From positions 96,001 through 160,000 of the forward strand of contig CAVUDW010000001.1 in the NCBI GenBank assembly GCA_963740355.1: 64,000 nt of DNA, in the 5' to 3' direction. The stretch is from an uncultured Gemmatimonadaceae bacterium (lineage in GTDB: Bacteria > Gemmatimonadota > Gemmatimonadetes > Gemmatimonadales > Gemmatimonadaceae). Below are positions 1-64,000 of the stretch, piece by piece. Position 1 is the first letter of the stretch. Each line of letters starts with the position of its first letter. The notes beneath the pieces were generated by a model, which did no database searches, was not told the origin of the DNA, and worked only from the letters and a program-made list of their open reading frames with translations. Made by a program: the position numbers and the translations under genes.

Positions 1-850
1 TCGCCAGGTTGAAGCGCACTTCCGCCTGCTGATGCGGCGGATAGAAGCTCAGGATGCGCGCGATCGTGGTCGATGCATCGGTGGTGTGCAGCGTCGAGAA
101 CACGAGATGGCCGGTGTCCGCTGCCTTGAGCGCCGTGTCGAGCGTGTCGAGGTCGCGAATTTCACCGATCAGGATCACGTCCGGATCCTGACGCAGGACG
201 CGACGGAGCGCAGAGCTGAAGCTGAGCGTGTCGGTGCCAACTTCGCGCTGGCTGACATGACTGCGAATGTCGCGGTGCAGGAATTCGACCGGATCCTCGA
301 TCGTGATCACATTCGCGGCGCGATTCTGGTTCACATGGTGAATCATCGCAGCCAACGCCGTGCTCTTGCCGGACCCCGTGATGCCCGTGACGAGGACCAA
401 TCCACGCGGACGCAACGCGAGTTCCTCGACGACGGCGGGAAGGTGCAGTTCCGTCGCCGTGCGCGTCTGGTACGGAATGCCACGCAGGGCGAACGAGACC
501 GTGCCGCGCTGCTGATAGGCATTGACGCGGAAACGGCCGATGCCGGACACGCCGATCGCGAAGTCGGCTTCACGCGTCTGCTGGAACTCCTTCAGGTAGC
601 GCTGCGGCATGATCTGTTCGGCGAGCGCCGACAAATCCTCCGCCTTGAGCGACGGATGGTCGAGTCCCACGAGTTCGCCCGCAAGGCGAATCGTCGGCGG
701 ACGACCGACCTTCAGGTGAAGGTCGGAACCATCACGCTCGATCAGCGACGCCAGCCAGCTCCGCAGCTGTGCAGAAAGTTGCTTCCCCTGCCCGCTGATC
801 GGCTTGTCACCGACGGACTGCCCCGCTCCGGCTGTCGTCGGATCAGACAT
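1..850 (-). CDS. pilT: Type IV pilus retraction ATPase PilT/PilU family (3' end runs off the window)
   Basis: Manual minus-strand translation from ATG at 850: MSDPTT...[14 protein letters not shown]...[15 protein letters not shown] (Walker A)...[15 protein letters not shown] (Walker B)...[14 protein letters not shown] (His box). Not in the ORF track because it is truncated. Confidence 0.93.
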
Positions 851-1334
851 TGGGATCGACACGGAAGAGCACCTGGCCGTATTCGACGGCAGACGAATCC
901 TGCACCAGCACATCCACGACCATGCCGGAGACTTCGCACTCGATCTCGTTCATGATCTTCATCGCCTCGATGATGCAGAGAATCTGCCCCTTCGAGACAC
1001 GCGTGCCGACGGAGACGTACGGGTTGGCCCCGGGCTCCGGCTTGGCGTAGAAGGTGCCGACCATCGGCGACTTCACCTCGAGCAGCGTCGACGCCGGCTT
1101 GGCCGGTTCGGCTGCGGGAGCCGCCGGTGGCGGCGCCGCGGCGGCGGCGACTGGCGCCGCCATCCCCATCGCGGGCGCTGCCATCATCTGCGTACCGAGC
1201 ACGGCACCGCCGCGTTGCGCAGGGCTCTTCGAGACACGGAGCTTCATCCCCTTGTCCGAGGTGATCTCCAGTGAGTCGACGGTCGATTCGTCGAGCATCT
1301 CGAGGACTTTCTTCAGATATCGCAGGTCGATCAT
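843..1334 (-). CDS. accB: Acetyl-CoA carboxylase biotin carboxyl carrier protein
   Basis: SPMVGTFY motif, biotinylation motif [10 protein letters not shown], Ala/Pro linker. Confidence 0.97.
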
Positions 1335-1371
1335 GTGTGGGCTCTGACGGCAGAAGACGCGAAAGACATGG

Positions 1372-2463
1372 TCAATTCAGCTCCAGCAGTTCGCGAGGGA
1401 AATCGGTCAAGCGTCGGGGGCCAGCGGCGGCGAGCAGGACATCATCCTCGATACGCACTCCTCCCCAACCCGCACGATACACACCCGGCTCGACCGTGAC
1501 TACCGCATCGAGGGGAAGTATCGCGTCCGCAGACGACGCGAGTCGGGGCCCTTCATGCACTTCGAGGCCGATTCCATGTCCAAGCGAGTGTCCAAAACCT
1601 TCCGCCAGACCGGCCCCCTTGAGGTACTCACGTGCAATGGCGTCTGCCTCGCGTCCGCGCATCCCCGGACGCACTTCGACACACGCCTTCTCCTGCGCCA
1701 CCCGCACCGCCTCATAGACGGCTCGCTGCTCGGCGGATGCCTTGCCGACGACCACCGTCCGGGTGATGTCGGAGCAATACCCGTCGTGGATGGCTCCAAA
1801 ATCGATCAACAGGAAATCACCGGACTCAACAGTTCGACTCGAGGAACGTGCGTGAGGCAACGCCGATCGCGGCCCGGATGCCACGATCGTCGCGAACGGA
1901 AACCCTTCACTCCCAGCATCCCGCAACGCCTTCTCGAGGATCCCGGCGATCGCGGTTTCAGTCTGACCTACACGAATCTGTGGCAGAGTCGCGGCAAGCG
2001 CATCGGTCGCCATCCGCGCCGCGACCTCGATCAAGGCGACTTCGCCGGCATCCTTCCGCTCCCGCAGCGCCTCGACGAGGTCCCGCGCAGGACGCCACTG
2101 CCACCGTGCGCCGTCGGCGAGCAATCGCTCGAAGTCGCGATGGAGGAGATGGGCACTCTCGAACCCAACGACTTCGATCGTCGGCACGGTCGGCAGGAAC
2201 GCCCACAGCTCCGCCCAGAGGCTGTTGGCAGCGATCACTACCCGTACATCCGGCGTGACTTCTTCCGCGACCTGCGTCTGGTAGCGGAAGTCCGTGAAGA
2301 GCGTGACGGCGCCTCGCAACGAAACGAACGCCAGTGCGTTGCTGCCGGAGAATCCCGTGAGGTAGCGTACGTTCGGAAGGCTGGCGAGCAGTAATCCATC
2401 GAGATGCTGCTCGTGCATCACTGCCTGCAGCGCAGCGATCCGGGCACCGAAATTCGCGCTCAT
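1372..2463 (-). CDS. Xaa-Pro aminopeptidase (M24B family)
   Basis: Creatinase N-domain ([11 protein letters not shown]) and metal ligands [37 protein letters not shown]. Start set at MSANF (ATGA overlap with the aroQ stop). Confidence 0.93.
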
Positions 2464-2930
2464 ACCTGCGAGGCGGCCAAATGGCCGACGATCGCGCGCA
2501 GCCCAAGTTCGTAGCTGGAAGCGCCAAACCCACAGACGACGCCAACCGCTGCTGCGGCAATCATCGAATGCCTGCGTTCGGGTTCGCGCGAATAGATGTT
2601 CGAGAGGTGGACTTCGACGAACGGGATCGCCACGCCGATCAACGCATCGCGCAGCGCGAGCGAGGTGTGGGTGTACGCGCCGGCGTTCACGATCGCACCG
2701 TCGATGTTCGCGCCGCGCCACGAATGTATCGCGTCGATCAGCGCCCCTTCGCTGTTGTGCTGCACGGTGGACGCGATCGAGACACCGAGTTCCGCCGCCA
2801 GGGCGGCAATACGCGCGTCGATCTGCGACAGCGTCGTGCGTCCGTACACGGCCGGTTCGCGTTCGCCGAGCAGGTTCAGGTTCGGACCGTGCAGAACAGC
2901 GATGCGGCCCGCGGCGCCGGGACTCATCAC
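2460..2930 (-). CDS. aroQ: Type II 3-dehydroquinate dehydratase
   Basis: LHGPNLNLLGEREPAVYG, NAGAYTHTS and EVHLSN motifs. Confidence 0.97.
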   Translation of the reverse strand: MMSPGAAGRIAVLHGPNLNLLGEREPAVYGRTTLSQIDARIAALAAELGVSIASTVQHNSEGALIDAIHSWRGANIDGAIVNAGAYTHTSLALRDALIGVAIPFVEVHLSNIYSREPERRHSMIAAAAVGVVCGFGASSYELGLRAIVGHLAASQV

Positions 2931-5491
2931 GACAACCCTTCCAGCCAGCGATGAAACTCGGATGGCGCCGGTCGCGACGCTGATGTCTCCGGTGCCGCTG
3001 CCGGTGCGGGTGACTCCGGTGCCACTTCCGCCGCGGCCGAGTCGGGAGCCACTGGCGGTGGCGTCAACGCAGGCACTCCAGTCGCCGACGGCGGGGCCGC
3101 AACCGTCGGCACCGGGGGCAGAGAGACCTGCGGCGTGGCTTGCGAGGGGGCCGCCGCGAACGGAGGCACGTCGAGCAGGAATTCGGCGATCGACGGCAGG
3201 TCGGACGACGGCGTCGGCACCGCCGGCAGCAGCTGATCGCGCTGCGCCGCCACCGGCAGCGAGTCTGTCACTGCCTCCAGATCCGGCTTCGTCACCAGTG
3301 CCGGTGGGTCGAGCAGAAACTCGGAAATCGACGGCAGCTGCTCGGCCGGCGTCACCGGTCGAGGGACGGGAGCGGCGGACGGCGGAACCGGCGAGGGCGT
3401 GCGCGACTGCGGGAGGAACTGGTCGAAGGCCGCCCAGGTCGCGGGTGTCACCGACGGCGTGGGCGGGATCACCGGCAGTCCACCAAAGGTCGGCGACAAT
3501 GACGGTGCTGGCGAAGGCGCTGGGGTTGGCCAGGTCGGTGTGCCGGGACGCGACGCCGGCGTATCGATCCGTGCCCGTGGCGGCGAACCACTCCCTGAGA
3601 AAAACCGATCGAACGACAGCAGAGGTGCCGGCGACGTGCCAGCCACTTCGTCGCCAGCCACGGCTGACGGGAGCTCGAGGATGTCGGGCACTGGCAGCGT
3701 CGGCGCTTCCTTCGGCAGTCGACCGACCATCTGGGTGGCCAGCGTGAGCAGCATGTCCGCCGCGGTCTGATCCGCCGCCGCGACCGTCGGTGCGCCGAAC
3801 AGTGATTCCAGCGTCGCCGTGGAAGCCCCATAGGCACTGACCGCAGGTGCCGACACGACATCGTCACTCGCGGATGGACGCGCCGGCTGGCCGAACACAT
3901 CGACCGAGACACCGAACATTTCGTCGCCAGCGAACGTGCTGTCCGTGCCCAGATCGGGAGCCGACGCGTCGGCGAACCAGTCATCGCCGGCATCATCGTC
4001 GGTCGAGGCATTCCACGCGGTGCCAAACGCGGCATCGTCCGATTGCGTCGATGGTGGCGACACCTCGTACATCGTTTCGAGCATCGATGCCGCGTCAGAT
4101 GCGGCCGAGCCGTCATCATCCAACTCACCGAACTGCAGCGCCTTGTCGGCGTCCTCCTGCAGCGACGTCTCAGCGGGGGCCGTTGCCAGCGCTGCCTGCA
4201 TTTCCGTCACCTTCGCCATCAGGCCGCGATCCGCCGGAGAGCGCACCAGTAACGCGCGGTACACATCGAGCGCCTGCTGAATGAAGCCCTGTTTCGCGTA
4301 GAGGGCGGCCATCGTTTCCGTAATGAACTCGGGCGCGGTCGACGCAGCATCTGTGGACGGCGTCTCCCAGAACAGCCCCTCGTCTGCAGCCGCGTGCGGC
4401 GCAACGGCTGGCGGCGCGACGACGGCGGCGGGCTCGGGCTGCGCCGGTACATGCGCGGGGGTGTCACGCTCCTGTGCCGTCCGCCAGGACGCAAAACTGG
4501 CCAACGCGCCAAAGCCTGGGCGCGAGAGCAGCTCGTCGGCTACCGGCTCTGCCGGGACGACCTGCGGCTGGGTCGGCGTCGCAATGCCCGCCGAAAAGTC
4601 CGCCTCATCCACAGGAGGCAAGGACAGGCCGGCGCCTGTAACCGCGGTCGGATCGACCAGTTCATCGAGGTCGTCGAACACGAATCCGACGCCGTCGTCG
4701 ACACGAATTTCCGCCGCGCCGGCGGTCGACTCCATCTCCGGCACTGGAGTGACGTCATCCGACAGCGTCGAGAGGTCAAAACGGTCGAATGGCACGCGAG
4801 GCACCGGCGGCAACTCGGGACCGGTGCCCGGCCGCACGAGCGCATCGAGCGGACGGTCCTGATTCTCTGCTCCGGAGATCGCGCGAAGTCCAGGCGGCGT
4901 CGGATCAGTGAGCGCCGAATCGAGCGAGCCGAATGCCGCGGCGGCCGGTTCCGGCAGGTGCTCAGGCTCGGCAATCGGCGCGGGGAGCTCGGTCAGGTCA
5001 CCAAATGGTGCTGCTACCGTCGCCGCCAGACCCGTCAGCTCGGTGGGCGCGGGCGCATCGACGACCGTGACCAGGTCGGGATTCGACGGGGCGGCGTCGC
5101 CGAGGGATCGGAGCAGCTGCTCGATTTCGTCGTTCTGCGGATCGGCGTCGAGCACCCGTGCGTACCAGGAGCGGGCCTCCTCCACGTCGTCACGCGACCG
5201 CGCAATGTCACCGAGGTGTCGCAGCGCAATCAGGTTTTCATCGTCCAGCTCCACCGACCTCAGGAACACTTCGCGGGCAGCCGCGATGTCGCCCTTCTCG
5301 AAGTAGGCGCGACCGAGGACGATATGACCACTCATGTGGCCGGGCTGGGCGGGCAGGTGTTCGCGGCAGAGCGCGATCGCCCGGTCCAGCTCGTTCGTTT
5401 TGCGGTACTCGTTGGCGAGCGGCACGAAATAGCGCCGCGGGTTCTGCATGTACTTGGCTGTCAGCTCTTGCAGCCGTGAACCAGGCGCCAT
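2927..5491 (-). CDS. Tetratricopeptide-repeat protein with long acidic/Pro-rich low-complexity regions
   Basis: N-terminal TPR helices (FVPLANEYRK...GHIVLGRAYFEKGD), internal TETMAALYAKQG helix pair, terminal helix SEFHRWLEGLS. Start set at MAPGSRL; the ORF track extends to 5551. Confidence 0.8.
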   Translation of the reverse strand: MAPGSRLQELTAKYMQNPRRYFVPLANEYRKTNELDRAIALCREHLPAQPGHMSGHIVLGRAYFEKGDIAAAREVFLRSVELDDENLIALRHLGDIARSRDDVEEARSWYARVLDADPQNDEIEQLLRSLGDAAPSNPDLVTVVDAPAPTELTGLAATVAAPFGDLTELPAPIAEPEHLPEPAAAAFGSLDSALTDPTPPGLRAISGAENQDRPLDALVRPGTGPELPPVPRVPFDRFDLSTLSDDVTPVPEMESTAGAAEIRVDDGVGFVFDDLDELVDPTAVTGAGLSLPPVDEADFSAGIATPTQPQVVPAEPVADELLSRPGFGALASFASWRTAQERDTPAHVPAQPEPAAVVAPPAVAPHAAADEGLFWETPSTDAASTAPEFITETMAALYAKQGFIQQALDVYRALLVRSPADRGLMAKVTEMQAALATAPAETSLQEDADKALQFGELDDDGSAASDAASMLETMYEVSPPSTQSDDAAFGTAWNASTDDDAGDDWFADASAPDLGTDSTFAGDEMFGVSVDVFGQPARPSASDDVVSAPAVSAYGASTATLESLFGAPTVAAADQTAADMLLTLATQMVGRLPKEAPTLPVPDILELPSAVAGDEVAGTSPAPLLSFDRFFSGSGSPPRARIDTPASRPGTPTWPTPAPSPAPSLSPTFGGLPVIPPTPSVTPATWAAFDQFLPQSRTPSPVPPSAAPVPRPVTPAEQLPSISEFLLDPPALVTKPDLEAVTDSLPVAAQRDQLLPAVPTPSSDLPSIAEFLLDVPPFAAAPSQATPQVSLPPVPTVAAPPSATGVPALTPPPVAPDSAAAEVAPESPAPAAAPETSASRPAPSEFHRWLEGLS

Positions 5492-5694
5492 CGAAACCTC
5501 TGGAATTTTCAGCTCGTGCGCCGGCTCAGGCCGGAACGCCGGAAATCGCAAGATAGCCGACGTGGCAGAGGAGCGTCAAATGGCACTCGCACATCGAAGT
5601 GTCGGTATCACTTGAAGTTGCCCCCCTTAGCGGCCTAACTTTCGCGGCTATTCTCTCCCGCGGTCCAGGTCGTTCCCTCGAGGAGTTCTGTTCA

Positions 5695-7542
5695 GTGCTG
5701 CAGACGTTCCGCTCGTTCGGTAAGTACATCTTCTGGGGCCTCGCCGTGACGTTCATCGGCGGCTTCGTCTTTTACGAATCCTCGGGACTCTTCGGTCGCG
5801 AGTCCGGGCCGACGATCGGCTCGACCGTCATGAAGGTCGATGGCCAGGAGGTTCCCTACGGCTCCTACCAGCGCGCCCTCGAGGCCGCGGTACAGTCGGA
5901 GGAACAGCAGCGCGGACATTCGCTCACCCTCGATGAGCGCGCGCAGGTCGAGAAGAAGACCTACGATGAGATCGTGCAGGAGATTTTGCTCGAGCACGAG
6001 TACAAGAAGCGCGGCATCTCCGTGACGCAGGAGGAGATCGTCGAGTACGCGAAGTTCTCGCCGCCGCCGCAATACGCACAGCTGCCCGAGATGCAGACGA
6101 ACGGGCAGTTCGATTTCGAGAAGTACCAGCGCTTCCTGCGGAGCCCGCAGGCTCGTCAACAGGGATTGCTGGCGCAGCTCGAGGGCTACTATCGCACCAC
6201 CATCCCGAAGCAGAAGCTGTTCGAGCAAGTTGCGGCTGGCGCCTTCGTCAGCGACGCGCGCCTCTGGCAGATCTACCAGGATTCGCACGACTCGGCGCAG
6301 GTGTCCTACATCGCCATGCGCCCAACGACAGCAGCGCCGGCGGAAATCACCGACGCCCAGGCTCGCACGTACTACGAAGCGCACAAGTCTGAATATCAGC
6401 GCCCTGGTCGGGCCGCCGTGTCAGTGCTGGCGATTCCGTTGCAGGTGACGGCGGCGGACAGCATCGCCGCCCGCGATTCCATCATCAAGCTGCGCGCCCA
6501 GATCATGGCCGCCTCAGACCAGAAGGCCGTCTTCACGGATCTTGCCACGCGGGTGTCGAATGACACGATTTCTGCCACGCGTGGCGGTGACCTCGGCAAG
6601 AGCAAGAAGGCCGAAGGGTTCGTGGCCCAGTTCACCGACGCCGCCAATGCGCTGACGACAGTCGGCGAGATTTCGCCGCCGGTGAAGACGGATTTCGGCT
6701 GGCACCTGATTCGTCTCGACGCGAAAGCGGGCGACACGCTCAGCCTGCGCCACATCCTGATCGCCGTCACGATGAATGAAGCGACGGCCTCGCGTGTCTC
6801 GAAGCGCGCCGACTCGCTGTCGAAGATGGCGGCTGGTGCAGAGACGCCGAAGAAGTTCGACGACGCTGCCAAGGCGCTCAACCTCCCGGTCATGCGCGCC
6901 ACGGCCTTCGAAGGTGACCCGCTCACTGTCGCCGGCCGCTATGTGCCGAACGTCAGTGCCTGGGCATTCAGTGGTGCGCGTGCCGGTGAGTCGAGCGACA
7001 TGTTCGATGACCCGTCTGGTTATTACGTCGCCCGACTCGACACGCTGCACGCAGAAGGCATTGCCGCCTTCGACGAAGTGAAGGACGAGATCAAGGAGCG
7101 CCTGGCGCGCGAGAAGGTCATGGACGAATTCATGACGATGGGCCGCAACATCACCCAGTCCGCGGCCACGAAGGGCTTCGAGGCTGCGGCGCAGCTTCGC
7201 GCTCTCACGGTCTCGAAGTCCTCCACCTTTGCGCGCACGATGCAGACCGAAGGCCTTGGTGGCTTCAACGAAGCCATCGGCGCGGCCTTCTCGCTCCCGC
7301 TTGGTGCGACGAGCCAGCCGATTCGCACGGCTGAAGGCGTCTTCGTGATTCGTGTCGACCGCCGCGTGGCAGCCGACAAGGCCGAGTGGGAAAAGCAGAA
7401 GGAGCAGCAGCGCGCGCAGGTCCTGCGCGGCATGCGCGAGCAGATGGTCCGCGACTACCTCGAAGGCCTGCGCAAGAGCGCCTCGATCGTCGACAACCGC
7501 AAGAAGTTGAACGCCGCTGGTCGTCGTCAGTCCGCCGCGTAG
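5695..7542 (+). CDS. ppiD: PpiD/SurA-type periplasmic peptidyl-prolyl isomerase chaperone
   Basis: N-terminal membrane anchor, SurA N-domain, parvulin motif GGDLG...GEISPPVKTDFGWHLIRL. GAGGAG ribosome-binding site before GTG at 5695. Confidence 0.88.
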   Translation: MLQTFRSFGKYIFWGLAVTFIGGFVFYESSGLFGRESGPTIGSTVMKVDGQEVPYGSYQRALEAAVQSEEQQRGHSLTLDERAQVEKKTYDEIVQEILLEHEYKKRGISVTQEEIVEYAKFSPPPQYAQLPEMQTNGQFDFEKYQRFLRSPQARQQGLLAQLEGYYRTTIPKQKLFEQVAAGAFVSDARLWQIYQDSHDSAQVSYIAMRPTTAAPAEITDAQARTYYEAHKSEYQRPGRAAVSVLAIPLQVTAADSIAARDSIIKLRAQIMAASDQKAVFTDLATRVSNDTISATRGGDLGKSKKAEGFVAQFTDAANALTTVGEISPPVKTDFGWHLIRLDAKAGDTLSLRHILIAVTMNEATASRVSKRADSLSKMAAGAETPKKFDDAAKALNLPVMRATAFEGDPLTVAGRYVPNVSAWAFSGARAGESSDMFDDPSGYYVARLDTLHAEGIAAFDEVKDEIKERLAREKVMDEFMTMGRNITQSAATKGFEAAAQLRALTVSKSSTFARTMQTEGLGGFNEAIGAAFSLPLGATSQPIRTAEGVFVIRVDRRVAADKAEWEKQKEQQRAQVLRGMREQMVRDYLEGLRKSASIVDNRKKLNAAGRRQSAA

Positions 7543-7635
7543 GGCGGTGCGTGAGACTGCAGTGAGACTCGTCAGCGTCAGTGAGGACGCGACGTCTCAC
7601 TGCACCAGACGTTGAATGTCAACAGAGCAAACGCG

Positions 7636-7669
7636 AGCGGGGCCCCAGGACATGTCCTGGGGCCCCGCT
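7636..7669. terminator. Perfect 34-bp palindrome between convergent ppiD and tatA; likely intrinsic terminator
   Basis: AGCGGGGCCCCAGGACA|TGTCCTGGGGCCCCGCT. On the minus strand it is followed by a T-rich stretch (TTTGCTCTGTT). Confidence 0.75.
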
Positions 7670-7721
7670 TCGCTTCGGCGCAAGCCGAACGATGAACAGC
7701 CGCACCGAAGAAAACGCGCGG

Positions 7722-7973
7722 TTACATCAATCGCTTTGGCTCAGCGGTCGGATCATCGACGCGGACCGGCGTCTCGACAGCTCGCGGCACCTCGGCGCGG
7801 GAGCTCATCTCACCCTCGCGGAAGGACTTGTCGACGTCGTTGATGTTCTTCTTGAACTGGTTGATGCCCTTGCCGAGCGCGCCTGCGATCTCAGGAATCC
7901 GCTTCGCGCCAAACAGCAACAGCACCACCACCAGGATCAGCATGGTCTCGCCCATGCCCAGTCCGAACGGCAT
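7722..7973 (-). CDS. tatA: Twin-arginine translocase TatA/E subunit
   Basis: TM helix plus LLFGAKRIPEIAGALGKGINQFKK amphipathic helix. Confidence 0.96.
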   Translation of the reverse strand: MPFGLGMGETMLILVVVLLLFGAKRIPEIAGALGKGINQFKKNINDVDKSFREGEMSSRAEVPRAVETPVRVDDPTAEPKRLM

Positions 7974-7982
7974 AAAAATCTC

Positions 7983-8267
7983 CTAGAAAAGGGACCGCGC
8001 GATGAGGTACGCGATCAGTACCCCGAGCAGACTCAGAAGTGACACATCGAGGGCAATCGGGCCCAATGCAAACTTGAGGATAACCAGGTCAATCTGCAAC
8101 GGACCGAGACTCGGCGTGACGCCTGTGGTCAGGAATTCCTTGACACTGCCCGCCGGAAGGAATCGACGCGAAAATTGCGTCAGAAAGCCACCGACGATGA
8201 AGCCAACTGCGAGCACGATCGCATGAAATGCCGGCCGATGCCGGGAGGAACCACCACGAGAAGCCAT
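7983..8267 (-). CDS. Small membrane protein, DUF4321-like
   Basis: Two hydrophobic segments around GPLQIDLVILKFALG; tightly coupled between ispB and tatA. Family recalled from pattern only. Confidence 0.65.
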   Translation of the reverse strand: MASRGGSSRHRPAFHAIVLAVGFIVGGFLTQFSRRFLPAGSVKEFLTTGVTPSLGPLQIDLVILKFALGPIALDVSLLSLLGVLIAYLIARSLF

Positions 8268-8269
8268 TC

Positions 8270-9274
8270 TTACCAGCGCCGATCAAGGACATAACCAACC
8301 AACTCGAGCATCGCCGCCCGTGCCGCCGTATCCGGCAGCGAGAGCGCGATCTCTTCGGCCTCTTGTGCAAAAAGCTCGCCTTTGCGGCGGGCATAGTCGA
8401 TCCCGTCTGCCTCGACCACCAGACTGATGACACGACTGATGGCTGCCTCCCCCGGTTCGCCAAGCTCGAAGAACCGTTCGACTTCGCGACGTGCTGTCGC
8501 CGGCATTCGACGCAGCGCGGCGATCAAAGGCAACGTCACCTTCCGCTCGCGCAGGTCGGCGCCGGACGGCTTACCGGTGATCTCCTGGCCCTCGATGTAG
8601 TCGAGCAGGTCATCGGCAACCTGGAAGGCCATGCCGATACGCTCACCGAACTGGGCGAGTGCCACGCGATGCGAGGGGGCACCACAGATCGCCCCCACTT
8701 CACAGGCCGCACTCATCAGCGACGCCGTCTTGGCGTGGTTCAGCTGGAAATACTCCTCCTCGCTGAACTGAAGACGATCGACGGCCGAGAGCTGCCACAT
8801 CTCGCCCATCGTCATCGCGTTTGCGGCATTGGCGATCACGTTGAGCACGTCGAGATCACCAGATCGCACGAGGTGCCGGACCGCACGAGAATACAGGTAG
8901 TCGCCCATGATGACCGACACCTGATGGCTGAACACGGCATTCACCGTCGGCATGCCACGGCGCATCACGCTGTGATCGACGGAATCGTCATGCACGATGC
9001 TCGAGAGATGCACGAGCTCGAGTACCGCAGCATGATCGATGGCCAGCGGATTCCGCGTCTCTTCGACGGCGTTTGCCAGCAACAGCAATGCCGGCCGCAG
9101 GAGCTTTCCCTGCATGCCCTGCAAGTGTCGATTGACATCGCCAATGAGCGGGTTCTCGTCGGCGACGATCTCCCACATGCGCAATGAAACGAGATCGAGC
9201 TCCGCGCGAACCGGATATTGAATACCGGCCAACGGGTTGTCGAGCCCGGCCCTCGCGGGAACCGGTAGGCTCAT
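8270..9274 (-). CDS. ispB: Polyprenyl diphosphate synthase (octaprenyl/heptaprenyl type)
   Basis: GKLLRP, first aspartate-rich motif HDDSVD..RRG, KTA, second motif FQVADDLLD. Confidence 0.92.
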   Translation of the reverse strand: MSLPVPARAGLDNPLAGIQYPVRAELDLVSLRMWEIVADENPLIGDVNRHLQGMQGKLLRPALLLLANAVEETRNPLAIDHAAVLELVHLSSIVHDDSVDHSVMRRGMPTVNAVFSHQVSVIMGDYLYSRAVRHLVRSGDLDVLNVIANAANAMTMGEMWQLSAVDRLQFSEEEYFQLNHAKTASLMSAACEVGAICGAPSHRVALAQFGERIGMAFQVADDLLDYIEGQEITGKPSGADLRERKVTLPLIAALRRMPATARREVERFFELGEPGEAAISRVISLVVEADGIDYARRKGELFAQEAEEIALSLPDTAARAAMLELVGYVLDRRW

Positions 9275-11146
9275 CTAGACGGGCTGCTGCAGGGTCTGGA
9301 TACGGGCTGCGACGTCACGGAAGCGGATGTCGACGGCGTACACTCTTTGATAATAGCGTAGCCCGTCCTCCCGTGCCCCAAGCGACTCGCTGGCGAGGCC
9401 CAGAAGGTAGAGCACGCCTCGGAGCGTATCGTCGCTGTGACGTACCGATGGGTCGTCCAGTGCCCGCGCCAGGATCGTCCGGGCGATACCCGGTTCACGC
9501 TTGTCGAGGAAGCAGCCGCCAAGTGCCTCGATGGACTCCACACGCTTGAGTCGGCTGCGTGCGGCAATCTGGAACTCGGCAATGGCGTCGTCGAGCAAGC
9601 CCATCTCGCGGAAGGCGATGCCGAGGTCGAAGTGCGACTCCGCGTCATCCATCGGGATGGTCTTCTCTATCCCGTCCCGGAACTCCTGCAGGATATGCTG
9701 GAAATCGGCCTCGTGGTCGCCTGTCTGCTTCGGCTCGCCGATGGTCATGCGAGCTGACTTCGGATCCTCCTCATCGTGCAGGATGTCCGACAGGTTGACG
9801 TACGATGGCGTGGGACGCTTGGGACGCGGCGGCGGTGCGGGCGCGACGGCCACCGGCTCGGGCGCCACCGGCTCCGGTTCGACCGGCTCCGATTCGACCG
9901 GCTCCGGCAGTTCCACTTCGACATCCGGCACCAACGGCAACTCGTCGAGCACCGGCTCGTCCATGGCGAACGCCGGAAGGGTCTCCGAGCTGGCCGAGCC
10001 TTCGTCCAGCCCGCCAAACGCCGACACATCGGTTTCGGTCTCGAAGTCGAGCCCTGGCAGTTCGATCCCGTTGAACGCCTGCGGCGGTGCAGGGATTGCC
10101 GGTACGCTGAGTGGTGTCAGGCGCGGCGGCGCGGGCAGCGGTGGAACCGAGACCGACGACGCGGCCGAGGTGATCTCGCCCGGATCGATATCGAGAAACT
10201 CGATCTCATCCGCGGCGACAGGCTCAGGCAGCGAACTGAGAAGCTCGGCCTCGTGCGGTGCGACCGCCTCAGGTGCTTCCACCTCACGCTCGGGGGCTTC
10301 GAAGGACGTCGCCTCGAAGCCATCCAGCGTGCCGTTGGACGGCATTTCGTCAAACTCTGCCGTGGATGGCGCCGTCAGCTCGAGGCCTTCCAGACTCGAG
10401 GTCGCCGCAGGGCGCTCGAGGTCACCGCCCAGCATGGGCTGCGTCTCGAGGGCGCCGAAGTCGTCGTCGCTGTCGATGAACACCAGCGACGGATCGGAGC
10501 GCTTCCCTGCCCGATCCTGCTCCGATTCCGGCTTCCACTCCGCATCGATTTCGCGCGCGACCTGCGCGACCCCTTCGGCCTCGTCGGCTCGGCCGGCCAC
10601 CGCATGCAGGCGGTGGAGCACCGTCAGATGTGGTAGGGCGTCCGGCTTGCGACCAGCGCGCAGAAGCTGCTCGACGACCACGGAGCGCACGTGCACGTCC
10701 TCCGGCGACAACTCCGCAAACTCACTCAGGGCCTTGAGCGCTTCGCCATGCTGGCCAAGCTTTTCCAGCGCCTCGGCGACAGACAGGTAGTGGCGCTGTG
10801 CGTCCACGACCATGCCCTTCTCGGCCGAAAAGCGCGCCAGGCGGCGCAGCGTGGGCACATGACCGGGACGCTGACGCAGGATCTTGTTACATAGGGCGAT
10901 CGCGTTGTTGAGGAAGCCGCTCAACGCGTACTCGTCCGCACTTTTCTCGAAGAGCGCGATCGCATCGTCGATCTGACCGACACGCAGGTGCAGGTCGCCC
11001 ACGCGGTTGCGCAGTGCCACATCGACGTCGTCGGTGCCACCGTGCTCAGCGAGCAACTGCTGATACAGAGCTAACGCCTTCTCGGGCTGCTTTTTCAGCT
11101 CGAGGGCGGCGGCCTGCTGTTTGAGCACTGCCGGGGATGAGGCCAT
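9275..11146 (-). CDS. TPR protein with acidic disordered middle and C-terminal TPRs (SgmX/FimV-like architecture)
   Basis: N-terminal TPRs, Glu/Pro-rich linker, C-terminal DAESHFDLGIAFREMGLLDDAIAEFQ and ...YAVDIRFRDV. Confidence 0.8.
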   Translation of the reverse strand: MASSPAVLKQQAAALELKKQPEKALALYQQLLAEHGGTDDVDVALRNRVGDLHLRVGQIDDAIALFEKSADEYALSGFLNNAIALCNKILRQRPGHVPTLRRLARFSAEKGMVVDAQRHYLSVAEALEKLGQHGEALKALSEFAELSPEDVHVRSVVVEQLLRAGRKPDALPHLTVLHRLHAVAGRADEAEGVAQVAREIDAEWKPESEQDRAGKRSDPSLVFIDSDDDFGALETQPMLGGDLERPAATSSLEGLELTAPSTAEFDEMPSNGTLDGFEATSFEAPEREVEAPEAVAPHEAELLSSLPEPVAADEIEFLDIDPGEITSAASSVSVPPLPAPPRLTPLSVPAIPAPPQAFNGIELPGLDFETETDVSAFGGLDEGSASSETLPAFAMDEPVLDELPLVPDVEVELPEPVESEPVEPEPVAPEPVAVAPAPPPRPKRPTPSYVNLSDILHDEEDPKSARMTIGEPKQTGDHEADFQHILQEFRDGIEKTIPMDDAESHFDLGIAFREMGLLDDAIAEFQIAARSRLKRVESIEALGGCFLDKREPGIARTILARALDDPSVRHSDDTLRGVLYLLGLASESLGAREDGLRYYQRVYAVDIRFRDVAARIQTLQQPV

Positions 11147-11197
11147 GCGAAAGCGACGGGGTGACAGGGGGTGGACCTGCTCAACCGATAACGAACG

Positions 11198-11226
11198 AAG
11201 GTAGGGCTAAGTCACAGCTGGCTCAA
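11198..11226 (-). promoter_or_regulatory. Putative sigma70 promoter of the TPR-ispB-tatA operon
   Basis: Minus strand TTGAGC-N17-TACCTT. Confidence 0.5.
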
Positions 11227-11309
11227 GCGTTTACGTCACCGAAACGGTGCCGGCCGGCGCTTGGGAACGGATGAACGTCTCAGGAAGGCACCATTTTCGG
11301 GGTGCCCTC

Positions 11310-12281
11310 TCAAGCCATGACGTCCCGAATGCGGTCGATTCGCAGCGGCGCCTGCGCTTCCCCGCGGCAGGCGTAGTAACAGCGATTGCAGTCGATCGGC
11401 TGGTACCGATTCCACTCCTTCCAGTGGAAATCGACCGGGAAGTCCGGGCAGCGCCGTACGCCGCCGGTGGGATCGATGTGGATCGTGCTGATGCCGCTTT
11501 CGCAGGGCTCCGACATCTCCCCTCGGGTGTACCGCGGCAGCTGCTCGAGGTAGTGATCGGAATTGGTGATGACACCGCGCCGACGCCGCTTGTAGGCCAG
11601 CAGCTCCGCAACCAGCACCTCGATCTCCTCCTGCTGGCCGTCGCGCAGCAGGTGTTCCTCGTTGCCGTTCTTGAAATCCGTGTAGACGCTGAAGTTGACA
11701 CCGCACCCCAGTTCCGCCGCACGCGCGAGGATCGGCCGGATCTGGTCGAGGTTGTCGTTCTTGATCACCGTGTTGAATCGGATGTTGTCGATGCCCTTCG
11801 CCCGCATCCCCTCGACACTGTCGAAGATCTTTTTCGTAAGGCCGGGGATGCCGCGCGCCTCGTCATGGCGACCGTCGAGGTAGTCGAGGGAGATGCTCAA
11901 CTGGTTGATCCCGGCGTCCTTGAGCGATTGTCCGCGCTCAGCCGAGAGCATGCCGCCGTGCGTGATCAGCGTCATGTACTTCCAGTTGATCGCGCGGTCG
12001 ACGCCGGCGATCACATCCTCGAGATCGCGTCGCAGCAGCGGCTCACCACCGGTGAAGCAGACCAGCATCGGATCGAAGAACTTCGCCGCGTCAGCGTAAC
12101 TCTTCAGCTCGCGCTCCTTCTCGGCGGCATCCGTCTTCCAGTAGTCACAGAAGCCACAGCGCGCGTTGCAGCGCAGCGTGACCTCGAAGTGCACCAGCAC
12201 GGGCATCTTGCGAAGACGGAGCGAAACGTACTTCCGGAAGAAACCCGGGACGTGCCATGGCTTGAAACGCGCAGACAACAT
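11310..12281 (-). CDS. Radical SAM protein with SPASM/twitch-like C-terminal domain
   Basis: CNARCGFC (CxxxCxxC), FTGGEPLLR, C-terminal PCESG..IDPTGGVRRC...CNRCYYAC. Confidence 0.92.
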   Translation of the reverse strand: MLSARFKPWHVPGFFRKYVSLRLRKMPVLVHFEVTLRCNARCGFCDYWKTDAAEKERELKSYADAAKFFDPMLVCFTGGEPLLRRDLEDVIAGVDRAINWKYMTLITHGGMLSAERGQSLKDAGINQLSISLDYLDGRHDEARGIPGLTKKIFDSVEGMRAKGIDNIRFNTVIKNDNLDQIRPILARAAELGCGVNFSVYTDFKNGNEEHLLRDGQQEEIEVLVAELLAYKRRRRGVITNSDHYLEQLPRYTRGEMSEPCESGISTIHIDPTGGVRRCPDFPVDFHWKEWNRYQPIDCNRCYYACRGEAQAPLRIDRIRDVMA

Positions 12282-12420
12282 GTGTGGATCTGCAGAATTG
12301 GAGAGTTACAAATGCTGCAGGACCGTCAAGGTATCTCAGCAGAATTCGGATGGGTTGCGTTGCGGGCGCTGTGGGGGCGTACGCGAGAGGCGCGACCCAT
12401 CGCTATTCTGCCGACATTCC

Positions 12421-15400
12421 TTACGGCGAGGTGCCGACGCGGCGATAGGTCTGCTGGTCGAAGTTGAACTTCAGGTCGGGCTGCGCCTTCAGTGCAATGA
12501 AGAACGAGAACGCGAAGTTTCCGTTCGGTGCCTGCGTGAAGTTGAAGATCGCGCGCCAGTCGTGCAGCTCGCGTTGCAAAGAGACCGTCTGCGCGGCGAA
12601 CTGACCGCGCACCGCGTCGTAGGTCGTGGACCAGCTGGTGGCCCACTTCGGCGTCAGGTTGAAGCTGGTCTGCACCTGCAGCGACCGCACCGGTGGGTTG
12701 ATGATGATCGGTGACCCGGCGCCGACGAAGAGCGAATTGTTGTCGATGCCTGGAAGGTTGCCGTTTCGGTTGATGCATTCCTGAAGCAGGAACGGATTGG
12801 TGGTCCCCTGCAGCAACAAGGCGCAGCGTTCCTCGACGGGTGGCAGCGAAATCAGGTTCGTACCCACCGGTGGCCGCTGCCGGGTGGACGAGTACGACAG
12901 GTTCACCGACCACCCCTGCCCGCTCGGGATCGCGCCGTACCCTGGCCGAATCTGGTTGCTGTTGAGCCCCCGATTCACGCCCTGCGGCGTCATGCCACCA
13001 TCGTTCCGCATCTGCATCGAGTCCGTGGCCGTCAGGTTCGACGGCGCCGGCTTGAAGTCACCACCACCAAAGAACTTGTTCAGCCATTGCACCACACCCG
13101 TGGTCCGATCGAGTCGGAGCGAGGCACGCATCTCCTCGCGATATGGCTTGAAGACGGCAGTGTCTGAAATCGGGTTGCCCTGAAAGAGCGAAAAGCGCGT
13201 CGCGAAGTCGAAGCCCGGCAGGAAGTCGGAGCGCAGGCCGATGCCCCACTGCGAACTGGTGAGGCCCGCAAACTTCGACACCTTGTTCGGCTCGAGGGAG
13301 CGCCGCCGAATTTCCTGGTACTGGAGGAAGTTGTACGACACGGCGTCCGTCTGGATGCTCAGTGCGCGCACCTTGCGACCTGCATCCGGCGCCGAATCTG
13401 CCGGGGCACGCAGCTTCACTTCCACGTTCTGGTTCACGCTCAACGACAACACGTTCTGCGGGAGGGCGCCGTTGTAGCCCTTGCTGAACTGGTTGATCGC
13501 GCGGAGGTATTCCTCGCTTACGGTACCGCGGGGCGCCACCGACCAACCCAGCACCGGCGAGAACGAGTGGCGGATCCGCGAGACGGGTCCGATGCCCGGG
13601 AAGAAACCGAACAGCGTCGGTGCAATGGAGAGGTTGATGCTCGGCCGCTTCGACTGGGCGACGTATCGGCCACCTGACAAGGTCGAGCGAACCCAGAACG
13701 GTCCCGGATCGACGTTCGCGAACTGGATGCTTGGCGAGACGTTCCACTTGCCGCGGCTGAACGACGGCAGGCTGAAGCTCGTGCGCCAGTCGATGCGCGT
13801 CTCCGTGAATCCATCATAAAACCGGATCGACTGCACGGTGTCGCGCACGCCGTTGCCCCGATCGATGATCTCCTCGATCGTCTTCTGCTGCGTGCCGGTA
13901 TTGGCGGCGTCGCTGATGTCGAAGGAGTTCTCGAGGCTGAAGCCGAAGATCTGAAGCGGCGTATTGAACGTGAGCGAAGTCGCACGCTTGTTGAGCGCCT
14001 GCGCCACGCTGTCGACGTTGCCGTTCGAGTTCGTGAAGTAGCGGAACGCCGATTGGCCGCCGCTTTGTTGGTTGGTGTTGCGGGTCTCGCTGGCCGAGAG
14101 GGTCGGCGACCAGGTGAGCCAACGGCCGGCCGTGATCGGCGCCGCGTTGACGCTCAGCGTCGGCAGCGTCTGGTCGACCTGCGGGCGCCCGGTGTACTGG
14201 GTGCGGTTGGCGCCGAGCGCGACGGTGAACGGCCCGATGCCAGTCGTGTAGTTCGCCGATGACCGGAACGTCGCCAGCGCGGCGAATGGATTGAACGCCG
14301 TCGTCCGCTGCACGAGCGTGTTCGACACGTAGTTGATCGAGGTGTTGAAGCTCGTCTTGCGCGAGAACCGCTGCTGATGGTTCATCTGCACGTTGAGATT
14401 CGTGCTGCCGTCGGTCAGCCGCTGGTAGGACGTGCCAAGGCTGCCGTTGAGGAACCGGCGCAGCCAGTTGTAACGCCACTGGATGTTGTACCGAGTGAAG
14501 CCGAAGTCATTCGCGTTCCGGGGATCGATGTTGGCGCCGCTGCGCCAGTCGACCCAGGCCTGCACGTCCTGATAGTCGTCGATGTTGTAGTAATAGCCGA
14601 GATTCTCGACCGTCCGCCGATAGAGCGGACCATTGCGCACGATCTCGCTGAAGCCGAGTCGGGGGTTGAGCATCCCGCTGCGGCGCCCGGAACGGACATC
14701 CTGGAAGTAGAACGGCAGCCAGAAGACGGGCACATCGTAGATGTACAACACGCCCGGCCGACCGACCGCCAGCTTGCCTTTCACCAGCTTCAGTTCCTTC
14801 GAGCTGAAGTGATAATGTGGGATCGAATCATCGCAGGTCGTGATGGTGCCGCTGCGACCGAAGAACGCGGCTTCCACGCCAAGGCTGTCGTTGGCAAAGC
14901 CGGCGCTCTGCGCATCGATGAAGTACTTCTGCCCGCTCTCGATGGTGGTCTTGACGTACCCCACGGTGCCGCGGCGCTCGAGGGTGTTGTAGTACATCGT
15001 GCCTTTCGACACGACGTCATCCCCACCCCGGGCGGGATCACGCAGCACATTCTCCGCACCTCGCGCTCGGACGACCTTGGTCGAATCGTCATACACGATC
15101 GTGTCGCTGACCATGATCGTCTGGTCACGCCCGATGGCGGCGCGGGCACTGTCGTCACGAATCAGCGTGAGGATCTTCTTGCTGGCGTCGAAGGTGACAC
15201 TGCGCCCCTGGAACCGCGTCACCGTGTACCCGGGCTTCGTCAGCAACGAGTCGATGACCGGATCCGACTCGGCCCACTTCACCAGGTCCTTCTTGGCGGC
15301 CGAGTCGGCCGCCGCTGCAGAATCGGCGGCGGTGCGGAGCGAGTCGCGGCCAGTGCCCTTCTTCAGGGTGTCGCGCGGGACCTGACGCACCGACGGGCGC

Positions 15401-15483
15401 GCCGGAGGACGTGTGCCGCCCTGCGCCAGGAGCGGCGCCGTGAGCATCAGGAACGATGCAACCAGCGCGGCAACACGCCGCAC
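12421..15483 (-). CDS. lptD: Putative LPS-assembly protein LptD (large outer-membrane barrel)
   Basis: Signal peptide, jellyroll region, TTCD..PHYHF, VPVFWLPF..RRSG.L.P motif, beta-strand-rich C-terminus. Confidence 0.85.
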   Translation of the reverse strand: MRRVAALVASFLMLTAPLLAQGGTRPPARPSVRQVPRDTLKKGTGRDSLRTAADSAAAADSAAKKDLVKWAESDPVIDSLLTKPGYTVTRFQGRSVTFDASKKILTLIRDDSARAAIGRDQTIMVSDTIVYDDSTKVVRARGAENVLRDPARGGDDVVSKGTMYYNTLERRGTVGYVKTTIESGQKYFIDAQSAGFANDSLGVEAAFFGRSGTITTCDDSIPHYHFSSKELKLVKGKLAVGRPGVLYIYDVPVFWLPFYFQDVRSGRRSGMLNPRLGFSEIVRNGPLYRRTVENLGYYYNIDDYQDVQAWVDWRSGANIDPRNANDFGFTRYNIQWRYNWLRRFLNGSLGTSYQRLTDGSTNLNVQMNHQQRFSRKTSFNTSINYVSNTLVQRTTAFNPFAALATFRSSANYTTGIGPFTVALGANRTQYTGRPQVDQTLPTLSVNAAPITAGRWLTWSPTLSASETRNTNQQSGGQSAFRYFTNSNGNVDSVAQALNKRATSLTFNTPLQIFGFSLENSFDISDAANTGTQQKTIEEIIDRGNGVRDTVQSIRFYDGFTETRIDWRTSFSLPSFSRGKWNVSPSIQFANVDPGPFWVRSTLSGGRYVAQSKRPSINLSIAPTLFGFFPGIGPVSRIRHSFSPVLGWSVAPRGTVSEEYLRAINQFSKGYNGALPQNVLSLSVNQNVEVKLRAPADSAPDAGRKVRALSIQTDAVSYNFLQYQEIRRRSLEPNKVSKFAGLTSSQWGIGLRSDFLPGFDFATRFSLFQGNPISDTAVFKPYREEMRASLRLDRTTGVVQWLNKFFGGGDFKPAPSNLTATDSMQMRNDGGMTPQGVNRGLNSNQIRPGYGAIPSGQGWSVNLSYSSTRQRPPVGTNLISLPPVEERCALLLQGTTNPFLLQECINRNGNLPGIDNNSLFVGAGSPIIINPPVRSLQVQTSFNLTPKWATSWSTTYDAVRGQFAAQTVSLQRELHDWRAIFNFTQAPNGNFAFSFFIALKAQPDLKFNFDQQTYRRVGTSP

Positions 15484-16253
15484 TACGCCAGTACCTCGAC
15501 GTCCGACTCGGCTTCCGCCGCCAACCGACGCTTCACCTTTCGGCGATACACGATGATGCTGGCGATGATGCTGACCTCATACAGTCCGTAGAGCGGCACC
15601 GCCAGCATCAAGGTCGTCGTCAGCAGGTCGCCCGGTGTGATGATCGCGGCAGCCGCGAACGCGGCCACGAGCGCATGTCGACGGAAGGTCTGCAACTGCT
15701 TCGGCGTGATGACGCCGAGTGCGGTCAGGCCAACGAGCAGGATGGGCAGTTCGAACACCGCCCCCATGCTCAAGGCGAGCGAGGTGGCGAAGTCGAAGTA
15801 ATCCCTGGCGGTGATCATCGGCTCGAGCGCGGCCGTCTGAAATTCCATCAGGAACTTGAGCGCGAACGGCAGCACGAAGAAGTACGCCAGCGCCGCGCCC
15901 ATCATGAACAGGCAGGTGGCGGCAAACAGTAGCGGGATCACGACCCGCTTTTCGTGCTTGTAGAGCGCTGGAGACAAGAAGGCCCAGAGCTGGTACAGGA
16001 GCACCGGTGCGGCAATCGCGAAGCCAACCCCGAACGACACCTGCATCACGATCGAGAAGGAGTCACCGGGATGCGTGAAGATCAGCTTGCGGCCCATCAG
16101 GTACGGCAGGATCGGCTTCTCGAGCTGCGCGATGAAGTCGAACTTGATCACCAGCAGGAAGCCGATCCCGACACAGATGCCGACGGCGACGACGATCTTG
16201 AGGAGCCGCTTTCGCAGCTCCTCGAGATGATCGAGGAATGGCATGTCACTCAT
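15483..16253 (-). CDS. tatC: Twin-arginine translocase subunit TatC
   Basis: MPFLDHLEELRKRL, QLWAFLSPALY..E, FELP, ITPGD motifs; six TM segments. Confidence 0.97.
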   Translation of the reverse strand: MSDMPFLDHLEELRKRLLKIVVAVGICVGIGFLLVIKFDFIAQLEKPILPYLMGRKLIFTHPGDSFSIVMQVSFGVGFAIAAPVLLYQLWAFLSPALYKHEKRVVIPLLFAATCLFMMGAALAYFFVLPFALKFLMEFQTAALEPMITARDYFDFATSLALSMGAVFELPILLVGLTALGVITPKQLQTFRRHALVAAFAAAAIITPGDLLTTTLMLAVPLYGLYEVSIIASIIVYRRKVKRRLAAEAESDVEVLA

Positions 16254-16270
16254 CGTCGTCGCCGGGCGTG

Positions 16271-17121
16271 TTACGGGTTGCTCGACCGCAGACGCTCACG
16301 GGCCAGGTCGGCCTCGTCGCTCCGCGGATACGTCTTCACCAGCAGGTCGAGCACTTCGCGCGCCTTGTCCGGCTTGCCCTGTGTGCGCAGCAGTGCCGCT
16401 CGCTTGAACATCGCCGTCGGCGCCTTCTCGCTGCGCGGAAAGCGGGTGTAGACACTCAGGTACGCCGCCTCGGCGTCGATCGCCTTCGTATCACGCTCGA
16501 GCGTTTCGGCGATGTAGTACTGCGCATCGCCGGCGCGTTCATGCTGCGGATACTGCGCGAGGAAATCCGTGAAGCCCGCTCGCGCGGCTGCGGTGCTGCC
16601 ACGGCGCAGCTGGTCGAGCGCCATGGTGTAGAGCTGATTCGGCCCCGGAGCACCAGCGACCGGCGCGCACCGGCCGTCGATGCCGCCGCCGAATCCACCG
16701 GCTTGGCGGGCGTGGTCGGTGTCGAGGTCGGTGTCGTCGCGGCAGCCGGCACTGGCGGTGCCGACTGCAGGATCGCGTTGCGCTGCTCGAGTTCGGCACG
16801 CAACTCGGTGATCCGGGACTGGCTCTGCCCCGTCAGCGCACGAATCTCGATCAGGCCGTCGCGCACCTTGAACAGGTCGCCGAGCACGTTGCCCTGAAAC
16901 GAGGCCAGCTCACCCTTCAGTCCGCGCAGCGAATCGTTGAGGATGACCATCGTCCGGATCACGCTGTCGAACTGCACCCGACGCGTCGAGTCACGATAGG
17001 CGTACTCGGAACGCATCGCCTTCAAGTCGGTCTGGAGCATCAGCACGTCCTGCTTCGAGGCGACGCAGGCTGACAGTGCGGCAGTCCCGAGCGACAGCCA
17101 GAGCAGGCGCGCGCGGCTCAT
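16271..17121 (-). CDS. cpoB: Tol-Pal protein CpoB/YbgF, split by one frameshift near 16665
   Basis: Lipoprotein signal (LSAC) and coiled coil in ORF 16456-17121; TPRs (FLAQYP...AQYYIAE...KAPTAMFK) in ORF 16271-16624; lies downstream of pal. Confidence 0.85.
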
Positions 17122-17723
17122 CGCGGCGGCACCCGCAACGACTCGCCACCACTGAGGATCTCGAATTCAGCGCGACGATTCTTCGAGTAGGCAGCATCGT
17201 CATCACCGGAGGCCGCCGGACGCTCCTCGCCGAACGACACGATGTCGATACGGCTGGCCGCGATGCCACGATCGCTCAGGTACTTGCGAGTGGCCGCCGC
17301 ACGGCGCAGGCCAAGCGCGAGGTTGTATTCGTCACTGCCACGGGCATCGGTGTGTCCGGAGATGCGGATGCGAAGTCCCATGTTCGTGCGCAGCACCGGC
17401 AGCTTGGCGTCGAGGGCCGCACGCGCATCGTCCGTGATGTCGGACGCATCGTACTCGAAGAGCACAGCCGCCTCGAGGATCGCGCGCAGGTTGGCTGCCT
17501 CGGCTTCGCTTGCGGCACGAGCGGCGGCGGCCGCATCGGCCTGCGCCTTGGCAATCGAGTCCCGCACGAACTGCTCGCGCGCACGACGCGCGGCCTGATC
17601 GTCAACCGCTGGCGCCGTGCTTGGCGACGTGGGGACGGGAGCAATTGCAACCGGCTTCTTTCGGCAAGCGCCGAGTGAGAGGGTCGCGAGCATCAGGGCA
17701 GCGCCAACCAGGCGACGATTCAT
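17118..17723 (-). CDS. pal: Peptidoglycan-associated lipoprotein
   Basis: Lipobox LGAC; OmpA-C motif GHTDARGSDEYNLALGLRRA...SFGEERP...NRRAEF. Confidence 0.95.
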   Translation of the reverse strand: MNRRLVGAALMLATLSLGACRKKPVAIAPVPTSPSTAPAVDDQAARRAREQFVRDSIAKAQADAAAAARAASEAEAANLRAILEAAVLFEYDASDITDDARAALDAKLPVLRTNMGLRIRISGHTDARGSDEYNLALGLRRAAATRKYLSDRGIAASRIDIVSFGEERPAASGDDDAAYSKNRRAEFEILSGGESLRVPPR

Positions 17724-17781
17724 CAAGGACTCCGAAGGGATGGAAAAAGGGTGTGCCGAAAGTCGGTCGTGAACAAACAGG

Positions 17782-19080
17782 TCACTGCACAAATCGGGTC
17801 GACCATGCCGCGAGCCGTGCGCCACCACCTGACGTCAGCTGGCGCGCGCGTCCGGTCTCGGTGTCGATCACCCACAACTGCCGCGCTCCCGAGCGCGTCG
17901 AACTGACGACGACGTGTCGCGAATCCGGAGCCCAGGCGGGATCCTCATTGGCGCCTTCCGTGGTCAGTTGCTTGACCGCACGGTCCCGCAGCGTGATCAG
18001 CATCGACTGAAACCGCCCACCAAGCTGCGACTGAAACACGATCGCCCGACCATCAGGGGACCAGTCCGGGCTGGACCGATAGGCTTGCGTGGACGAAGAC
18101 AGCGCCGCCAGCAAGTCTGCGTTCGTGCCATCATCATCGGCAATATACACATCGGGTCGCCCCGACCGACCGGAGGTGAAGGCGATTCGACGCCCGTCAG
18201 GGCTGAACGTCGGCGATGTGTTGTCGGAGCCACGGCCGATCGAGATCCGCCGCGGCGTGCCGCCGCCGGCGCCGACCAGGTACAGCTCCGTGCCGAAGTC
18301 ATCGCCATGTGCATAGGCGATGCTGGAACCGTCCGGCGTGAACGTCGGCGAGATGTTCAAGCCGCTTGGTGGCACGACACGGCGGGACGAGCCACGCAGA
18401 TCCGTCACATAGATCGCGCTGCCGGCTGGCTCGAGCGAGGCATACACCACCGACTGGCCACCGGGATGGAAATTCGGCGACAAAAACCGACCGGCGGATG
18501 TCAACGGGGCGACCGCGGCACCATCACTGTCGATGAGCCAGATCCGGCCTTCCGCGACGAAGGCCAGTTTCGACGCCGCGATCCCGCGTTCGCCACTGAT
18601 CCATTCCTCGCACAGGTCACTCACGCGATGCACTGCCATGCGCCAGCTGGCGCTGTTCGGTGCGCCGGGCAACGACAGGGTGCTCCGCTGGAGCACCTTC
18701 TTCGCGCCCACGTCGTAGAGCACCACCGTGAGTCCGCCAGTCACGGGAACGAGCTGCACGACGCCGTTGATGCCAAGGCGGGCTGCTGCCGCGTAATCGA
18801 TCGGACCAGTCCCAGCAGGGGTGGCAAGCGCCGTGGCCTTCGGCAACACCGTGACCCGGTCGCCAAAGTCGAGATCGCGCATGACGATGGTCCGCAGCGA
18901 ATCCCCGCTCACGCCGGCCACCGGCAACACAAAAATGCCCGGTCGCTTCCCGCCCTCACCATAGATCAGGCCAAGGCGCACGCCCGGCTGTGCTTTGACG
19001 ATCGAGACACCGGCAACAACGGACAGCAGCAGAGCGCGACGCAGATGTCGCAGCAACGAAGCACGAATCGGGATACTCAC
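17782..19080 (-). CDS. tolB: Tol-Pal periplasmic beta-propeller protein TolB
   Basis: Repeated PD40 motifs (SPTFSPDG, SPDWSPDG, PAWAPDS); lies upstream of pal. Confidence 0.93.
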   Translation of the reverse strand: MSIPIRASLLRHLRRALLLSVVAGVSIVKAQPGVRLGLIYGEGGKRPGIFVLPVAGVSGDSLRTIVMRDLDFGDRVTVLPKATALATPAGTGPIDYAAAARLGINGVVQLVPVTGGLTVVLYDVGAKKVLQRSTLSLPGAPNSASWRMAVHRVSDLCEEWISGERGIAASKLAFVAEGRIWLIDSDGAAVAPLTSAGRFLSPNFHPGGQSVVYASLEPAGSAIYVTDLRGSSRRVVPPSGLNISPTFTPDGSSIAYAHGDDFGTELYLVGAGGGTPRRISIGRGSDNTSPTFSPDGRRIAFTSGRSGRPDVYIADDDGTNADLLAALSSSTQAYRSSPDWSPDGRAIVFQSQLGGRFQSMLITLRDRAVKQLTTEGANEDPAWAPDSRHVVVSSTRSGARQLWVIDTETGRARQLTSGGGARLAAWSTRFVQ

Positions 19081-19860
19081 CTCAACACAGTAGGATCAAA
19101 GCTGAACACGACCGGCAGGACATCGTCGCGGAATCCGCCCGGAAGCGGACCGAACGACCGACGTTGCCCCACGGCCTCGACGGCACCCATACACTCGAGA
19201 TCAAACGCGTAGACACCGGAACGCGACTGGAGCCGCAGGTCCGAGACCGAGCCATCGCGATGAATCAGAAACGTCACCTCGGCCCGCAACGCGACACCGG
19301 CCCGCGGCTTGAAGTTGAGCGCGATCTGGCGCGTGATGTTTTCGAGATACCCAGGGAAGGGGAACGCGATCCCCTGCACTTTCACACTTGCAACATCACG
19401 ACCACGACCGCCAGTTGGTCCGCCACCGGCCGGCGTGGGACCGGGGACCGTGGCCGCGCCGCCTGACTTGGGAGCCACCGGCTTCGCCACGGGAGCGGCC
19501 GGCTTCTTGGTGGGCGCAGGGGCGACTGTCGGCCGCTTCGCGGCCACCACCGTCTTCGGGTCCGGAATCGTCGCTGCCGGTGTCGGCGCTGGTGTGGGCG
19601 CCGTTTCCGGCGGCGTCTGCGGGCGCGCTCGGCCCTTCCTGGACGGAGCCGAGTGCACGCGGGCCCGGAGGCGCCGCGACCAGTTCCACGTTGTAGGCCG
19701 GCGGCTGCGGCGGAGGCAGTGTCAGACGCGTGAACACGATCGCGAGCACGATCAGCAGCAGGTGCGCACCAACCGACCAGAGTGCCGCCGTGCGCGCCGA
19801 GAGCGGCGGGCGCGGTCCAGGTGTCGACGCCGGCGAAGGTGCTGTCGCGCTGCCCGTCAT
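19077..19860 (-). CDS. tolA: TolA/TonB-family energy transducer, split by one frameshift near 19622
   Basis: TM with SxxxH motif (WSVGAHLLL) in ORF 19396-19860; Pro-rich linker and TonB_C-like domain (FLIHRDGSV...SG...FD) in ORF 19077-19658. Confidence 0.8.
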
Positions 19861-20270
19861 TTGGCGGGCTGCGGTTCTGCCACCAGGCTCACGTTCTGCA
19901 GCCCAACTTCGCGCAACATCGCCAGGACCTGGACGATGTCGCCGTACGCCGCGCCCTCGTCGCCCTTGAGGTAGATGGTGCGGCCACTGGCACGGGCGGC
20001 AAGTGTCGTGAGTGCGCCGCGCAGTTCATCGCGCGCCACTTTTTCGTTCTCGAGAATGATCACGCCATCCTGCGTGACCGAGATCATGATCGGATTGTCC
20101 ACTTGCGTCGCGCGCACGTTCGCCTTCGGCAACTTCACATCGACGCCACCAGTGAGCAGTGGCGCGGTGATCATGAAGATGATCATCAGCAGCATCATGA
20201 CGTCGATCAGGCTGACGACGTTGATCTCCGCATTGAGCGTGGTTCGCTGCCGCGCGCGATGGCGACGCAT
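19857..20270 (-). CDS. tolR: TolR/ExbD family protein
   Basis: EINVVSLIDVMMLLMIIFMITAP and LKGDEGAAYG motifs; start set at MRRHR. Confidence 0.92.
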   Translation of the reverse strand: MRRHRARQRTTLNAEINVVSLIDVMMLLMIIFMITAPLLTGGVDVKLPKANVRATQVDNPIMISVTQDGVIILENEKVARDELRGALTTLAARASGRTIYLKGDEGAAYGDIVQVLAMLREVGLQNVSLVAEPQPAK

Positions 20271-20992
20271 CAGATCCGCCCGTCGCGAACGAGCAGCGCC
20301 ACCACATCCGTGCTGAAGGCGTCGATCTCGCTGGTGAGGTGATTCAACTTGTTGGCGAAGTAGTTGTAGCCGAACACGGCCGGGATGGCGACCGTCAGTG
20401 CGAGCGCAGTCGCGATCAGTGCCTCGGCCACGCCCGGCGCCACCGCGCTGATGTTGCCGCTCCCACTCGCCGCCACGCCAAGAAAGGCGTTGATCACGCC
20501 GAGCACGGTGCCTAGGAGCCCGATCAGCGGGCTGACCGCGCCGATCGTGGCCAGCCACGGCAGCAAACGCTCGAGCCGATCACGCTCGCCGGTCGCTTCC
20601 TTGTCGAGCAACATCTGCAACGCTTCCACCTGCGCCTGGGACAGTCGGGCCAGTCGCTCCGAGCTCCCACCGATCGCGGGCCGTGTGTCGGCCATGAAGC
20701 GCTCCGCGCGTCGCAGCACGATGTAGAACGGCGATCCGATCCCCAGCTTGGCGCGCAGCGCCACGTCATCGAACGACCCCGCCTGCGGGACGTAGTCGAG
20801 CAGTGGTTGCGCCGCTGATGCCACCGACCGGAATTCACGCGCCTTCATCGCCATGATCGTCCAGCTCACGGCACTCAGGCAGAGCAGGAAGACCAGGACC
20901 AGCCATGAAATTGGCGTGCCGTGCGCGAGGAGCCCGAAAATCGAGTTGTTCGGCTGGGCCTGCACCTGGAGCAGCGCGAGAACGGGAATCAT
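20270..20992 (-). CDS. tolQ: TolQ/ExbB/MotA proton channel protein
   Basis: LATIGAVSPLIGLLGTVLG and VAPGVAEALIATA..VAIPA motifs. Confidence 0.93.
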   Translation of the reverse strand: MIPVLALLQVQAQPNNSIFGLLAHGTPISWLVLVFLLCLSAVSWTIMAMKAREFRSVASAAQPLLDYVPQAGSFDDVALRAKLGIGSPFYIVLRRAERFMADTRPAIGGSSERLARLSQAQVEALQMLLDKEATGERDRLERLLPWLATIGAVSPLIGLLGTVLGVINAFLGVAASGSGNISAVAPGVAEALIATALALTVAIPAVFGYNYFANKLNHLTSEIDAFSTDVVALLVRDGRI

Positions 20993-21954
20993 GCCGCGAC
21001 CTCCTTCGACTCCGCACGGAAGAACTCGAGCGTCGCCTTCAGCCCATCAGCAAGCGACATCTCTGGTGTCCAGCCAAGGACGTCTGTGGTTTTTGCGTAC
21101 GCGATGCACGATCGACGCTGCTCTCCAGGGCGCGACGCTGCGTGCTGCACCGGTACGGTCGCAGCCGCGGCGCGCTGCAACTCATTCGCCAGGTCGAGCA
21201 CTGTCGTCTCGATCCCCGTGCCAACGTTCAATCCGCGATCGTCCAGTCGTCCAACGGGCGGCAAGGGCCGCTCGGCCGCGAGCAGGTTGGCGCGCGCCAC
21301 ATCACCGACGTAGACGTAGTCGCGTGTCTGCAACCCGTCACCGTAGGCGGTGATCGGCGTGCCGGCGAGGATACGACGGCAGAAGATCGCAACCACACCA
21401 GCCTCGCCATGCGGATCCTGTCGCGGTCCGTACACGTTCGCATATCGCAGCGCGACCGTGTCCAGTCCATGCACGCGCGCGAAGTAGCTCATGTAGTACT
21501 CGACGGTGAGCTTCGCCACACCGTACGGCGACTGCGGATCCTTCGCCGCCGTCTCGACGGTTGGCATCTCGACGAAATCCCCGTACTGTGCGCCGCCGCT
21601 GGATGAGAAGACGAAGCGCGTCTTGTGCCCCGACTTCCGCACCGCCTCGAGCAGGTTGAGCGAGCCACCGATGTTCAGCGCCGCGTCCCACGCAGGATCA
21701 TCCACACTCTTGCGCACATCGATCTGTGCAGCGAGGTGTGCGACGACATCGAATTGCCCATCGCGAATCAGTGCTGCGGCCTCCGGGGAGGCGATCGACG
21801 CACGTACGACCGTGGCCTTCGGATTGACGTTCGCTTCCTTGCCGCTCGAGAAGTCATCGAGGATCGTGACGTCGTAGCCATTCGCGATGAACAAGTCGGT
21901 GACGTGCGACCCAATGAACCCCGCCCCACCCGTTACCAGAGCGCGGCGACTCAC
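20989..21954 (-). CDS. NAD-dependent epimerase/dehydratase (UDP-glucose 4-epimerase-like)
   Basis: TGGAGFIG, YGVAK (YxxxK), RYANVYGPRQ. Confidence 0.92.
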   Translation of the reverse strand: MSRRALVTGGAGFIGSHVTDLFIANGYDVTILDDFSSGKEANVNPKATVVRASIASPEAAALIRDGQFDVVAHLAAQIDVRKSVDDPAWDAALNIGGSLNLLEAVRKSGHKTRFVFSSSGGAQYGDFVEMPTVETAAKDPQSPYGVAKLTVEYYMSYFARVHGLDTVALRYANVYGPRQDPHGEAGVVAIFCRRILAGTPITAYGDGLQTRDYVYVGDVARANLLAAERPLPPVGRLDDRGLNVGTGIETTVLDLANELQRAAAATVPVQHAASRPGEQRRSCIAYAKTTDVLGWTPEMSLADGLKATLEFFRAESKEVAA

Positions 21955-22183
21955 GAAGCGGACTCGGCCGAAACGGATGCGGCAGCGCTGTCGAACTGCG
22001 GTCGTGCGTTGGGCATGGCAACGGGAACGGAAGTGTGATCAGGGAAGGTCGAGCCCGGCGGGCGCTGACGGTGTACCCCAGACAATTCGCAGGGATCAAG
22101 CGCGTAAAACTAACCGCGCCCGCCTGCTGAGGCATGAGCTCCTCGGCAGGCGGGCGCGGCGTCCGTAGGGACGCGGTCGAGCG

Positions 22184-23335
22184 TCAGGGCATACGACTCA
22201 CCAGGCGTGCCTTCATGCCGACGCGAATGGCCGGCTGATCGTGCCCGACGACCACGGCAGTCGCACTTTCCGGCGTCACGCGGACCACGCTCACCTGCGC
22301 CACGGTGTTGGCTGGCGCAATGTCCTTGCGTCCCTCGGTCAGCGGCACGCCGTCGGCGTACAGCGTGAACTGGTCACCGACCTTGCTGCTGGCGCCCTTG
22401 GGCAAGGCGATCACGACATAGTTCTGCACGGTGGGCAACACGACGCCGCCGGCGATCCATGCGACTTCGTACACCGGCCCGTTGCTGACATCCTGCGGTC
22501 GCACGGTCGACGGAACCGAGGTCGTGTCGATGGCCATCAGCACATCGCCGCGCTTCATGTTCGCAAACATTGACGTGACCTTCGCGCGAGCTGCGCGCCC
22601 CGATCCGAGGGCCACGATTTCCACCACACCGGCTGGCTGCATCAGTCGACGGCGAAGCTTGTCGCGATTCACCTCGGGGCCTTCCTGATAGACGCCGAAC
22701 TGCTGGCCGACCGCGCCGCGCACGCCCGTCGGCAACAGCACATCGACTTCGTCGAAGATCTGGAACTGATCACGCGTGAGCGCGGCAGAGACGACGGTCG
22801 GATCGGAGCGTGAGACGAGATGCCCACCGCTCGACTTCGCGTTCAGCGCGACGAGGAACGGCGCCGCCGCCGCTTCACCACGTCGCACGGTCGGACGCAA
22901 CGCGCGACCATTGATCGTGGCATTCTCGAGCACGGACACCGTCTGCCCCGCCATCGGCCGGCCGAGCGGAATGGCGCGCGTCGGTGGCGGTTCGGCGGTG
23001 TCGGTTTCGGCCGCTACCGCTTCCGGCGAGAAGGTCGGTCGGCCGTCGGCACCGACGTACAACTTCTGGCCCGGATAGATCAGGTTCGCGTTGGCAATCG
23101 TGCTGGTGTTGGCGCGGAACAGCTCGGGCCAGCGCAGCGGATTGCCGAGATACTTGCGCGCGATTTCATAGAGCGTGTCGCCCTGTCGCACCGTGTGCAA
23201 CACGGTGCCGGGCTTCGGAGCTGCCGTGCTGTCGCGCTGCTGCGCCTGTGCCAGGGCCGGCGAGCCGACGAGCAGCAGGGCGAGGATCACGTTACGCAGG
23301 CGGCGCGCAACAGGGGCCTTCGGATGACGGCGCAT
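22184..23335 (-). CDS. Secreted LysM-domain protein, TsaP-like architecture
   Basis: Signal peptide; HTVRQGDTLYEIARKYLGNPLRWPELFRAN...NLIYPGQ; beta-rich C-terminal domains. Start set at MRRHPK. Confidence 0.82.
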   Translation of the reverse strand: MRRHPKAPVARRLRNVILALLLVGSPALAQAQQRDSTAAPKPGTVLHTVRQGDTLYEIARKYLGNPLRWPELFRANTSTIANANLIYPGQKLYVGADGRPTFSPEAVAAETDTAEPPPTRAIPLGRPMAGQTVSVLENATINGRALRPTVRRGEAAAAPFLVALNAKSSGGHLVSRSDPTVVSAALTRDQFQIFDEVDVLLPTGVRGAVGQQFGVYQEGPEVNRDKLRRRLMQPAGVVEIVALGSGRAARAKVTSMFANMKRGDVLMAIDTTSVPSTVRPQDVSNGPVYEVAWIAGGVVLPTVQNYVVIALPKGASSKVGDQFTLYADGVPLTEGRKDIAPANTVAQVSVVRVTPESATAVVVGHDQPAIRVGMKARLVSRMP

Positions 23336-23703
23336 ACTGGTGGGGAGCGCGGGGATCGTCCACATCAAGCACGACGCGCGAAGCGGTCGCACCACGGAGG
23401 GGCCCCGCCACAGGTGCGGTTCCCCGATCAGGGACGAGTATCGGCCGCGGAGGAAACGTCGTGAGCGCAGGCCAGAGGAGCCCACAAACATCCATGCCCG
23501 AAATCGCCGGTTCTGATATGTCAGGCATTGCCTGATAGCGCCGCTGGACATCGTTACTCCGTCACCGTTCTATCCACCGACGAGTACTTCGCCGGCGACC
23601 CGCCGACCACCCGCACTCCCCCTCCGCCAATGCCAGGCGCGAGGGCTGCGTTGGGCCTTGCGCGACCGACCGAGCGACTTCACCCCTCTCGGGGAGCCGG
23701 CGC

Positions 23704-25731
23704 ATGGCCTTGGACACACAAATGCTGCATGCCGCACTGCAGCTGCCTCATGGGTACTGCTACCTCTGGGATCCGGGCCTGATCTGGCTGCACGCGCTCT
23801 CGGATGGCTTGATCGGTGCCGCGTACTTCGCGATCCCGATCGTACTGGCCCGCTTCCTTCGCCAGCGGAAGGACATTCCCTTCAACGGCATCGTCTGGTG
23901 CTTCGCCGTCTTCATCCTTGCCTGCGGCGCCACGCACTGGATCAGCGTCGTCAATATCTGGGTGCCGAGCTGGTGGACATCGGGAGGCTTGAAGGCGCTG
24001 ACCGCCGCCGCATCGCTTCCGACGGCCTTCCTGCTGCATCGCATGACACCGATGCTGGTTGCGTTGCCAAGCCCGACGCAACTGCACGCGGCCAACGCCA
24101 CACTCGCGGCAGAAATCGCAGAGCGCAAGAAAATCGAGCAGATGCTCCGCGAGTCGCAGGCCGAACTGGAAAAGCGCGTCGAAGAGCGTACCACCGAACT
24201 CGCGCGCGCAAATGCGTCCCTGCGCCTGCTCGAGTCAGCCGTGACACAGTCCACCGATGCGTTCACCATCACGACCGGCGATCTCGATGCACCGGGACCA
24301 AAGATCGTGTTTGCCAACCCTGCGATGACACGGATCACGGGCTACCCGCTTGACGACCTGCTGGGCAAGACGCCGCGAATCCTGCAGGGCCCAAAGACGG
24401 ACCATGAGATGTTGTCCGAAATGCGGCGTACCCTGACCGAGACGGGCGCATTCGCAGGCGAGACCCTGAACTATCGCGCGGATGGCGGTGAGTTCGTGAT
24501 GAGCTGGAAGGTGACCCCGATCCGCGACGAGGATGGCATGATCGGGCACTATCTCGCCGTCCAACGGGATGTGACGGAACAGCGCGATCTCGAACTCCAG
24601 TTTCGACAGGCACAGAAGATGGAAGCCGTCGGCCAGCTGGCGGGCGGAATTGCGCACGACTTCAACAACCTGCTCACCGCAATCCAAGGCAACTGCGCGC
24701 TGCTGATGGAGGATATACCAGCCCCGGATCCTCGTCGTGTGTTCGTCGAGGAGATCGACGATGCGGGCGCGCGTGCAGCTCGGTTGACACGGCAACTTCT
24801 CGCGTTCAGTCGGCGGCAGATTCGCCAGCCGACCGCGATCAGCCTCGACGTCGTCGTGACCGACGCGCTCCGCCTGTTGGGTCGCCTGCTCGGCGAACGC
24901 ATCGATGTTCGATTCGCACCCACCAAGGATCTAGGCCTGGTCTGGGCGGACCCCGATCAGTTGGAACAGGTGGTGCTGAACCTGGCGGTCAACGCGCGCG
25001 ACGCGATGCCACAGGGCGGCACCCTCACGATCGAGACCGCGAATGTGGAGCTCGACGGTGACTACGCCGGCATGCACATGTCCGTGATCCCCGGTTCGTA
25101 CGTGATGCTCTGCGTGACGGACACCGGTTCCGGCATGCCACCGGAGACGATCACTCGAATTTTCGAACCCTTCTTCACCACGAAGCCCGTGGGTCAGGGT
25201 ACCGGTCTCGGATTGTCCACGCTCTATGGCATCGTGAAACAGAGCCGCGGCAATGTCTGGGTGTATTCGGAGCCGGGTCGGGGCACCACCTTCAAGGTCT
25301 ACCTCCCGCGAGTGTCGGATCCCGCGGTCAGGGTGACGCGGCCCACTCCTGTGTCATCGACGCTCGTGCTGGGTTCGGGCGTTGTGCTGCTCGTCGAGGA
25401 TGACCCCGCGGTCCGCAGCCTTGCCGCACGCATGCTGCGACGCGCAGGATACGATGTGATCGATGCGGCGACGCCGGCGATCGCACTCGAGATTGCACGG
25501 GACGAGTCGGTCCACATCGACATCCTGCTGACGGATGTCGTGATGGCAGGTCTGACGGGGCCCGAACTCGCCGCTGCGGTCCGTGAACGACGACCCTCTA
25601 TCCGCGTCGCTTTCATGTCTGGGTACACCGACACGGCGCTCGACGCACACCAACTAGCGGACGCGCACGCTGTGCTCATCTCGAAGCCGTTCACGGGCAG
25701 TTCGCTCACCGCGCAGATCGCCAAGGTGTGA
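23704..25731 (+). CDS. Hybrid sensor histidine kinase: ETR1-like ethylene-binding TM domain, PAS, HisKA, HATPase, REC
   Basis: SDGLIGAAYFAIP...FILACGATH; PAS; H-box AHDFNNLL; DTGSGM, FEPFFTTK, GTGLGL; REC motifs LLVEDD, TDVVM, SKPF. Confidence 0.93.
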   Translation: MALDTQMLHAALQLPHGYCYLWDPGLIWLHALSDGLIGAAYFAIPIVLARFLRQRKDIPFNGIVWCFAVFILACGATHWISVVNIWVPSWWTSGGLKALTAAASLPTAFLLHRMTPMLVALPSPTQLHAANATLAAEIAERKKIEQMLRESQAELEKRVEERTTELARANASLRLLESAVTQSTDAFTITTGDLDAPGPKIVFANPAMTRITGYPLDDLLGKTPRILQGPKTDHEMLSEMRRTLTETGAFAGETLNYRADGGEFVMSWKVTPIRDEDGMIGHYLAVQRDVTEQRDLELQFRQAQKMEAVGQLAGGIAHDFNNLLTAIQGNCALLMEDIPAPDPRRVFVEEIDDAGARAARLTRQLLAFSRRQIRQPTAISLDVVVTDALRLLGRLLGERIDVRFAPTKDLGLVWADPDQLEQVVLNLAVNARDAMPQGGTLTIETANVELDGDYAGMHMSVIPGSYVMLCVTDTGSGMPPETITRIFEPFFTTKPVGQGTGLGLSTLYGIVKQSRGNVWVYSEPGRGTTFKVYLPRVSDPAVRVTRPTPVSSTLVLGSGVVLLVEDDPAVRSLAARMLRRAGYDVIDAATPAIALEIARDESVHIDILLTDVVMAGLTGPELAAAVRERRPSIRVAFMSGYTDTALDAHQLADAHAVLISKPFTGSSLTAQIAKV

Positions 25732-25769
25732 CCGCAGCTGAGGGTGCGGCGCAGCGTGAGCACCTGAAG

Positions 25770-25812
25770 GCAGAACGCCTCCCGTCGGATGGTGCGACGG
25801 GAGGCGTTCTGC
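25770..25812. terminator. 18-bp-stem hairpin after the kinase
   Basis: GCAGAACGCCTCCCGTCG-N7-CGACGGGAGGCGTTCTGC; no clear U-tract. Confidence 0.55.
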
Positions 25813-26200
25813 AACCGGAAAAGCGGACGGTCAAAATGGTACTATCCCATCGACGCCTTGTCGTTATTGCGTATATCGTGCAGATATAAAGACATACCGC
25901 ACGACGCATCGCAACCTTGTCGTTTTTCAGCCATCGATTCCATCTTCACGGCATCCATCGCGTCCATCAGACCTCTCCCGCGGTCACCATCGGGCGGTCT
26001 TCCGGCCGAGCAGTCACGACCCACACAGTGAGTATAAGGGGACTACCGTCGGCATGACCGTCGGACGTACCATTGACCCGATCTCGCGCCATTGCGGTGC
26101 ACCGCCGTTCTCAACGCGGCCGGCTAGCGGCATCGCGCAACTCCGGGGCATTGAATTTCGACCACAGCACGACGACCGCGCTGGCTCCCTCGCCGGGCTT

Positions 26201-27550
26201 CTAGTCAGGCCGATCTCCGGAACTACCAAACTGCGCCGGCGCGTCGGCAGGGTTTGAATACACTTTGATGCCACCGACGTCGGCAAACGGGAGCACATCG
26301 TCGAGCAGGCTTCCAACGCGGCCCAGGTCGCCTTGGAGCAGCAAGCTGTCGATTAGACGACCGGTCGGCATCCACCTCGTCCACGCAGACCGCCGCCACG
26401 CATCGCTGGCGCCATGTACAGGGCGCCCGGAACGCTCGTCGCTCCGTTCGCTCGTGCCCGCGCTGCCCTGACAAAAATGGCCGAGTCCATTCTTTCCGCG
26501 CGCGTCAAAGCCGACGTCGTCACGAGTCGGCGCCGAGTACGCCGTCACAGAATCGAGCGTCGGCGTCCGCTCGCGCAAAATGGGATCGAGCGTGACAACT
26601 TGATCGGGCCGGAGATCTGCAGCCAGTCGCAGTGGAGGGTAGCGGATCATTATGACGTCGATCCTTCTGGTGCCCGTCGGCGGTCCGGTCATGCGAGAGG
26701 TGCCGTCTAGCGCAGCCTCCGCGAATGCGCCGGCATAGGGTACCGTGACCCTCGCCCCGCCAATCGGACGGCCGCCCGCGTCCCGGATCGTACCGGCCAA
26801 TCGCGCACTCCCACGGGCCTGCGGGAGTTCGCGCGAGGGAGCGGAATCAGCGGAAGCTTTCGTGTCGCCAACCGTCGACGCGGCATCGAGCGCGCTCGGC
26901 ACGAGCATGTCCCGATGCAGCAACGGCGTCTCGCCCGGCAGTCTCAGTTCGATCCCGGCTGTGTTTCCGCGCCCACCGCTGTCGGCAATCACCGCGTACA
27001 GAGCAAGCGGCACGTCAGTCGGAACGCCTCAGATCACATACCGACCGTCGCGTCTGACCACGCCGACCGCACGCTCGGTGGTGCGCTCTTCACCTGCAGT
27101 CGAAATCTGTAGCGCGCCCCAGCCCACGATGACCTGCGCCGCATCGGGCACGTCTCCAGTCGCCGCGTCTCGTACGCGACCGAGGACGACGCGCGTGGTT
27201 TCGCGTTGCGCCCCGCAAAAGCCCGCATGGCACCCGGCAACGAGAGGTTCGCGGTCACTATGGCGCCGCGCCCCGTCACAGACAGCAACCGCGCCACAGC
27301 ATCGAACCCCAGCGAGTCGAATCGCGCGTGCTGAAAGCCGAATGTGTACTGCCCTACGGGTACGTCTCGGATCGCGAAGCGACCGGCGGTAGCTGAGATG
27401 GCAGTGAAGCCTCCGGACAACGGTGCGGCAGTTGGCACTGGCTGCACCCACGCCGCCATAAAATGACCACCAGCCAAGCTGTCGATGACTTCGCCTCGCA
27501 CGGCCACCTGAGCCCCAGCGGCGCTGGCAGTGAGAAGGTCCACGCTGCAT
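26201..27550 (-). pseudogene. Fragmented carboxypeptidase-regulatory-like (prealbumin-fold) domain protein with plug-like tail
   Basis: Pieces in several frames: AQVAVRGEVIDSLAG...GRFAIRDVPVGQY (27034-27543), GTIRDAGGRPIGGARV (26201-27013), DVGGIKVYSNPADAPAQF. The 5' signal peptide is broken. Confidence 0.6.
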
Positions 27551-28383
27551 CACACAAGGAAAATCCGACAACGCGGCATCAGGAAACCTCGGATCGAAAA
27601 ACGTTGGGCGACCACATCCTGTAAGTCGGTCCACGACTGAAGGGTCCACGATGACTCAAAATGAGGATGCGGCGGGCAGGGGTCTTTGACTGATGGTGCA
27701 CTCGCGGACGAAGCAGGGGAAGCGCTGTAGTTAAGGCGACGTGTTGCATGCGCGGTAATCGTGTTCGCGTTGACAGGCAACGACGCAGACAACGGCGCAG
27801 AGGCGGCCAGATCACACTTTCAAACCACCGGCATCGCAGGAGGCGTCTCACTAGGAACTGTGCCGCAGACCGTTCGACTGGATAGAGCCTGGTCGCAACT
27901 AAGCGCACTCTAGCGCGAGTGAGAGGCCGCGAACCGCCATGCTTGCCTTTTCGTCTGGTTACGGTACTATACCCGTGCGACATCTCTGCGCTCCATCCAG
28001 AACACGGTGTTTCGGTGACCGCGCAAGGGAACGCAGTCGTGTGGACGCCCGAGCAGGGGTCCTCCGACAGGTGCACGCTCTGCACACCGGTGTCGAAGTA
28101 CGAATTCCGCCCTGCTGGCCGTAGGTGGGGCTGAAATGCTCGAGCAATCAATGCACGCGACTGGTTTCAGACTGCGACCACGGAGCCACAAACCACGACA
28201 CGCAGCGGCGCTACCGGACAGCGGAAAACAGCGTCTCCCCGATCGCCAGTCGTAGCGCTCGGGGCACGCATGAGTGAGCACGGGCGCGCGTCACTTCCGA
28301 CGCCGCGCAACTGGGGTGGGGCACACGCGGTAGGCAACCGGACGGTGTGGGTCACTTCCCTTCTCATCAGCCAGGAGTTGCTC

Positions 28384-29877
28384 GTGACCGTACGAAATCG
28401 TTGGCTCAGTGTACCTACTGCCGCGCTTCTGGTGCTCGCAGGGTGTGCGCCAGATGTTAGGCAACCCGCCGAGCCCGAGGCACCAGCGGCTTTTCCCGTC
28501 GTCGCCGCGGTGGCGAAGAAAGTCCGTGGATCGGAGGTTGGTGGAGATCGACTCGGCTGCCTCGTGCAACAGCGCGACGCGGCAGGTGGCTTGGTGCAAA
28601 CGCACATCGAGGGCCCGCAACTTCGGCTTGCGCCGAGACGTGGCGTCGTTCACTTGACGGAAGTTGCGGTCTCGGATGGCGTCACCGCACAATGCTTTTT
28701 AACGCGCCGCGATACGATCGCCCGGGTCACGAGCGCGCTCCGACGCGTCGACCTCACTGCGGCCGTTTGGACGCAAGGCCGAGCAACGTCGGCAAGTGCC
28801 GCGGCACGAGGCGGACTCGCCAGACAGTGGCTCACCGCGAAAATGAACGCACTCCTCGGAGCAGAGGCGAACACGCTGAAGACTGCTGGCGTCTCATTGA
28901 CGCTTGGCGGCCTCCCCGACTGCCCGACGGACGTGATCTACATCGCTGGCAGCTGTCGAGCGAGGATCCACGGAGTGGCTGGTGACTCGTACATCTGGCT
29001 CGACCTGTATGATATCACGTTCAAGATGAGCTACGCGCCTGTCGAGATGTCCGTCTATCTGCCCACCGAAGAGCAGGTCATTCAGTGGGCCATCTGCCAA
29101 TTCTCGAGTGACATGGCGCAGGAGATGGACGCGGCGGCGCAGGTCGTACGAGCTGAATCCGACCTCGAGGCTGCAGCTTTCGCCCAGTCGGGCGGCAGCA
29201 CAATCATGTGCGAGCATGTGATGAACGTCGGCAACCGCGAATTGTGCATCGACTTGTTTATTCAGGAGCGTCGGATCGGCGCACCATTTACGTTCGGAGC
29301 GATTGTGGGAATGGGAGACAATCGCGGTTTTGACCCAGACGCGCCGCGGAAGGAGTCGCGGGTCCAAATCAATATCGACCCGGAGACTCTCGCGCTCAAC
29401 GCGTTCATCAATGGCAGCACGGTCGAGATCCTGGGGGGGTGGACGCGGACGTATGGCGGCGACGGCACCGTTATCATCCAGAATGACGGCCCGAGCCACG
29501 ACTGGCCCGCGAACGTGCGGCAGTTGTCATTTTCGCGCCTTAACGGTGATCCGAACACCGCCGTTCTCCAATATAACGTCGCTAACAATGTGTGTGGAAA
29601 CTGGAGTCAGTGTCCCACGATCACGGGCCGCTGGGTGTTCAACAAGAACCCAGCAGGTGTATGGGTGGTAAATACTGCTCAATCACGAACCGACACGTTC
29701 CCGTCCCAGTCCGTGAACCGGTATGATCCGGCCGGTGGCGTATTCCGTAGCGTGTTGGAGATTCCGGAGGATGTGAAGGCGAAACTCAAGGGCTTGGACG
29801 ACTTCCAGCAGATTGACGGACGCATCCGCGCTGAGCAGACCAAACTCTTCATTGGGACAGGCTGCAACGGGATGTAG
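28384..29877 (+). CDS. Hypothetical lipoprotein with a DUF3238-like C-terminal domain
   Basis: AGGAG site before GTG 28384; lipobox LAGC; long open frame; C-terminal FI...GDNRGFD...SRVQ...DTFPS pattern. Confidence 0.7.
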   Translation: MTVRNRWLSVPTAALLVLAGCAPDVRQPAEPEAPAAFPVVAAVAKKVRGSEVGGDRLGCLVQQRDAAGGLVQTHIEGPQLRLAPRRGVVHLTEVAVSDGVTAQCFLTRRDTIARVTSALRRVDLTAAVWTQGRATSASAAARGGLARQWLTAKMNALLGAEANTLKTAGVSLTLGGLPDCPTDVIYIAGSCRARIHGVAGDSYIWLDLYDITFKMSYAPVEMSVYLPTEEQVIQWAICQFSSDMAQEMDAAAQVVRAESDLEAAAFAQSGGSTIMCEHVMNVGNRELCIDLFIQERRIGAPFTFGAIVGMGDNRGFDPDAPRKESRVQINIDPETLALNAFINGSTVEILGGWTRTYGGDGTVIIQNDGPSHDWPANVRQLSFSRLNGDPNTAVLQYNVANNVCGNWSQCPTITGRWVFNKNPAGVWVVNTAQSRTDTFPSQSVNRYDPAGGVFRSVLEIPEDVKAKLKGLDDFQQIDGRIRAEQTKLFIGTGCNGM

Positions 29878-30113
29878 GAGCTGGGTCGCGGTGGTGGTTG
29901 TGGCCCAGCGACGTAACCATCCGGCGCTGGGTCACCGCCGAGCGATCTGCGTGGAACCCATGAGCAAGTAGCCAGCGCGTCTCGGCTCGCAGTTGCTCGT
30001 GACTTTGGACGGTGCCCTGCCGAATGCTCCATGCCAGCTTTGTCGCAGATGAGCATGGTGCTGCCGGTGCCACGGCCGCGGTAGAAGTCTTCTTTCGCTG
30101 TGAGAGTGTCGCG

Positions 30114-30611
30114 ATGTACAGCCGCGCCCTGAATTGGTGTCTCCGTCTCCTCCTCGACCTGTATGGTGAGTTCGCGCGATTCGCCTGCGCCTCCGCCATA
30201 GTGACCTGGGTGAGCACAGGAGCCCTGATGCTATTGAGCCGAAGCGTGACAATACGGAGTGCGCTCTTCAGGGACCCCAACGTCTCGTGTGCCACGCTAA
30301 CGGACTTTGTGGAGGTTGGCCGCACGATAGCGTATACGCTGCCGGTGCAGTTCTTCGCCTTTATTCCTATTCTTGCGGCAGTTCGCGTGCTGCAGTGGCG
30401 TGGTGCTCCAGCAATGGTGACGCGAGCTGGCGCAGCGGTCTTCTGCGCCGTACTGGCGGGCGTTGTCGACTTTGTGCTGATTGCCGGCGTCTATGCCAAC
30501 GTGCATGAATTCGGGGCGCTGATCGGTATTACGGGCGCCGCCATGTACGGACATTCGCGACTCAGCCAGCCGCTCGCGCCGCTGCACCACGACTTACGGT
30601 TTGGAAAGTAG
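30114..30611 (+). CDS. Hypothetical small multi-pass membrane protein
   Basis: About four hydrophobic segments; start uncertain (ORF track starts at 30012). Confidence 0.45.
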   Translation: MYSRALNWCLRLLLDLYGEFARFACASAIVTWVSTGALMLLSRSVTIRSALFRDPNVSCATLTDFVEVGRTIAYTLPVQFFAFIPILAAVRVLQWRGAPAMVTRAGAAVFCAVLAGVVDFVLIAGVYANVHEFGALIGITGAAMYGHSRLSQPLAPLHHDLRFGK

Positions 30612-30675
30612 CGTAGCGGCAGCGTGGGGCACACCGTCGCGACCTGCCGAACTACTGGGGGCTGATCGTACGGCA

Positions 30676-31974
30676 TTAGTCGCGGCAGTCCTGGCGGTAT
30701 GCGAGACCAGTGTGGCGAAGCTCTGCCAGAACTGAGCGCGACGTTGCGAGCTGTACCGCCATTCGATCGACAACCGTCTCGCGTGGAAGGTCGAGCGCTT
30801 GGCTCACGCCAGCGACAACTAAGGTGACGCTGCGCGCCGTGCCGGCCAATAAAAGCGAGCGCGGCAGGGTTCGGCAGTGCAGCACCGCCACTCGGTATGC
30901 AGCACCCAAAATATCAACGTCCTGCGCACCGTCCGTGTGCGTTGCAAAGGACAGTGTGTCAAAACGGATATCCTCCGAAAGCGCCTTGGCAAGCCGACGC
31001 TTGGCTTCAGACGCCGACGGCGAGTTGCTGAGCTCGAAGACCGAACGGCCTTGGGAGCCACCAATTGCCCGCGCGAGCGCTTCCTGCACGAAGTACGGGT
31101 AGAGATACGGCGCCTCGCGGTCCCGCAATGAGTGCGTCAGCGCCACGTGAGTCAGCTCGTGCGACGAGAAGCCAGCGCCCCGTGGCGCCATAAAGCTCAC
31201 GCTCGGCAGTTGTGCGGCAGCCACGGTGAAATCTCCGTAGTACCCGTCGCGCCAGCGAACTGGGAAGTGCTGTACAAATGACGCCGCACTGACAAAGGCC
31301 ACGATGAATGCGGGGCGTTTCGCCCGGCCGCCTACTATGTCTTCGATTTGTCTTAAGGTATCCGCGAGCGCGCGCGGAAGGTCGCTCGAGACTCCTGTCT
31401 CTGTGACGTAATTGACGGTGTCGATCTGGACCAGCCTCAGGGCGGCATTCATGTCTTGAATGCCATGCGGATCGAGGGGGCTAGGGAGCACACCGACGGC
31501 GCCCAAGCGGAATACGCCAGCGGCACGGCCGTCGATCGAGGCGCAGACAAGCGCGTTGAGCGAGGCATCTGGACCGTGCGCGTCAGCATCACTCGCGGTC
31601 CCGTAGGAGAGCTCCGTCCCTGGCGACTGTGACTGCAGCCAATACGCGAACAGGATTCTGTCGATCGTTGCGGTCCCATCCTTCAAGGTTGCGGGAGCGC
31701 CAAGCGATTCGTGCAAGAGCCGCGTCAAACGAGACGCGACGCTGTCTGGAAGGCGGGTCCGTGGGGTGTTCGCAACATGCGCGCAGCTGTCACCCCCAGA
31801 CTGCGTCGGCAAAACTCTGGCTTGGGTCGCAGGGCTTCGTGCCATGCCCGTCTGCAAGCAACCGGTGACCACAAATGCGAGGGCGACGCGCAAACCTCCG
31901 TGAGATGGCCGGGCCCACATGACAGTTGCCCGCATCAGACGCACGATGCGAGGCGCGTTGAGAGTGCTGCGCAT
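30676..31974 (-). CDS. Hypothetical exported protein with gluzincin (clan MA-like) metallopeptidase motif
   Basis: SHELTHVAL (HExxH) followed about 20 aa later by PYFVQEALA; possible lipobox VTGC; start uncertain (up to 32088). Confidence 0.6.
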   Translation of the reverse strand: MRSTLNAPRIVRLMRATVMWARPSHGGLRVALAFVVTGCLQTGMARSPATQARVLPTQSGGDSCAHVANTPRTRLPDSVASRLTRLLHESLGAPATLKDGTATIDRILFAYWLQSQSPGTELSYGTASDADAHGPDASLNALVCASIDGRAAGVFRLGAVGVLPSPLDPHGIQDMNAALRLVQIDTVNYVTETGVSSDLPRALADTLRQIEDIVGGRAKRPAFIVAFVSAASFVQHFPVRWRDGYYGDFTVAAAQLPSVSFMAPRGAGFSSHELTHVALTHSLRDREAPYLYPYFVQEALARAIGGSQGRSVFELSNSPSASEAKRRLAKALSEDIRFDTLSFATHTDGAQDVDILGAAYRVAVLHCRTLPRSLLLAGTARSVTLVVAGVSQALDLPRETVVDRMAVQLATSRSVLAELRHTGLAYRQDCRD

Positions 31975-32191
31975 GTTTGAGGGGCGAATGCGGAGGAGGG
32001 TGATGCAAGCGCGTCGCGTACCGCAGTGCTGAAGTGTAACGCCGCCGACGCGCCGCCGAACCAGAAGCACCGAATCGCTCACAAGCACACCGCGACCGAC
32101 CAGGCATCGCGACGCCGCGTCGCGGGCTGGCGTCTCGCGTGCGTCGTGCGGGTCGACCCCGGTTGCGCGGCCACGGCGCGATCGGAAACAC

Positions 32192-32228
32192 GACGCCCCT
32201 GGAACCCGATTTGGATTTCGGGGGCGTC
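32192..32228 (-). terminator. Hairpin downstream of ssb
   Basis: GACGCCCC...GGGGCGTC stem followed by GTGTTT on the minus strand. Confidence 0.5.
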
Positions 32229-32254
32229 ACGCATCATGCAGTCCAGCTGGGGTT

Positions 32255-32767
32255 CTAGAACGGCAGATCGTCCTCTTCGTCCTCGAGCGCACCCGGGAAG
32301 TCGGAGAACTCGTCACCACCGCTCTTCGCAGCCGAGGCGGCCGGCTTGGACGCTGGTGCTGCGGTCCGCGCCGGACGGGCCGATGCGCCGGAGTACGAGC
32401 CACCCTCCGACTCGCCATCACCACGACCACCGAGCAGGATCAGCTCGCGCACGCGAATCTCCGTGGAGTACCGCGTCTGGCCTTCCTTGTCCTGCCACTG
32501 ACGGTATTCGATGGCGCCCTCGACATAAACCGGCTTGCCCTTCTTGCAGTACTGCTCGACCACGTCGGCCAGCTTCTGCGTCCCCTGGTTCCAGGCGATG
32601 CACTTATGCCATTCAGTCTTCTCCTGCTTGTTGCCCGACTGATCGTTCCAGGTACGGGACGTGGCAAGGGAGAAGCTGGCGACACGACCGCCGCCGGGGG
32701 TGGACCGAACCTCGGGATCATTCCCGAGATTCCCCATCAACATGACCTTGTTCAAGCTGCGTGACAT
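32255..32767 (-). CDS. ssb: Single-stranded DNA-binding protein
   Basis: SLNKVMLMGNLGNDPE, TEWH, acidic tail DDLPF. Confidence 0.98.
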   Translation of the reverse strand: MSRSLNKVMLMGNLGNDPEVRSTPGGGRVASFSLATSRTWNDQSGNKQEKTEWHKCIAWNQGTQKLADVVEQYCKKGKPVYVEGAIEYRQWQDKEGQTRYSTEIRVRELILLGGRGDGESEGGSYSGASARPARTAAPASKPAASAAKSGGDEFSDFPGALEDEEDDLPF

Positions 32768-32879
32768 CGGCTTCGTCTCCAGAATGGACGGTGGGGCTGG
32801 TGACTCGGCGCAAGCGACGCCGGTCGGAACGACGGTACAGTGGGAAGCCCCTGCGCCGTGCTCGAAATTAATGCAGGTG

Positions 32880-33353
32880 TCATCGTATTACTGCGGGCGC
32901 CGGTTCGGCGGTGCGTGATCGCCGCAGGACGAGGGCATCTTCGACCGGCGTACGATAGTACCCACGCCGTCGCCCGATCGGCTCGAACGCACGGCTGGCG
33001 TAGAGGCGACGCGCCGCCTCGTTGGAGACTCGAACTTCGAGCCAGACGGCTTCGCAGTCCTCTGCCTCGGCAGCCGCGACGGCGGCGTCGAGGAGGCGCC
33101 CGCCGAGTCCGGTACCCTGGAACGCTGGATCGACCGCGATGTTGGCGATCTCGCCCTGCTTCGCGACGATGCGCGCAATGACATAGCCGGCAATCGTGCC
33201 ATCCACCTCGATGACCCGAAACCAGCTGTATGGATCCTCGAATTCCGGTGCGAACGATTCCGGCGACCAGGGATCGGAAAAGACCAACCGCTCGATCCGC
33301 AGGACGTCCGGGAGGTCAGGCCCGCGTGCAATCCGCACCGTGATTTCACTCAC
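32880..33353 (-). CDS. rimI: Ribosomal-protein-alanine N-acetyltransferase
   Basis: NIAVDPAFQGTGLG, LEVRVSN..A..LY, RRGYY..PVEDA; GTG start overlaps the tsaB stop. Confidence 0.93.
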   Translation of the reverse strand: MSEITVRIARGPDLPDVLRIERLVFSDPWSPESFAPEFEDPYSWFRVIEVDGTIAGYVIARIVAKQGEIANIAVDPAFQGTGLGGRLLDAAVAAAEAEDCEAVWLEVRVSNEAARRLYASRAFEPIGRRRGYYRTPVEDALVLRRSRTAEPAPAVIR

Positions 33354-34009
33354 GACGTCGGCAACGCCCGCGCATGCGTCGCCTCCCACACGACCTGTGC
33401 TTCTGCCAGACGGCCGTAGTCGGGCTCCCACGAGTCGCGAGGGACCGTTGTGACGCCCACACGCAGTGCCGCGAGCGCGTCTGGTTGCTGCGCGATGTCG
33501 ATCGGTGGACCGACGAGCGTGGCACCGCTCGTTGCAGCGCGTTCGCGTGCCACGCTAGCGGCGATGCGCTCAACAGGTGCATCCACCGACCAACTCCCAT
33601 CCAAGTGCCGCGTGGACTGCTGGACGAACCATTCGCCGCGCAGCGCGTCGAGCACGGAGAGGTACACGCCGACGGGCGCTTCACGATTCGCCGCCGCGAT
33701 GAGTGGCAATGACGACACCGAAAACAACGAGGCGCCCGAGCCACGGGCGAGGCCCTTCCCCAGTGCCGCTGCGACGCGCAATCCGGTGAAACTTCCCGGG
33801 CCACCACCGACGATCACGTCGGTCAGGTCGCGCGCGAGATAGCCGGCCGCTAGCAGTATCTCTGCGACCGTCGGCGCCAATAGTTCGGCCGAGCCCTGAC
33901 GATCGATGCGACGCGATTGCACGAGCTCATCGCCCACAAAAAGCGCCACCGATGCGGGACCAGCGCTGGCGTCAATGGCCAGTCTGAGCGCGACCGTCAC
34001 GATGCCCAT
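33350..34009 (-). CDS. tsaB: t6A biosynthesis protein TsaB
   Basis: LAIDAS, GPGSFTGLRV, LDALRGE motifs. Confidence 0.93.
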   Translation of the reverse strand: MGIVTVALRLAIDASAGPASVALFVGDELVQSRRIDRQGSAELLAPTVAEILLAAGYLARDLTDVIVGGGPGSFTGLRVAAALGKGLARGSGASLFSVSSLPLIAAANREAPVGVYLSVLDALRGEWFVQQSTRHLDGSWSVDAPVERIAASVARERAATSGATLVGPPIDIAQQPDALAALRVGVTTVPRDSWEPDYGRLAEAQVVWEATHARALPTS

Positions 34010-34443
34010 TCCTCAGCGCAGCGCCGCACATCGGGATCGTCGGCGACATGCGACAGCGTGATGGCGAGTGTTGGCGCAGGCAACAGGTTTCCGGCACGGT
34101 CCGGCCACTCGACGAGCACGATGGTGTTCGGATCGGAGAGGATGTCGTCCAGCCCAAGCGTCGCTACCTCCCGCGGCGAATCGAGTCGATAGAGGTCGCA
34201 GTGCACAACACGCACGGTCGGCGTCGCGTACTCGTGAATCAACGCGAACGTCGGGCTGGTGACCGGTTCGGTGACGCCGAGTCCGCGGCAGATCGCTTGC
34301 GCCAGCGAGGTCTTGCCCGCTCCCAGGTCACCGATGAGGGTGACGAGTGCCGGCGCCGCGAGCGAAGCGGCGATCTCGAGGCCGCGTGCGTCGAGCTCGG
34401 CGCGCGAGACGTCGAACACGGCGTGACGCGTCTCAGCGGCCAC
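33997..34443 (-). CDS. tsaE: t6A biosynthesis ATPase TsaE
   Basis: [24 protein letters not shown] motifs. Confidence 0.95.
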
Positions 34444-36563
34444 GCTGCTTCCGTCCGCCTCGCCCGCCCTTGCCACGACCACCCTTGCTGTCGGCGGCAA
34501 GCGACGACACACCGGTGCGCGCGCCTGCGGTGTCACCGGATCGCACACGCAATTCGAAGAGCTGGTCGCGCAGTCGTGCCGCCGCCTCGAAGTCGAGTTC
34601 CTTCGCGGCCACCTGCATCTCCTTCTCGAGCTGCGCAATCATCGCTGGCACATCGGCCGCATTGTAGCCGCCCGCTGGCTCAGCCACTTTCCGCTGGCCG
34701 TAGTCGGCCAGCGGCGTGCCGTCGCTCTCCTCTGCTTCTTCCATCCGCGCATCGGCAACGCGCGTGCTGAATCGCACCTGTTCGATGCTCTTGCGCACCC
34801 CCTTGGGTGTGATGCCATTGGCCAGATTGTGCGCCACCTGAATCGTCCGGCGACGATCGGTCTCATCGATGCAGCGCTGCATCGAGTCGGTGATGCGGTC
34901 GGCGTAGAGAATGGCACGACCTTCGAGATGGCGCGCCGCGCGGCCGACGGTCTGGATCAGCGATCGATCGCTGCGCAGGAACCCTTCCGTATCGGCGTCG
35001 AGGATCGCAACCAGCGAGACCTCCGGCATGTCGAGGCCTTCGCGCAACAGGTTGATGCCGATCAGCACATCGAACTCGCCAAGCCGCAGCCCGCGCACGA
35101 TTTCCATGCGTTCGATGGCATCGATGTCGGCGTGCATGTAGCGCACGCGCACTCCGACCTGCTGCAGATAGTCGGTGAGGTCCTCGGCCATTCGCTTGGT
35201 GAGCATCGTGACCAGGACACGTTCGTCCTTCCGCTCGCGAATGCGAATCTCGTGCAGCAGGTCGTCCACCTGCCCTCGGACCGGACGAATCTCGATGATC
35301 GGATCCACGAGGCCGGTGGGTCGAATCACCTGCTCGACGACCACACCTTCACTCAGTTCGAGCTCGATCAGGCCAGGCGTGGCCGAGACGTTGATCAATC
35401 GCGGCGTGAGCGCCAGGAACTCGTCGAACACCAGCGGCCGATTGTCGAGCGCACTCGGCAGGCGGAATCCGTACTCCACCAGCGTCAGCTTGCGCGCACG
35501 GTCGCCGTTGTACATGCCACGGATCTGCGGCAGCGTGACGTGCGACTCGTCCACCACGACGACGAAGTCGTCGGGGAAGTAGTCGAACAGGCAGGCGGGG
35601 CGGTCGCCGCTGTTGCGGCCGGAGAGATGACGGGAGTAGTTCTCGATGCCGGCGCAGGTGCCGATCTCGGGCATCATCTCGAGGTCGAAGTTCGTCCGCG
35701 ATTCGAGCCGCTGCGCCTCCAGCAGCTTGCCGTCGTTGCGCAGCATCTGCAGACGATCGGCCAGCTCCTCGCGGATCGCCTTGGCGGCCTTCTCGAGCGA
35801 GGGACGGCTTGTGATGAAGTGCTTCGCGGGATAGACGGCAGCTCGGCTGAGCGTGGCGATCAGGTCGCCCGTGATCGGATCGATCTTCGTGATCCGCTCG
35901 ACCTCGTCGCCCCAGAACTCGACACGGACCGCCTGTTCCTCGTACGCGGGAAAGATCTCGACCGTGTCGCCGCGGACCCGGAAGGTGCCGCGATCGAATG
36001 CGACGTCGTTGCGCTGGTACTGAATGCCCACCAGCAGGCGCAGCAGGTCGTCGCGGGCGATCTGCTGTCCCTGGTCCACGCTGATCATTCGTTCGCGATA
36101 CGAGACCGGGTCACCGAGACCGTAGATCGCCGAGACCGTGGACGACGATCACGACGTCGTCGCGCTCCATCAGCGACGAGGTCGCGCGCAGCCGCAGCCG
36201 ATCGATGTCCTCGTTGATCGAGGCGTCCTTCTCGATGTAGGTGTCGCTCGAGGGGACGTACGCCTCCGGCTGGTAGTAGTCGTAGTACGAGATGAAGTAC
36301 TCGACCGCGTTGTTCGGGAAGAACCCCTTCAACTCACCGTAGAGCTGCGCCGCGAGCGTCTTGTTGTGCGACAGGACCAGCGTCGGGCGGCCCCACTTCG
36401 CGATCACGTTGGCGACGGTCATCGTCTTGCCGGAGCCCGTGACGCCGAGGAGCGTCTGGTACCGGTCCCCGCGCTCGAGCCCCGCCGACAGCTCGGCGAT
36501 GGCTCGCGGCTGGTCGCCGGCCGGCTGGTACGGCGCCTGGAGGTCGAACAGCGATTCGCTCAT
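34433..36563 (-). CDS. uvrB: Excinuclease ABC subunit B, split by one frameshift near 36143
   Basis: GVTGSGKT and [10 protein letters not shown] in ORF 36111-36563; [19 protein letters not shown] and UVR domain in ORF 34433-36088. Removing one base restores [13 protein letters not shown]. Confidence 0.96.
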
Positions 36564-36640
36564 GGCCCAAATCTAGACTGTCGGGATTTGTTCGGGGAGC
36601 CCTTTTTCCAGCTCAGGCGCCGATTCGAGTCCGTGAAGAG

Positions 36641-36957
36641 CAACAGCAATGAGGGGGAGGCCACGGAGCTCACGGAGTGCTCAAGTGGCCTGACCCACGC
36701 TCAGCGCGACGTTAAGTCGAATGGGAAGCAAACCCTACCAGAGAGGGCCGCCAAGCGAGATGCCGGCTAGTGGAGCACTCCGTGAGCTCCGTGGCCTCCC
36801 CTCCATTGCGGTTACAAAGGCGCGCAAAGCCTGAAGCCGGCCCATGGCGCACTCCGTGAGCTCCGTGGCCTCCCCCCCCATTGCTGTTGAAAATGCGCGC
36901 AAAGCATGAAGATGGCCGATGGAGCACTCCGTAAGCTCCGTCGCCGCCCCCAGATGC
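36641..36957. repeat. REP/BIME-like cluster: four ~35-42 bp copies (one inverted, three direct with ~75 bp period)
   Basis: Core GAGCACTCCGTGAGCTCCGTGGCCTCCCC at about 36773, 36847 and 36922 (degenerate); reverse complement at 36641-36682. Confidence 0.88.
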
Positions 36958-36974
36958 CACAACGGCAGCGCCTG

Positions 36975-39164
36975 CTAGTCCTCGGTCGAAATCCGCTCCC
37001 GGCGAGCGATCTCGGAGATGCCCTTCACGCGACGGACCGCCTTCAGGATCTGCTGGAGGTGCTGCAGGTTCTCGACTTCGACCATGACGGCCCCGACCGC
37101 GCGACCGTCGATGGCCTTCAGCTCCATCTGGCGGATGTCGGTGCCGGTGGAGCTCACCGCGCTCGCGACGTCGGCGTAGAGGCCGCGTCGGTCCGTCCCT
37201 TCGAGCGCGAGGCGGACGATGAATCGCTCGCCGAACTTCTCCTGCCAGTCGATCTCGAGTCGGCGCTCCGGTTCGTGCGCCAGCGGCAGGAGGTTCGGGC
37301 AATCGGCTCGGTGAATGCTCACACCGCGGCCGCGGGTGACATAGCCGACCACTTCGTCACCCGGGACGGGCTGGCAACACTGGGCGTAGCGTACCATCAC
37401 CCCGTCGACGCCCTGGATCTTCACCCCGCGGTCGTTGTCGGTGCCACGCACCTTGTCGACCAGCCGCTCGATGACGCTCGGCTTCGGCGGCTCAGGTGAA
37501 TCATCCGCGGTCGGGAACAGTACCTTGATCACGTTCAACGTCTGGATCTCGCCCTGCCCGATCGCGGCCAGCACGTGCACTGCGTCGGTGAGGCCCAGCG
37601 ACTTCGCGACACCGTTCAGCGCATCGTCGGTAACCTTGCCGAGGCGACGACGACGCAGCTCCCGCTCGAGAATCTCGCGGCCCAGTTTCTGGCTGGTGAC
37701 CTGCTCTTCCTGTCGCAGGTGCTGCCGGATCTTCGCACGCGCGCGACTGGTGCGCACATGCGCCAGCCAATCGCGGCTCGGCTTGGCCGACGGCGACGTC
37801 AGGATCTCGATCGTTTCCGAATTCTTGAGCGGGCGAGAGAGCGGCGTGATGCGACCGTTGACCTTGGCGCCCTGGCAGCGCAAGCCGACTGCTGTGTGCA
37901 CCGCGAACGCGAAGTCGATCGGCGTCGCGCCCTTCGGCAACTGGACCACGTCGCCGGTGGGCGTGAAGACGAAGATCTCGTCCTGGTAGAGGTCGAGCTT
38001 GAGGAACTCGAGGAATTCATCCGGCGACTTGGTGTCGAGCTGAAACTCGAGCACCTGCCGGAACCACGCGAGGTGCCGATCGAGGTCGCCCTGCTCCTTC
38101 GAGCCCTCCTTGTACAGCCAGTGCGCCGCGATGCCGTAGTCGGCCGTCTGGTGCATCTCGCGCGTGCGGATCTGGATCTCGAACAGCTGGCGCCCCGGCC
38201 CGAACACCGTGGTGTGCAGCGACTGGTACCCGTTCGACTTCGGTTGCGCGATGTAGTCCTTGATGCGCTCCTGCACCGGCTTCCACTTCTCGTGGATCAC
38301 GCCCAGCGCGTGGTAGCAATCCGGGATCGAATCGACCAGCACGCGAATCGCGAGGAGATCGAAAATCTCCTCGTACGGCTTGTTGCGCTTCTGCATCTTC
38401 TTCCAGATCGACCAGAGGTGCTTCGGTCGTCCGGACACGTCGGCGTCGCGCAGCCCTGCCAGGTCGAAGCGCTCCTTGAGGGGCAGCGCCATCTGCGCGA
38501 TCAGTTCCTCGCGCTCGCCGCGGCGGGTGCTGACCTGGCGCGCGAGCGTCCGATACTCATCCGGCTCGAGGTACTTGAAGGCAAGATCCTCGAGTTCCCA
38601 TCGCACCTTCGCCATGCCGAAGCGGTGCGCCAGCGGTGCGTAGATGTCGCGGGTCTCCTGCGCAATCAGCCGCTTCTTGTCATCCGGCATCCAGTCGAGC
38701 GTCCGCATGTTGTGCAGGCGGTCGGCGAGCTTGATGATGATCACACGGGCGTCGCGCGCCACTGAGAGCAAGAGCTTGCGGTACGTCTCGGCCTGCCGCT
38801 CTTCCTTCGAGGTGAATGGCAGGTTGCCGATCTTCGTCAGGCCATCGACGATCTGCGCGATCTCGGGCCCGAACTCACGCTCGACATCGGGGACGGTGAT
38901 CGCTGTGTCCTCGACCACGTCATGAATCAGGCCCGCGGCAATCGTGGTCGAATCGAGCTGCAGATCGGCCAGGATGCGCGCCACCTGCACGCAGTGGACG
39001 ACGTAGTCCTCACCGGAGCGGCGCTTCTGTCCCGTGTGCGCACGCGCGCTGTAGCGGTACGCGCGCAGCAGCAATTCACGATCGAGCCGCGCCGGCAGTG
39101 GACTGCCGGGGCCCCATCCTGGAAAGACTTCGTCCGCTGCCTTCACCGTACCGTCGATAGCCAC
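36975..39164 (-). CDS. relA: Bifunctional (p)ppGpp synthetase/hydrolase, long RSH (Rel/SpoT)
   Basis: HD motif LIHDVVED, KLADRLHNMRT, RPKH, NGYQSLHT, EIQIRT; TGS, CC and ACT domains. Confidence 0.96.
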   Translation of the reverse strand: MAIDGTVKAADEVFPGWGPGSPLPARLDRELLLRAYRYSARAHTGQKRRSGEDYVVHCVQVARILADLQLDSTTIAAGLIHDVVEDTAITVPDVEREFGPEIAQIVDGLTKIGNLPFTSKEERQAETYRKLLLSVARDARVIIIKLADRLHNMRTLDWMPDDKKRLIAQETRDIYAPLAHRFGMAKVRWELEDLAFKYLEPDEYRTLARQVSTRRGEREELIAQMALPLKERFDLAGLRDADVSGRPKHLWSIWKKMQKRNKPYEEIFDLLAIRVLVDSIPDCYHALGVIHEKWKPVQERIKDYIAQPKSNGYQSLHTTVFGPGRQLFEIQIRTREMHQTADYGIAAHWLYKEGSKEQGDLDRHLAWFRQVLEFQLDTKSPDEFLEFLKLDLYQDEIFVFTPTGDVVQLPKGATPIDFAFAVHTAVGLRCQGAKVNGRITPLSRPLKNSETIEILTSPSAKPSRDWLAHVRTSRARAKIRQHLRQEEQVTSQKLGREILERELRRRRLGKVTDDALNGVAKSLGLTDAVHVLAAIGQGEIQTLNVIKVLFPTADDSPEPPKPSVIERLVDKVRGTDNDRGVKIQGVDGVMVRYAQCCQPVPGDEVVGYVTRGRGVSIHRADCPNLLPLAHEPERRLEIDWQEKFGERFIVRLALEGTDRRGLYADVASAVSSTGTDIRQMELKAIDGRAVGAVMVEVENLQHLQQILKAVRRVKGISEIARRERISTED

Positions 39165-39826
39165 CCAGCCTCCGCAAAGCTCACGTACCTGCCCCGGCCG
39201 ATCACGACGTGATCACGCACCGGAATTCCCAATAACGTTCCTGCTGCGACCAACTGCGACGTCACCATCCGATCCTCAGCCGACGGCGTCGGATCGCCAC
39301 TCGGGTGGTTGTGCACCAGGATGATCGACGCCGCCCGCTCCGCGATCGCCTCACGAAACACCTCCCGCGGATGCACCAGCGACGAATCGAGAATTCCCCG
39401 AGTCACCAGCACATCCCGCTCGAGATGATGTTGCGCGTCGAGGATCGCGACATGAAACTCCTCGACCGACAACGCCTCGAGATGCGGTGCAAATGCCGCC
39501 ACGACATCCTGCGGCGAGTGCACCGCCACCCGTTCACCATGCGGTTCTGCCGCCGTCCGCCGGCCCAATTCGAGCGCGGCCACAATCGCCATCGCCCGTG
39601 CAGGACCAACGCCTGTGATACCCCCAATCGTGGCAACCGGGCGGCTGGCGAGGACCCGTAACGACCCGCCGACCTGCGCCAGCACATCGTGCGCAATCGT
39701 GAGCGAAGACCGGCCTCGGTTCCCGCTGCCCAGGATCACGGCGAGCAGCTCCGCCGCGCCAAGTGACCGCACGCCAAGAGCCCGCAGCCGCTCCCGGGGA
39801 CGCTCGGCTGGTGCAAGCCGCTCCAT
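39143..39826 (-). CDS. radC: RadC/JAB-domain protein (UPF0758)
   Basis: ERPRERL, ELLAVIL, VHPREVF, HNHPSGDPTPS.ED, DHVVIG. Confidence 0.94.
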   Translation of the reverse strand: MERLAPAERPRERLRALGVRSLGAAELLAVILGSGNRGRSSLTIAHDVLAQVGGSLRVLASRPVATIGGITGVGPARAMAIVAALELGRRTAAEPHGERVAVHSPQDVVAAFAPHLEALSVEEFHVAILDAQHHLERDVLVTRGILDSSLVHPREVFREAIAERAASIILVHNHPSGDPTPSAEDRMVTSQLVAAGTLLGIPVRDHVVIGRGRYVSFAEAGWLSTVR

Positions 39827-40098
39827 TGGTATTAGCGGAGCCGGGATGTTTGCGGTAGTCGTGACCCGTGTGGAGGGAAGGCGGCGGTGGCTGACGGCGG
39901 ATGTCATATCGAGGTGGGTGAGGGGTGGAGAGCACTGCAACGCCGCCACAATGCAGCCACATGCCCGAAAGTCGGGTACCGATCCGATGCATCTCGTCCC
40001 CTCGCGGTGCGAGCCCATGCGCGGGTATCGTTGGTGGCCCGCGTGCGAACGGCCCTGTTCGGCCAACGTCGCTCCCTGACTCACCCTCATGCTCCGCC

Positions 40099-41145
40099 AT
40101 GCGATTGCGACTGGCCGTGACACCGGCACTCCTGCTCGCGGTCGTCGCGGCGCCGACCCTCCGCGGTCAGGCACCGGGCTCGCTCGAGATCGGCGCCTAC
40201 GGCCAGATCACTCGCGTCGACCCGAGTGAAGCCCGCTTCGAAAGCCGCGCGCCGCTGAGCCTCGGGCTGCGTGGCCGAGTGAACCTGCACCGGCAGTTTG
40301 GCGTCGAGCTCGAGGCCTCCACCGGCATGGTCGATGGCATCGGCGATCCACCGCGACGTCGCTACAACCAACTCGTGGCGCGCGGGACCTATTCCCTGCC
40401 GCTCTCCGAGTACTCGAGCCTCATGCTCGGAGCCGGCTTGTCGCGTAGCGACTACGAAGTCACGTATCACTTCGGCGCGGACGCACTGGTAGGCGTGCGC
40501 ACGGTGATCAGCGGACGCTATTCCCTGCGGTCGGACGTGATCTTCAACTATCAGCCGACCGGCGGAGCAACCGAACTCGGCCTGCGCACGGGATTGCACG
40601 CGACACTCGGTCCCTTCGATGGCCCCACATCGCGCGACCGGCGCCGCAACGCATTGACGATGGCCGAGCCCGGCAGCCTGGAAGGCGGGCTCTTCGCCCA
40701 GCAGTGGAAGCTGAACGACGTCTGGAACCTGCGGAACGGGCCTGCGGCTGGCGCACGGGTCGGTGCATTCGTCACATCTCGTTCAGAACTCGAGGTCGAG
40801 GCGACGTATGGGCGACAGGAGACGCGCGACGCCGGCGCCAATGGGCAGACGTACGTCCCGCTGCCCGGTGGCGCGACGTACCGTGTGACCACCTTTGCCT
40901 TTCGCTACCTCCACAACCTCCCTCTTTCATCACGTGCGGCCGTCCTGGCCGGTATCGGGCCTGCGCGAACGTCATACGAATACGTTGACTACTGGGGTGC
41001 CTCGGCACTCGCCGGCGTACGCCTCGCCGTCACGCGCGACATCCACCTTCGCGGCGACGTGGTGGCGAACTACGGGCGCGAACCCCGCGTGTTCGACTAC
41101 GGCATTCGTGTCGGTGCGAGCACCGTCCTGCGACTGGGCCGCTGA
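40099..41145 (+). CDS. Outer-membrane beta-barrel protein with two tandem homologous halves
   Basis: Signal peptide; alternating-residue beta strands; PGSLE motif starts both halves. Confidence 0.72.
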   Translation: MRLRLAVTPALLLAVVAAPTLRGQAPGSLEIGAYGQITRVDPSEARFESRAPLSLGLRGRVNLHRQFGVELEASTGMVDGIGDPPRRRYNQLVARGTYSLPLSEYSSLMLGAGLSRSDYEVTYHFGADALVGVRTVISGRYSLRSDVIFNYQPTGGATELGLRTGLHATLGPFDGPTSRDRRRNALTMAEPGSLEGGLFAQQWKLNDVWNLRNGPAAGARVGAFVTSRSELEVEATYGRQETRDAGANGQTYVPLPGGATYRVTTFAFRYLHNLPLSSRAAVLAGIGPARTSYEYVDYWGASALAGVRLAVTRDIHLRGDVVANYGREPRVFDYGIRVGASTVLRLGR

Positions 41146-41224
41146 TCCGCTGCGGTCGAAGGCAAACGGGGCGCCGCCGATTGCTCGGTGACGCCCCGCT
41201 CGATTTCATGGCCTGAGATGCCGC

Positions 41225-44395
<3,171 letters not shown>

Positions 44396-44404
44396 TGCTC
44401 TCCC

Positions 44405-44977
44405 CTATCGGTACAACGCCGACTGGCGGATCTGCTCCGCCACGGCGTCCAGGACGAATCCTCGCAGTGAGCGCCCCTCGCGTATGCGGCGGCGCACCTC
44501 GGTGGAACTCACATCCACTCGTCGCGTCGCCAGCAACAGGGCGTTGCGTCCCATTTCCGTCGGAGCAAAAGCCTCCGCACCACGGGTCAGGACGACCAAC
44601 TGCACCATTCGCAGCAACTGCTCCGGTTCCTTCCATCGGGCGAGCCCGGACGCGGCATCCGTGCCCAGCAGCAGAAACAGCTCGTCGTCTGGACCAGACG
44701 CACGATAGGCCGCTGCTGTGTCAACCGTATAAGATAATCCCCCGCGACCGATTTCGACCGGATTGACCGCGAAACGTGGATCGTCGGCAACCATCGCCTC
44801 CAGCATCCTCAGACGCGCGTCCGGTGCGGCGGCGTGGCCAGAGGCCTTCAGGGGCTGGTGCTGGGCCGGGATGAAATCCAGCCGATCAAGCGACAACCCC
44901 TCGAACGCGTCGACCGCGGCCAGCCAATGGCCGATATGCGGGGGGTCGAAGCTGCCGCCAAAGAGGCCGATCCGCAC
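44405..44977 (-). CDS. nadD: Nicotinate-nucleotide adenylyltransferase
   Basis: GGSFDPPHIGH, SYTVDT, DVSSTEVR. Confidence 0.95.
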   Translation of the reverse strand: MRIGLFGGSFDPPHIGHWLAAVDAFEGLSLDRLDFIPAQHQPLKASGHAAAPDARLRMLEAMVADDPRFAVNPVEIGRGGLSYTVDTAAAYRASGPDDELFLLLGTDAASGLARWKEPEQLLRMVQLVVLTRGAEAFAPTEMGRNALLLATRRVDVSSTEVRRRIREGRSLRGFVLDAVAEQIRQSALYR

Positions 44978-44983
44978 GGCCCC

Positions 44984-45817
44984 TCAGGGCTTCGCTGGCG
45001 GCGGAATCGCAGCCGGGACGGTCGTCCCAGGCGCCTTCGAGGTGTCGCGGACAGCCGCTTCCGGCGGACACAACTTTGCGACTTCGGGGTCGGAGGCGAA
45101 GCGCGCGCGCACCGCCGTGCACGCCTCAGCTGCCTCTTCCTTGTACCGGATCACGCGGTACGACTCGATCATCCGGAGGTAGGCGTCCTTCGCCTTCTTG
45201 CTCTCCGGAAAGGTGTTGACCACCGTCTTGAAGTACAGGATCGCCGGGTCGTACGCCTTGCGGCGGTAATAGTAGTATCCGGCGAGGTATTCCTTGGTCG
45301 CGAACATCTCTTCGAGGTTCGCCAGTTCGCGCTCTGCATCCTTCCGGCGCGGCGAATCGGGATACACCGCCACCAGGGTCCGGAAGGTGGCCTGCGCGGT
45401 GGTACCATACTGCGAATCCAGCTCCGGCGAGCGCCACAGCTTCTGGTATTCGCGCGCTCCCTCGTACATCGCATCGTCGGCGAGCGAGTCTTCAGGGAAG
45501 TTTTCGGCGACCTTGTTGAACGCCTGCGCCGCGAGCAGGTGCTCGACGTTTCCGCTGCGCGCCTTGCCGAGATAGAACTGAGTCAGCGGGAGGAGCGAAT
45601 CACGGGCCGGGAGATCGGTCGCCAGCTTCTCGAACGCGAGGATCGCGTTGCCATAGTGCTTCAGGTTCAGCTCGCGCACACCAGCCGCGAAGAGCGGCCC
45701 GGTTTCACCGCCGAACTTGTCGACCCGGAATCCGCCACCGCCACACGCCGTGAGGATGACCACCAGCGCAAACAGGCCGAGGCGGGCATGGGTGCGTCGT
45801 GCGCTCAGCACGAGCAC
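44984..45817 (-). CDS. bamD: Outer-membrane protein assembly lipoprotein BamD
   Basis: Lipobox LTAC, TPRs, LDSQY, YPDS, KEY..GYYYYRRKAY..A; start uncertain (ORF extends to 45895). Confidence 0.88.
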   Translation of the reverse strand: MLVLSARRTHARLGLFALVVILTACGGGGFRVDKFGGETGPLFAAGVRELNLKHYGNAILAFEKLATDLPARDSLLPLTQFYLGKARSGNVEHLLAAQAFNKVAENFPEDSLADDAMYEGAREYQKLWRSPELDSQYGTTAQATFRTLVAVYPDSPRRKDAERELANLEEMFATKEYLAGYYYYRRKAYDPAILYFKTVVNTFPESKKAKDAYLRMIESYRVIRYKEEAAEACTAVRARFASDPEVAKLCPPEAAVRDTSKAPGTTVPAAIPPPAKP

Positions 45818-46001
45818 CTCGCGGCGACGGCCACCGAGACGCGGCAGCTGGTCAGGTGATCCACTGAGGCGGAACTGGGGGAGAGATCGAAGCATGGGAG
45901 CAGGAAACGCGACAATCGCCCTGAGCGGGCGCCAACGGCGAAAGCAATCGGGACAGCAGCAGCGACTTCACGAGCTATAGACCCCGGTCGGAACGCCGGG
46001 T

Positions 46002-47306
46002 TCAACGCGGCCGTCCGATGGAGTCGTAGAGGAAGCCCAGCGTGCGCATGCGCGCCGGGGAATACAGGTTCCGCATGTCGACCACGATCGGCGTGCGGAG
46101 CGCACTGTGGACGCGGGTCCAGTCCGGCGACCGGTACTCGTTCCAGTCGGTCATCAGCACGAGCGCATCCGAGCCGGCACAGGCGGCATAGGCGCTCGGC
46201 ACGAGTTCGACCTGGTCGCCGAGGCGGCGGGCCGCCTCGCGCCGTGACTCCGGGTCATGCGCCACGACCGTGCCGCCCTCGGCACGGATCGTCGCGATCA
46301 ACGACAGCGACGGCGACTCGCGCATGTCATCGGTCTGCGCCTTGAAGGCGAGGCCCCAGACCGCGATCCGCTTGCCTGCCAGCGAGCCGCCCAGCAGCGC
46401 TCGCAGCTTCTCCGCCGCACGATCCTTCTGGTGCGTGTTGGCGTCATGCACTGCCTGCAGCACGCGCAGCGGCACGTCGTACCCACGCGCCGACAGCAGC
46501 AATGCCTGCACATCCTTCGGGAAACAGGAGCCGCCGTAGCCTGGGCCGGGCAGCAGGAACGAGGGCCCGATCCGTGGATCGCTGCCGATGCCAAGGCGCA
46601 CGAGATCGACGTTGGCGCCGGTACGTTCACAGAGCAGCGCGATCTCGTTCATGAAGCTGATGCGTGTCGCCAGCATCGCATTGGCGGCGTACTTCGTGAG
46701 CTCGGCTGAGGCAAGATCCATGAAGATCAGCGGCTTGCCAGAGCGCACGTACGGCTCGTAGAGCTCCTCCATCAACTCGCGCGCGCGCTGCGAGTCGGTG
46801 CCGATGATCACGCGATCGGGATGCGTGAAGTCATCAACCGCCGCGCCTTCCTTGAGAAACTCAGGATTGCTGCAGACATGGAACGGCACGGTCGCGTGTT
46901 CGCGCAACACGCCACGAATGAGTTCGGCCGTGCCGACGGGCACCGTGGACTTCGTCACCACCACGACTTCCTGTTCCGCACTCTTCGCGACGGTCTGCGC
47001 GGCCGCGAGCACGTAGCTCAGGTCGGCCGACCCATCCTCGTCGGCGGGCGTCCCGACCGCGATGAAGACGAACTGCGCGTGCCGCGCCGCGGCCGCCACA
47101 TCGGTCGTGAACGTGAGACGTTCCGACCGCTGATTGCGCTCGACGATCACGTCGAGGCCGGGCTCGAAGATCGGCAGGATGTTGCGCTGCAGCCCCTCGA
47201 TCTTGGCGGCATCGAGATCGGCGCACACCACATCGTTGCCGGTGTCTGCAAGGCAGGCACCGAGCACCAGTCCGACGTATCCGGTTCCGATCACCGCAAC
47301 TTTCAT
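46002..47306 (-). CDS. ugd: UDP-glucose 6-dehydrogenase
   Basis: GTGYVG, NPEFLKEG, KYAANA, GYGGSCFPKD. Confidence 0.93.
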   Translation of the reverse strand: MKVAVIGTGYVGLVLGACLADTGNDVVCADLDAAKIEGLQRNILPIFEPGLDVIVERNQRSERLTFTTDVAAAARHAQFVFIAVGTPADEDGSADLSYVLAAAQTVAKSAEQEVVVVTKSTVPVGTAELIRGVLREHATVPFHVCSNPEFLKEGAAVDDFTHPDRVIIGTDSQRARELMEELYEPYVRSGKPLIFMDLASAELTKYAANAMLATRISFMNEIALLCERTGANVDLVRLGIGSDPRIGPSFLLPGPGYGGSCFPKDVQALLLSARGYDVPLRVLQAVHDANTHQKDRAAEKLRALLGGSLAGKRIAVWGLAFKAQTDDMRESPSLSLIATIRAEGGTVVAHDPESRREAARRLGDQVELVPSAYAACAGSDALVLMTDWNEYRSPDWTRVHSALRTPIVVDMRNLYSPARMRTLGFLYDSIGRPR

Positions 47307-47307
47307 C

Positions 47308-48654
47308 TCAGTGCGCGTTCGCCGTGATCGGGGTGGCGGCGTCAGCCAGGCTGACGATGCGCGCCGTCGACTTCGTCGTCCGGCCCGTCGCGTTTCGCGT
47401 ATCGACGACCAACTCGGCGTGGTCGACCACGAACTGCCAGTCGTACGCCTTGTGATCGGTGACGATGACCACGGCGTCGGCCTGTGCGAGTGCCTCGGCG
47501 GTCAGCGCGACGCTGTGGTATTCGTGGCCGTCCTCGCGGAACTTCGCGACGTGCGGGTCATTGAAGGTGACCGTGGCACCGCGCTGCTCGAGCAGGCGCA
47601 TGATGTCGAGCGCAGGGCTCTCACGCATGTCATCGATGTCGCGCTTGTACGCGACGCCAAGGATCAGTACCCGACTGCCGTGGACGGCCTTCCGCGAATC
47701 ATTCAAGGCGCGTGACACCTTCTCGACGACATAGTCGGGCATGCCGGAGTTGATCTCGCTGGCGAGGTCGATGAAGCGCGTCTTGTAGTTCAGCATCCGC
47801 ATCTTCCACGCGAGATAGTGCGGATCGAGCGGGATGCAGTGCCCACCGATGCCGGGGCCCGGCGTGAACTTCATGTAGCCGAACGGCTTGGTGGCGGCCG
47901 CATCGATCACTTCCCAGACGTTCACGCCAAGCTTGTCGCAGACGATCGCGATTTCGTTGACGAGACCGATGTTGACCGAGCGGAACGTATTCTCGAGCAG
48001 CTTGACCAATTCAGCCGTCTCGGTCGACGACACCGGCACGATGGTATCGATGACCGCACCATAAAGCGCCGTGGCGACTTCGGTGCACGCGGGCGTTACG
48101 CCACCGACGACTTTCGGTGTGTTCTTGGTGTGATAGACCGGGTTGCCGGGATCGACCCGCTCCGGGCTGAAGGCGAGGAACACGTCAGTTCCAACGGTGA
48201 AGCCAGCCGCTTCGAGCGCCGGCAGCAGCACTTCGCGCGTGGTGCCAGGATAGGTCGTGCTTTCGAGCACGATCAACAGACCCGGATGTGCCTGCGCCAC
48301 GACGGCCTGCGTCGCGGCATTCACGTAGGTCATGTCCGGATCACGCGTCTTGCCGAGCGGCGTCGGCACGGCGATCGAGATCGCATCCGCCTCGAGCATG
48401 CGGCTGGCATCGGTGGTCGCGATGAAGCGGCCACTCGCGACATGCTTCGCGACCATCGCCGCCGGAATGTCCTGGATGTGCGAGTCACCACCGTTCAGCA
48501 GCGAGACGACGCGCTCGCTGACGTCGAAACCGATCACCTTGAAGCCGGCCTCGGCGAATTCCATCGCCAGCGGCAGGCCCACGTAACCGAGACCGACGAC
48601 CGAAACCACCGCGTTCTGCGACTGGATTCGGGACAGCAATTGTGACTTGAGCAT
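47308..48654 (-). CDS. UDP-N-acetylhexosamine dehydrogenase (WbpA/WecC family)
   Basis: GLGYVGLP, ESTTYPGTT, SPERVDPG, KLLENTFR, GIGGHCIPLDP. Confidence 0.92.
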   Translation of the reverse strand: MLKSQLLSRIQSQNAVVSVVGLGYVGLPLAMEFAEAGFKVIGFDVSERVVSLLNGGDSHIQDIPAAMVAKHVASGRFIATTDASRMLEADAISIAVPTPLGKTRDPDMTYVNAATQAVVAQAHPGLLIVLESTTYPGTTREVLLPALEAAGFTVGTDVFLAFSPERVDPGNPVYHTKNTPKVVGGVTPACTEVATALYGAVIDTIVPVSSTETAELVKLLENTFRSVNIGLVNEIAIVCDKLGVNVWEVIDAAATKPFGYMKFTPGPGIGGHCIPLDPHYLAWKMRMLNYKTRFIDLASEINSGMPDYVVEKVSRALNDSRKAVHGSRVLILGVAYKRDIDDMRESPALDIMRLLEQRGATVTFNDPHVAKFREDGHEYHSVALTAEALAQADAVVIVTDHKAYDWQFVVDHAELVVDTRNATGRTTKSTARIVSLADAATPITANAH

Positions 48655-48695
48655 CAGAGGGCCAGGACCTGGAATGAAGAGTGACGGGCTGACGG

Positions 48696-49817
48696 TCAGC
48701 GGCCGTAAAAGGCGCGTACGGCATCAACCACGGTGTCGCGTTGGGTCGTCGTCAATTCCGGGAACACGGGCAGCGACAGCACTTCCTGTGCGGCGCGCTC
48801 CGATTCCGGGAACTGGCCCTCCTTATACCCGAGATAGGCAAAACAGGGCTGCAGGTGCAGCGGAAGCGGGTAATAGATCGAGCAGCCGATCCCGCGCTCC
48901 TTGAGATGCGCCATCAGGGCATCGCGCTTCTGCGCCCGGATGGTGTACTGGTTGTAGATCGACGTGTTGGCCGAATCGATGTACGGCGTCACGATTTCGG
49001 CGACGTCGGCGAAGGCCTGATCGTAAAAGGCCGCGTTGGCCCGACGGGCGGCGCTCCACTGCTCGAGGAACGGCAGCTTGGCCATCAACACCGCGGCCTG
49101 CAGGGCATCGAGTCGGCTGTTGTAGCCCACCATCTCGTGGTAATACGTCTTCAGCGAGCCGTGCATGCGCAGCTTGAGCAGCTTGGTCGAGAGCGCCTCA
49201 TCCTGCGTCACCATCAGGCCGCCGTCGCCGTACCCACCGAGATTCTTGGACGGGAAAAAGCTGAAGGTGCCGATCGTGGCGGCCTCGCCGGCCATCACCG
49301 TGGCGCCATCGATCACCCGACTGGCGCCGATCGACTGGGCCGCGTCCTCGATGATCGGCAGGTCGCCAGCGACGGCGCGCACCTGCTCGATGGCAGCCAT
49401 CTGGCCGAACAGGTCGACCGGGATCACGGCCTTGGTGCGCGGCGTGATGGCGGCCGCGACGGCCGCTGGATCGATGTTGAAGGTGAGCGGGTCGATGTCG
49501 GCAAACACCGGTCGCGCACCCACGTTGTGAATCGTGCCCGCCGTGGCGAAGAAGGTGAAGGGTGTCGTCACCACTTCATCGTCCCGCCCGATGTCGAGTG
49601 CCCGCATGGCGATCAGGATCGCATCGGTGCCATTCGCGCACCCGACCGCAAACCGGGTCTTCGACAAGCCCGCCACTGCGCACTCGAATCGTCCGACGAT
49701 CGGGCCGAGGATGAAGGCCTGCTCCTCGATGATCTCGTTCACGAGTGCGGCCACCTCATGCTTGATGGTCGCATGCTGCGCCTTCAGGTCCAGCAGCGGG
49801 ACAGGGGTCTGGGTCAT
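48696..49817 (-). CDS. DegT/DnrJ/EryC1/StrS sugar aminotransferase (WbpE-like)
   Basis: NGTDA, EDAAQ, SFFPSKNLG.YGDGG, NSRLD. Confidence 0.93.
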   Translation of the reverse strand: MTQTPVPLLDLKAQHATIKHEVAALVNEIIEEQAFILGPIVGRFECAVAGLSKTRFAVGCANGTDAILIAMRALDIGRDDEVVTTPFTFFATAGTIHNVGARPVFADIDPLTFNIDPAAVAAAITPRTKAVIPVDLFGQMAAIEQVRAVAGDLPIIEDAAQSIGASRVIDGATVMAGEAATIGTFSFFPSKNLGGYGDGGLMVTQDEALSTKLLKLRMHGSLKTYYHEMVGYNSRLDALQAAVLMAKLPFLEQWSAARRANAAFYDQAFADVAEIVTPYIDSANTSIYNQYTIRAQKRDALMAHLKERGIGCSIYYPLPLHLQPCFAYLGYKEGQFPESERAAQEVLSLPVFPELTTTQRDTVVDAVRAFYGR

Positions 49818-49849
49818 CGCAGTCGAATGGGATGTCAGGTCAGCAGGGA

Positions 49850-53101
<3,252 letters not shown>

Positions 53102-53249
53102 GGACGCGGAACAGGCGGGACAGAATGGACTGGTGATCAGCCTTCAAATATAGCCTCGCCGGAGCCCAAGCTGGGCGGGCACAGCCGGCAGATATTCCGC
53201 AGCGTTTGCTGGGAAAATTCGTGCGAGCCCGAGCCGGCATCAGGCGCGG

Positions 53250-54236
53250 TCAGTTCCGGGGCCGCGGCCCCACGGCGAGCGCGGCACGTGCGGCCTCGAG
53301 CAGCTCGTCGAGGAGGGCGTCGAACGAGGTCGTGGCGCGCCATCCGAGGCGTTCTGCAGCCTTGCGCGGGTCCGCGATCAGTGCCGCAACGTCACCGGAA
53401 CGTGACAGGGCGGGATCGCTGATCACATGCTGCGTCCAGTCGAGCCCCACGCGCTCGAACGCCGCCTCGCAGAACTGTGCGACGGTCCGCCCGACGCCGG
53501 TGCCAATCACGTAGTCGTCCGCCTGCTCGGCGTCGGCCATCCGCACCAGCGCGTCCATGTAGTCGCGGGCATGGCCCCAATCGCGCACCACATCCATCGC
53601 GCCGAGCGTGAGTGGCGTCGCGGTGCGATCCCCGGCGGCAATGCGTACGGCGGCCCGGCAGATCTTGGTGGTGACGTAGTCGCCCGGCCGACGTGCGCTC
53701 TCGTGATTGAACAACAGCGCGGTACTGGCGTGCAGGCCACGTCCTTCGCGAAAGGCGGCGACGAGCAGCGCACTGTAGGCCTTCCCTGCGCCGTAGGGGG
53801 TACGGGTCGTGAACGGGCTCGTTTCGCTCTGTGGTGCGGCACTACCGGGCCCGAAGACCTGGCACGATCCAGCGAAGACGACATGGGCGGAGGGGACGCG
53901 CCGCTGAATCGCCTCCAGCAATCGCGCCGGCGCCGTGCAGAGCGCATCGGTCGCCTCGGCCGGTGACTGCCATGCGAGGTTCGGCACCGCAGGCGCAGCC
54001 AGATGGTAGATCTGATCCGGGACCAGCTCTGCGATCAGGGAATCGACCTGCCGGGCATCGCGCAGGTCGAGCTCACGCAACTGTACGTTGGCGGCTGCGG
54101 TCGAGAGCTTCGACCGTGCTTCGAGGGGATCGCCACGAGTCGTGCCGAAGACGACATCGCCACGCGCGAGCAGCTGCTCCGCGAGCAAAACGCCGTCCTG
54201 CCCTGCGACTCCGGTGATGAGCACTCGTCGCGTCAT
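53250..54236 (-). CDS. gmd: GDP-mannose 4,6-dehydratase family protein
   Basis: ITGVAGQDG, PYGAGK, LFNHES, RDWGHARDY; somewhat divergent from canonical Gmd. Confidence 0.8.
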   Translation of the reverse strand: MTRRVLITGVAGQDGVLLAEQLLARGDVVFGTTRGDPLEARSKLSTAAANVQLRELDLRDARQVDSLIAELVPDQIYHLAAPAVPNLAWQSPAEATDALCTAPARLLEAIQRRVPSAHVVFAGSCQVFGPGSAAPQSETSPFTTRTPYGAGKAYSALLVAAFREGRGLHASTALLFNHESARRPGDYVTTKICRAAVRIAAGDRTATPLTLGAMDVVRDWGHARDYMDALVRMADAEQADDYVIGTGVGRTVAQFCEAAFERVGLDWTQHVISDPALSRSGDVAALIADPRKAAERLGWRATTSFDALLDELLEAARAALAVGPRPRN

Positions 54237-54253
54237 GCCTGCCCCAAGAGGAG

Positions 54254-54294
54254 AAAAAACAACGCGGGGGAGCCCCGTAAGGACTCCCCCGCGT
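54254..54294 (-). terminator. Rho-independent terminator of the ribosomal-protein operon
   Basis: 11-bp stem ACGCGGGGGAG/CTCCCCCGCGT followed by TGTTTTTT on the minus strand. Confidence 0.85.
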
Positions 54295-54331
54295 CACCAG
54301 CGATCATCGCTGTGTCACCCGCAGTCGCAGT

Positions 54332-54556
54332 TCAGGCGACGGAAGGGACACCGCGCGGCGCGCGATGGATCTTGCCGGCCGACATGCAGGACGTGCAGGC
54401 CTTGACCTTGATGATCTTGCCATCGGTGTCGAGGATGCGCATGACCTGCAGGTTCGGACGCCAGGTGCGACGCACGCGGTTGTTCGCGTGCGACACGTTG
54501 TTGCCGAAGGTGACGCCCTTCTTGCAGACGTAGCAGCGGTGACGATCGATAGCCAT
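54332..54556 (-). CDS. rpmB: 50S ribosomal protein L28 (Cys-containing form)
   Basis: CYVCKK...GNNVSHANNR.RR.W.PNLQ...CTSC. Confidence 0.95.
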   Translation of the reverse strand: MAIDRHRCYVCKKGVTFGNNVSHANNRVRRTWRPNLQVMRILDTDGKIIKVKACTSCMSAGKIHRAPRGVPSVA

Positions 54557-54559
54557 GAC

Positions 54560-54916
54560 TCAGTTCTCCACGAATTCGATGCGTGCCATTTCCGCACCAT
54601 CGCCGAGGCGATGACCGGTCTTCAGGATGCGGGTGTAGCCGCCGGCGCGGGTGGCGAACTTCGGCCCCCACTCCTGGAACAGCTTGTCGGCAGCGCCACG
54701 CTTGTGGATGTGCCGACCCGCGAGCCGGCGCGCGTGCACCGTGCCTGCCTTGGCCTTGGTCACGAGCTTCTCCACGAAGGGACGAAGCTCCTTGGCCTTG
54801 GCCTCGGTGGTTTCAATGGCCCCCTGCTCGATGAGCGAGGTGGCGAGGTTACGCAGCAGGGCGAGACGCTGCTCGCTTGTGCGGCGGAGTTGACGACCAG
54901 CCTTCCGATGGCGCAT
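54560..54916 (-). CDS. rplQ: 50S ribosomal protein L17
   Basis: MRHRKAGRQL, IETTEAKAKELR, GGYTRI. Confidence 0.98.
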   Translation of the reverse strand: MRHRKAGRQLRRTSEQRLALLRNLATSLIEQGAIETTEAKAKELRPFVEKLVTKAKAGTVHARRLAGRHIHKRGAADKLFQEWGPKFATRAGGYTRILKTGHRLGDGAEMARIEFVEN

Positions 54917-54922
54917 TTGGGA

Positions 54923-55993
54923 TTACTCCTGCGAGGACTCGACGGGATCGTCCGGCGCGTTGGCGGCGACCTTCGACGGTGGCGTGCCCCAATCGAGCAC
55001 CCGTGCGAAGTCCCCCGCTTCCTCGTACCGCATCCCAAAGTTCAAACCACGATTCTCGAGGAGTGCTGCCACTTCCTCGAGGGACTTCTTGCCAAAGTTC
55101 TTGACCTGCAGAATCTGCGACTCCGTCTGGCGGGTAAGGTCACCCAGCGAACGGACGTTGTTGTTCTTGAGCGAATTGACCGAGCGCACGGACAGGCCGA
55201 GTGCATCGATGGCAACCGCGAGCTCCGACAACAGGATGCCCTTGCCGTCGACATCGCCGGTGCTCAGGCTGCCAGCGGAGCTGGACCCGAAGCTGGCGAA
55301 GTACTGGAAGTGCGCCTGGGCCAGTGCGGCGGCGTAGCTGACGGCTTCTTCCGGCGCGATGGTGCCGTCGGTTTCGACCGTCAGGGTGAGGCGATCGTAG
55401 TCGGTGCGCTGACCGACGCGGGTTTCCGCGACGGTGAAGTTGGCGCGACGCACAGGGTTGTAGATCGCATCGATGCGAACCAGGTCCACCGGCATGCCGC
55501 GCTCGACCGGGTGCTGGTCGGCATCGACATACCCACGGCCCACATTCACATACAGCTCGACGGCGATGTCGCGATCGTCCTGCATCGTGAAGATGTGGTG
55601 GTTCGCATCAACGACACGCACACCAGCGGGCAGCTGCAGCATGCCGGCCGTGAAGGCACCGGCCGACTTGAGCGCCACGCGGAGGACGGCGTGCTCGAGA
55701 TCATCATCCAGCACGAGCACGAGCGACTTCAGGTTACCAATGATCTGGTGCACATCTTCGACCACGCCGGCGATGGTCTGGTGCTCATGCACCACGCCAT
55801 CGATCCGGAAGCCCCACACCGCTGCGCCACGAAGTGACGACAGGAGCATGCGACGCATCGCGTTGCCGAGCGTGTGGCCGAAGCCTCGCTCGAGCGGCTG
55901 CAGGCGGAATTCCGCAATGAACGGGTTGTCCTCGCGCTTTGTCGCTTCGACAAGCTGCGGACGAACAAGGCCGCGGAGATCGATCGTTGCCAT
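54923..55993 (-). CDS. rpoA: RNA polymerase alpha subunit
   Basis: PLERGFGHTLGNAMRR, RVGQRTDYDRL, alpha-CTD LSVRS.N.L...KNFGKKSL. Confidence 0.98.
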   Translation of the reverse strand: MATIDLRGLVRPQLVEATKREDNPFIAEFRLQPLERGFGHTLGNAMRRMLLSSLRGAAVWGFRIDGVVHEHQTIAGVVEDVHQIIGNLKSLVLVLDDDLEHAVLRVALKSAGAFTAGMLQLPAGVRVVDANHHIFTMQDDRDIAVELYVNVGRGYVDADQHPVERGMPVDLVRIDAIYNPVRRANFTVAETRVGQRTDYDRLTLTVETDGTIAPEEAVSYAAALAQAHFQYFASFGSSSAGSLSTGDVDGKGILLSELAVAIDALGLSVRSVNSLKNNNVRSLGDLTRQTESQILQVKNFGKKSLEEVAALLENRGLNFGMRYEEAGDFARVLDWGTPPSKVAANAPDDPVESSQE

Positions 55994-56194
55994 AGGGATG
56001 CTGAATGCGAAAAGGGGTCATGCCGGACCGAAGTGGCCGACAACGCCGTGCCTCGCCTCTCATGCGTGGCACGCTCGTAAGGGAATGAGAGTCCCGACCG
56101 AACGACTTCCCGTCGGTGCACCGGGGTGCACTCGACGGTCCTGCACACCTGATTGCACTCACGCCCCCGTTGCCAGGGGCGCGAATGAATCGAG

Positions 56195-56833
56195 TTACTT
56201 CGAGTAGAGTTCGACGACCAGCTGTTCCTGCGCGGCAATCGGGATGCTTGCGCGCTGTGGGCGCTCGAGCATCCGGCCGCTGAACGACTCGGAATCGACT
56301 GCCAGCCACGCCATCGCCGGGTTGCGCTTGGCCTGTTCCATCGCCTCGGCGACGACGGCCAGCTCACGCGACTTCTGACGCACGCGAATCTCTTCACCCG
56401 GCTGCACTGCGTAGCTCGGGATGTCGACGCGCTTGCCGTTGATCTCGACGTGCTGATGGCGGATCAGCTGACGCGCAGCCTTGCGGCTGGCGGCGAAGCC
56501 GATACGGTACACCATGTTGTCGAGACGGCTCTCGAGGGCGGCGAGCAGGTTGTGACCGGTGATGCCCGGGCAGCTTCGCGACCTTCTCGAACGTGTTGCG
56601 GAACTGCTTCTCGTTCATGCCGTACATGCGCTTGATCTTCTGCTTCTCGCGCAGCTGCTTGGCATACTCGGACACCTTCTTGCGGCGGCGCGCGTGCTCT
56701 GGCCGTGCTGGCCTGGAGCGTACGGGCGGCGTTCCACCGGGCACTTCTCGGTGAAGCACTTGGTGCCCTTGAGGAACAGCTTCGTGCCTTCGCGCCGGCA
56801 CTGCCGGCAGCTGGGACCTGTATAACGCGCCAT
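56195..56833 (-). CDS. rpsD: 30S ribosomal protein S4, with two compensating frameshifts (near 56692 and 56567)
   Basis: [28 protein letters not shown] and [10 protein letters not shown]...[10 protein letters not shown] in successive frames. Confidence 0.96.
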
Positions 56834-56835
56834 GG

Positions 56836-57213
56836 TCAGACCCTCCGGCGCTTGGGAGGACGGCAGCCGTTGTGCGGAATCGGCGTGACGTCCTTGATCG
56901 ACTTGACGACGAGGCCCGTCGAGGCGAGCGCCTGGATCGCGGACTCACGTCCGCTGCCCGGGCCCTGCACCTTCACGTGCACCCGCTTCATCCCCATCGA
57001 GAGCGCTTCGCGCGCGCACTGCTCACCGGCGACGGTCGCAGCGAACGGGGTGCTCTTCTTGGAGCCCTTGAAGCCGGCCTTGCCGGCGGATCCCCACGAG
57101 ACCGCGTTGCCGCGGGCATCGGTGATCGTGATCGTCGTGTTGTTGAAGGTGGCGCTGACGTGCGCGATGCCTTCCGCATCGACGATTTTCTTGGTCTTCT
57201 TTCCGGTCGCCAT
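56836..57213 (-). CDS. rpsK: 30S ribosomal protein S11
   Basis: [32 protein letters not shown]. Confidence 0.98.
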
Positions 57214-57216
57214 CGG

Positions 57217-57594
57217 TTACTTGGTTACCTTCTTCTTGCCGGCGATCGCGCGGCGCGGCCCCTTCTTCGTGCGGGCGTTGGTGTGCGTACGCTGGCCACG
57301 GACGGGAAGTCCGCGACGGTGGCGTGTGCCCCGATAGGACCCGATGTCCATGAGGCGCTTGATGTTCATCGCGACCTCGGTGCGCAAGGCACCCTCGACG
57401 CGATAGTCCCGCTCAATGATCTGGCGGAGCTTGTTGACGTCGGCTTCAACGAGGTCCTTCACCCGCAACGCGGCGTCCACGCCGGTCTTGGCGAGAATCT
57501 CGCGTGCCGTCTTGCGACCGATGCCGAAGATATACGTCAGCCCGATCTCCACCTTCTTTTCGCGCGGAAGATCCACGCCAGCAATACGCGCCAT
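57217..57594 (-). CDS. rpsM: 30S ribosomal protein S13
   Basis: [24 protein letters not shown]. Confidence 0.98.
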
Positions 57595-57600
57595 TAATCC

Positions 57601-57717
57601 TTAACCCTGCCGCTGCTTATGCTTGGGATTGCGACCACAAATGATGCGCAGAACGCCGTCACGCTTGACCACCTTGCAGTGTTCACAGATCGGCTTCACG
57701 CTGCTCCGGACTTTCAC
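57601..57717 (-). CDS. rpmJ: 50S ribosomal protein L36 (zinc-ribbon form)
   Basis: Manual translation [41 protein letters not shown] start with AGGAG site; below the ORF-track size cutoff. Confidence 0.97.
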
Positions 57718-57760
57718 ACGCTACTCCTGCTGTAGGTCACGACTTCTGGACAAGTCTCCG

Positions 57761-57789
57761 AAGCTAGCCGGACCAGTTGCCCCATACAA
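57761..57789 (-). promoter_or_regulatory. Putative sigma70 promoter of the rpmJ-alpha operon
   Basis: Minus strand TTGTAT-N17-TAGCTT. Confidence 0.55.
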
Positions 57790-57890
57790 GGGCTCCGGAC
57801 GACTTTTTTCGCGCGACCTCTTGACACCGGATTTCGACTGACGTGTACGATTTTGCGTGATTCGCGACACAACGGCGTCAGAACGCGCGA

Positions 57891-58595
57891 TCAGGCCCGG
57901 ACCGAGACGCTGGCCGCAATCGCGTCCCAGGCGGCCAAGGGGTCAGCCGCTTCGGTCACGGCCCGCCCCAGGATCAGGTACCGGGCCCCCTGCGCGGCAG
58001 CGGCCTCGGGCGTCACGACGCGCACCTGATCGTTCACCGGCGCCCCAGCCGGACGGACGCCCGGCACCAGCGGCGCCAGCCGACCCTCGAACTTCTGAAC
58101 CACCGCCCCAAGTTCGGCCCCACTGCACACCACGCCGTGGGCGCCCGCGGCATCTGCCAGGCCGGCCAGGCGCAACACCTCGGACTTGATGTCGATCCAG
58201 GGGCCGCGCCCCCACGCCTCGGCCAATTCCGCCGGATCGAGGCTGGTCAGGACGGTCACACCAAGGATGCCACAGCCATCCCCCGCCCCATCCACCGCCG
58301 CAGCCAGCATCGCCTCGCCACCGGAGGCATGCACCGTCAGCAGCCGCACGTCGTGCGCGGCCGCCCGCCGCGCCGCCTGCCGCACGGTGTTCGGGATGTC
58401 GTGCAGCTTGAGGTCGAGGAAGACATCCACGCCGCGGGAACGCAGCACGGCGATCAGCGACGGGCCCGCGGCCGTGAACAGCTCGAGGCCGACCTTGTAG
58501 AAATCACACCGCCCCGCGAACTGATCGACCATCGACAACGCCTGATCCGCGGTCGGCACGTCCAGCGCCAGCAGCAATCGTGGCGACGTATTCAC
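57891..58595 (-). CDS. pyrF: Orotidine-5'-phosphate decarboxylase
   Basis: LALD, YKVGLELF, FLDLKLHDIPNTV, PGVRP, DQ.RV, GRAVT. Confidence 0.96.
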   Translation of the reverse strand: MNTSPRLLLALDVPTADQALSMVDQFAGRCDFYKVGLELFTAAGPSLIAVLRSRGVDVFLDLKLHDIPNTVRQAARRAAAHDVRLLTVHASGGEAMLAAAVDGAGDGCGILGVTVLTSLDPAELAEAWGRGPWIDIKSEVLRLAGLADAAGAHGVVCSGAELGAVVQKFEGRLAPLVPGVRPAGAPVNDQVRVVTPEAAAAQGARYLILGRAVTEAADPLAAWDAIAASVSVRA

Positions 58596-59515
58596 GAGGG
58601 CCACTCCAGCGTCCCACGCACGTCTGCCAGTGACGTCACGCCATGCCGGCCACACCACCGCTCGAGGTCACTCACGATGCGCTCCGGTGCGCGTGGATCG
58701 ACCATGCCTGCCGTCCCAACGCCAACCAGCGTTGCACCAGCCATGATGTACTGCAAGGCGTGTTCACCACGCGAGACGCCACCGAGCCCGATGATCGGCA
58801 CCGACACCACCCGCGACACGCGCCATGTCGCGAGCACCCCAACCGGCAACAGCGGCGGCCCGCTCACGCCGCCACTCCCGAACCCGATCCGCGGCTTCCG
58901 TGTCTCGACATCGATCACCAGACCGGGCAAGGTATTGGTGAGGGTGATGGCATCGGCACCGGCATCCACCGCGACCTGCGCTGTGCCAGCGAGATCGGCC
59001 AGCGTCGGCGACAACTTGATCACGATTGGCTTGCGGGTGACGGCGCGCGCCCGCTCGATCAATGCGCGCAAGACCACGCGATCGGCGCCGAACTCCATAC
59101 CGCCCGCCTTCACATTCGGGCAACTCACATTCAACTCGTAGCCTGACACGCCTGCCGGGTCGTCGAGTCGCGTGATCACATCGGCGAAATCCTCGACGGC
59201 GTTGCCCACGACGTTGACGAACACCCTGGCGCGGCGGAGGTGCGAGGCGAGCCACGGCAGCTCCGTCTCACGCACCACATCCACGCCGGGATTCGCGAGA
59301 CCAATGGCGTTGATCATGCCGCCAGGAAAATCAGCCACGCGCGGCGCCCTGGCACCGGGCCGTGGTGCGAGCGACACCGCCTTCGTCACGAGGCCGCCCA
59401 ACCGCTCGAGATCGACGATGTCATCCAGCTCTCGGCCATACGCCGCAGTGCCTGACGCAAGGACGATCGGATTCTGGAAGTCGACGCCGGCGAACGAAGC
59501 GCCCAGTGACGTCAT
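58592..59515 (-). CDS. pyrD: Dihydroorotate dehydrogenase, family 1
   Basis: ASGT, NAIGLANPG, ELNVSCPN, KLSP, GGVSG. Confidence 0.95.
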   Translation of the reverse strand: MTSLGASFAGVDFQNPIVLASGTAAYGRELDDIVDLERLGGLVTKAVSLAPRPGARAPRVADFPGGMINAIGLANPGVDVVRETELPWLASHLRRARVFVNVVGNAVEDFADVITRLDDPAGVSGYELNVSCPNVKAGGMEFGADRVVLRALIERARAVTRKPIVIKLSPTLADLAGTAQVAVDAGADAITLTNTLPGLVIDVETRKPRIGFGSGGVSGPPLLPVGVLATWRVSRVVSVPIIGLGGVSRGEHALQYIMAGATLVGVGTAGMVDPRAPERIVSDLERWCGRHGVTSLADVRGTLEWPS

Positions 59516-60912
59516 GGATTGCTTCCACCGACACGACGTTCGTACCGGCCGAGGTACTCGAGCGTCGCGTCGGAAATGGCGCGTGCCAATTCAGTCTGGC
59601 GCGCGCCGGTCGTGAGAAAGTTGGCTTCCTGCGGATTGGTGCCGAAGCCGACTTCGACCAGGATCGCGGGCATGAACGACCCGCGCAGCACCGCGAAGTT
59701 CGCCTGCTTCACCCCGCGATCCGTCCCGGGGTGCATCGCCTTCAGGCGACGCTGCACTTCACGCGCGAGATCACTCGATTCACGCAGGTGTTCATTCTGC
59801 GCCATGTCGTTGATGATGAAGCTGAGTGGATCGCCGCGGGGCGCGTTGGCACCGGTCTCGAACTTCACGGCTTCGTTTTCCATCCGCTCCACGCGGCTTT
59901 CATCCTCGGTCTTCGCTTCGGCGAGGAAGTAGGTCTCGAATCCGCGAGCCGAGGAGGGATCGCGCCAGCGTGGATTGGCCGCGTTGACGTGCACCGAGAT
60001 GAAGAGATCGGCTTGTTGACGATTGGCGATCCGTCCTCGATCGCTGAGCGCGATGAGCGTATCCCGCGTGCGCGTCATGTAGACGGTGACACCCTGGGCA
60101 CGCAGCGCCTCGGCCACTTTGAGAGCAACGGCGAGCGTGATGTTCTTTTCGTAGACCCGTGAACCGCCGGCGGCGACGCCGCTCATGCCATTGTCGGGAC
60201 CACCGTGCCCCGCGTCGATCACCACGCTCCGAGGCCGCCGGCGGATGCCGGTTGCTGCGGGCGTCGAGCGCGGTGGGGCGCTGGCTCCGGTCCGCGTGCT
60301 GCCCCCGCCAATGCTGACGGGGCGTGCGTCTGCGTCAGCTCGCAACACCGAACCATCACTGCTGCCCGTCGATGACGCTGGCGGCGGGACCGGGTCGACA
60401 TCGCTGGGCGTAGATACCGAGGGCATGGCGGGGGCTGCGTCACTCGGGCCGCGTCGCGCGAAGGTCGAGAACCGACGCAGTTCCTTCTCGTCCGCGTCCC
60501 ACACGATGCCGGTGCCGTACCGCGGCAGGATCTCCGTGACGAACTCCGCCGGCACGAGGGTGCCGCTGATGCCACCGCGCGTCACGGCCACCGGTAGTTG
60601 TTCGCTGCCGGCCGAGCCGAGATCGACCGCCCGTTGCCCCACGACGAATCGCGCAATGACACCGCAGGCGTCGAGCGTCGCACCGCGAGCCGAGGTCTCG
60701 ACCGTTCCGCCGAGCGCACGCGCGAGTGACGCCAGCGGCAGGAATCGTGCGCCGTTGCTCGTCACCCATGGGACCACCGCGTCACGATTGCCGGTGCGAA
60801 TGTGGAGCCCGTCGGCCTGCGCCGCGATGGTGCCGGCGCTACCGACGAGCATCAGGCCAGCGACCGCGAGGCGAACCACCGCGGCGCGCAGGATCGCAGG
60901 CGCGCACATCAT
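59512..60912 (-). CDS. N-acetylmuramoyl-L-alanine amidase (Amidase_3)
   Basis: Signal peptide; VVIDAGHGG, EK, FISVHVNA, PAILVEVGF. Confidence 0.93.
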   Translation of the reverse strand: MMCAPAILRAAVVRLAVAGLMLVGSAGTIAAQADGLHIRTGNRDAVVPWVTSNGARFLPLASLARALGGTVETSARGATLDACGVIARFVVGQRAVDLGSAGSEQLPVAVTRGGISGTLVPAEFVTEILPRYGTGIVWDADEKELRRFSTFARRGPSDAAPAMPSVSTPSDVDPVPPPASSTGSSDGSVLRADADARPVSIGGGSTRTGASAPPRSTPAATGIRRRPRSVVIDAGHGGPDNGMSGVAAGGSRVYEKNITLAVALKVAEALRAQGVTVYMTRTRDTLIALSDRGRIANRQQADLFISVHVNAANPRWRDPSSARGFETYFLAEAKTEDESRVERMENEAVKFETGANAPRGDPLSFIINDMAQNEHLRESSDLAREVQRRLKAMHPGTDRGVKQANFAVLRGSFMPAILVEVGFGTNPQEANFLTTGARQTELARAISDATLEYLGRYERRVGGSNP

Positions 60913-61382
60913 TTCTTCATCGCCCGCGCCATCGCGCGCACGTCGTCCTTCTTCTTCAGGTCTTCGCGCTTGTCGTGCAGCTTCTTGCCTCGCGCCAGCG
61001 CGATCTCCACCTTGGCGCGCCCGTTCTTGAAGTAGACCTCGAGCGGGACGATGGTCAGGCCCTGCCGCGTCACCGCGCCAATCAACTTCTCGATCTCGCT
61101 GCGATTGAGCAGCAGCTTGCGAGTCCGGGTCGGTTCGTGCGCACTGTAACCCGCCTGCTCGTACTGGGAAATGTGCAGGTTGAGCAGGAAGATCTCGTTG
61201 CCATTGATCACGCCGAACGCATCGCTCACGTTGGCGCGACCTTCACGAAGGGCCTTCACCTCGGAGCCGGTCAGCATGATCCCCGCCTCCCACGTGTCCA
61301 GAATCTGGTACTCGTGGCGGGCGCGACGATTCTTGGCGATCGATTCGATCGCCGGTTTTTCATCGGCAGAGGGTCGGGCCAT
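60909..61382 (-). CDS. smpB: SsrA-binding protein
   Basis: NRRARHEY, EAGIMLTGSEVK, RKLLL, GKKLHDKRE. Confidence 0.98.
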   Translation of the reverse strand: MARPSADEKPAIESIAKNRRARHEYQILDTWEAGIMLTGSEVKALREGRANVSDAFGVINGNEIFLLNLHISQYEQAGYSAHEPTRTRKLLLNRSEIEKLIGAVTRQGLTIVPLEVYFKNGRAKVEIALARGKKLHDKREDLKKKDDVRAMARAMKK

Positions 61383-61616
61383 GACGTCGGTCTGGAGAAC
61401 GGGCAGGCAGCGAAGTGGACGCCGGCCCAGTCTCGCAAGTTAGGCCGGTTCGTGATGTGCTACAACCAACGCGGTCGCAACGAGTTGCAGCGCAGCGACA
61501 GGATTCGATGTGCCGAGCGCGATGTACCGAGCGCCATTCGTCCGCGCGTCGGTGCTTCTTCTGACAGCGAATCCCTGCCACACGTAACCCGGCGAGCGCC
61601 AACTTGTTGCACGACG

Positions 61617-61645
61617 TTGACAGCATCGCCCGAGATCGGTATCCT
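61617..61645 (+). promoter_or_regulatory. Sigma70 promoter of tRNA-Leu
   Basis: TTGACA-N17-TATCCT, ending 9 nt before the tRNA. Confidence 0.75.
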
Positions 61646-61654
61646 CATCGCTCT

Positions 61655-61738
61655 GCCGAAGTGGTGGAACTGGTAGACGCGCTGCGTTCAGGGCGCAGTG
61701 GGTGCAAGCCCGTGGGGGTTCGAGTCCCCCCTTCGGCA
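61655..61738 (+). tRNA. tRNA-Leu(CAG)
   Basis: Acceptor stem GCCGAAG/CTTCGGC, D-arm TGGTAGAC, anticodon arm CTGCG-TTCAGGG-CGCAG, long variable arm, GGTTCGAGTCC; CCA not encoded. Confidence 0.97.
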
Positions 61739-61744
61739 CTACAG

Positions 61745-61785
61745 ACGAAATGCGGCGTCGGACATAGTCCGGCGCCGTTTTTCGT
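61745..61785. terminator. Intrinsic terminator after tRNA-Leu, probably bidirectional
   Basis: CGGCGTCGGAC-ATA-GTCCGGCGCCG followed by TTTTT; A-run on the other side. Confidence 0.8.
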
Positions 61786-61863
61786 TACTGGATCCGTCCG
61801 AGTCGGCAAGCTGTCGCAGTCGCAACCGCTGAGGGCGCGATGATCGTGGGCGAACGCCCGTGC

Positions 61864-62427
61864 TCAGGCGCGCGGCGACGGCATGGCGGAGGGCGCGACA
61901 TCCTCCGGGAGGTCAGCGGCTCCGAACTCCTGCCGGAGTGCCTCGTTCGCCCGGTCCAACTCGGCCGCCACCCAGCCCGCAGCCCAGGCACTCTGGTCAT
62001 TGCCGGGGCGCCCCCCAGCAAAACCCACCAGGGCCTCGCCGATCTGGCCCACTGGCGTCCGCGATGCCCCGCGTTGGCCCATCAGGTCGCGGTACAGGCG
62101 CAGCCGAGCATTGAACTGCGCACTCGAAATCGCGCGCATGGCCGGCGCAGCGGACGGATCGTGCTCGACGGCCTTGGCCAGCGCCTGCCCGACCATCGAC
62201 GCCGTGCGGTCGTCGAGCGAATCGCGCCCTGCGATGAGCAGGCCAACGGCGCGACGCAGGTACCGCAGTTCCCACCGTGCGTGATCGGCGTCGAGGTCAC
62301 CGACGGAGGCGAGGCGGTCGACCGCCGCCGGCTCAGGCTCCGTCATGAGTGTCGACACGAACGACGAGGCGCGACGCTCCCACTCGCGTTCCTGCTGTTG
62401 CGTCGACCACTTCGACATGCCAGCCAC
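61864..62427 (-). CDS. Hypothetical alpha-helical protein
   Basis: Shares base 62427 with the Rrf2 stop; codon style matches neighbours; no recognised motif. Confidence 0.65.
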   Translation of the reverse strand: MAGMSKWSTQQQEREWERRASSFVSTLMTEPEPAAVDRLASVGDLDADHARWELRYLRRAVGLLIAGRDSLDDRTASMVGQALAKAVEHDPSAAPAMRAISSAQFNARLRLYRDLMGQRGASRTPVGQIGEALVGFAGGRPGNDQSAWAAGWVAAELDRANEALRQEFGAADLPEDVAPSAMPSPRA

Positions 62428-62915
62428 TACGCCGAGACCACGGGGAGCATGCGCCGCGCCAGCTCGGGCGGCGCATCGAGCTTCACACGGACTCGGACCG
62501 TTTCCTCGTTCGCCAGCAGGTCGGCGAGCCGGATGCCGGCGAGGACTTCATCGATCTTCGATTGCAGCAGCGCCCACACCGGACGGATGCTGCACGACGT
62601 CGAGTCGGCGCAGCGATGCTCGTCGAGAGGATTGCTGGTGCAATGCATGTCGAAGGTCTGCAGCTCGGAGGCGGTCACCACATCCTTGACCGTGATGTCC
62701 GTTGCAGGACGAGCGAGCACGTAGCCGCCGCGCGCGCCGCGTGTGCTGTCGACGATGCCTGCACGTCGAAGGCGGAGCAGAATCTGCTCGATGTAATCCA
62801 CGGGCAACGACTCACCGGCGGCGATCGCTCGCCCGGTGACCGGGCCTTCGCCGACCCGTCGAGCCAGATGCAGAGCGCTGATGAGGCCGTACTCGGCCCA
62901 AGTTGTAATCCTCAC
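62427..62915 (-). CDS. Rrf2-family transcriptional regulator (IscR-like, three Cys)
   Basis: YIEQILLRLRRAGIVDSTRGARGGYVLARP; C-x9-C-x5-C. Confidence 0.93.
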   Translation of the reverse strand: MRITTWAEYGLISALHLARRVGEGPVTGRAIAAGESLPVDYIEQILLRLRRAGIVDSTRGARGGYVLARPATDITVKDVVTASELQTFDMHCTSNPLDEHRCADSTSCSIRPVWALLQSKIDEVLAGIRLADLLANEETVRVRVKLDAPPELARRMLPVVSA

Positions 62916-62987
62916 CTGCTGAGGATCGCCTGACAGGGCGCGGCGGACAAGGGGCGAGAAGCGGATCCGGGGATCTGCTGTCGACGG

Positions 62988-64000
62988 TCAGCCACCCGCC
63001 ACCGCCGCATGTTTGCCTTGGGGCACGCCAATCTCGGTCATCTTTCGGAGGTCGAGTGTGCCTGCAATCTCGTCAGCCGGAATCACCTGGTCTCGCGTCA
63101 CCAGCTCCCGGATGAGGACACCTTCCTTCACCGACCGCTTGCTGATCTCGGCCGCCTTGGCATAGCCGATCTGTGGCATCAGCGCCGTCGCCAGGGCGGC
63201 CGACCGCTCGACCCAGTACTGACACATCGCCTCATTCGCCGTGATGCCACGCACGCAGCGCACGGTGAGTGTGGTGATGGCATTGGTGAGGATCATCATC
63301 GACAGCAGCAGGTTGTGTGCGATGACCGGCATCATGACGTTCAGCTCCAGCTGGCCGTGTTCAGCGCTGATCGCCACCGTGGTATCGCAACCGATCACCT
63401 GGAAACAGACCTGGTTGACCATCTCGGGGATCGACGGATTGATCTTGCCCGGCATGATCGACGACCCCGGTTGCACCGCCGGCAGGGCGATCTCATCGAG
63501 TCCGGTGCGTGGCCCGCTGACCATCAGCCGGAGATCGCTGGAAATCTTCGACAGGTCGAGCGCGAGGCCGCGCAGCGACGCACTGAACGCCGCAGGATCG
63601 CCCATGCTTTGCATGAGTTGAATCCGATCCGCCCCGACGCGCAGCGTGGTGATGCCGCTGATCGCCTTCAGGTGCTGGTTCATGAGCGCCGGGTACTGTG
63701 GCTCGACGGTCACACCGGTGCCAACCGCGCTGCCGCCGATCCCGAGATCGTTGAGGTAATCGGCGGCCTCTGCGATCCGCTTGCGACAGCGCTCGAGCGT
63801 GCCGGCGTAGGCCGTGAATTCCTGGCCGAGCCGGATCGGCATGGCATCCTGCAGGTGGGTGCGGCCTGCCTTCACGATGTGGTCGAATTCCCTGCCTTTC
63901 TCCGCCAGCGCGTCACGCAATTCCGCGACCGCATCGACCAGCGCTGGCAACTGACGCAACGCGGCCAATCGGATGTTGGTCGGAATCGTGTCATTGGTGC
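62988..64000 (-). CDS. Aspartate ammonia-lyase / class II fumarase family (5' end outside the window)
   Basis: TNDTIPT, KAGRTHLQDA, GSSIMPGKINP, GQLELNVMMP. Confidence 0.93.
   Translation of the reverse strand, partial: TNDTIPTNIRLAALRQLPALVDAVAELRDALAEKGREFDHIVKAGRTHLQDAMPIRLGQEFTAYAGTLERCRKRIAEAADYLNDLGIGGSAVGTGVTVEPQYPALMNQHLKAISGITTLRVGADRIQLMQSMGDPAAFSASLRGLALDLSKISSDLRLMVSGPRTGLDEIALPAVQPGSSIMPGKINPSIPEMVNQVCFQVIGCDTTVAISAEHGQLELNVMMPVIAHNLLLSMMILTNAITTLTVRCVRGITANEAMCQYWVERSAALATALMPQIGYAKAAEISKRSVKEGVLIRELVTRDQVIPADEIAGTLDLRKMTEIGVPQGKHAAVAGG

Follow-up and report, generated by a model that had tools for sequence, protein, structure and literature searches.

The ethylene-binding domain (EBD) family is known from plants, cyanobacteria and Azospirillum, and to our knowledge only two bacterial species have a proven ethylene receptor. 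In Arabidopsis, ETR1 carries a three-helix Cu(I) EBD with D25, Y32, I35, P36, I62, C65, H69 and K91, followed, as in the kinase described here, by a histidine kinase and a receiver (PMC6586836, PMC10266040); its C65 and H69 are reported to bind Cu(I) 1:1 (PMC6586836), and Asp25 and Lys91 are described as a coupled pair, required for high-affinity binding and signalling (PMC10266040). Compared by way of AzoEtr1, ETR1 differs from our kinase in having two N-terminal cysteines, a GAF domain where our protein has a PAS domain, and a loop before helix III that is three residues longer, the shorter loop being the same in AzoEtr1. Furthermore, ETR1 is located in the ER and its output runs by CTR1/EIN2, not by phosphorelay.

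AzoEtr1 of Azospirillum brasilense Sp7 (PMC11819568) is, like our protein, a bacterial EBD-PAS-HisKA-HATPase kinase, and the EBDs of the two proteins align without gaps, with the seven binding residues and the lysine all matched. The AzoEtr1[1-130] fragment is reported to bind 14C-ethylene saturably, the D35A and C75A alleles are described as built as non-binding mutants, and D35, C75, H79 and K98 are given as aligning with ETR1 D25, C65, H69 and K91 (PMC11819568). Unlike our kinase, AzoEtr1 is described without a receiver domain and with an adjoining response-regulator gene (PMC11819568), its PAS domain is not LOV-like, and its gene lies on a 1.75-Mb plasmid in a root-colonising bacterium.

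In cyanobacteria, SynEtr1 (slr1212, Synechocystis PCC 6803) and GeiEtr2 (Geitlerinema) share with our protein the N-terminal EBD, histidine-kinase signalling and a single N-terminal cysteine, where plant receptors are described with two disulfide-forming ones; SynEtr1 also has a second sensory domain, and is hence presented as a two-input receptor, and GeiEtr2 also has PAS domains and a C-terminal receiver (PMC6682694). Compared by description, these receptors use GAF/cyanobacteriochrome light sensing, whereas in our protein there is a single LOV-derived PAS domain, from which the photoactive cysteine is missing.

The gene studied here lies in a 64-kb window (the whole stretch of DNA analysed) from a member of the Gemmatimonadota, and is the complete and intact ORF of 675 aa that the original prediction had placed at 23704-25731 on the + strand. 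As the joint best explanation, we consider it fairly probable that the gene encodes a functional membrane-bound hybrid kinase with an ETR1_N domain and sensing of the Cu(I)/ethylene type, and that it was gained by horizontal transfer. The features of the locus are as follows (window coordinates, strand, description, basis).

23704..25731, + strand: predicted hybrid histidine kinase ORF; 675 aa, ATG start, GGGGAG 8-13 nt upstream
23746..23760, + strand: PHGYC motif (aa 15-19) with a single extracytoplasmic cysteine, C19; homologue motif count
23779..24066, + strand: ETR1_N ethylene-binding-type domain (aa 26-121); Pfam profile, AzoEtr1 alignment, AF2 model
within 23779..24066, + strand: helix I D34, Y41, I44, P45; helix II I71, C74, H78; helix III K97
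24064..24294, + strand: conserved joint LPSPTQL (aa 121-127), then a helical linker into the PAS domain; EBD alignment, model
24295..24579, + strand: LOV-like PAS domain (aa 198-292); PAS_9 6e-15, LOV chains in PDB
24631..24819, + strand: HisKA dimerisation/phospho-acceptor domain (aa 310-372) with H318; profile match
24949..25311, + strand: HATPase_c catalytic domain (aa 416-536) with N, G1, F and G2 boxes; profile match
25384..25719, + strand: C-terminal receiver (aa 561-672) with D566/D567, D611, S639 and K661; profile match
25770..25812, + strand: hairpin after the kinase gene; perfect 18-bp stem, 7-nt loop
23467..32256, no strand: strain-specific 8.8-kb insertion, between the LysM-protein gene and ssb; homology breaks versus four same-genus genomes

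The GC content of the ORF by codon position (0.66/0.46/0.77) resembles that of the flanking core genes, and the GGGGAG before the start is Shine-Dalgarno-like. A consensus scan for promoters and terminators at the gene yielded nothing exceeding shuffles and, for the one promoter type covered, no sigma-70-like promoter upstream. The hairpin, which begins 39 nt past the stop codon and has no T-run, folds with z = -5.8 (0 of 200 shuffles fold equally well); its stem sequence occurs in the genome at this place only, and it is possibly a terminator or an mRNA-end hairpin. A search of sequencing runs listed no RNA run with the kinase gene, and four DNA runs with word shares of just 0.07-0.17.

The following lines of evidence place residues 1-120 in the family of copper-dependent ethylene-binding domains. 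First, residues 26-121 match Pfam ETR1_N (PF25487) without gaps over positions 2-97 of the 97 in the profile (113.9 bits, E 4.4e-33, cut-off 27; 118.5 bits in the genome scan), and no competing family was found for residues 1-125 at E <= 1; this profile search, which had been named beforehand as a possible refutation, assigned the region to ETR1_N and to no unrelated transmembrane family. Second, D34, Y41, I44, P45, I71, C74 and H78, together with the helix-III stretch LKALTAAAS (containing K97), were found at the positions claimed for them. The pattern D-x6-Y-x2-IP-x25-I-x2-C-x3-H occurs once in the six frames of the window and, since it recurs at identical spacing in 116 of the 120 homologues listed, it is a family signature and not a chance occurrence. 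Third, the alignment to AzoEtr1 is ungapped over residues 14-142 with a constant offset of -1 (48% identity over residues 14-127), and pairs D34/D35, Y41/Y42, I44/I45, P45/P46, I71/I72, C74/C75, H78/H79 and K97/K98 (kinase/AzoEtr1). Fourth, D34, Y41, C74, H78 and K97 are invariant in 81 aligned EBDs, of which 90% or more retain I44, P45 and I71.

The comparison with ETR1 is indirect, combining the AzoEtr1 alignment with the published residue equivalences in place of a direct alignment to AtETR1 or SynEtr1. Since the offset to AzoEtr1 is a constant -1, these equivalences give a +9 offset to ETR1 through helices I and II; the gapless +9 spacing originally claimed is thus upheld, via AzoEtr1, for the seven residues, but breaks down at helix III, where K97 corresponds to K91 (+6). 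The copper-ligand positions of ETR1, C65 and H69, one helix-II turn apart, are occupied by C74 and H78, the helix-I Asp/helix-III Lys pair (D25, K91) by D34 and K97, and the other binding residues, Y32, I35, P36 and I62, by Y41, I44, P45 and I71. As the seven-residue conservation is near family-wide (116 of the 120 homologues listed) and few members have been assayed, it shows family membership more than ligand identity.

The N-terminal motif is widespread as well, PH[GS]xC being present in 118 of the 120 homologues listed. The AF2 model, a monomer without copper (mean pLDDT 87.4), has helices at residues 24-54, 61-83 and 90-120; hydropathy peaks for helices I and II and is weaker for helix III, and the basic loop that joins helices I and II (RFLRQRK) is consistent with an N-out, C-in topology. 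Foldseek returned 0 matches of the model to the PDB at E <= 0.001, and residues 1-156 gave chance matches only when compared with the PDB by sequence (E >= 0.27).

The domain is far from having the rarity implied by the original prediction, as ETR1_N-type sequences match 10,286 cluster representatives among 1.84 billion proteins, and at least 530 stretches in species genomes when counted with two Gemmatimonadota-derived peptide patterns. Hybrid kinases account for 19 of the 40 relatives scanned, and the phylum-wide survey that had been called for showed a patchy distribution, with the domain in 11 of 401 Gemmatimonadota genomes. The description "plant-type" fits the transmembrane domain only, which itself sits in a large bacterial branch of the family. 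The plant receptor architecture (EBD-GAF-kinase) was rejected: no GAF domain was found at E <= 1 and a PAS domain takes its place. The kinase is an ordinary further member of a family that is large in soil bacteria. The literature on Gemmatimonadota ethylene receptors retrieved by our search consisted, by title and abstract, of plant-microbiome studies throughout, and no paper mentioning PF25487 was found; two surveys (Small Methods 2019, Trends Microbiol 2019) lay outside this search, and an earlier mention is possible.

A copper-loaded transmembrane domain could also sense something other than ethylene, such as another small unsaturated or pi-acid membrane molecule, or copper/redox status, "ethylene receptor" then being a family label only. 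We regard this as unlikely. It draws on the small number of members described as assayed, i.e. plant receptors, SynEtr1, AzoEtr1 and one fungal protein (PMC11819568), as against the thousands of cluster representatives, and on a likeness drawn between the ETR1 site and an odorant receptor that detects organosulfur compounds by means of Cu(I) (PMC10266040). It is also favoured by the genome (94.5% complete), in which no ACC deaminase was found, and there is no independent link of the organism to plants. Against it, all ETR1 ethylene-binding residues are kept, at 48% identity to the proven binder AzoEtr1, and we know of no member of the ethylene-binding domain family with another physiological ligand. 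The kinase is a probable sensor of ethylene or of an alkene.

Beyond the EBD, P122 of the LPSPTQL joint is conserved in at least 90% of the 81 EBDs, and the AF2 model has a helix at 124-138 in the linker, which would continue past 138. Among the PDB matches of the whole protein, the best of those confined to the PAS domain are LOV chains, and these whole-protein alignments were read at the residue level for the YtvA and PpSB1 LOV fusions. In this comparison the PAS domain keeps R225, Q228, N256 and Q287, and has P224 at the position of the adduct cysteine of GxNCRFLQ and M266 at that of the second flavin-binding asparagine; on account of these two replacements we rejected its assignment as a LOV photoreceptor domain. 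Neither P224 nor M266 varies among the four orthologues compared, and the G..PR.L.G motif recurs in 11 of the 120 homologues listed and at three of the 16 related loci examined, which together argue for selection on the PAS domain.

Such selection, along with the alignment to LOV domains and the four residues kept, would suit a protein whose three helices mostly provide membrane anchoring and dimerisation, and whose real sensor is the PAS domain, with a flavin or other cofactor reporting redox state or a metabolite. We find this improbable, because the photoactive cysteine and one flavin-binding asparagine are absent, and because the transmembrane domain is far more conserved than an anchor requires, D34, C74, H78 and K97 being invariant in 81 sequences with many different cytoplasmic domains. 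Keeping the EBD as a sensor, one may tentatively picture, though we rate it as rather unlikely, that our protein belongs with its nearest relatives to a small clade of Gemmatimonadales, made up of 11 of the 120 homologues listed and 3 of the 16 related loci, in which an EBD is fused to a LOV-derived PAS domain, with Cys to Pro and Asn to Met fixed, thereby making a two-input receptor for a membrane gas (ethylene or another alkene) and for a light-independent flavin, redox or metabolite signal. On this picture, the receptor would seem to pass from one lineage to another by way of small insertions.

As regards the signalling half, the HisKA, HATPase_c and Response_reg matches all exceed their cut-offs, and the catalytic residues are intact (H318, N430, DTGSGM, FEPFFTTK, GTGLGLS, D566/D567, D611, S639 and K661), so the gene product is predicted to be a hybrid histidine kinase of the HisKA class. 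Its earlier description as "CckA-like" is justified for the kinase core, to which CckA of Caulobacter (PDB 5idj, 5idm), likewise a hybrid kinase that ends in a receiver, offers the closest solved DHp-CA core and, with 5idj, the best PDB match (E 1.9e-59). Identity with the CckA cell-cycle kinase was rejected: the NCBIfam CckA equivalogs scored 414 and 356 bits versus cut-offs of 1000, the sensor region is a different one, and ChpT was not found in the genome, where no HPTransfase match was stand-alone (best E 0.0015; all 8 inside long kinase-like open frames). Its description as an "orphan" is borne out, since no REC or Hpt family is present among the 22 neighbouring ORFs scanned, and the only receiver that tblastn with two receiver queries detected in the 64-kb window is the kinase's own. 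Elsewhere in the genome there are four Hpt matches above cut-off, all in long open frames. The single-domain receiver gene adjoining the closest relative has no clear orthologue in this genome, the best candidate being 38-39% identical.

DNA homology to four same-genus genomes ends at 23209-23466 and restarts at 32242-32257; in three of these genomes the flanks are 44-140 bp apart, i.e. the 8.8-kb insertion is absent, and in the fourth they are 3.3 kb apart, with a different 3.3-kb insert at the site. The insertion contains the kinase gene and ORFs of unknown function; no tRNA and no convincing flanking repeats were found, nor any integrase or transposase family in its scanned ORFs. The best full-length match of the kinase (67% identical) is from another family of the same order, and the copies from within the genus share 44-45% identity and have different genomic surroundings. 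In a tree (128 columns, quick search), our protein falls together with three Gemmatimonadales records (SH-aLRT 96) and outside the same-genus clade (98), and an AU test, made after the tree was seen and on a group set by genus kinship, rejects its union in one clade with the four copies from the genus (p = 0.0067). On this phylogenetic footing, the gene is not an ortholog of the same-genus copies, and, as a part of our favoured explanation, would have been transferred horizontally to the strain from a different Gemmatimonadales lineage, within the 8.8-kb insertion.

That the gene is recently acquired cargo, silent or unwired to host signalling and thus inert in this strain, we hold to be very improbable: although it sits in a strain-specific insertion beside ORFs of unknown function, with no partner gene nearby, no orthologue found of the receiver gene next to its closest relative and no sigma-70-like promoter found upstream, the promoter scan was limited to one promoter type, and the ORF is intact, retains all its catalytic residues, has a codon-position GC like that of core genes and is preceded by a Shine-Dalgarno-like GGGGAG.

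For the favoured reading of a functional, horizontally acquired receptor kinase, what we infer as most likely on copper loading, ligand, sign of regulation and output is the following. Cu(I) would be held by C74 and H78 of helix II, with D34 of helix I acting as a ligand or as an orienting residue, and this site would bind membrane-dissolved ethylene or a small alkene like it. A polar bridge between D34 and K97 may then transmit the change to helix III, from where the signal would travel through the LPSPTQL joint and the helical linker to the LOV-like PAS domain and on to the kinase core, altering the autophosphorylation of H318 and the phosphotransfer onto D611 in the receiver of the same protein. 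The output might pass to an Hpt protein or a response regulator encoded elsewhere, or the receiver might be the end point.

The locus leaves existing knowledge of the family unchanged. It is a well-defined Gemmatimonadota example of a domain that is abundant in seldom-cultured soil phyla (Acidobacteriota, Gemmatimonadota, Burkholderiales), with intact signalling residues, a clear instance of gain by insertion and a second domain that is unusual in being LOV-type but Cys-less. If the two-input reading were true, ethylene sensing would extend to a phylum, and perhaps to habitats, without an evident plant link. The kinase would be a reasonable candidate in asking how widely bacteria sense ethylene.

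The kinase gene of the window is an uninterrupted open reading frame (23704-25731, + strand; 675 aa), which begins at the first ATG past a stop and is preceded, 8-13 nt 5' of this start, by GGGGAG. The residues D34, Y41, I44, P45, I71, C74, H78 and K97 (the last within LKALTAAAS) were all found at the positions named in the original prediction, which regarded the protein as an ETR1-like ethylene receptor, and when the whole window is translated in all six frames the seven-residue spacing pattern turns up a single time. The profile search proposed along with that prediction placed the N-terminus in the ethylene-binding-type domain (EBD) family ETR1_N (PF25487), not in an unrelated family: the Pfam match covers residues 26-121 (E = 4.4e-33; 113.9 bits for a cut-off of 27) and profile positions 2-97 of 97 with zero net gap, and no other Pfam family matches residues 1-125 at E <= 1. 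The other features of the gene are as follows.

Kinase features past the EBD (domains from Pfam; + strand)
Residues 198-292: PAS domain
Residues 310-372: HisKA domain, with H318
Residues 416-536: HATPase_c domain
Residues 561-672: Response_reg (receiver) domain, with D566/D567, D611, S639 and K661
Window 25770-25812: hairpin with an 18-bp perfect stem and a 7-nt loop, 39 nt past the kinase stop codon

The kinase was compared with Arabidopsis ETR1 indirectly, using the Azospirillum brasilense Sp7 receptor AzoEtr1 as a bridge together with published residue equivalences. A tblastn search of PLSDB with the N-terminal 156 residues of the kinase returned 20 plasmid records, seven of them from Azospirillum, and the 525-aa AzoEtr1 ORF was recovered from the A. 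brasilense Sp7 record. Its D35, C75, H79 and K98 agree with the positions published in PMC11819568, which equates them with ETR1 D25, C65, H69 and K91, reports that AzoEtr1 retains all seven binding-essential residues of ETR1, and describes saturable 14C-ethylene binding by AzoEtr1[1-130]. The kinase aligns with AzoEtr1 without gaps over residues 14-142 at a constant offset of -1, with eight of the eight key residues matched (BLASTP) and 48% identity across residues 14-127 (tblastn). The predicted +9 offset to ETR1 is therefore correct in helices I and II; in helix III it is +6 (K97 versus K91), since the loop before this helix has three residues fewer than in ETR1, in the kinase and AzoEtr1 alike. 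In ETR1, C65 and H69 are reported to hold Cu(I) at 1:1 (PMC6586836), binding to be lowered by Y32A, I62A, C65Y and H69A (PMC8879215), and Asp25 to be the partner of Lys91 and required for high affinity (PMC10266040). C19 of the kinase, inside a PHGYC motif, is the counterpart of the single N-terminal cysteine described in bacterial receptors (PMC6682694).

Residues 1-139, modelled with AlphaFold2 from 81 aligned relatives (mean pLDDT 87.4), are predicted to form three long helices (24-54, 61-83 and 90-120) and then a linker helix. The basic loop joining helices I and II fits a predicted N-out, C-in topology. No solved structure in the PDB resembles the EBD by sequence, and Foldseek returned no match to the model among solved structures at E <= 0.001.

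The PAS domain is LOV-derived and lacks the canonical photocycle, as judged from the following lines of evidence. First, among the PDB matches that cover the PAS and no other domain, LOV domains score best. Second, in residue alignments to the YtvA-FixL and PpSB1-FixL LOV fusions, R225, Q228, N256 and Q287 are retained, whereas P224 (window 24373-24375) stands at the position of the adduct-forming cysteine and M266 (24499-24501) at that of the second flavin-binding asparagine; the methionine is also kept in the four orthologues inspected. Third, among the 120 listed homologues only the 11 closest carry the G..PR.L.G motif, and none has its cysteine form; among 16 related loci checked, the motif is confined to the three nearest.

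These 120 homologues were listed from the 333 proteins returned by a word-indexed search with kinase residues 1-135; all 120 carry PF25487, with many cytoplasmic architectures, and 116 keep the lysine and all seven residues at the same spacing. A profile of 81 EBDs matched 10,286, 8,224 and 4,113 of 1.84 billion cluster representatives at E <= 1e-3, 1e-10 and 1e-30, respectively. One genome of each prokaryote species was scanned with two peptide patterns drawn from Gemmatimonadota sequences, which bias the sample; at least 599 stretches were found, 530 of those 599 encoding a relative. The 80 stretches kept came from Acidobacteriota (48), Gemmatimonadota (16), Pseudomonadota (11), Cyanobacteriota (2), Binatota (1), Deferrimicrobiota (1) and an unranked lineage (1). 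Pfam found ETR1_N above cut-off in all 40 ORFs scanned from these 80, a receiver in 19 of them, and the order EBD-PAS-HisKA-HATPase-receiver of the kinase in 14. Published work had already recorded numerous proteobacterial and cyanobacterial ETBD proteins with varied outputs (PMC7700396), and had aligned 1,221 EBDs (PMC10266040). The original observation is confirmed, and its interpretation as an ethylene-receptor-type sensor kinase is supported to the extent that sequence allows. The protein is a new entry in a large, already known family of bacterial kinases with an EBD, not a plant-like oddity.

The kinase was rightly called an orphan, as its own receiver is the only one in the 64-kb window (tblastn with two receiver queries). 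Its identification as CckA was rejected, and ChpT was not found in its genome, where all four Hpt matches above cut-off lie in long open frames elsewhere. Directly 3' of the closest full-length relative (locus L044; 67-70% identity) lies a convergent gene for a single-domain receiver (6113-6805, - strand), and upstream in that locus is a gene for a Ser/Thr protein kinase; neither has a counterpart in the window. The next-closest relative has no adjoining single-domain receiver gene, and the L044 receiver has no clear orthologue in the genome studied here (best match 38-39% identical). The stable hairpin past the stop codon (z = -5.8 versus shuffles; no T-run; unique in the genome) suggests that the kinase gene is a monocistronic unit.

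Upstream of the kinase, on the minus strand, lie genes for a LysM protein, an epimerase and TolQ-TolR-TolA-TolB-Pal; downstream are ORFs without family matches, then ssb and genes for a GNAT acetyltransferase, TsaB, TsaE and UvrB. Four same-genus genomes have the order UvrB-TsaE-TsaB-GNAT-SSB-LysM-epimerase-TolQRAB, with 44-140 bp between the SSB and LysM genes in three and a different insert of 3.3 kb in the fourth. From this spacing, and since DNA homology to same-genus genomes ends at window 23466 and restarts at 32257, the kinase lies inside an 8.8-kb strain-specific insertion, at a junction that is variable in the genus. No tRNA, flanking repeats or integrase were found for the insertion. 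The codon-position GC of the kinase (0.66/0.46/0.77) is close to that of core genes, and that of several other ORFs of the insertion is unlike the core-gene values. One 470-aa ORF (30676-32088, - strand) has a HELTH (HExxH) motif and no match in Pfam or NCBIfam; the language-model atlas gives weak pointers (0.93; 131-135 shared features), no more than a lead, to a peptidase MA cluster and to hypothetical proteins found most often in Gemmatimonadota. A 535-aa ORF (28270-29877, + strand), coding-like in its GC pattern, matches no family and drew no usable atlas hit, and the query used did not find it in five same-genus genomes. It might be a gene specific to the lineage, or might not be a gene at all.

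ETR1_N occurs once in the genome. Of 19 other same-genus genomes, 4 have it; above the cut-off it turned up in 5 of 41 relatives (this genome counted), and it occurs in 11 of 401 genomes sampled evenly across the phylum. All these counts come from samples of mostly draft genomes, in which unmatched means not found rather than absent. One same-genus genome (G013) has two matches on separate contigs (loci L003 and L007); the number of copies is therefore not constant in the genus. Divergent copies occur in some same-family genomes, such as L012 (genome G415) and L013 (genome G292), with a match region of about 1441-1863. Both retain Y41, I71, C74 and H78 and lack the PHGxC motif; D34 is replaced by Asn, I44 by Val and K97 by Asp in L012, and P45 by Ala and K97 by Ser in L013. 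They may be low-affinity or repurposed variants.

The kinase is 67% identical over its full length to a copy from another family of the same order, and 43.7-48.4% identical to five further Gemmatimonadota copies (43.7-45.2% for the three same-genus ones); no neighbours are common to the window and any of these copies. A quick maximum-likelihood tree was computed from 82 EBDs over 128 columns. In it, the window EBD clusters with three Gemmatimonadales records (SH-aLRT 96), this group is nested in a 14-row Gemmatimonadota clade (SH-aLRT 94), and the same-genus copies form a separate clade (SH-aLRT 98). A clade of the window and four same-genus copies, a group set by genus kinship and tested after the tree was seen, was rejected by the AU test (delta lnL 52.6, p = 0.0067). 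Transfer within the order is the simplest reading; old paralogy with differential loss is a possible alternative.

Our search of the literature available, a set without two of the surveys and the primary papers of 2016 and 2006, found no paper tying a bacterial ethylene receptor to Gemmatimonadota. Three points make this kinase unusual: first, its phylum is undocumented for the EBD family in the papers searchable; second, its gene was clearly gained by insertion; third, it bears a Cys-less LOV-type domain.
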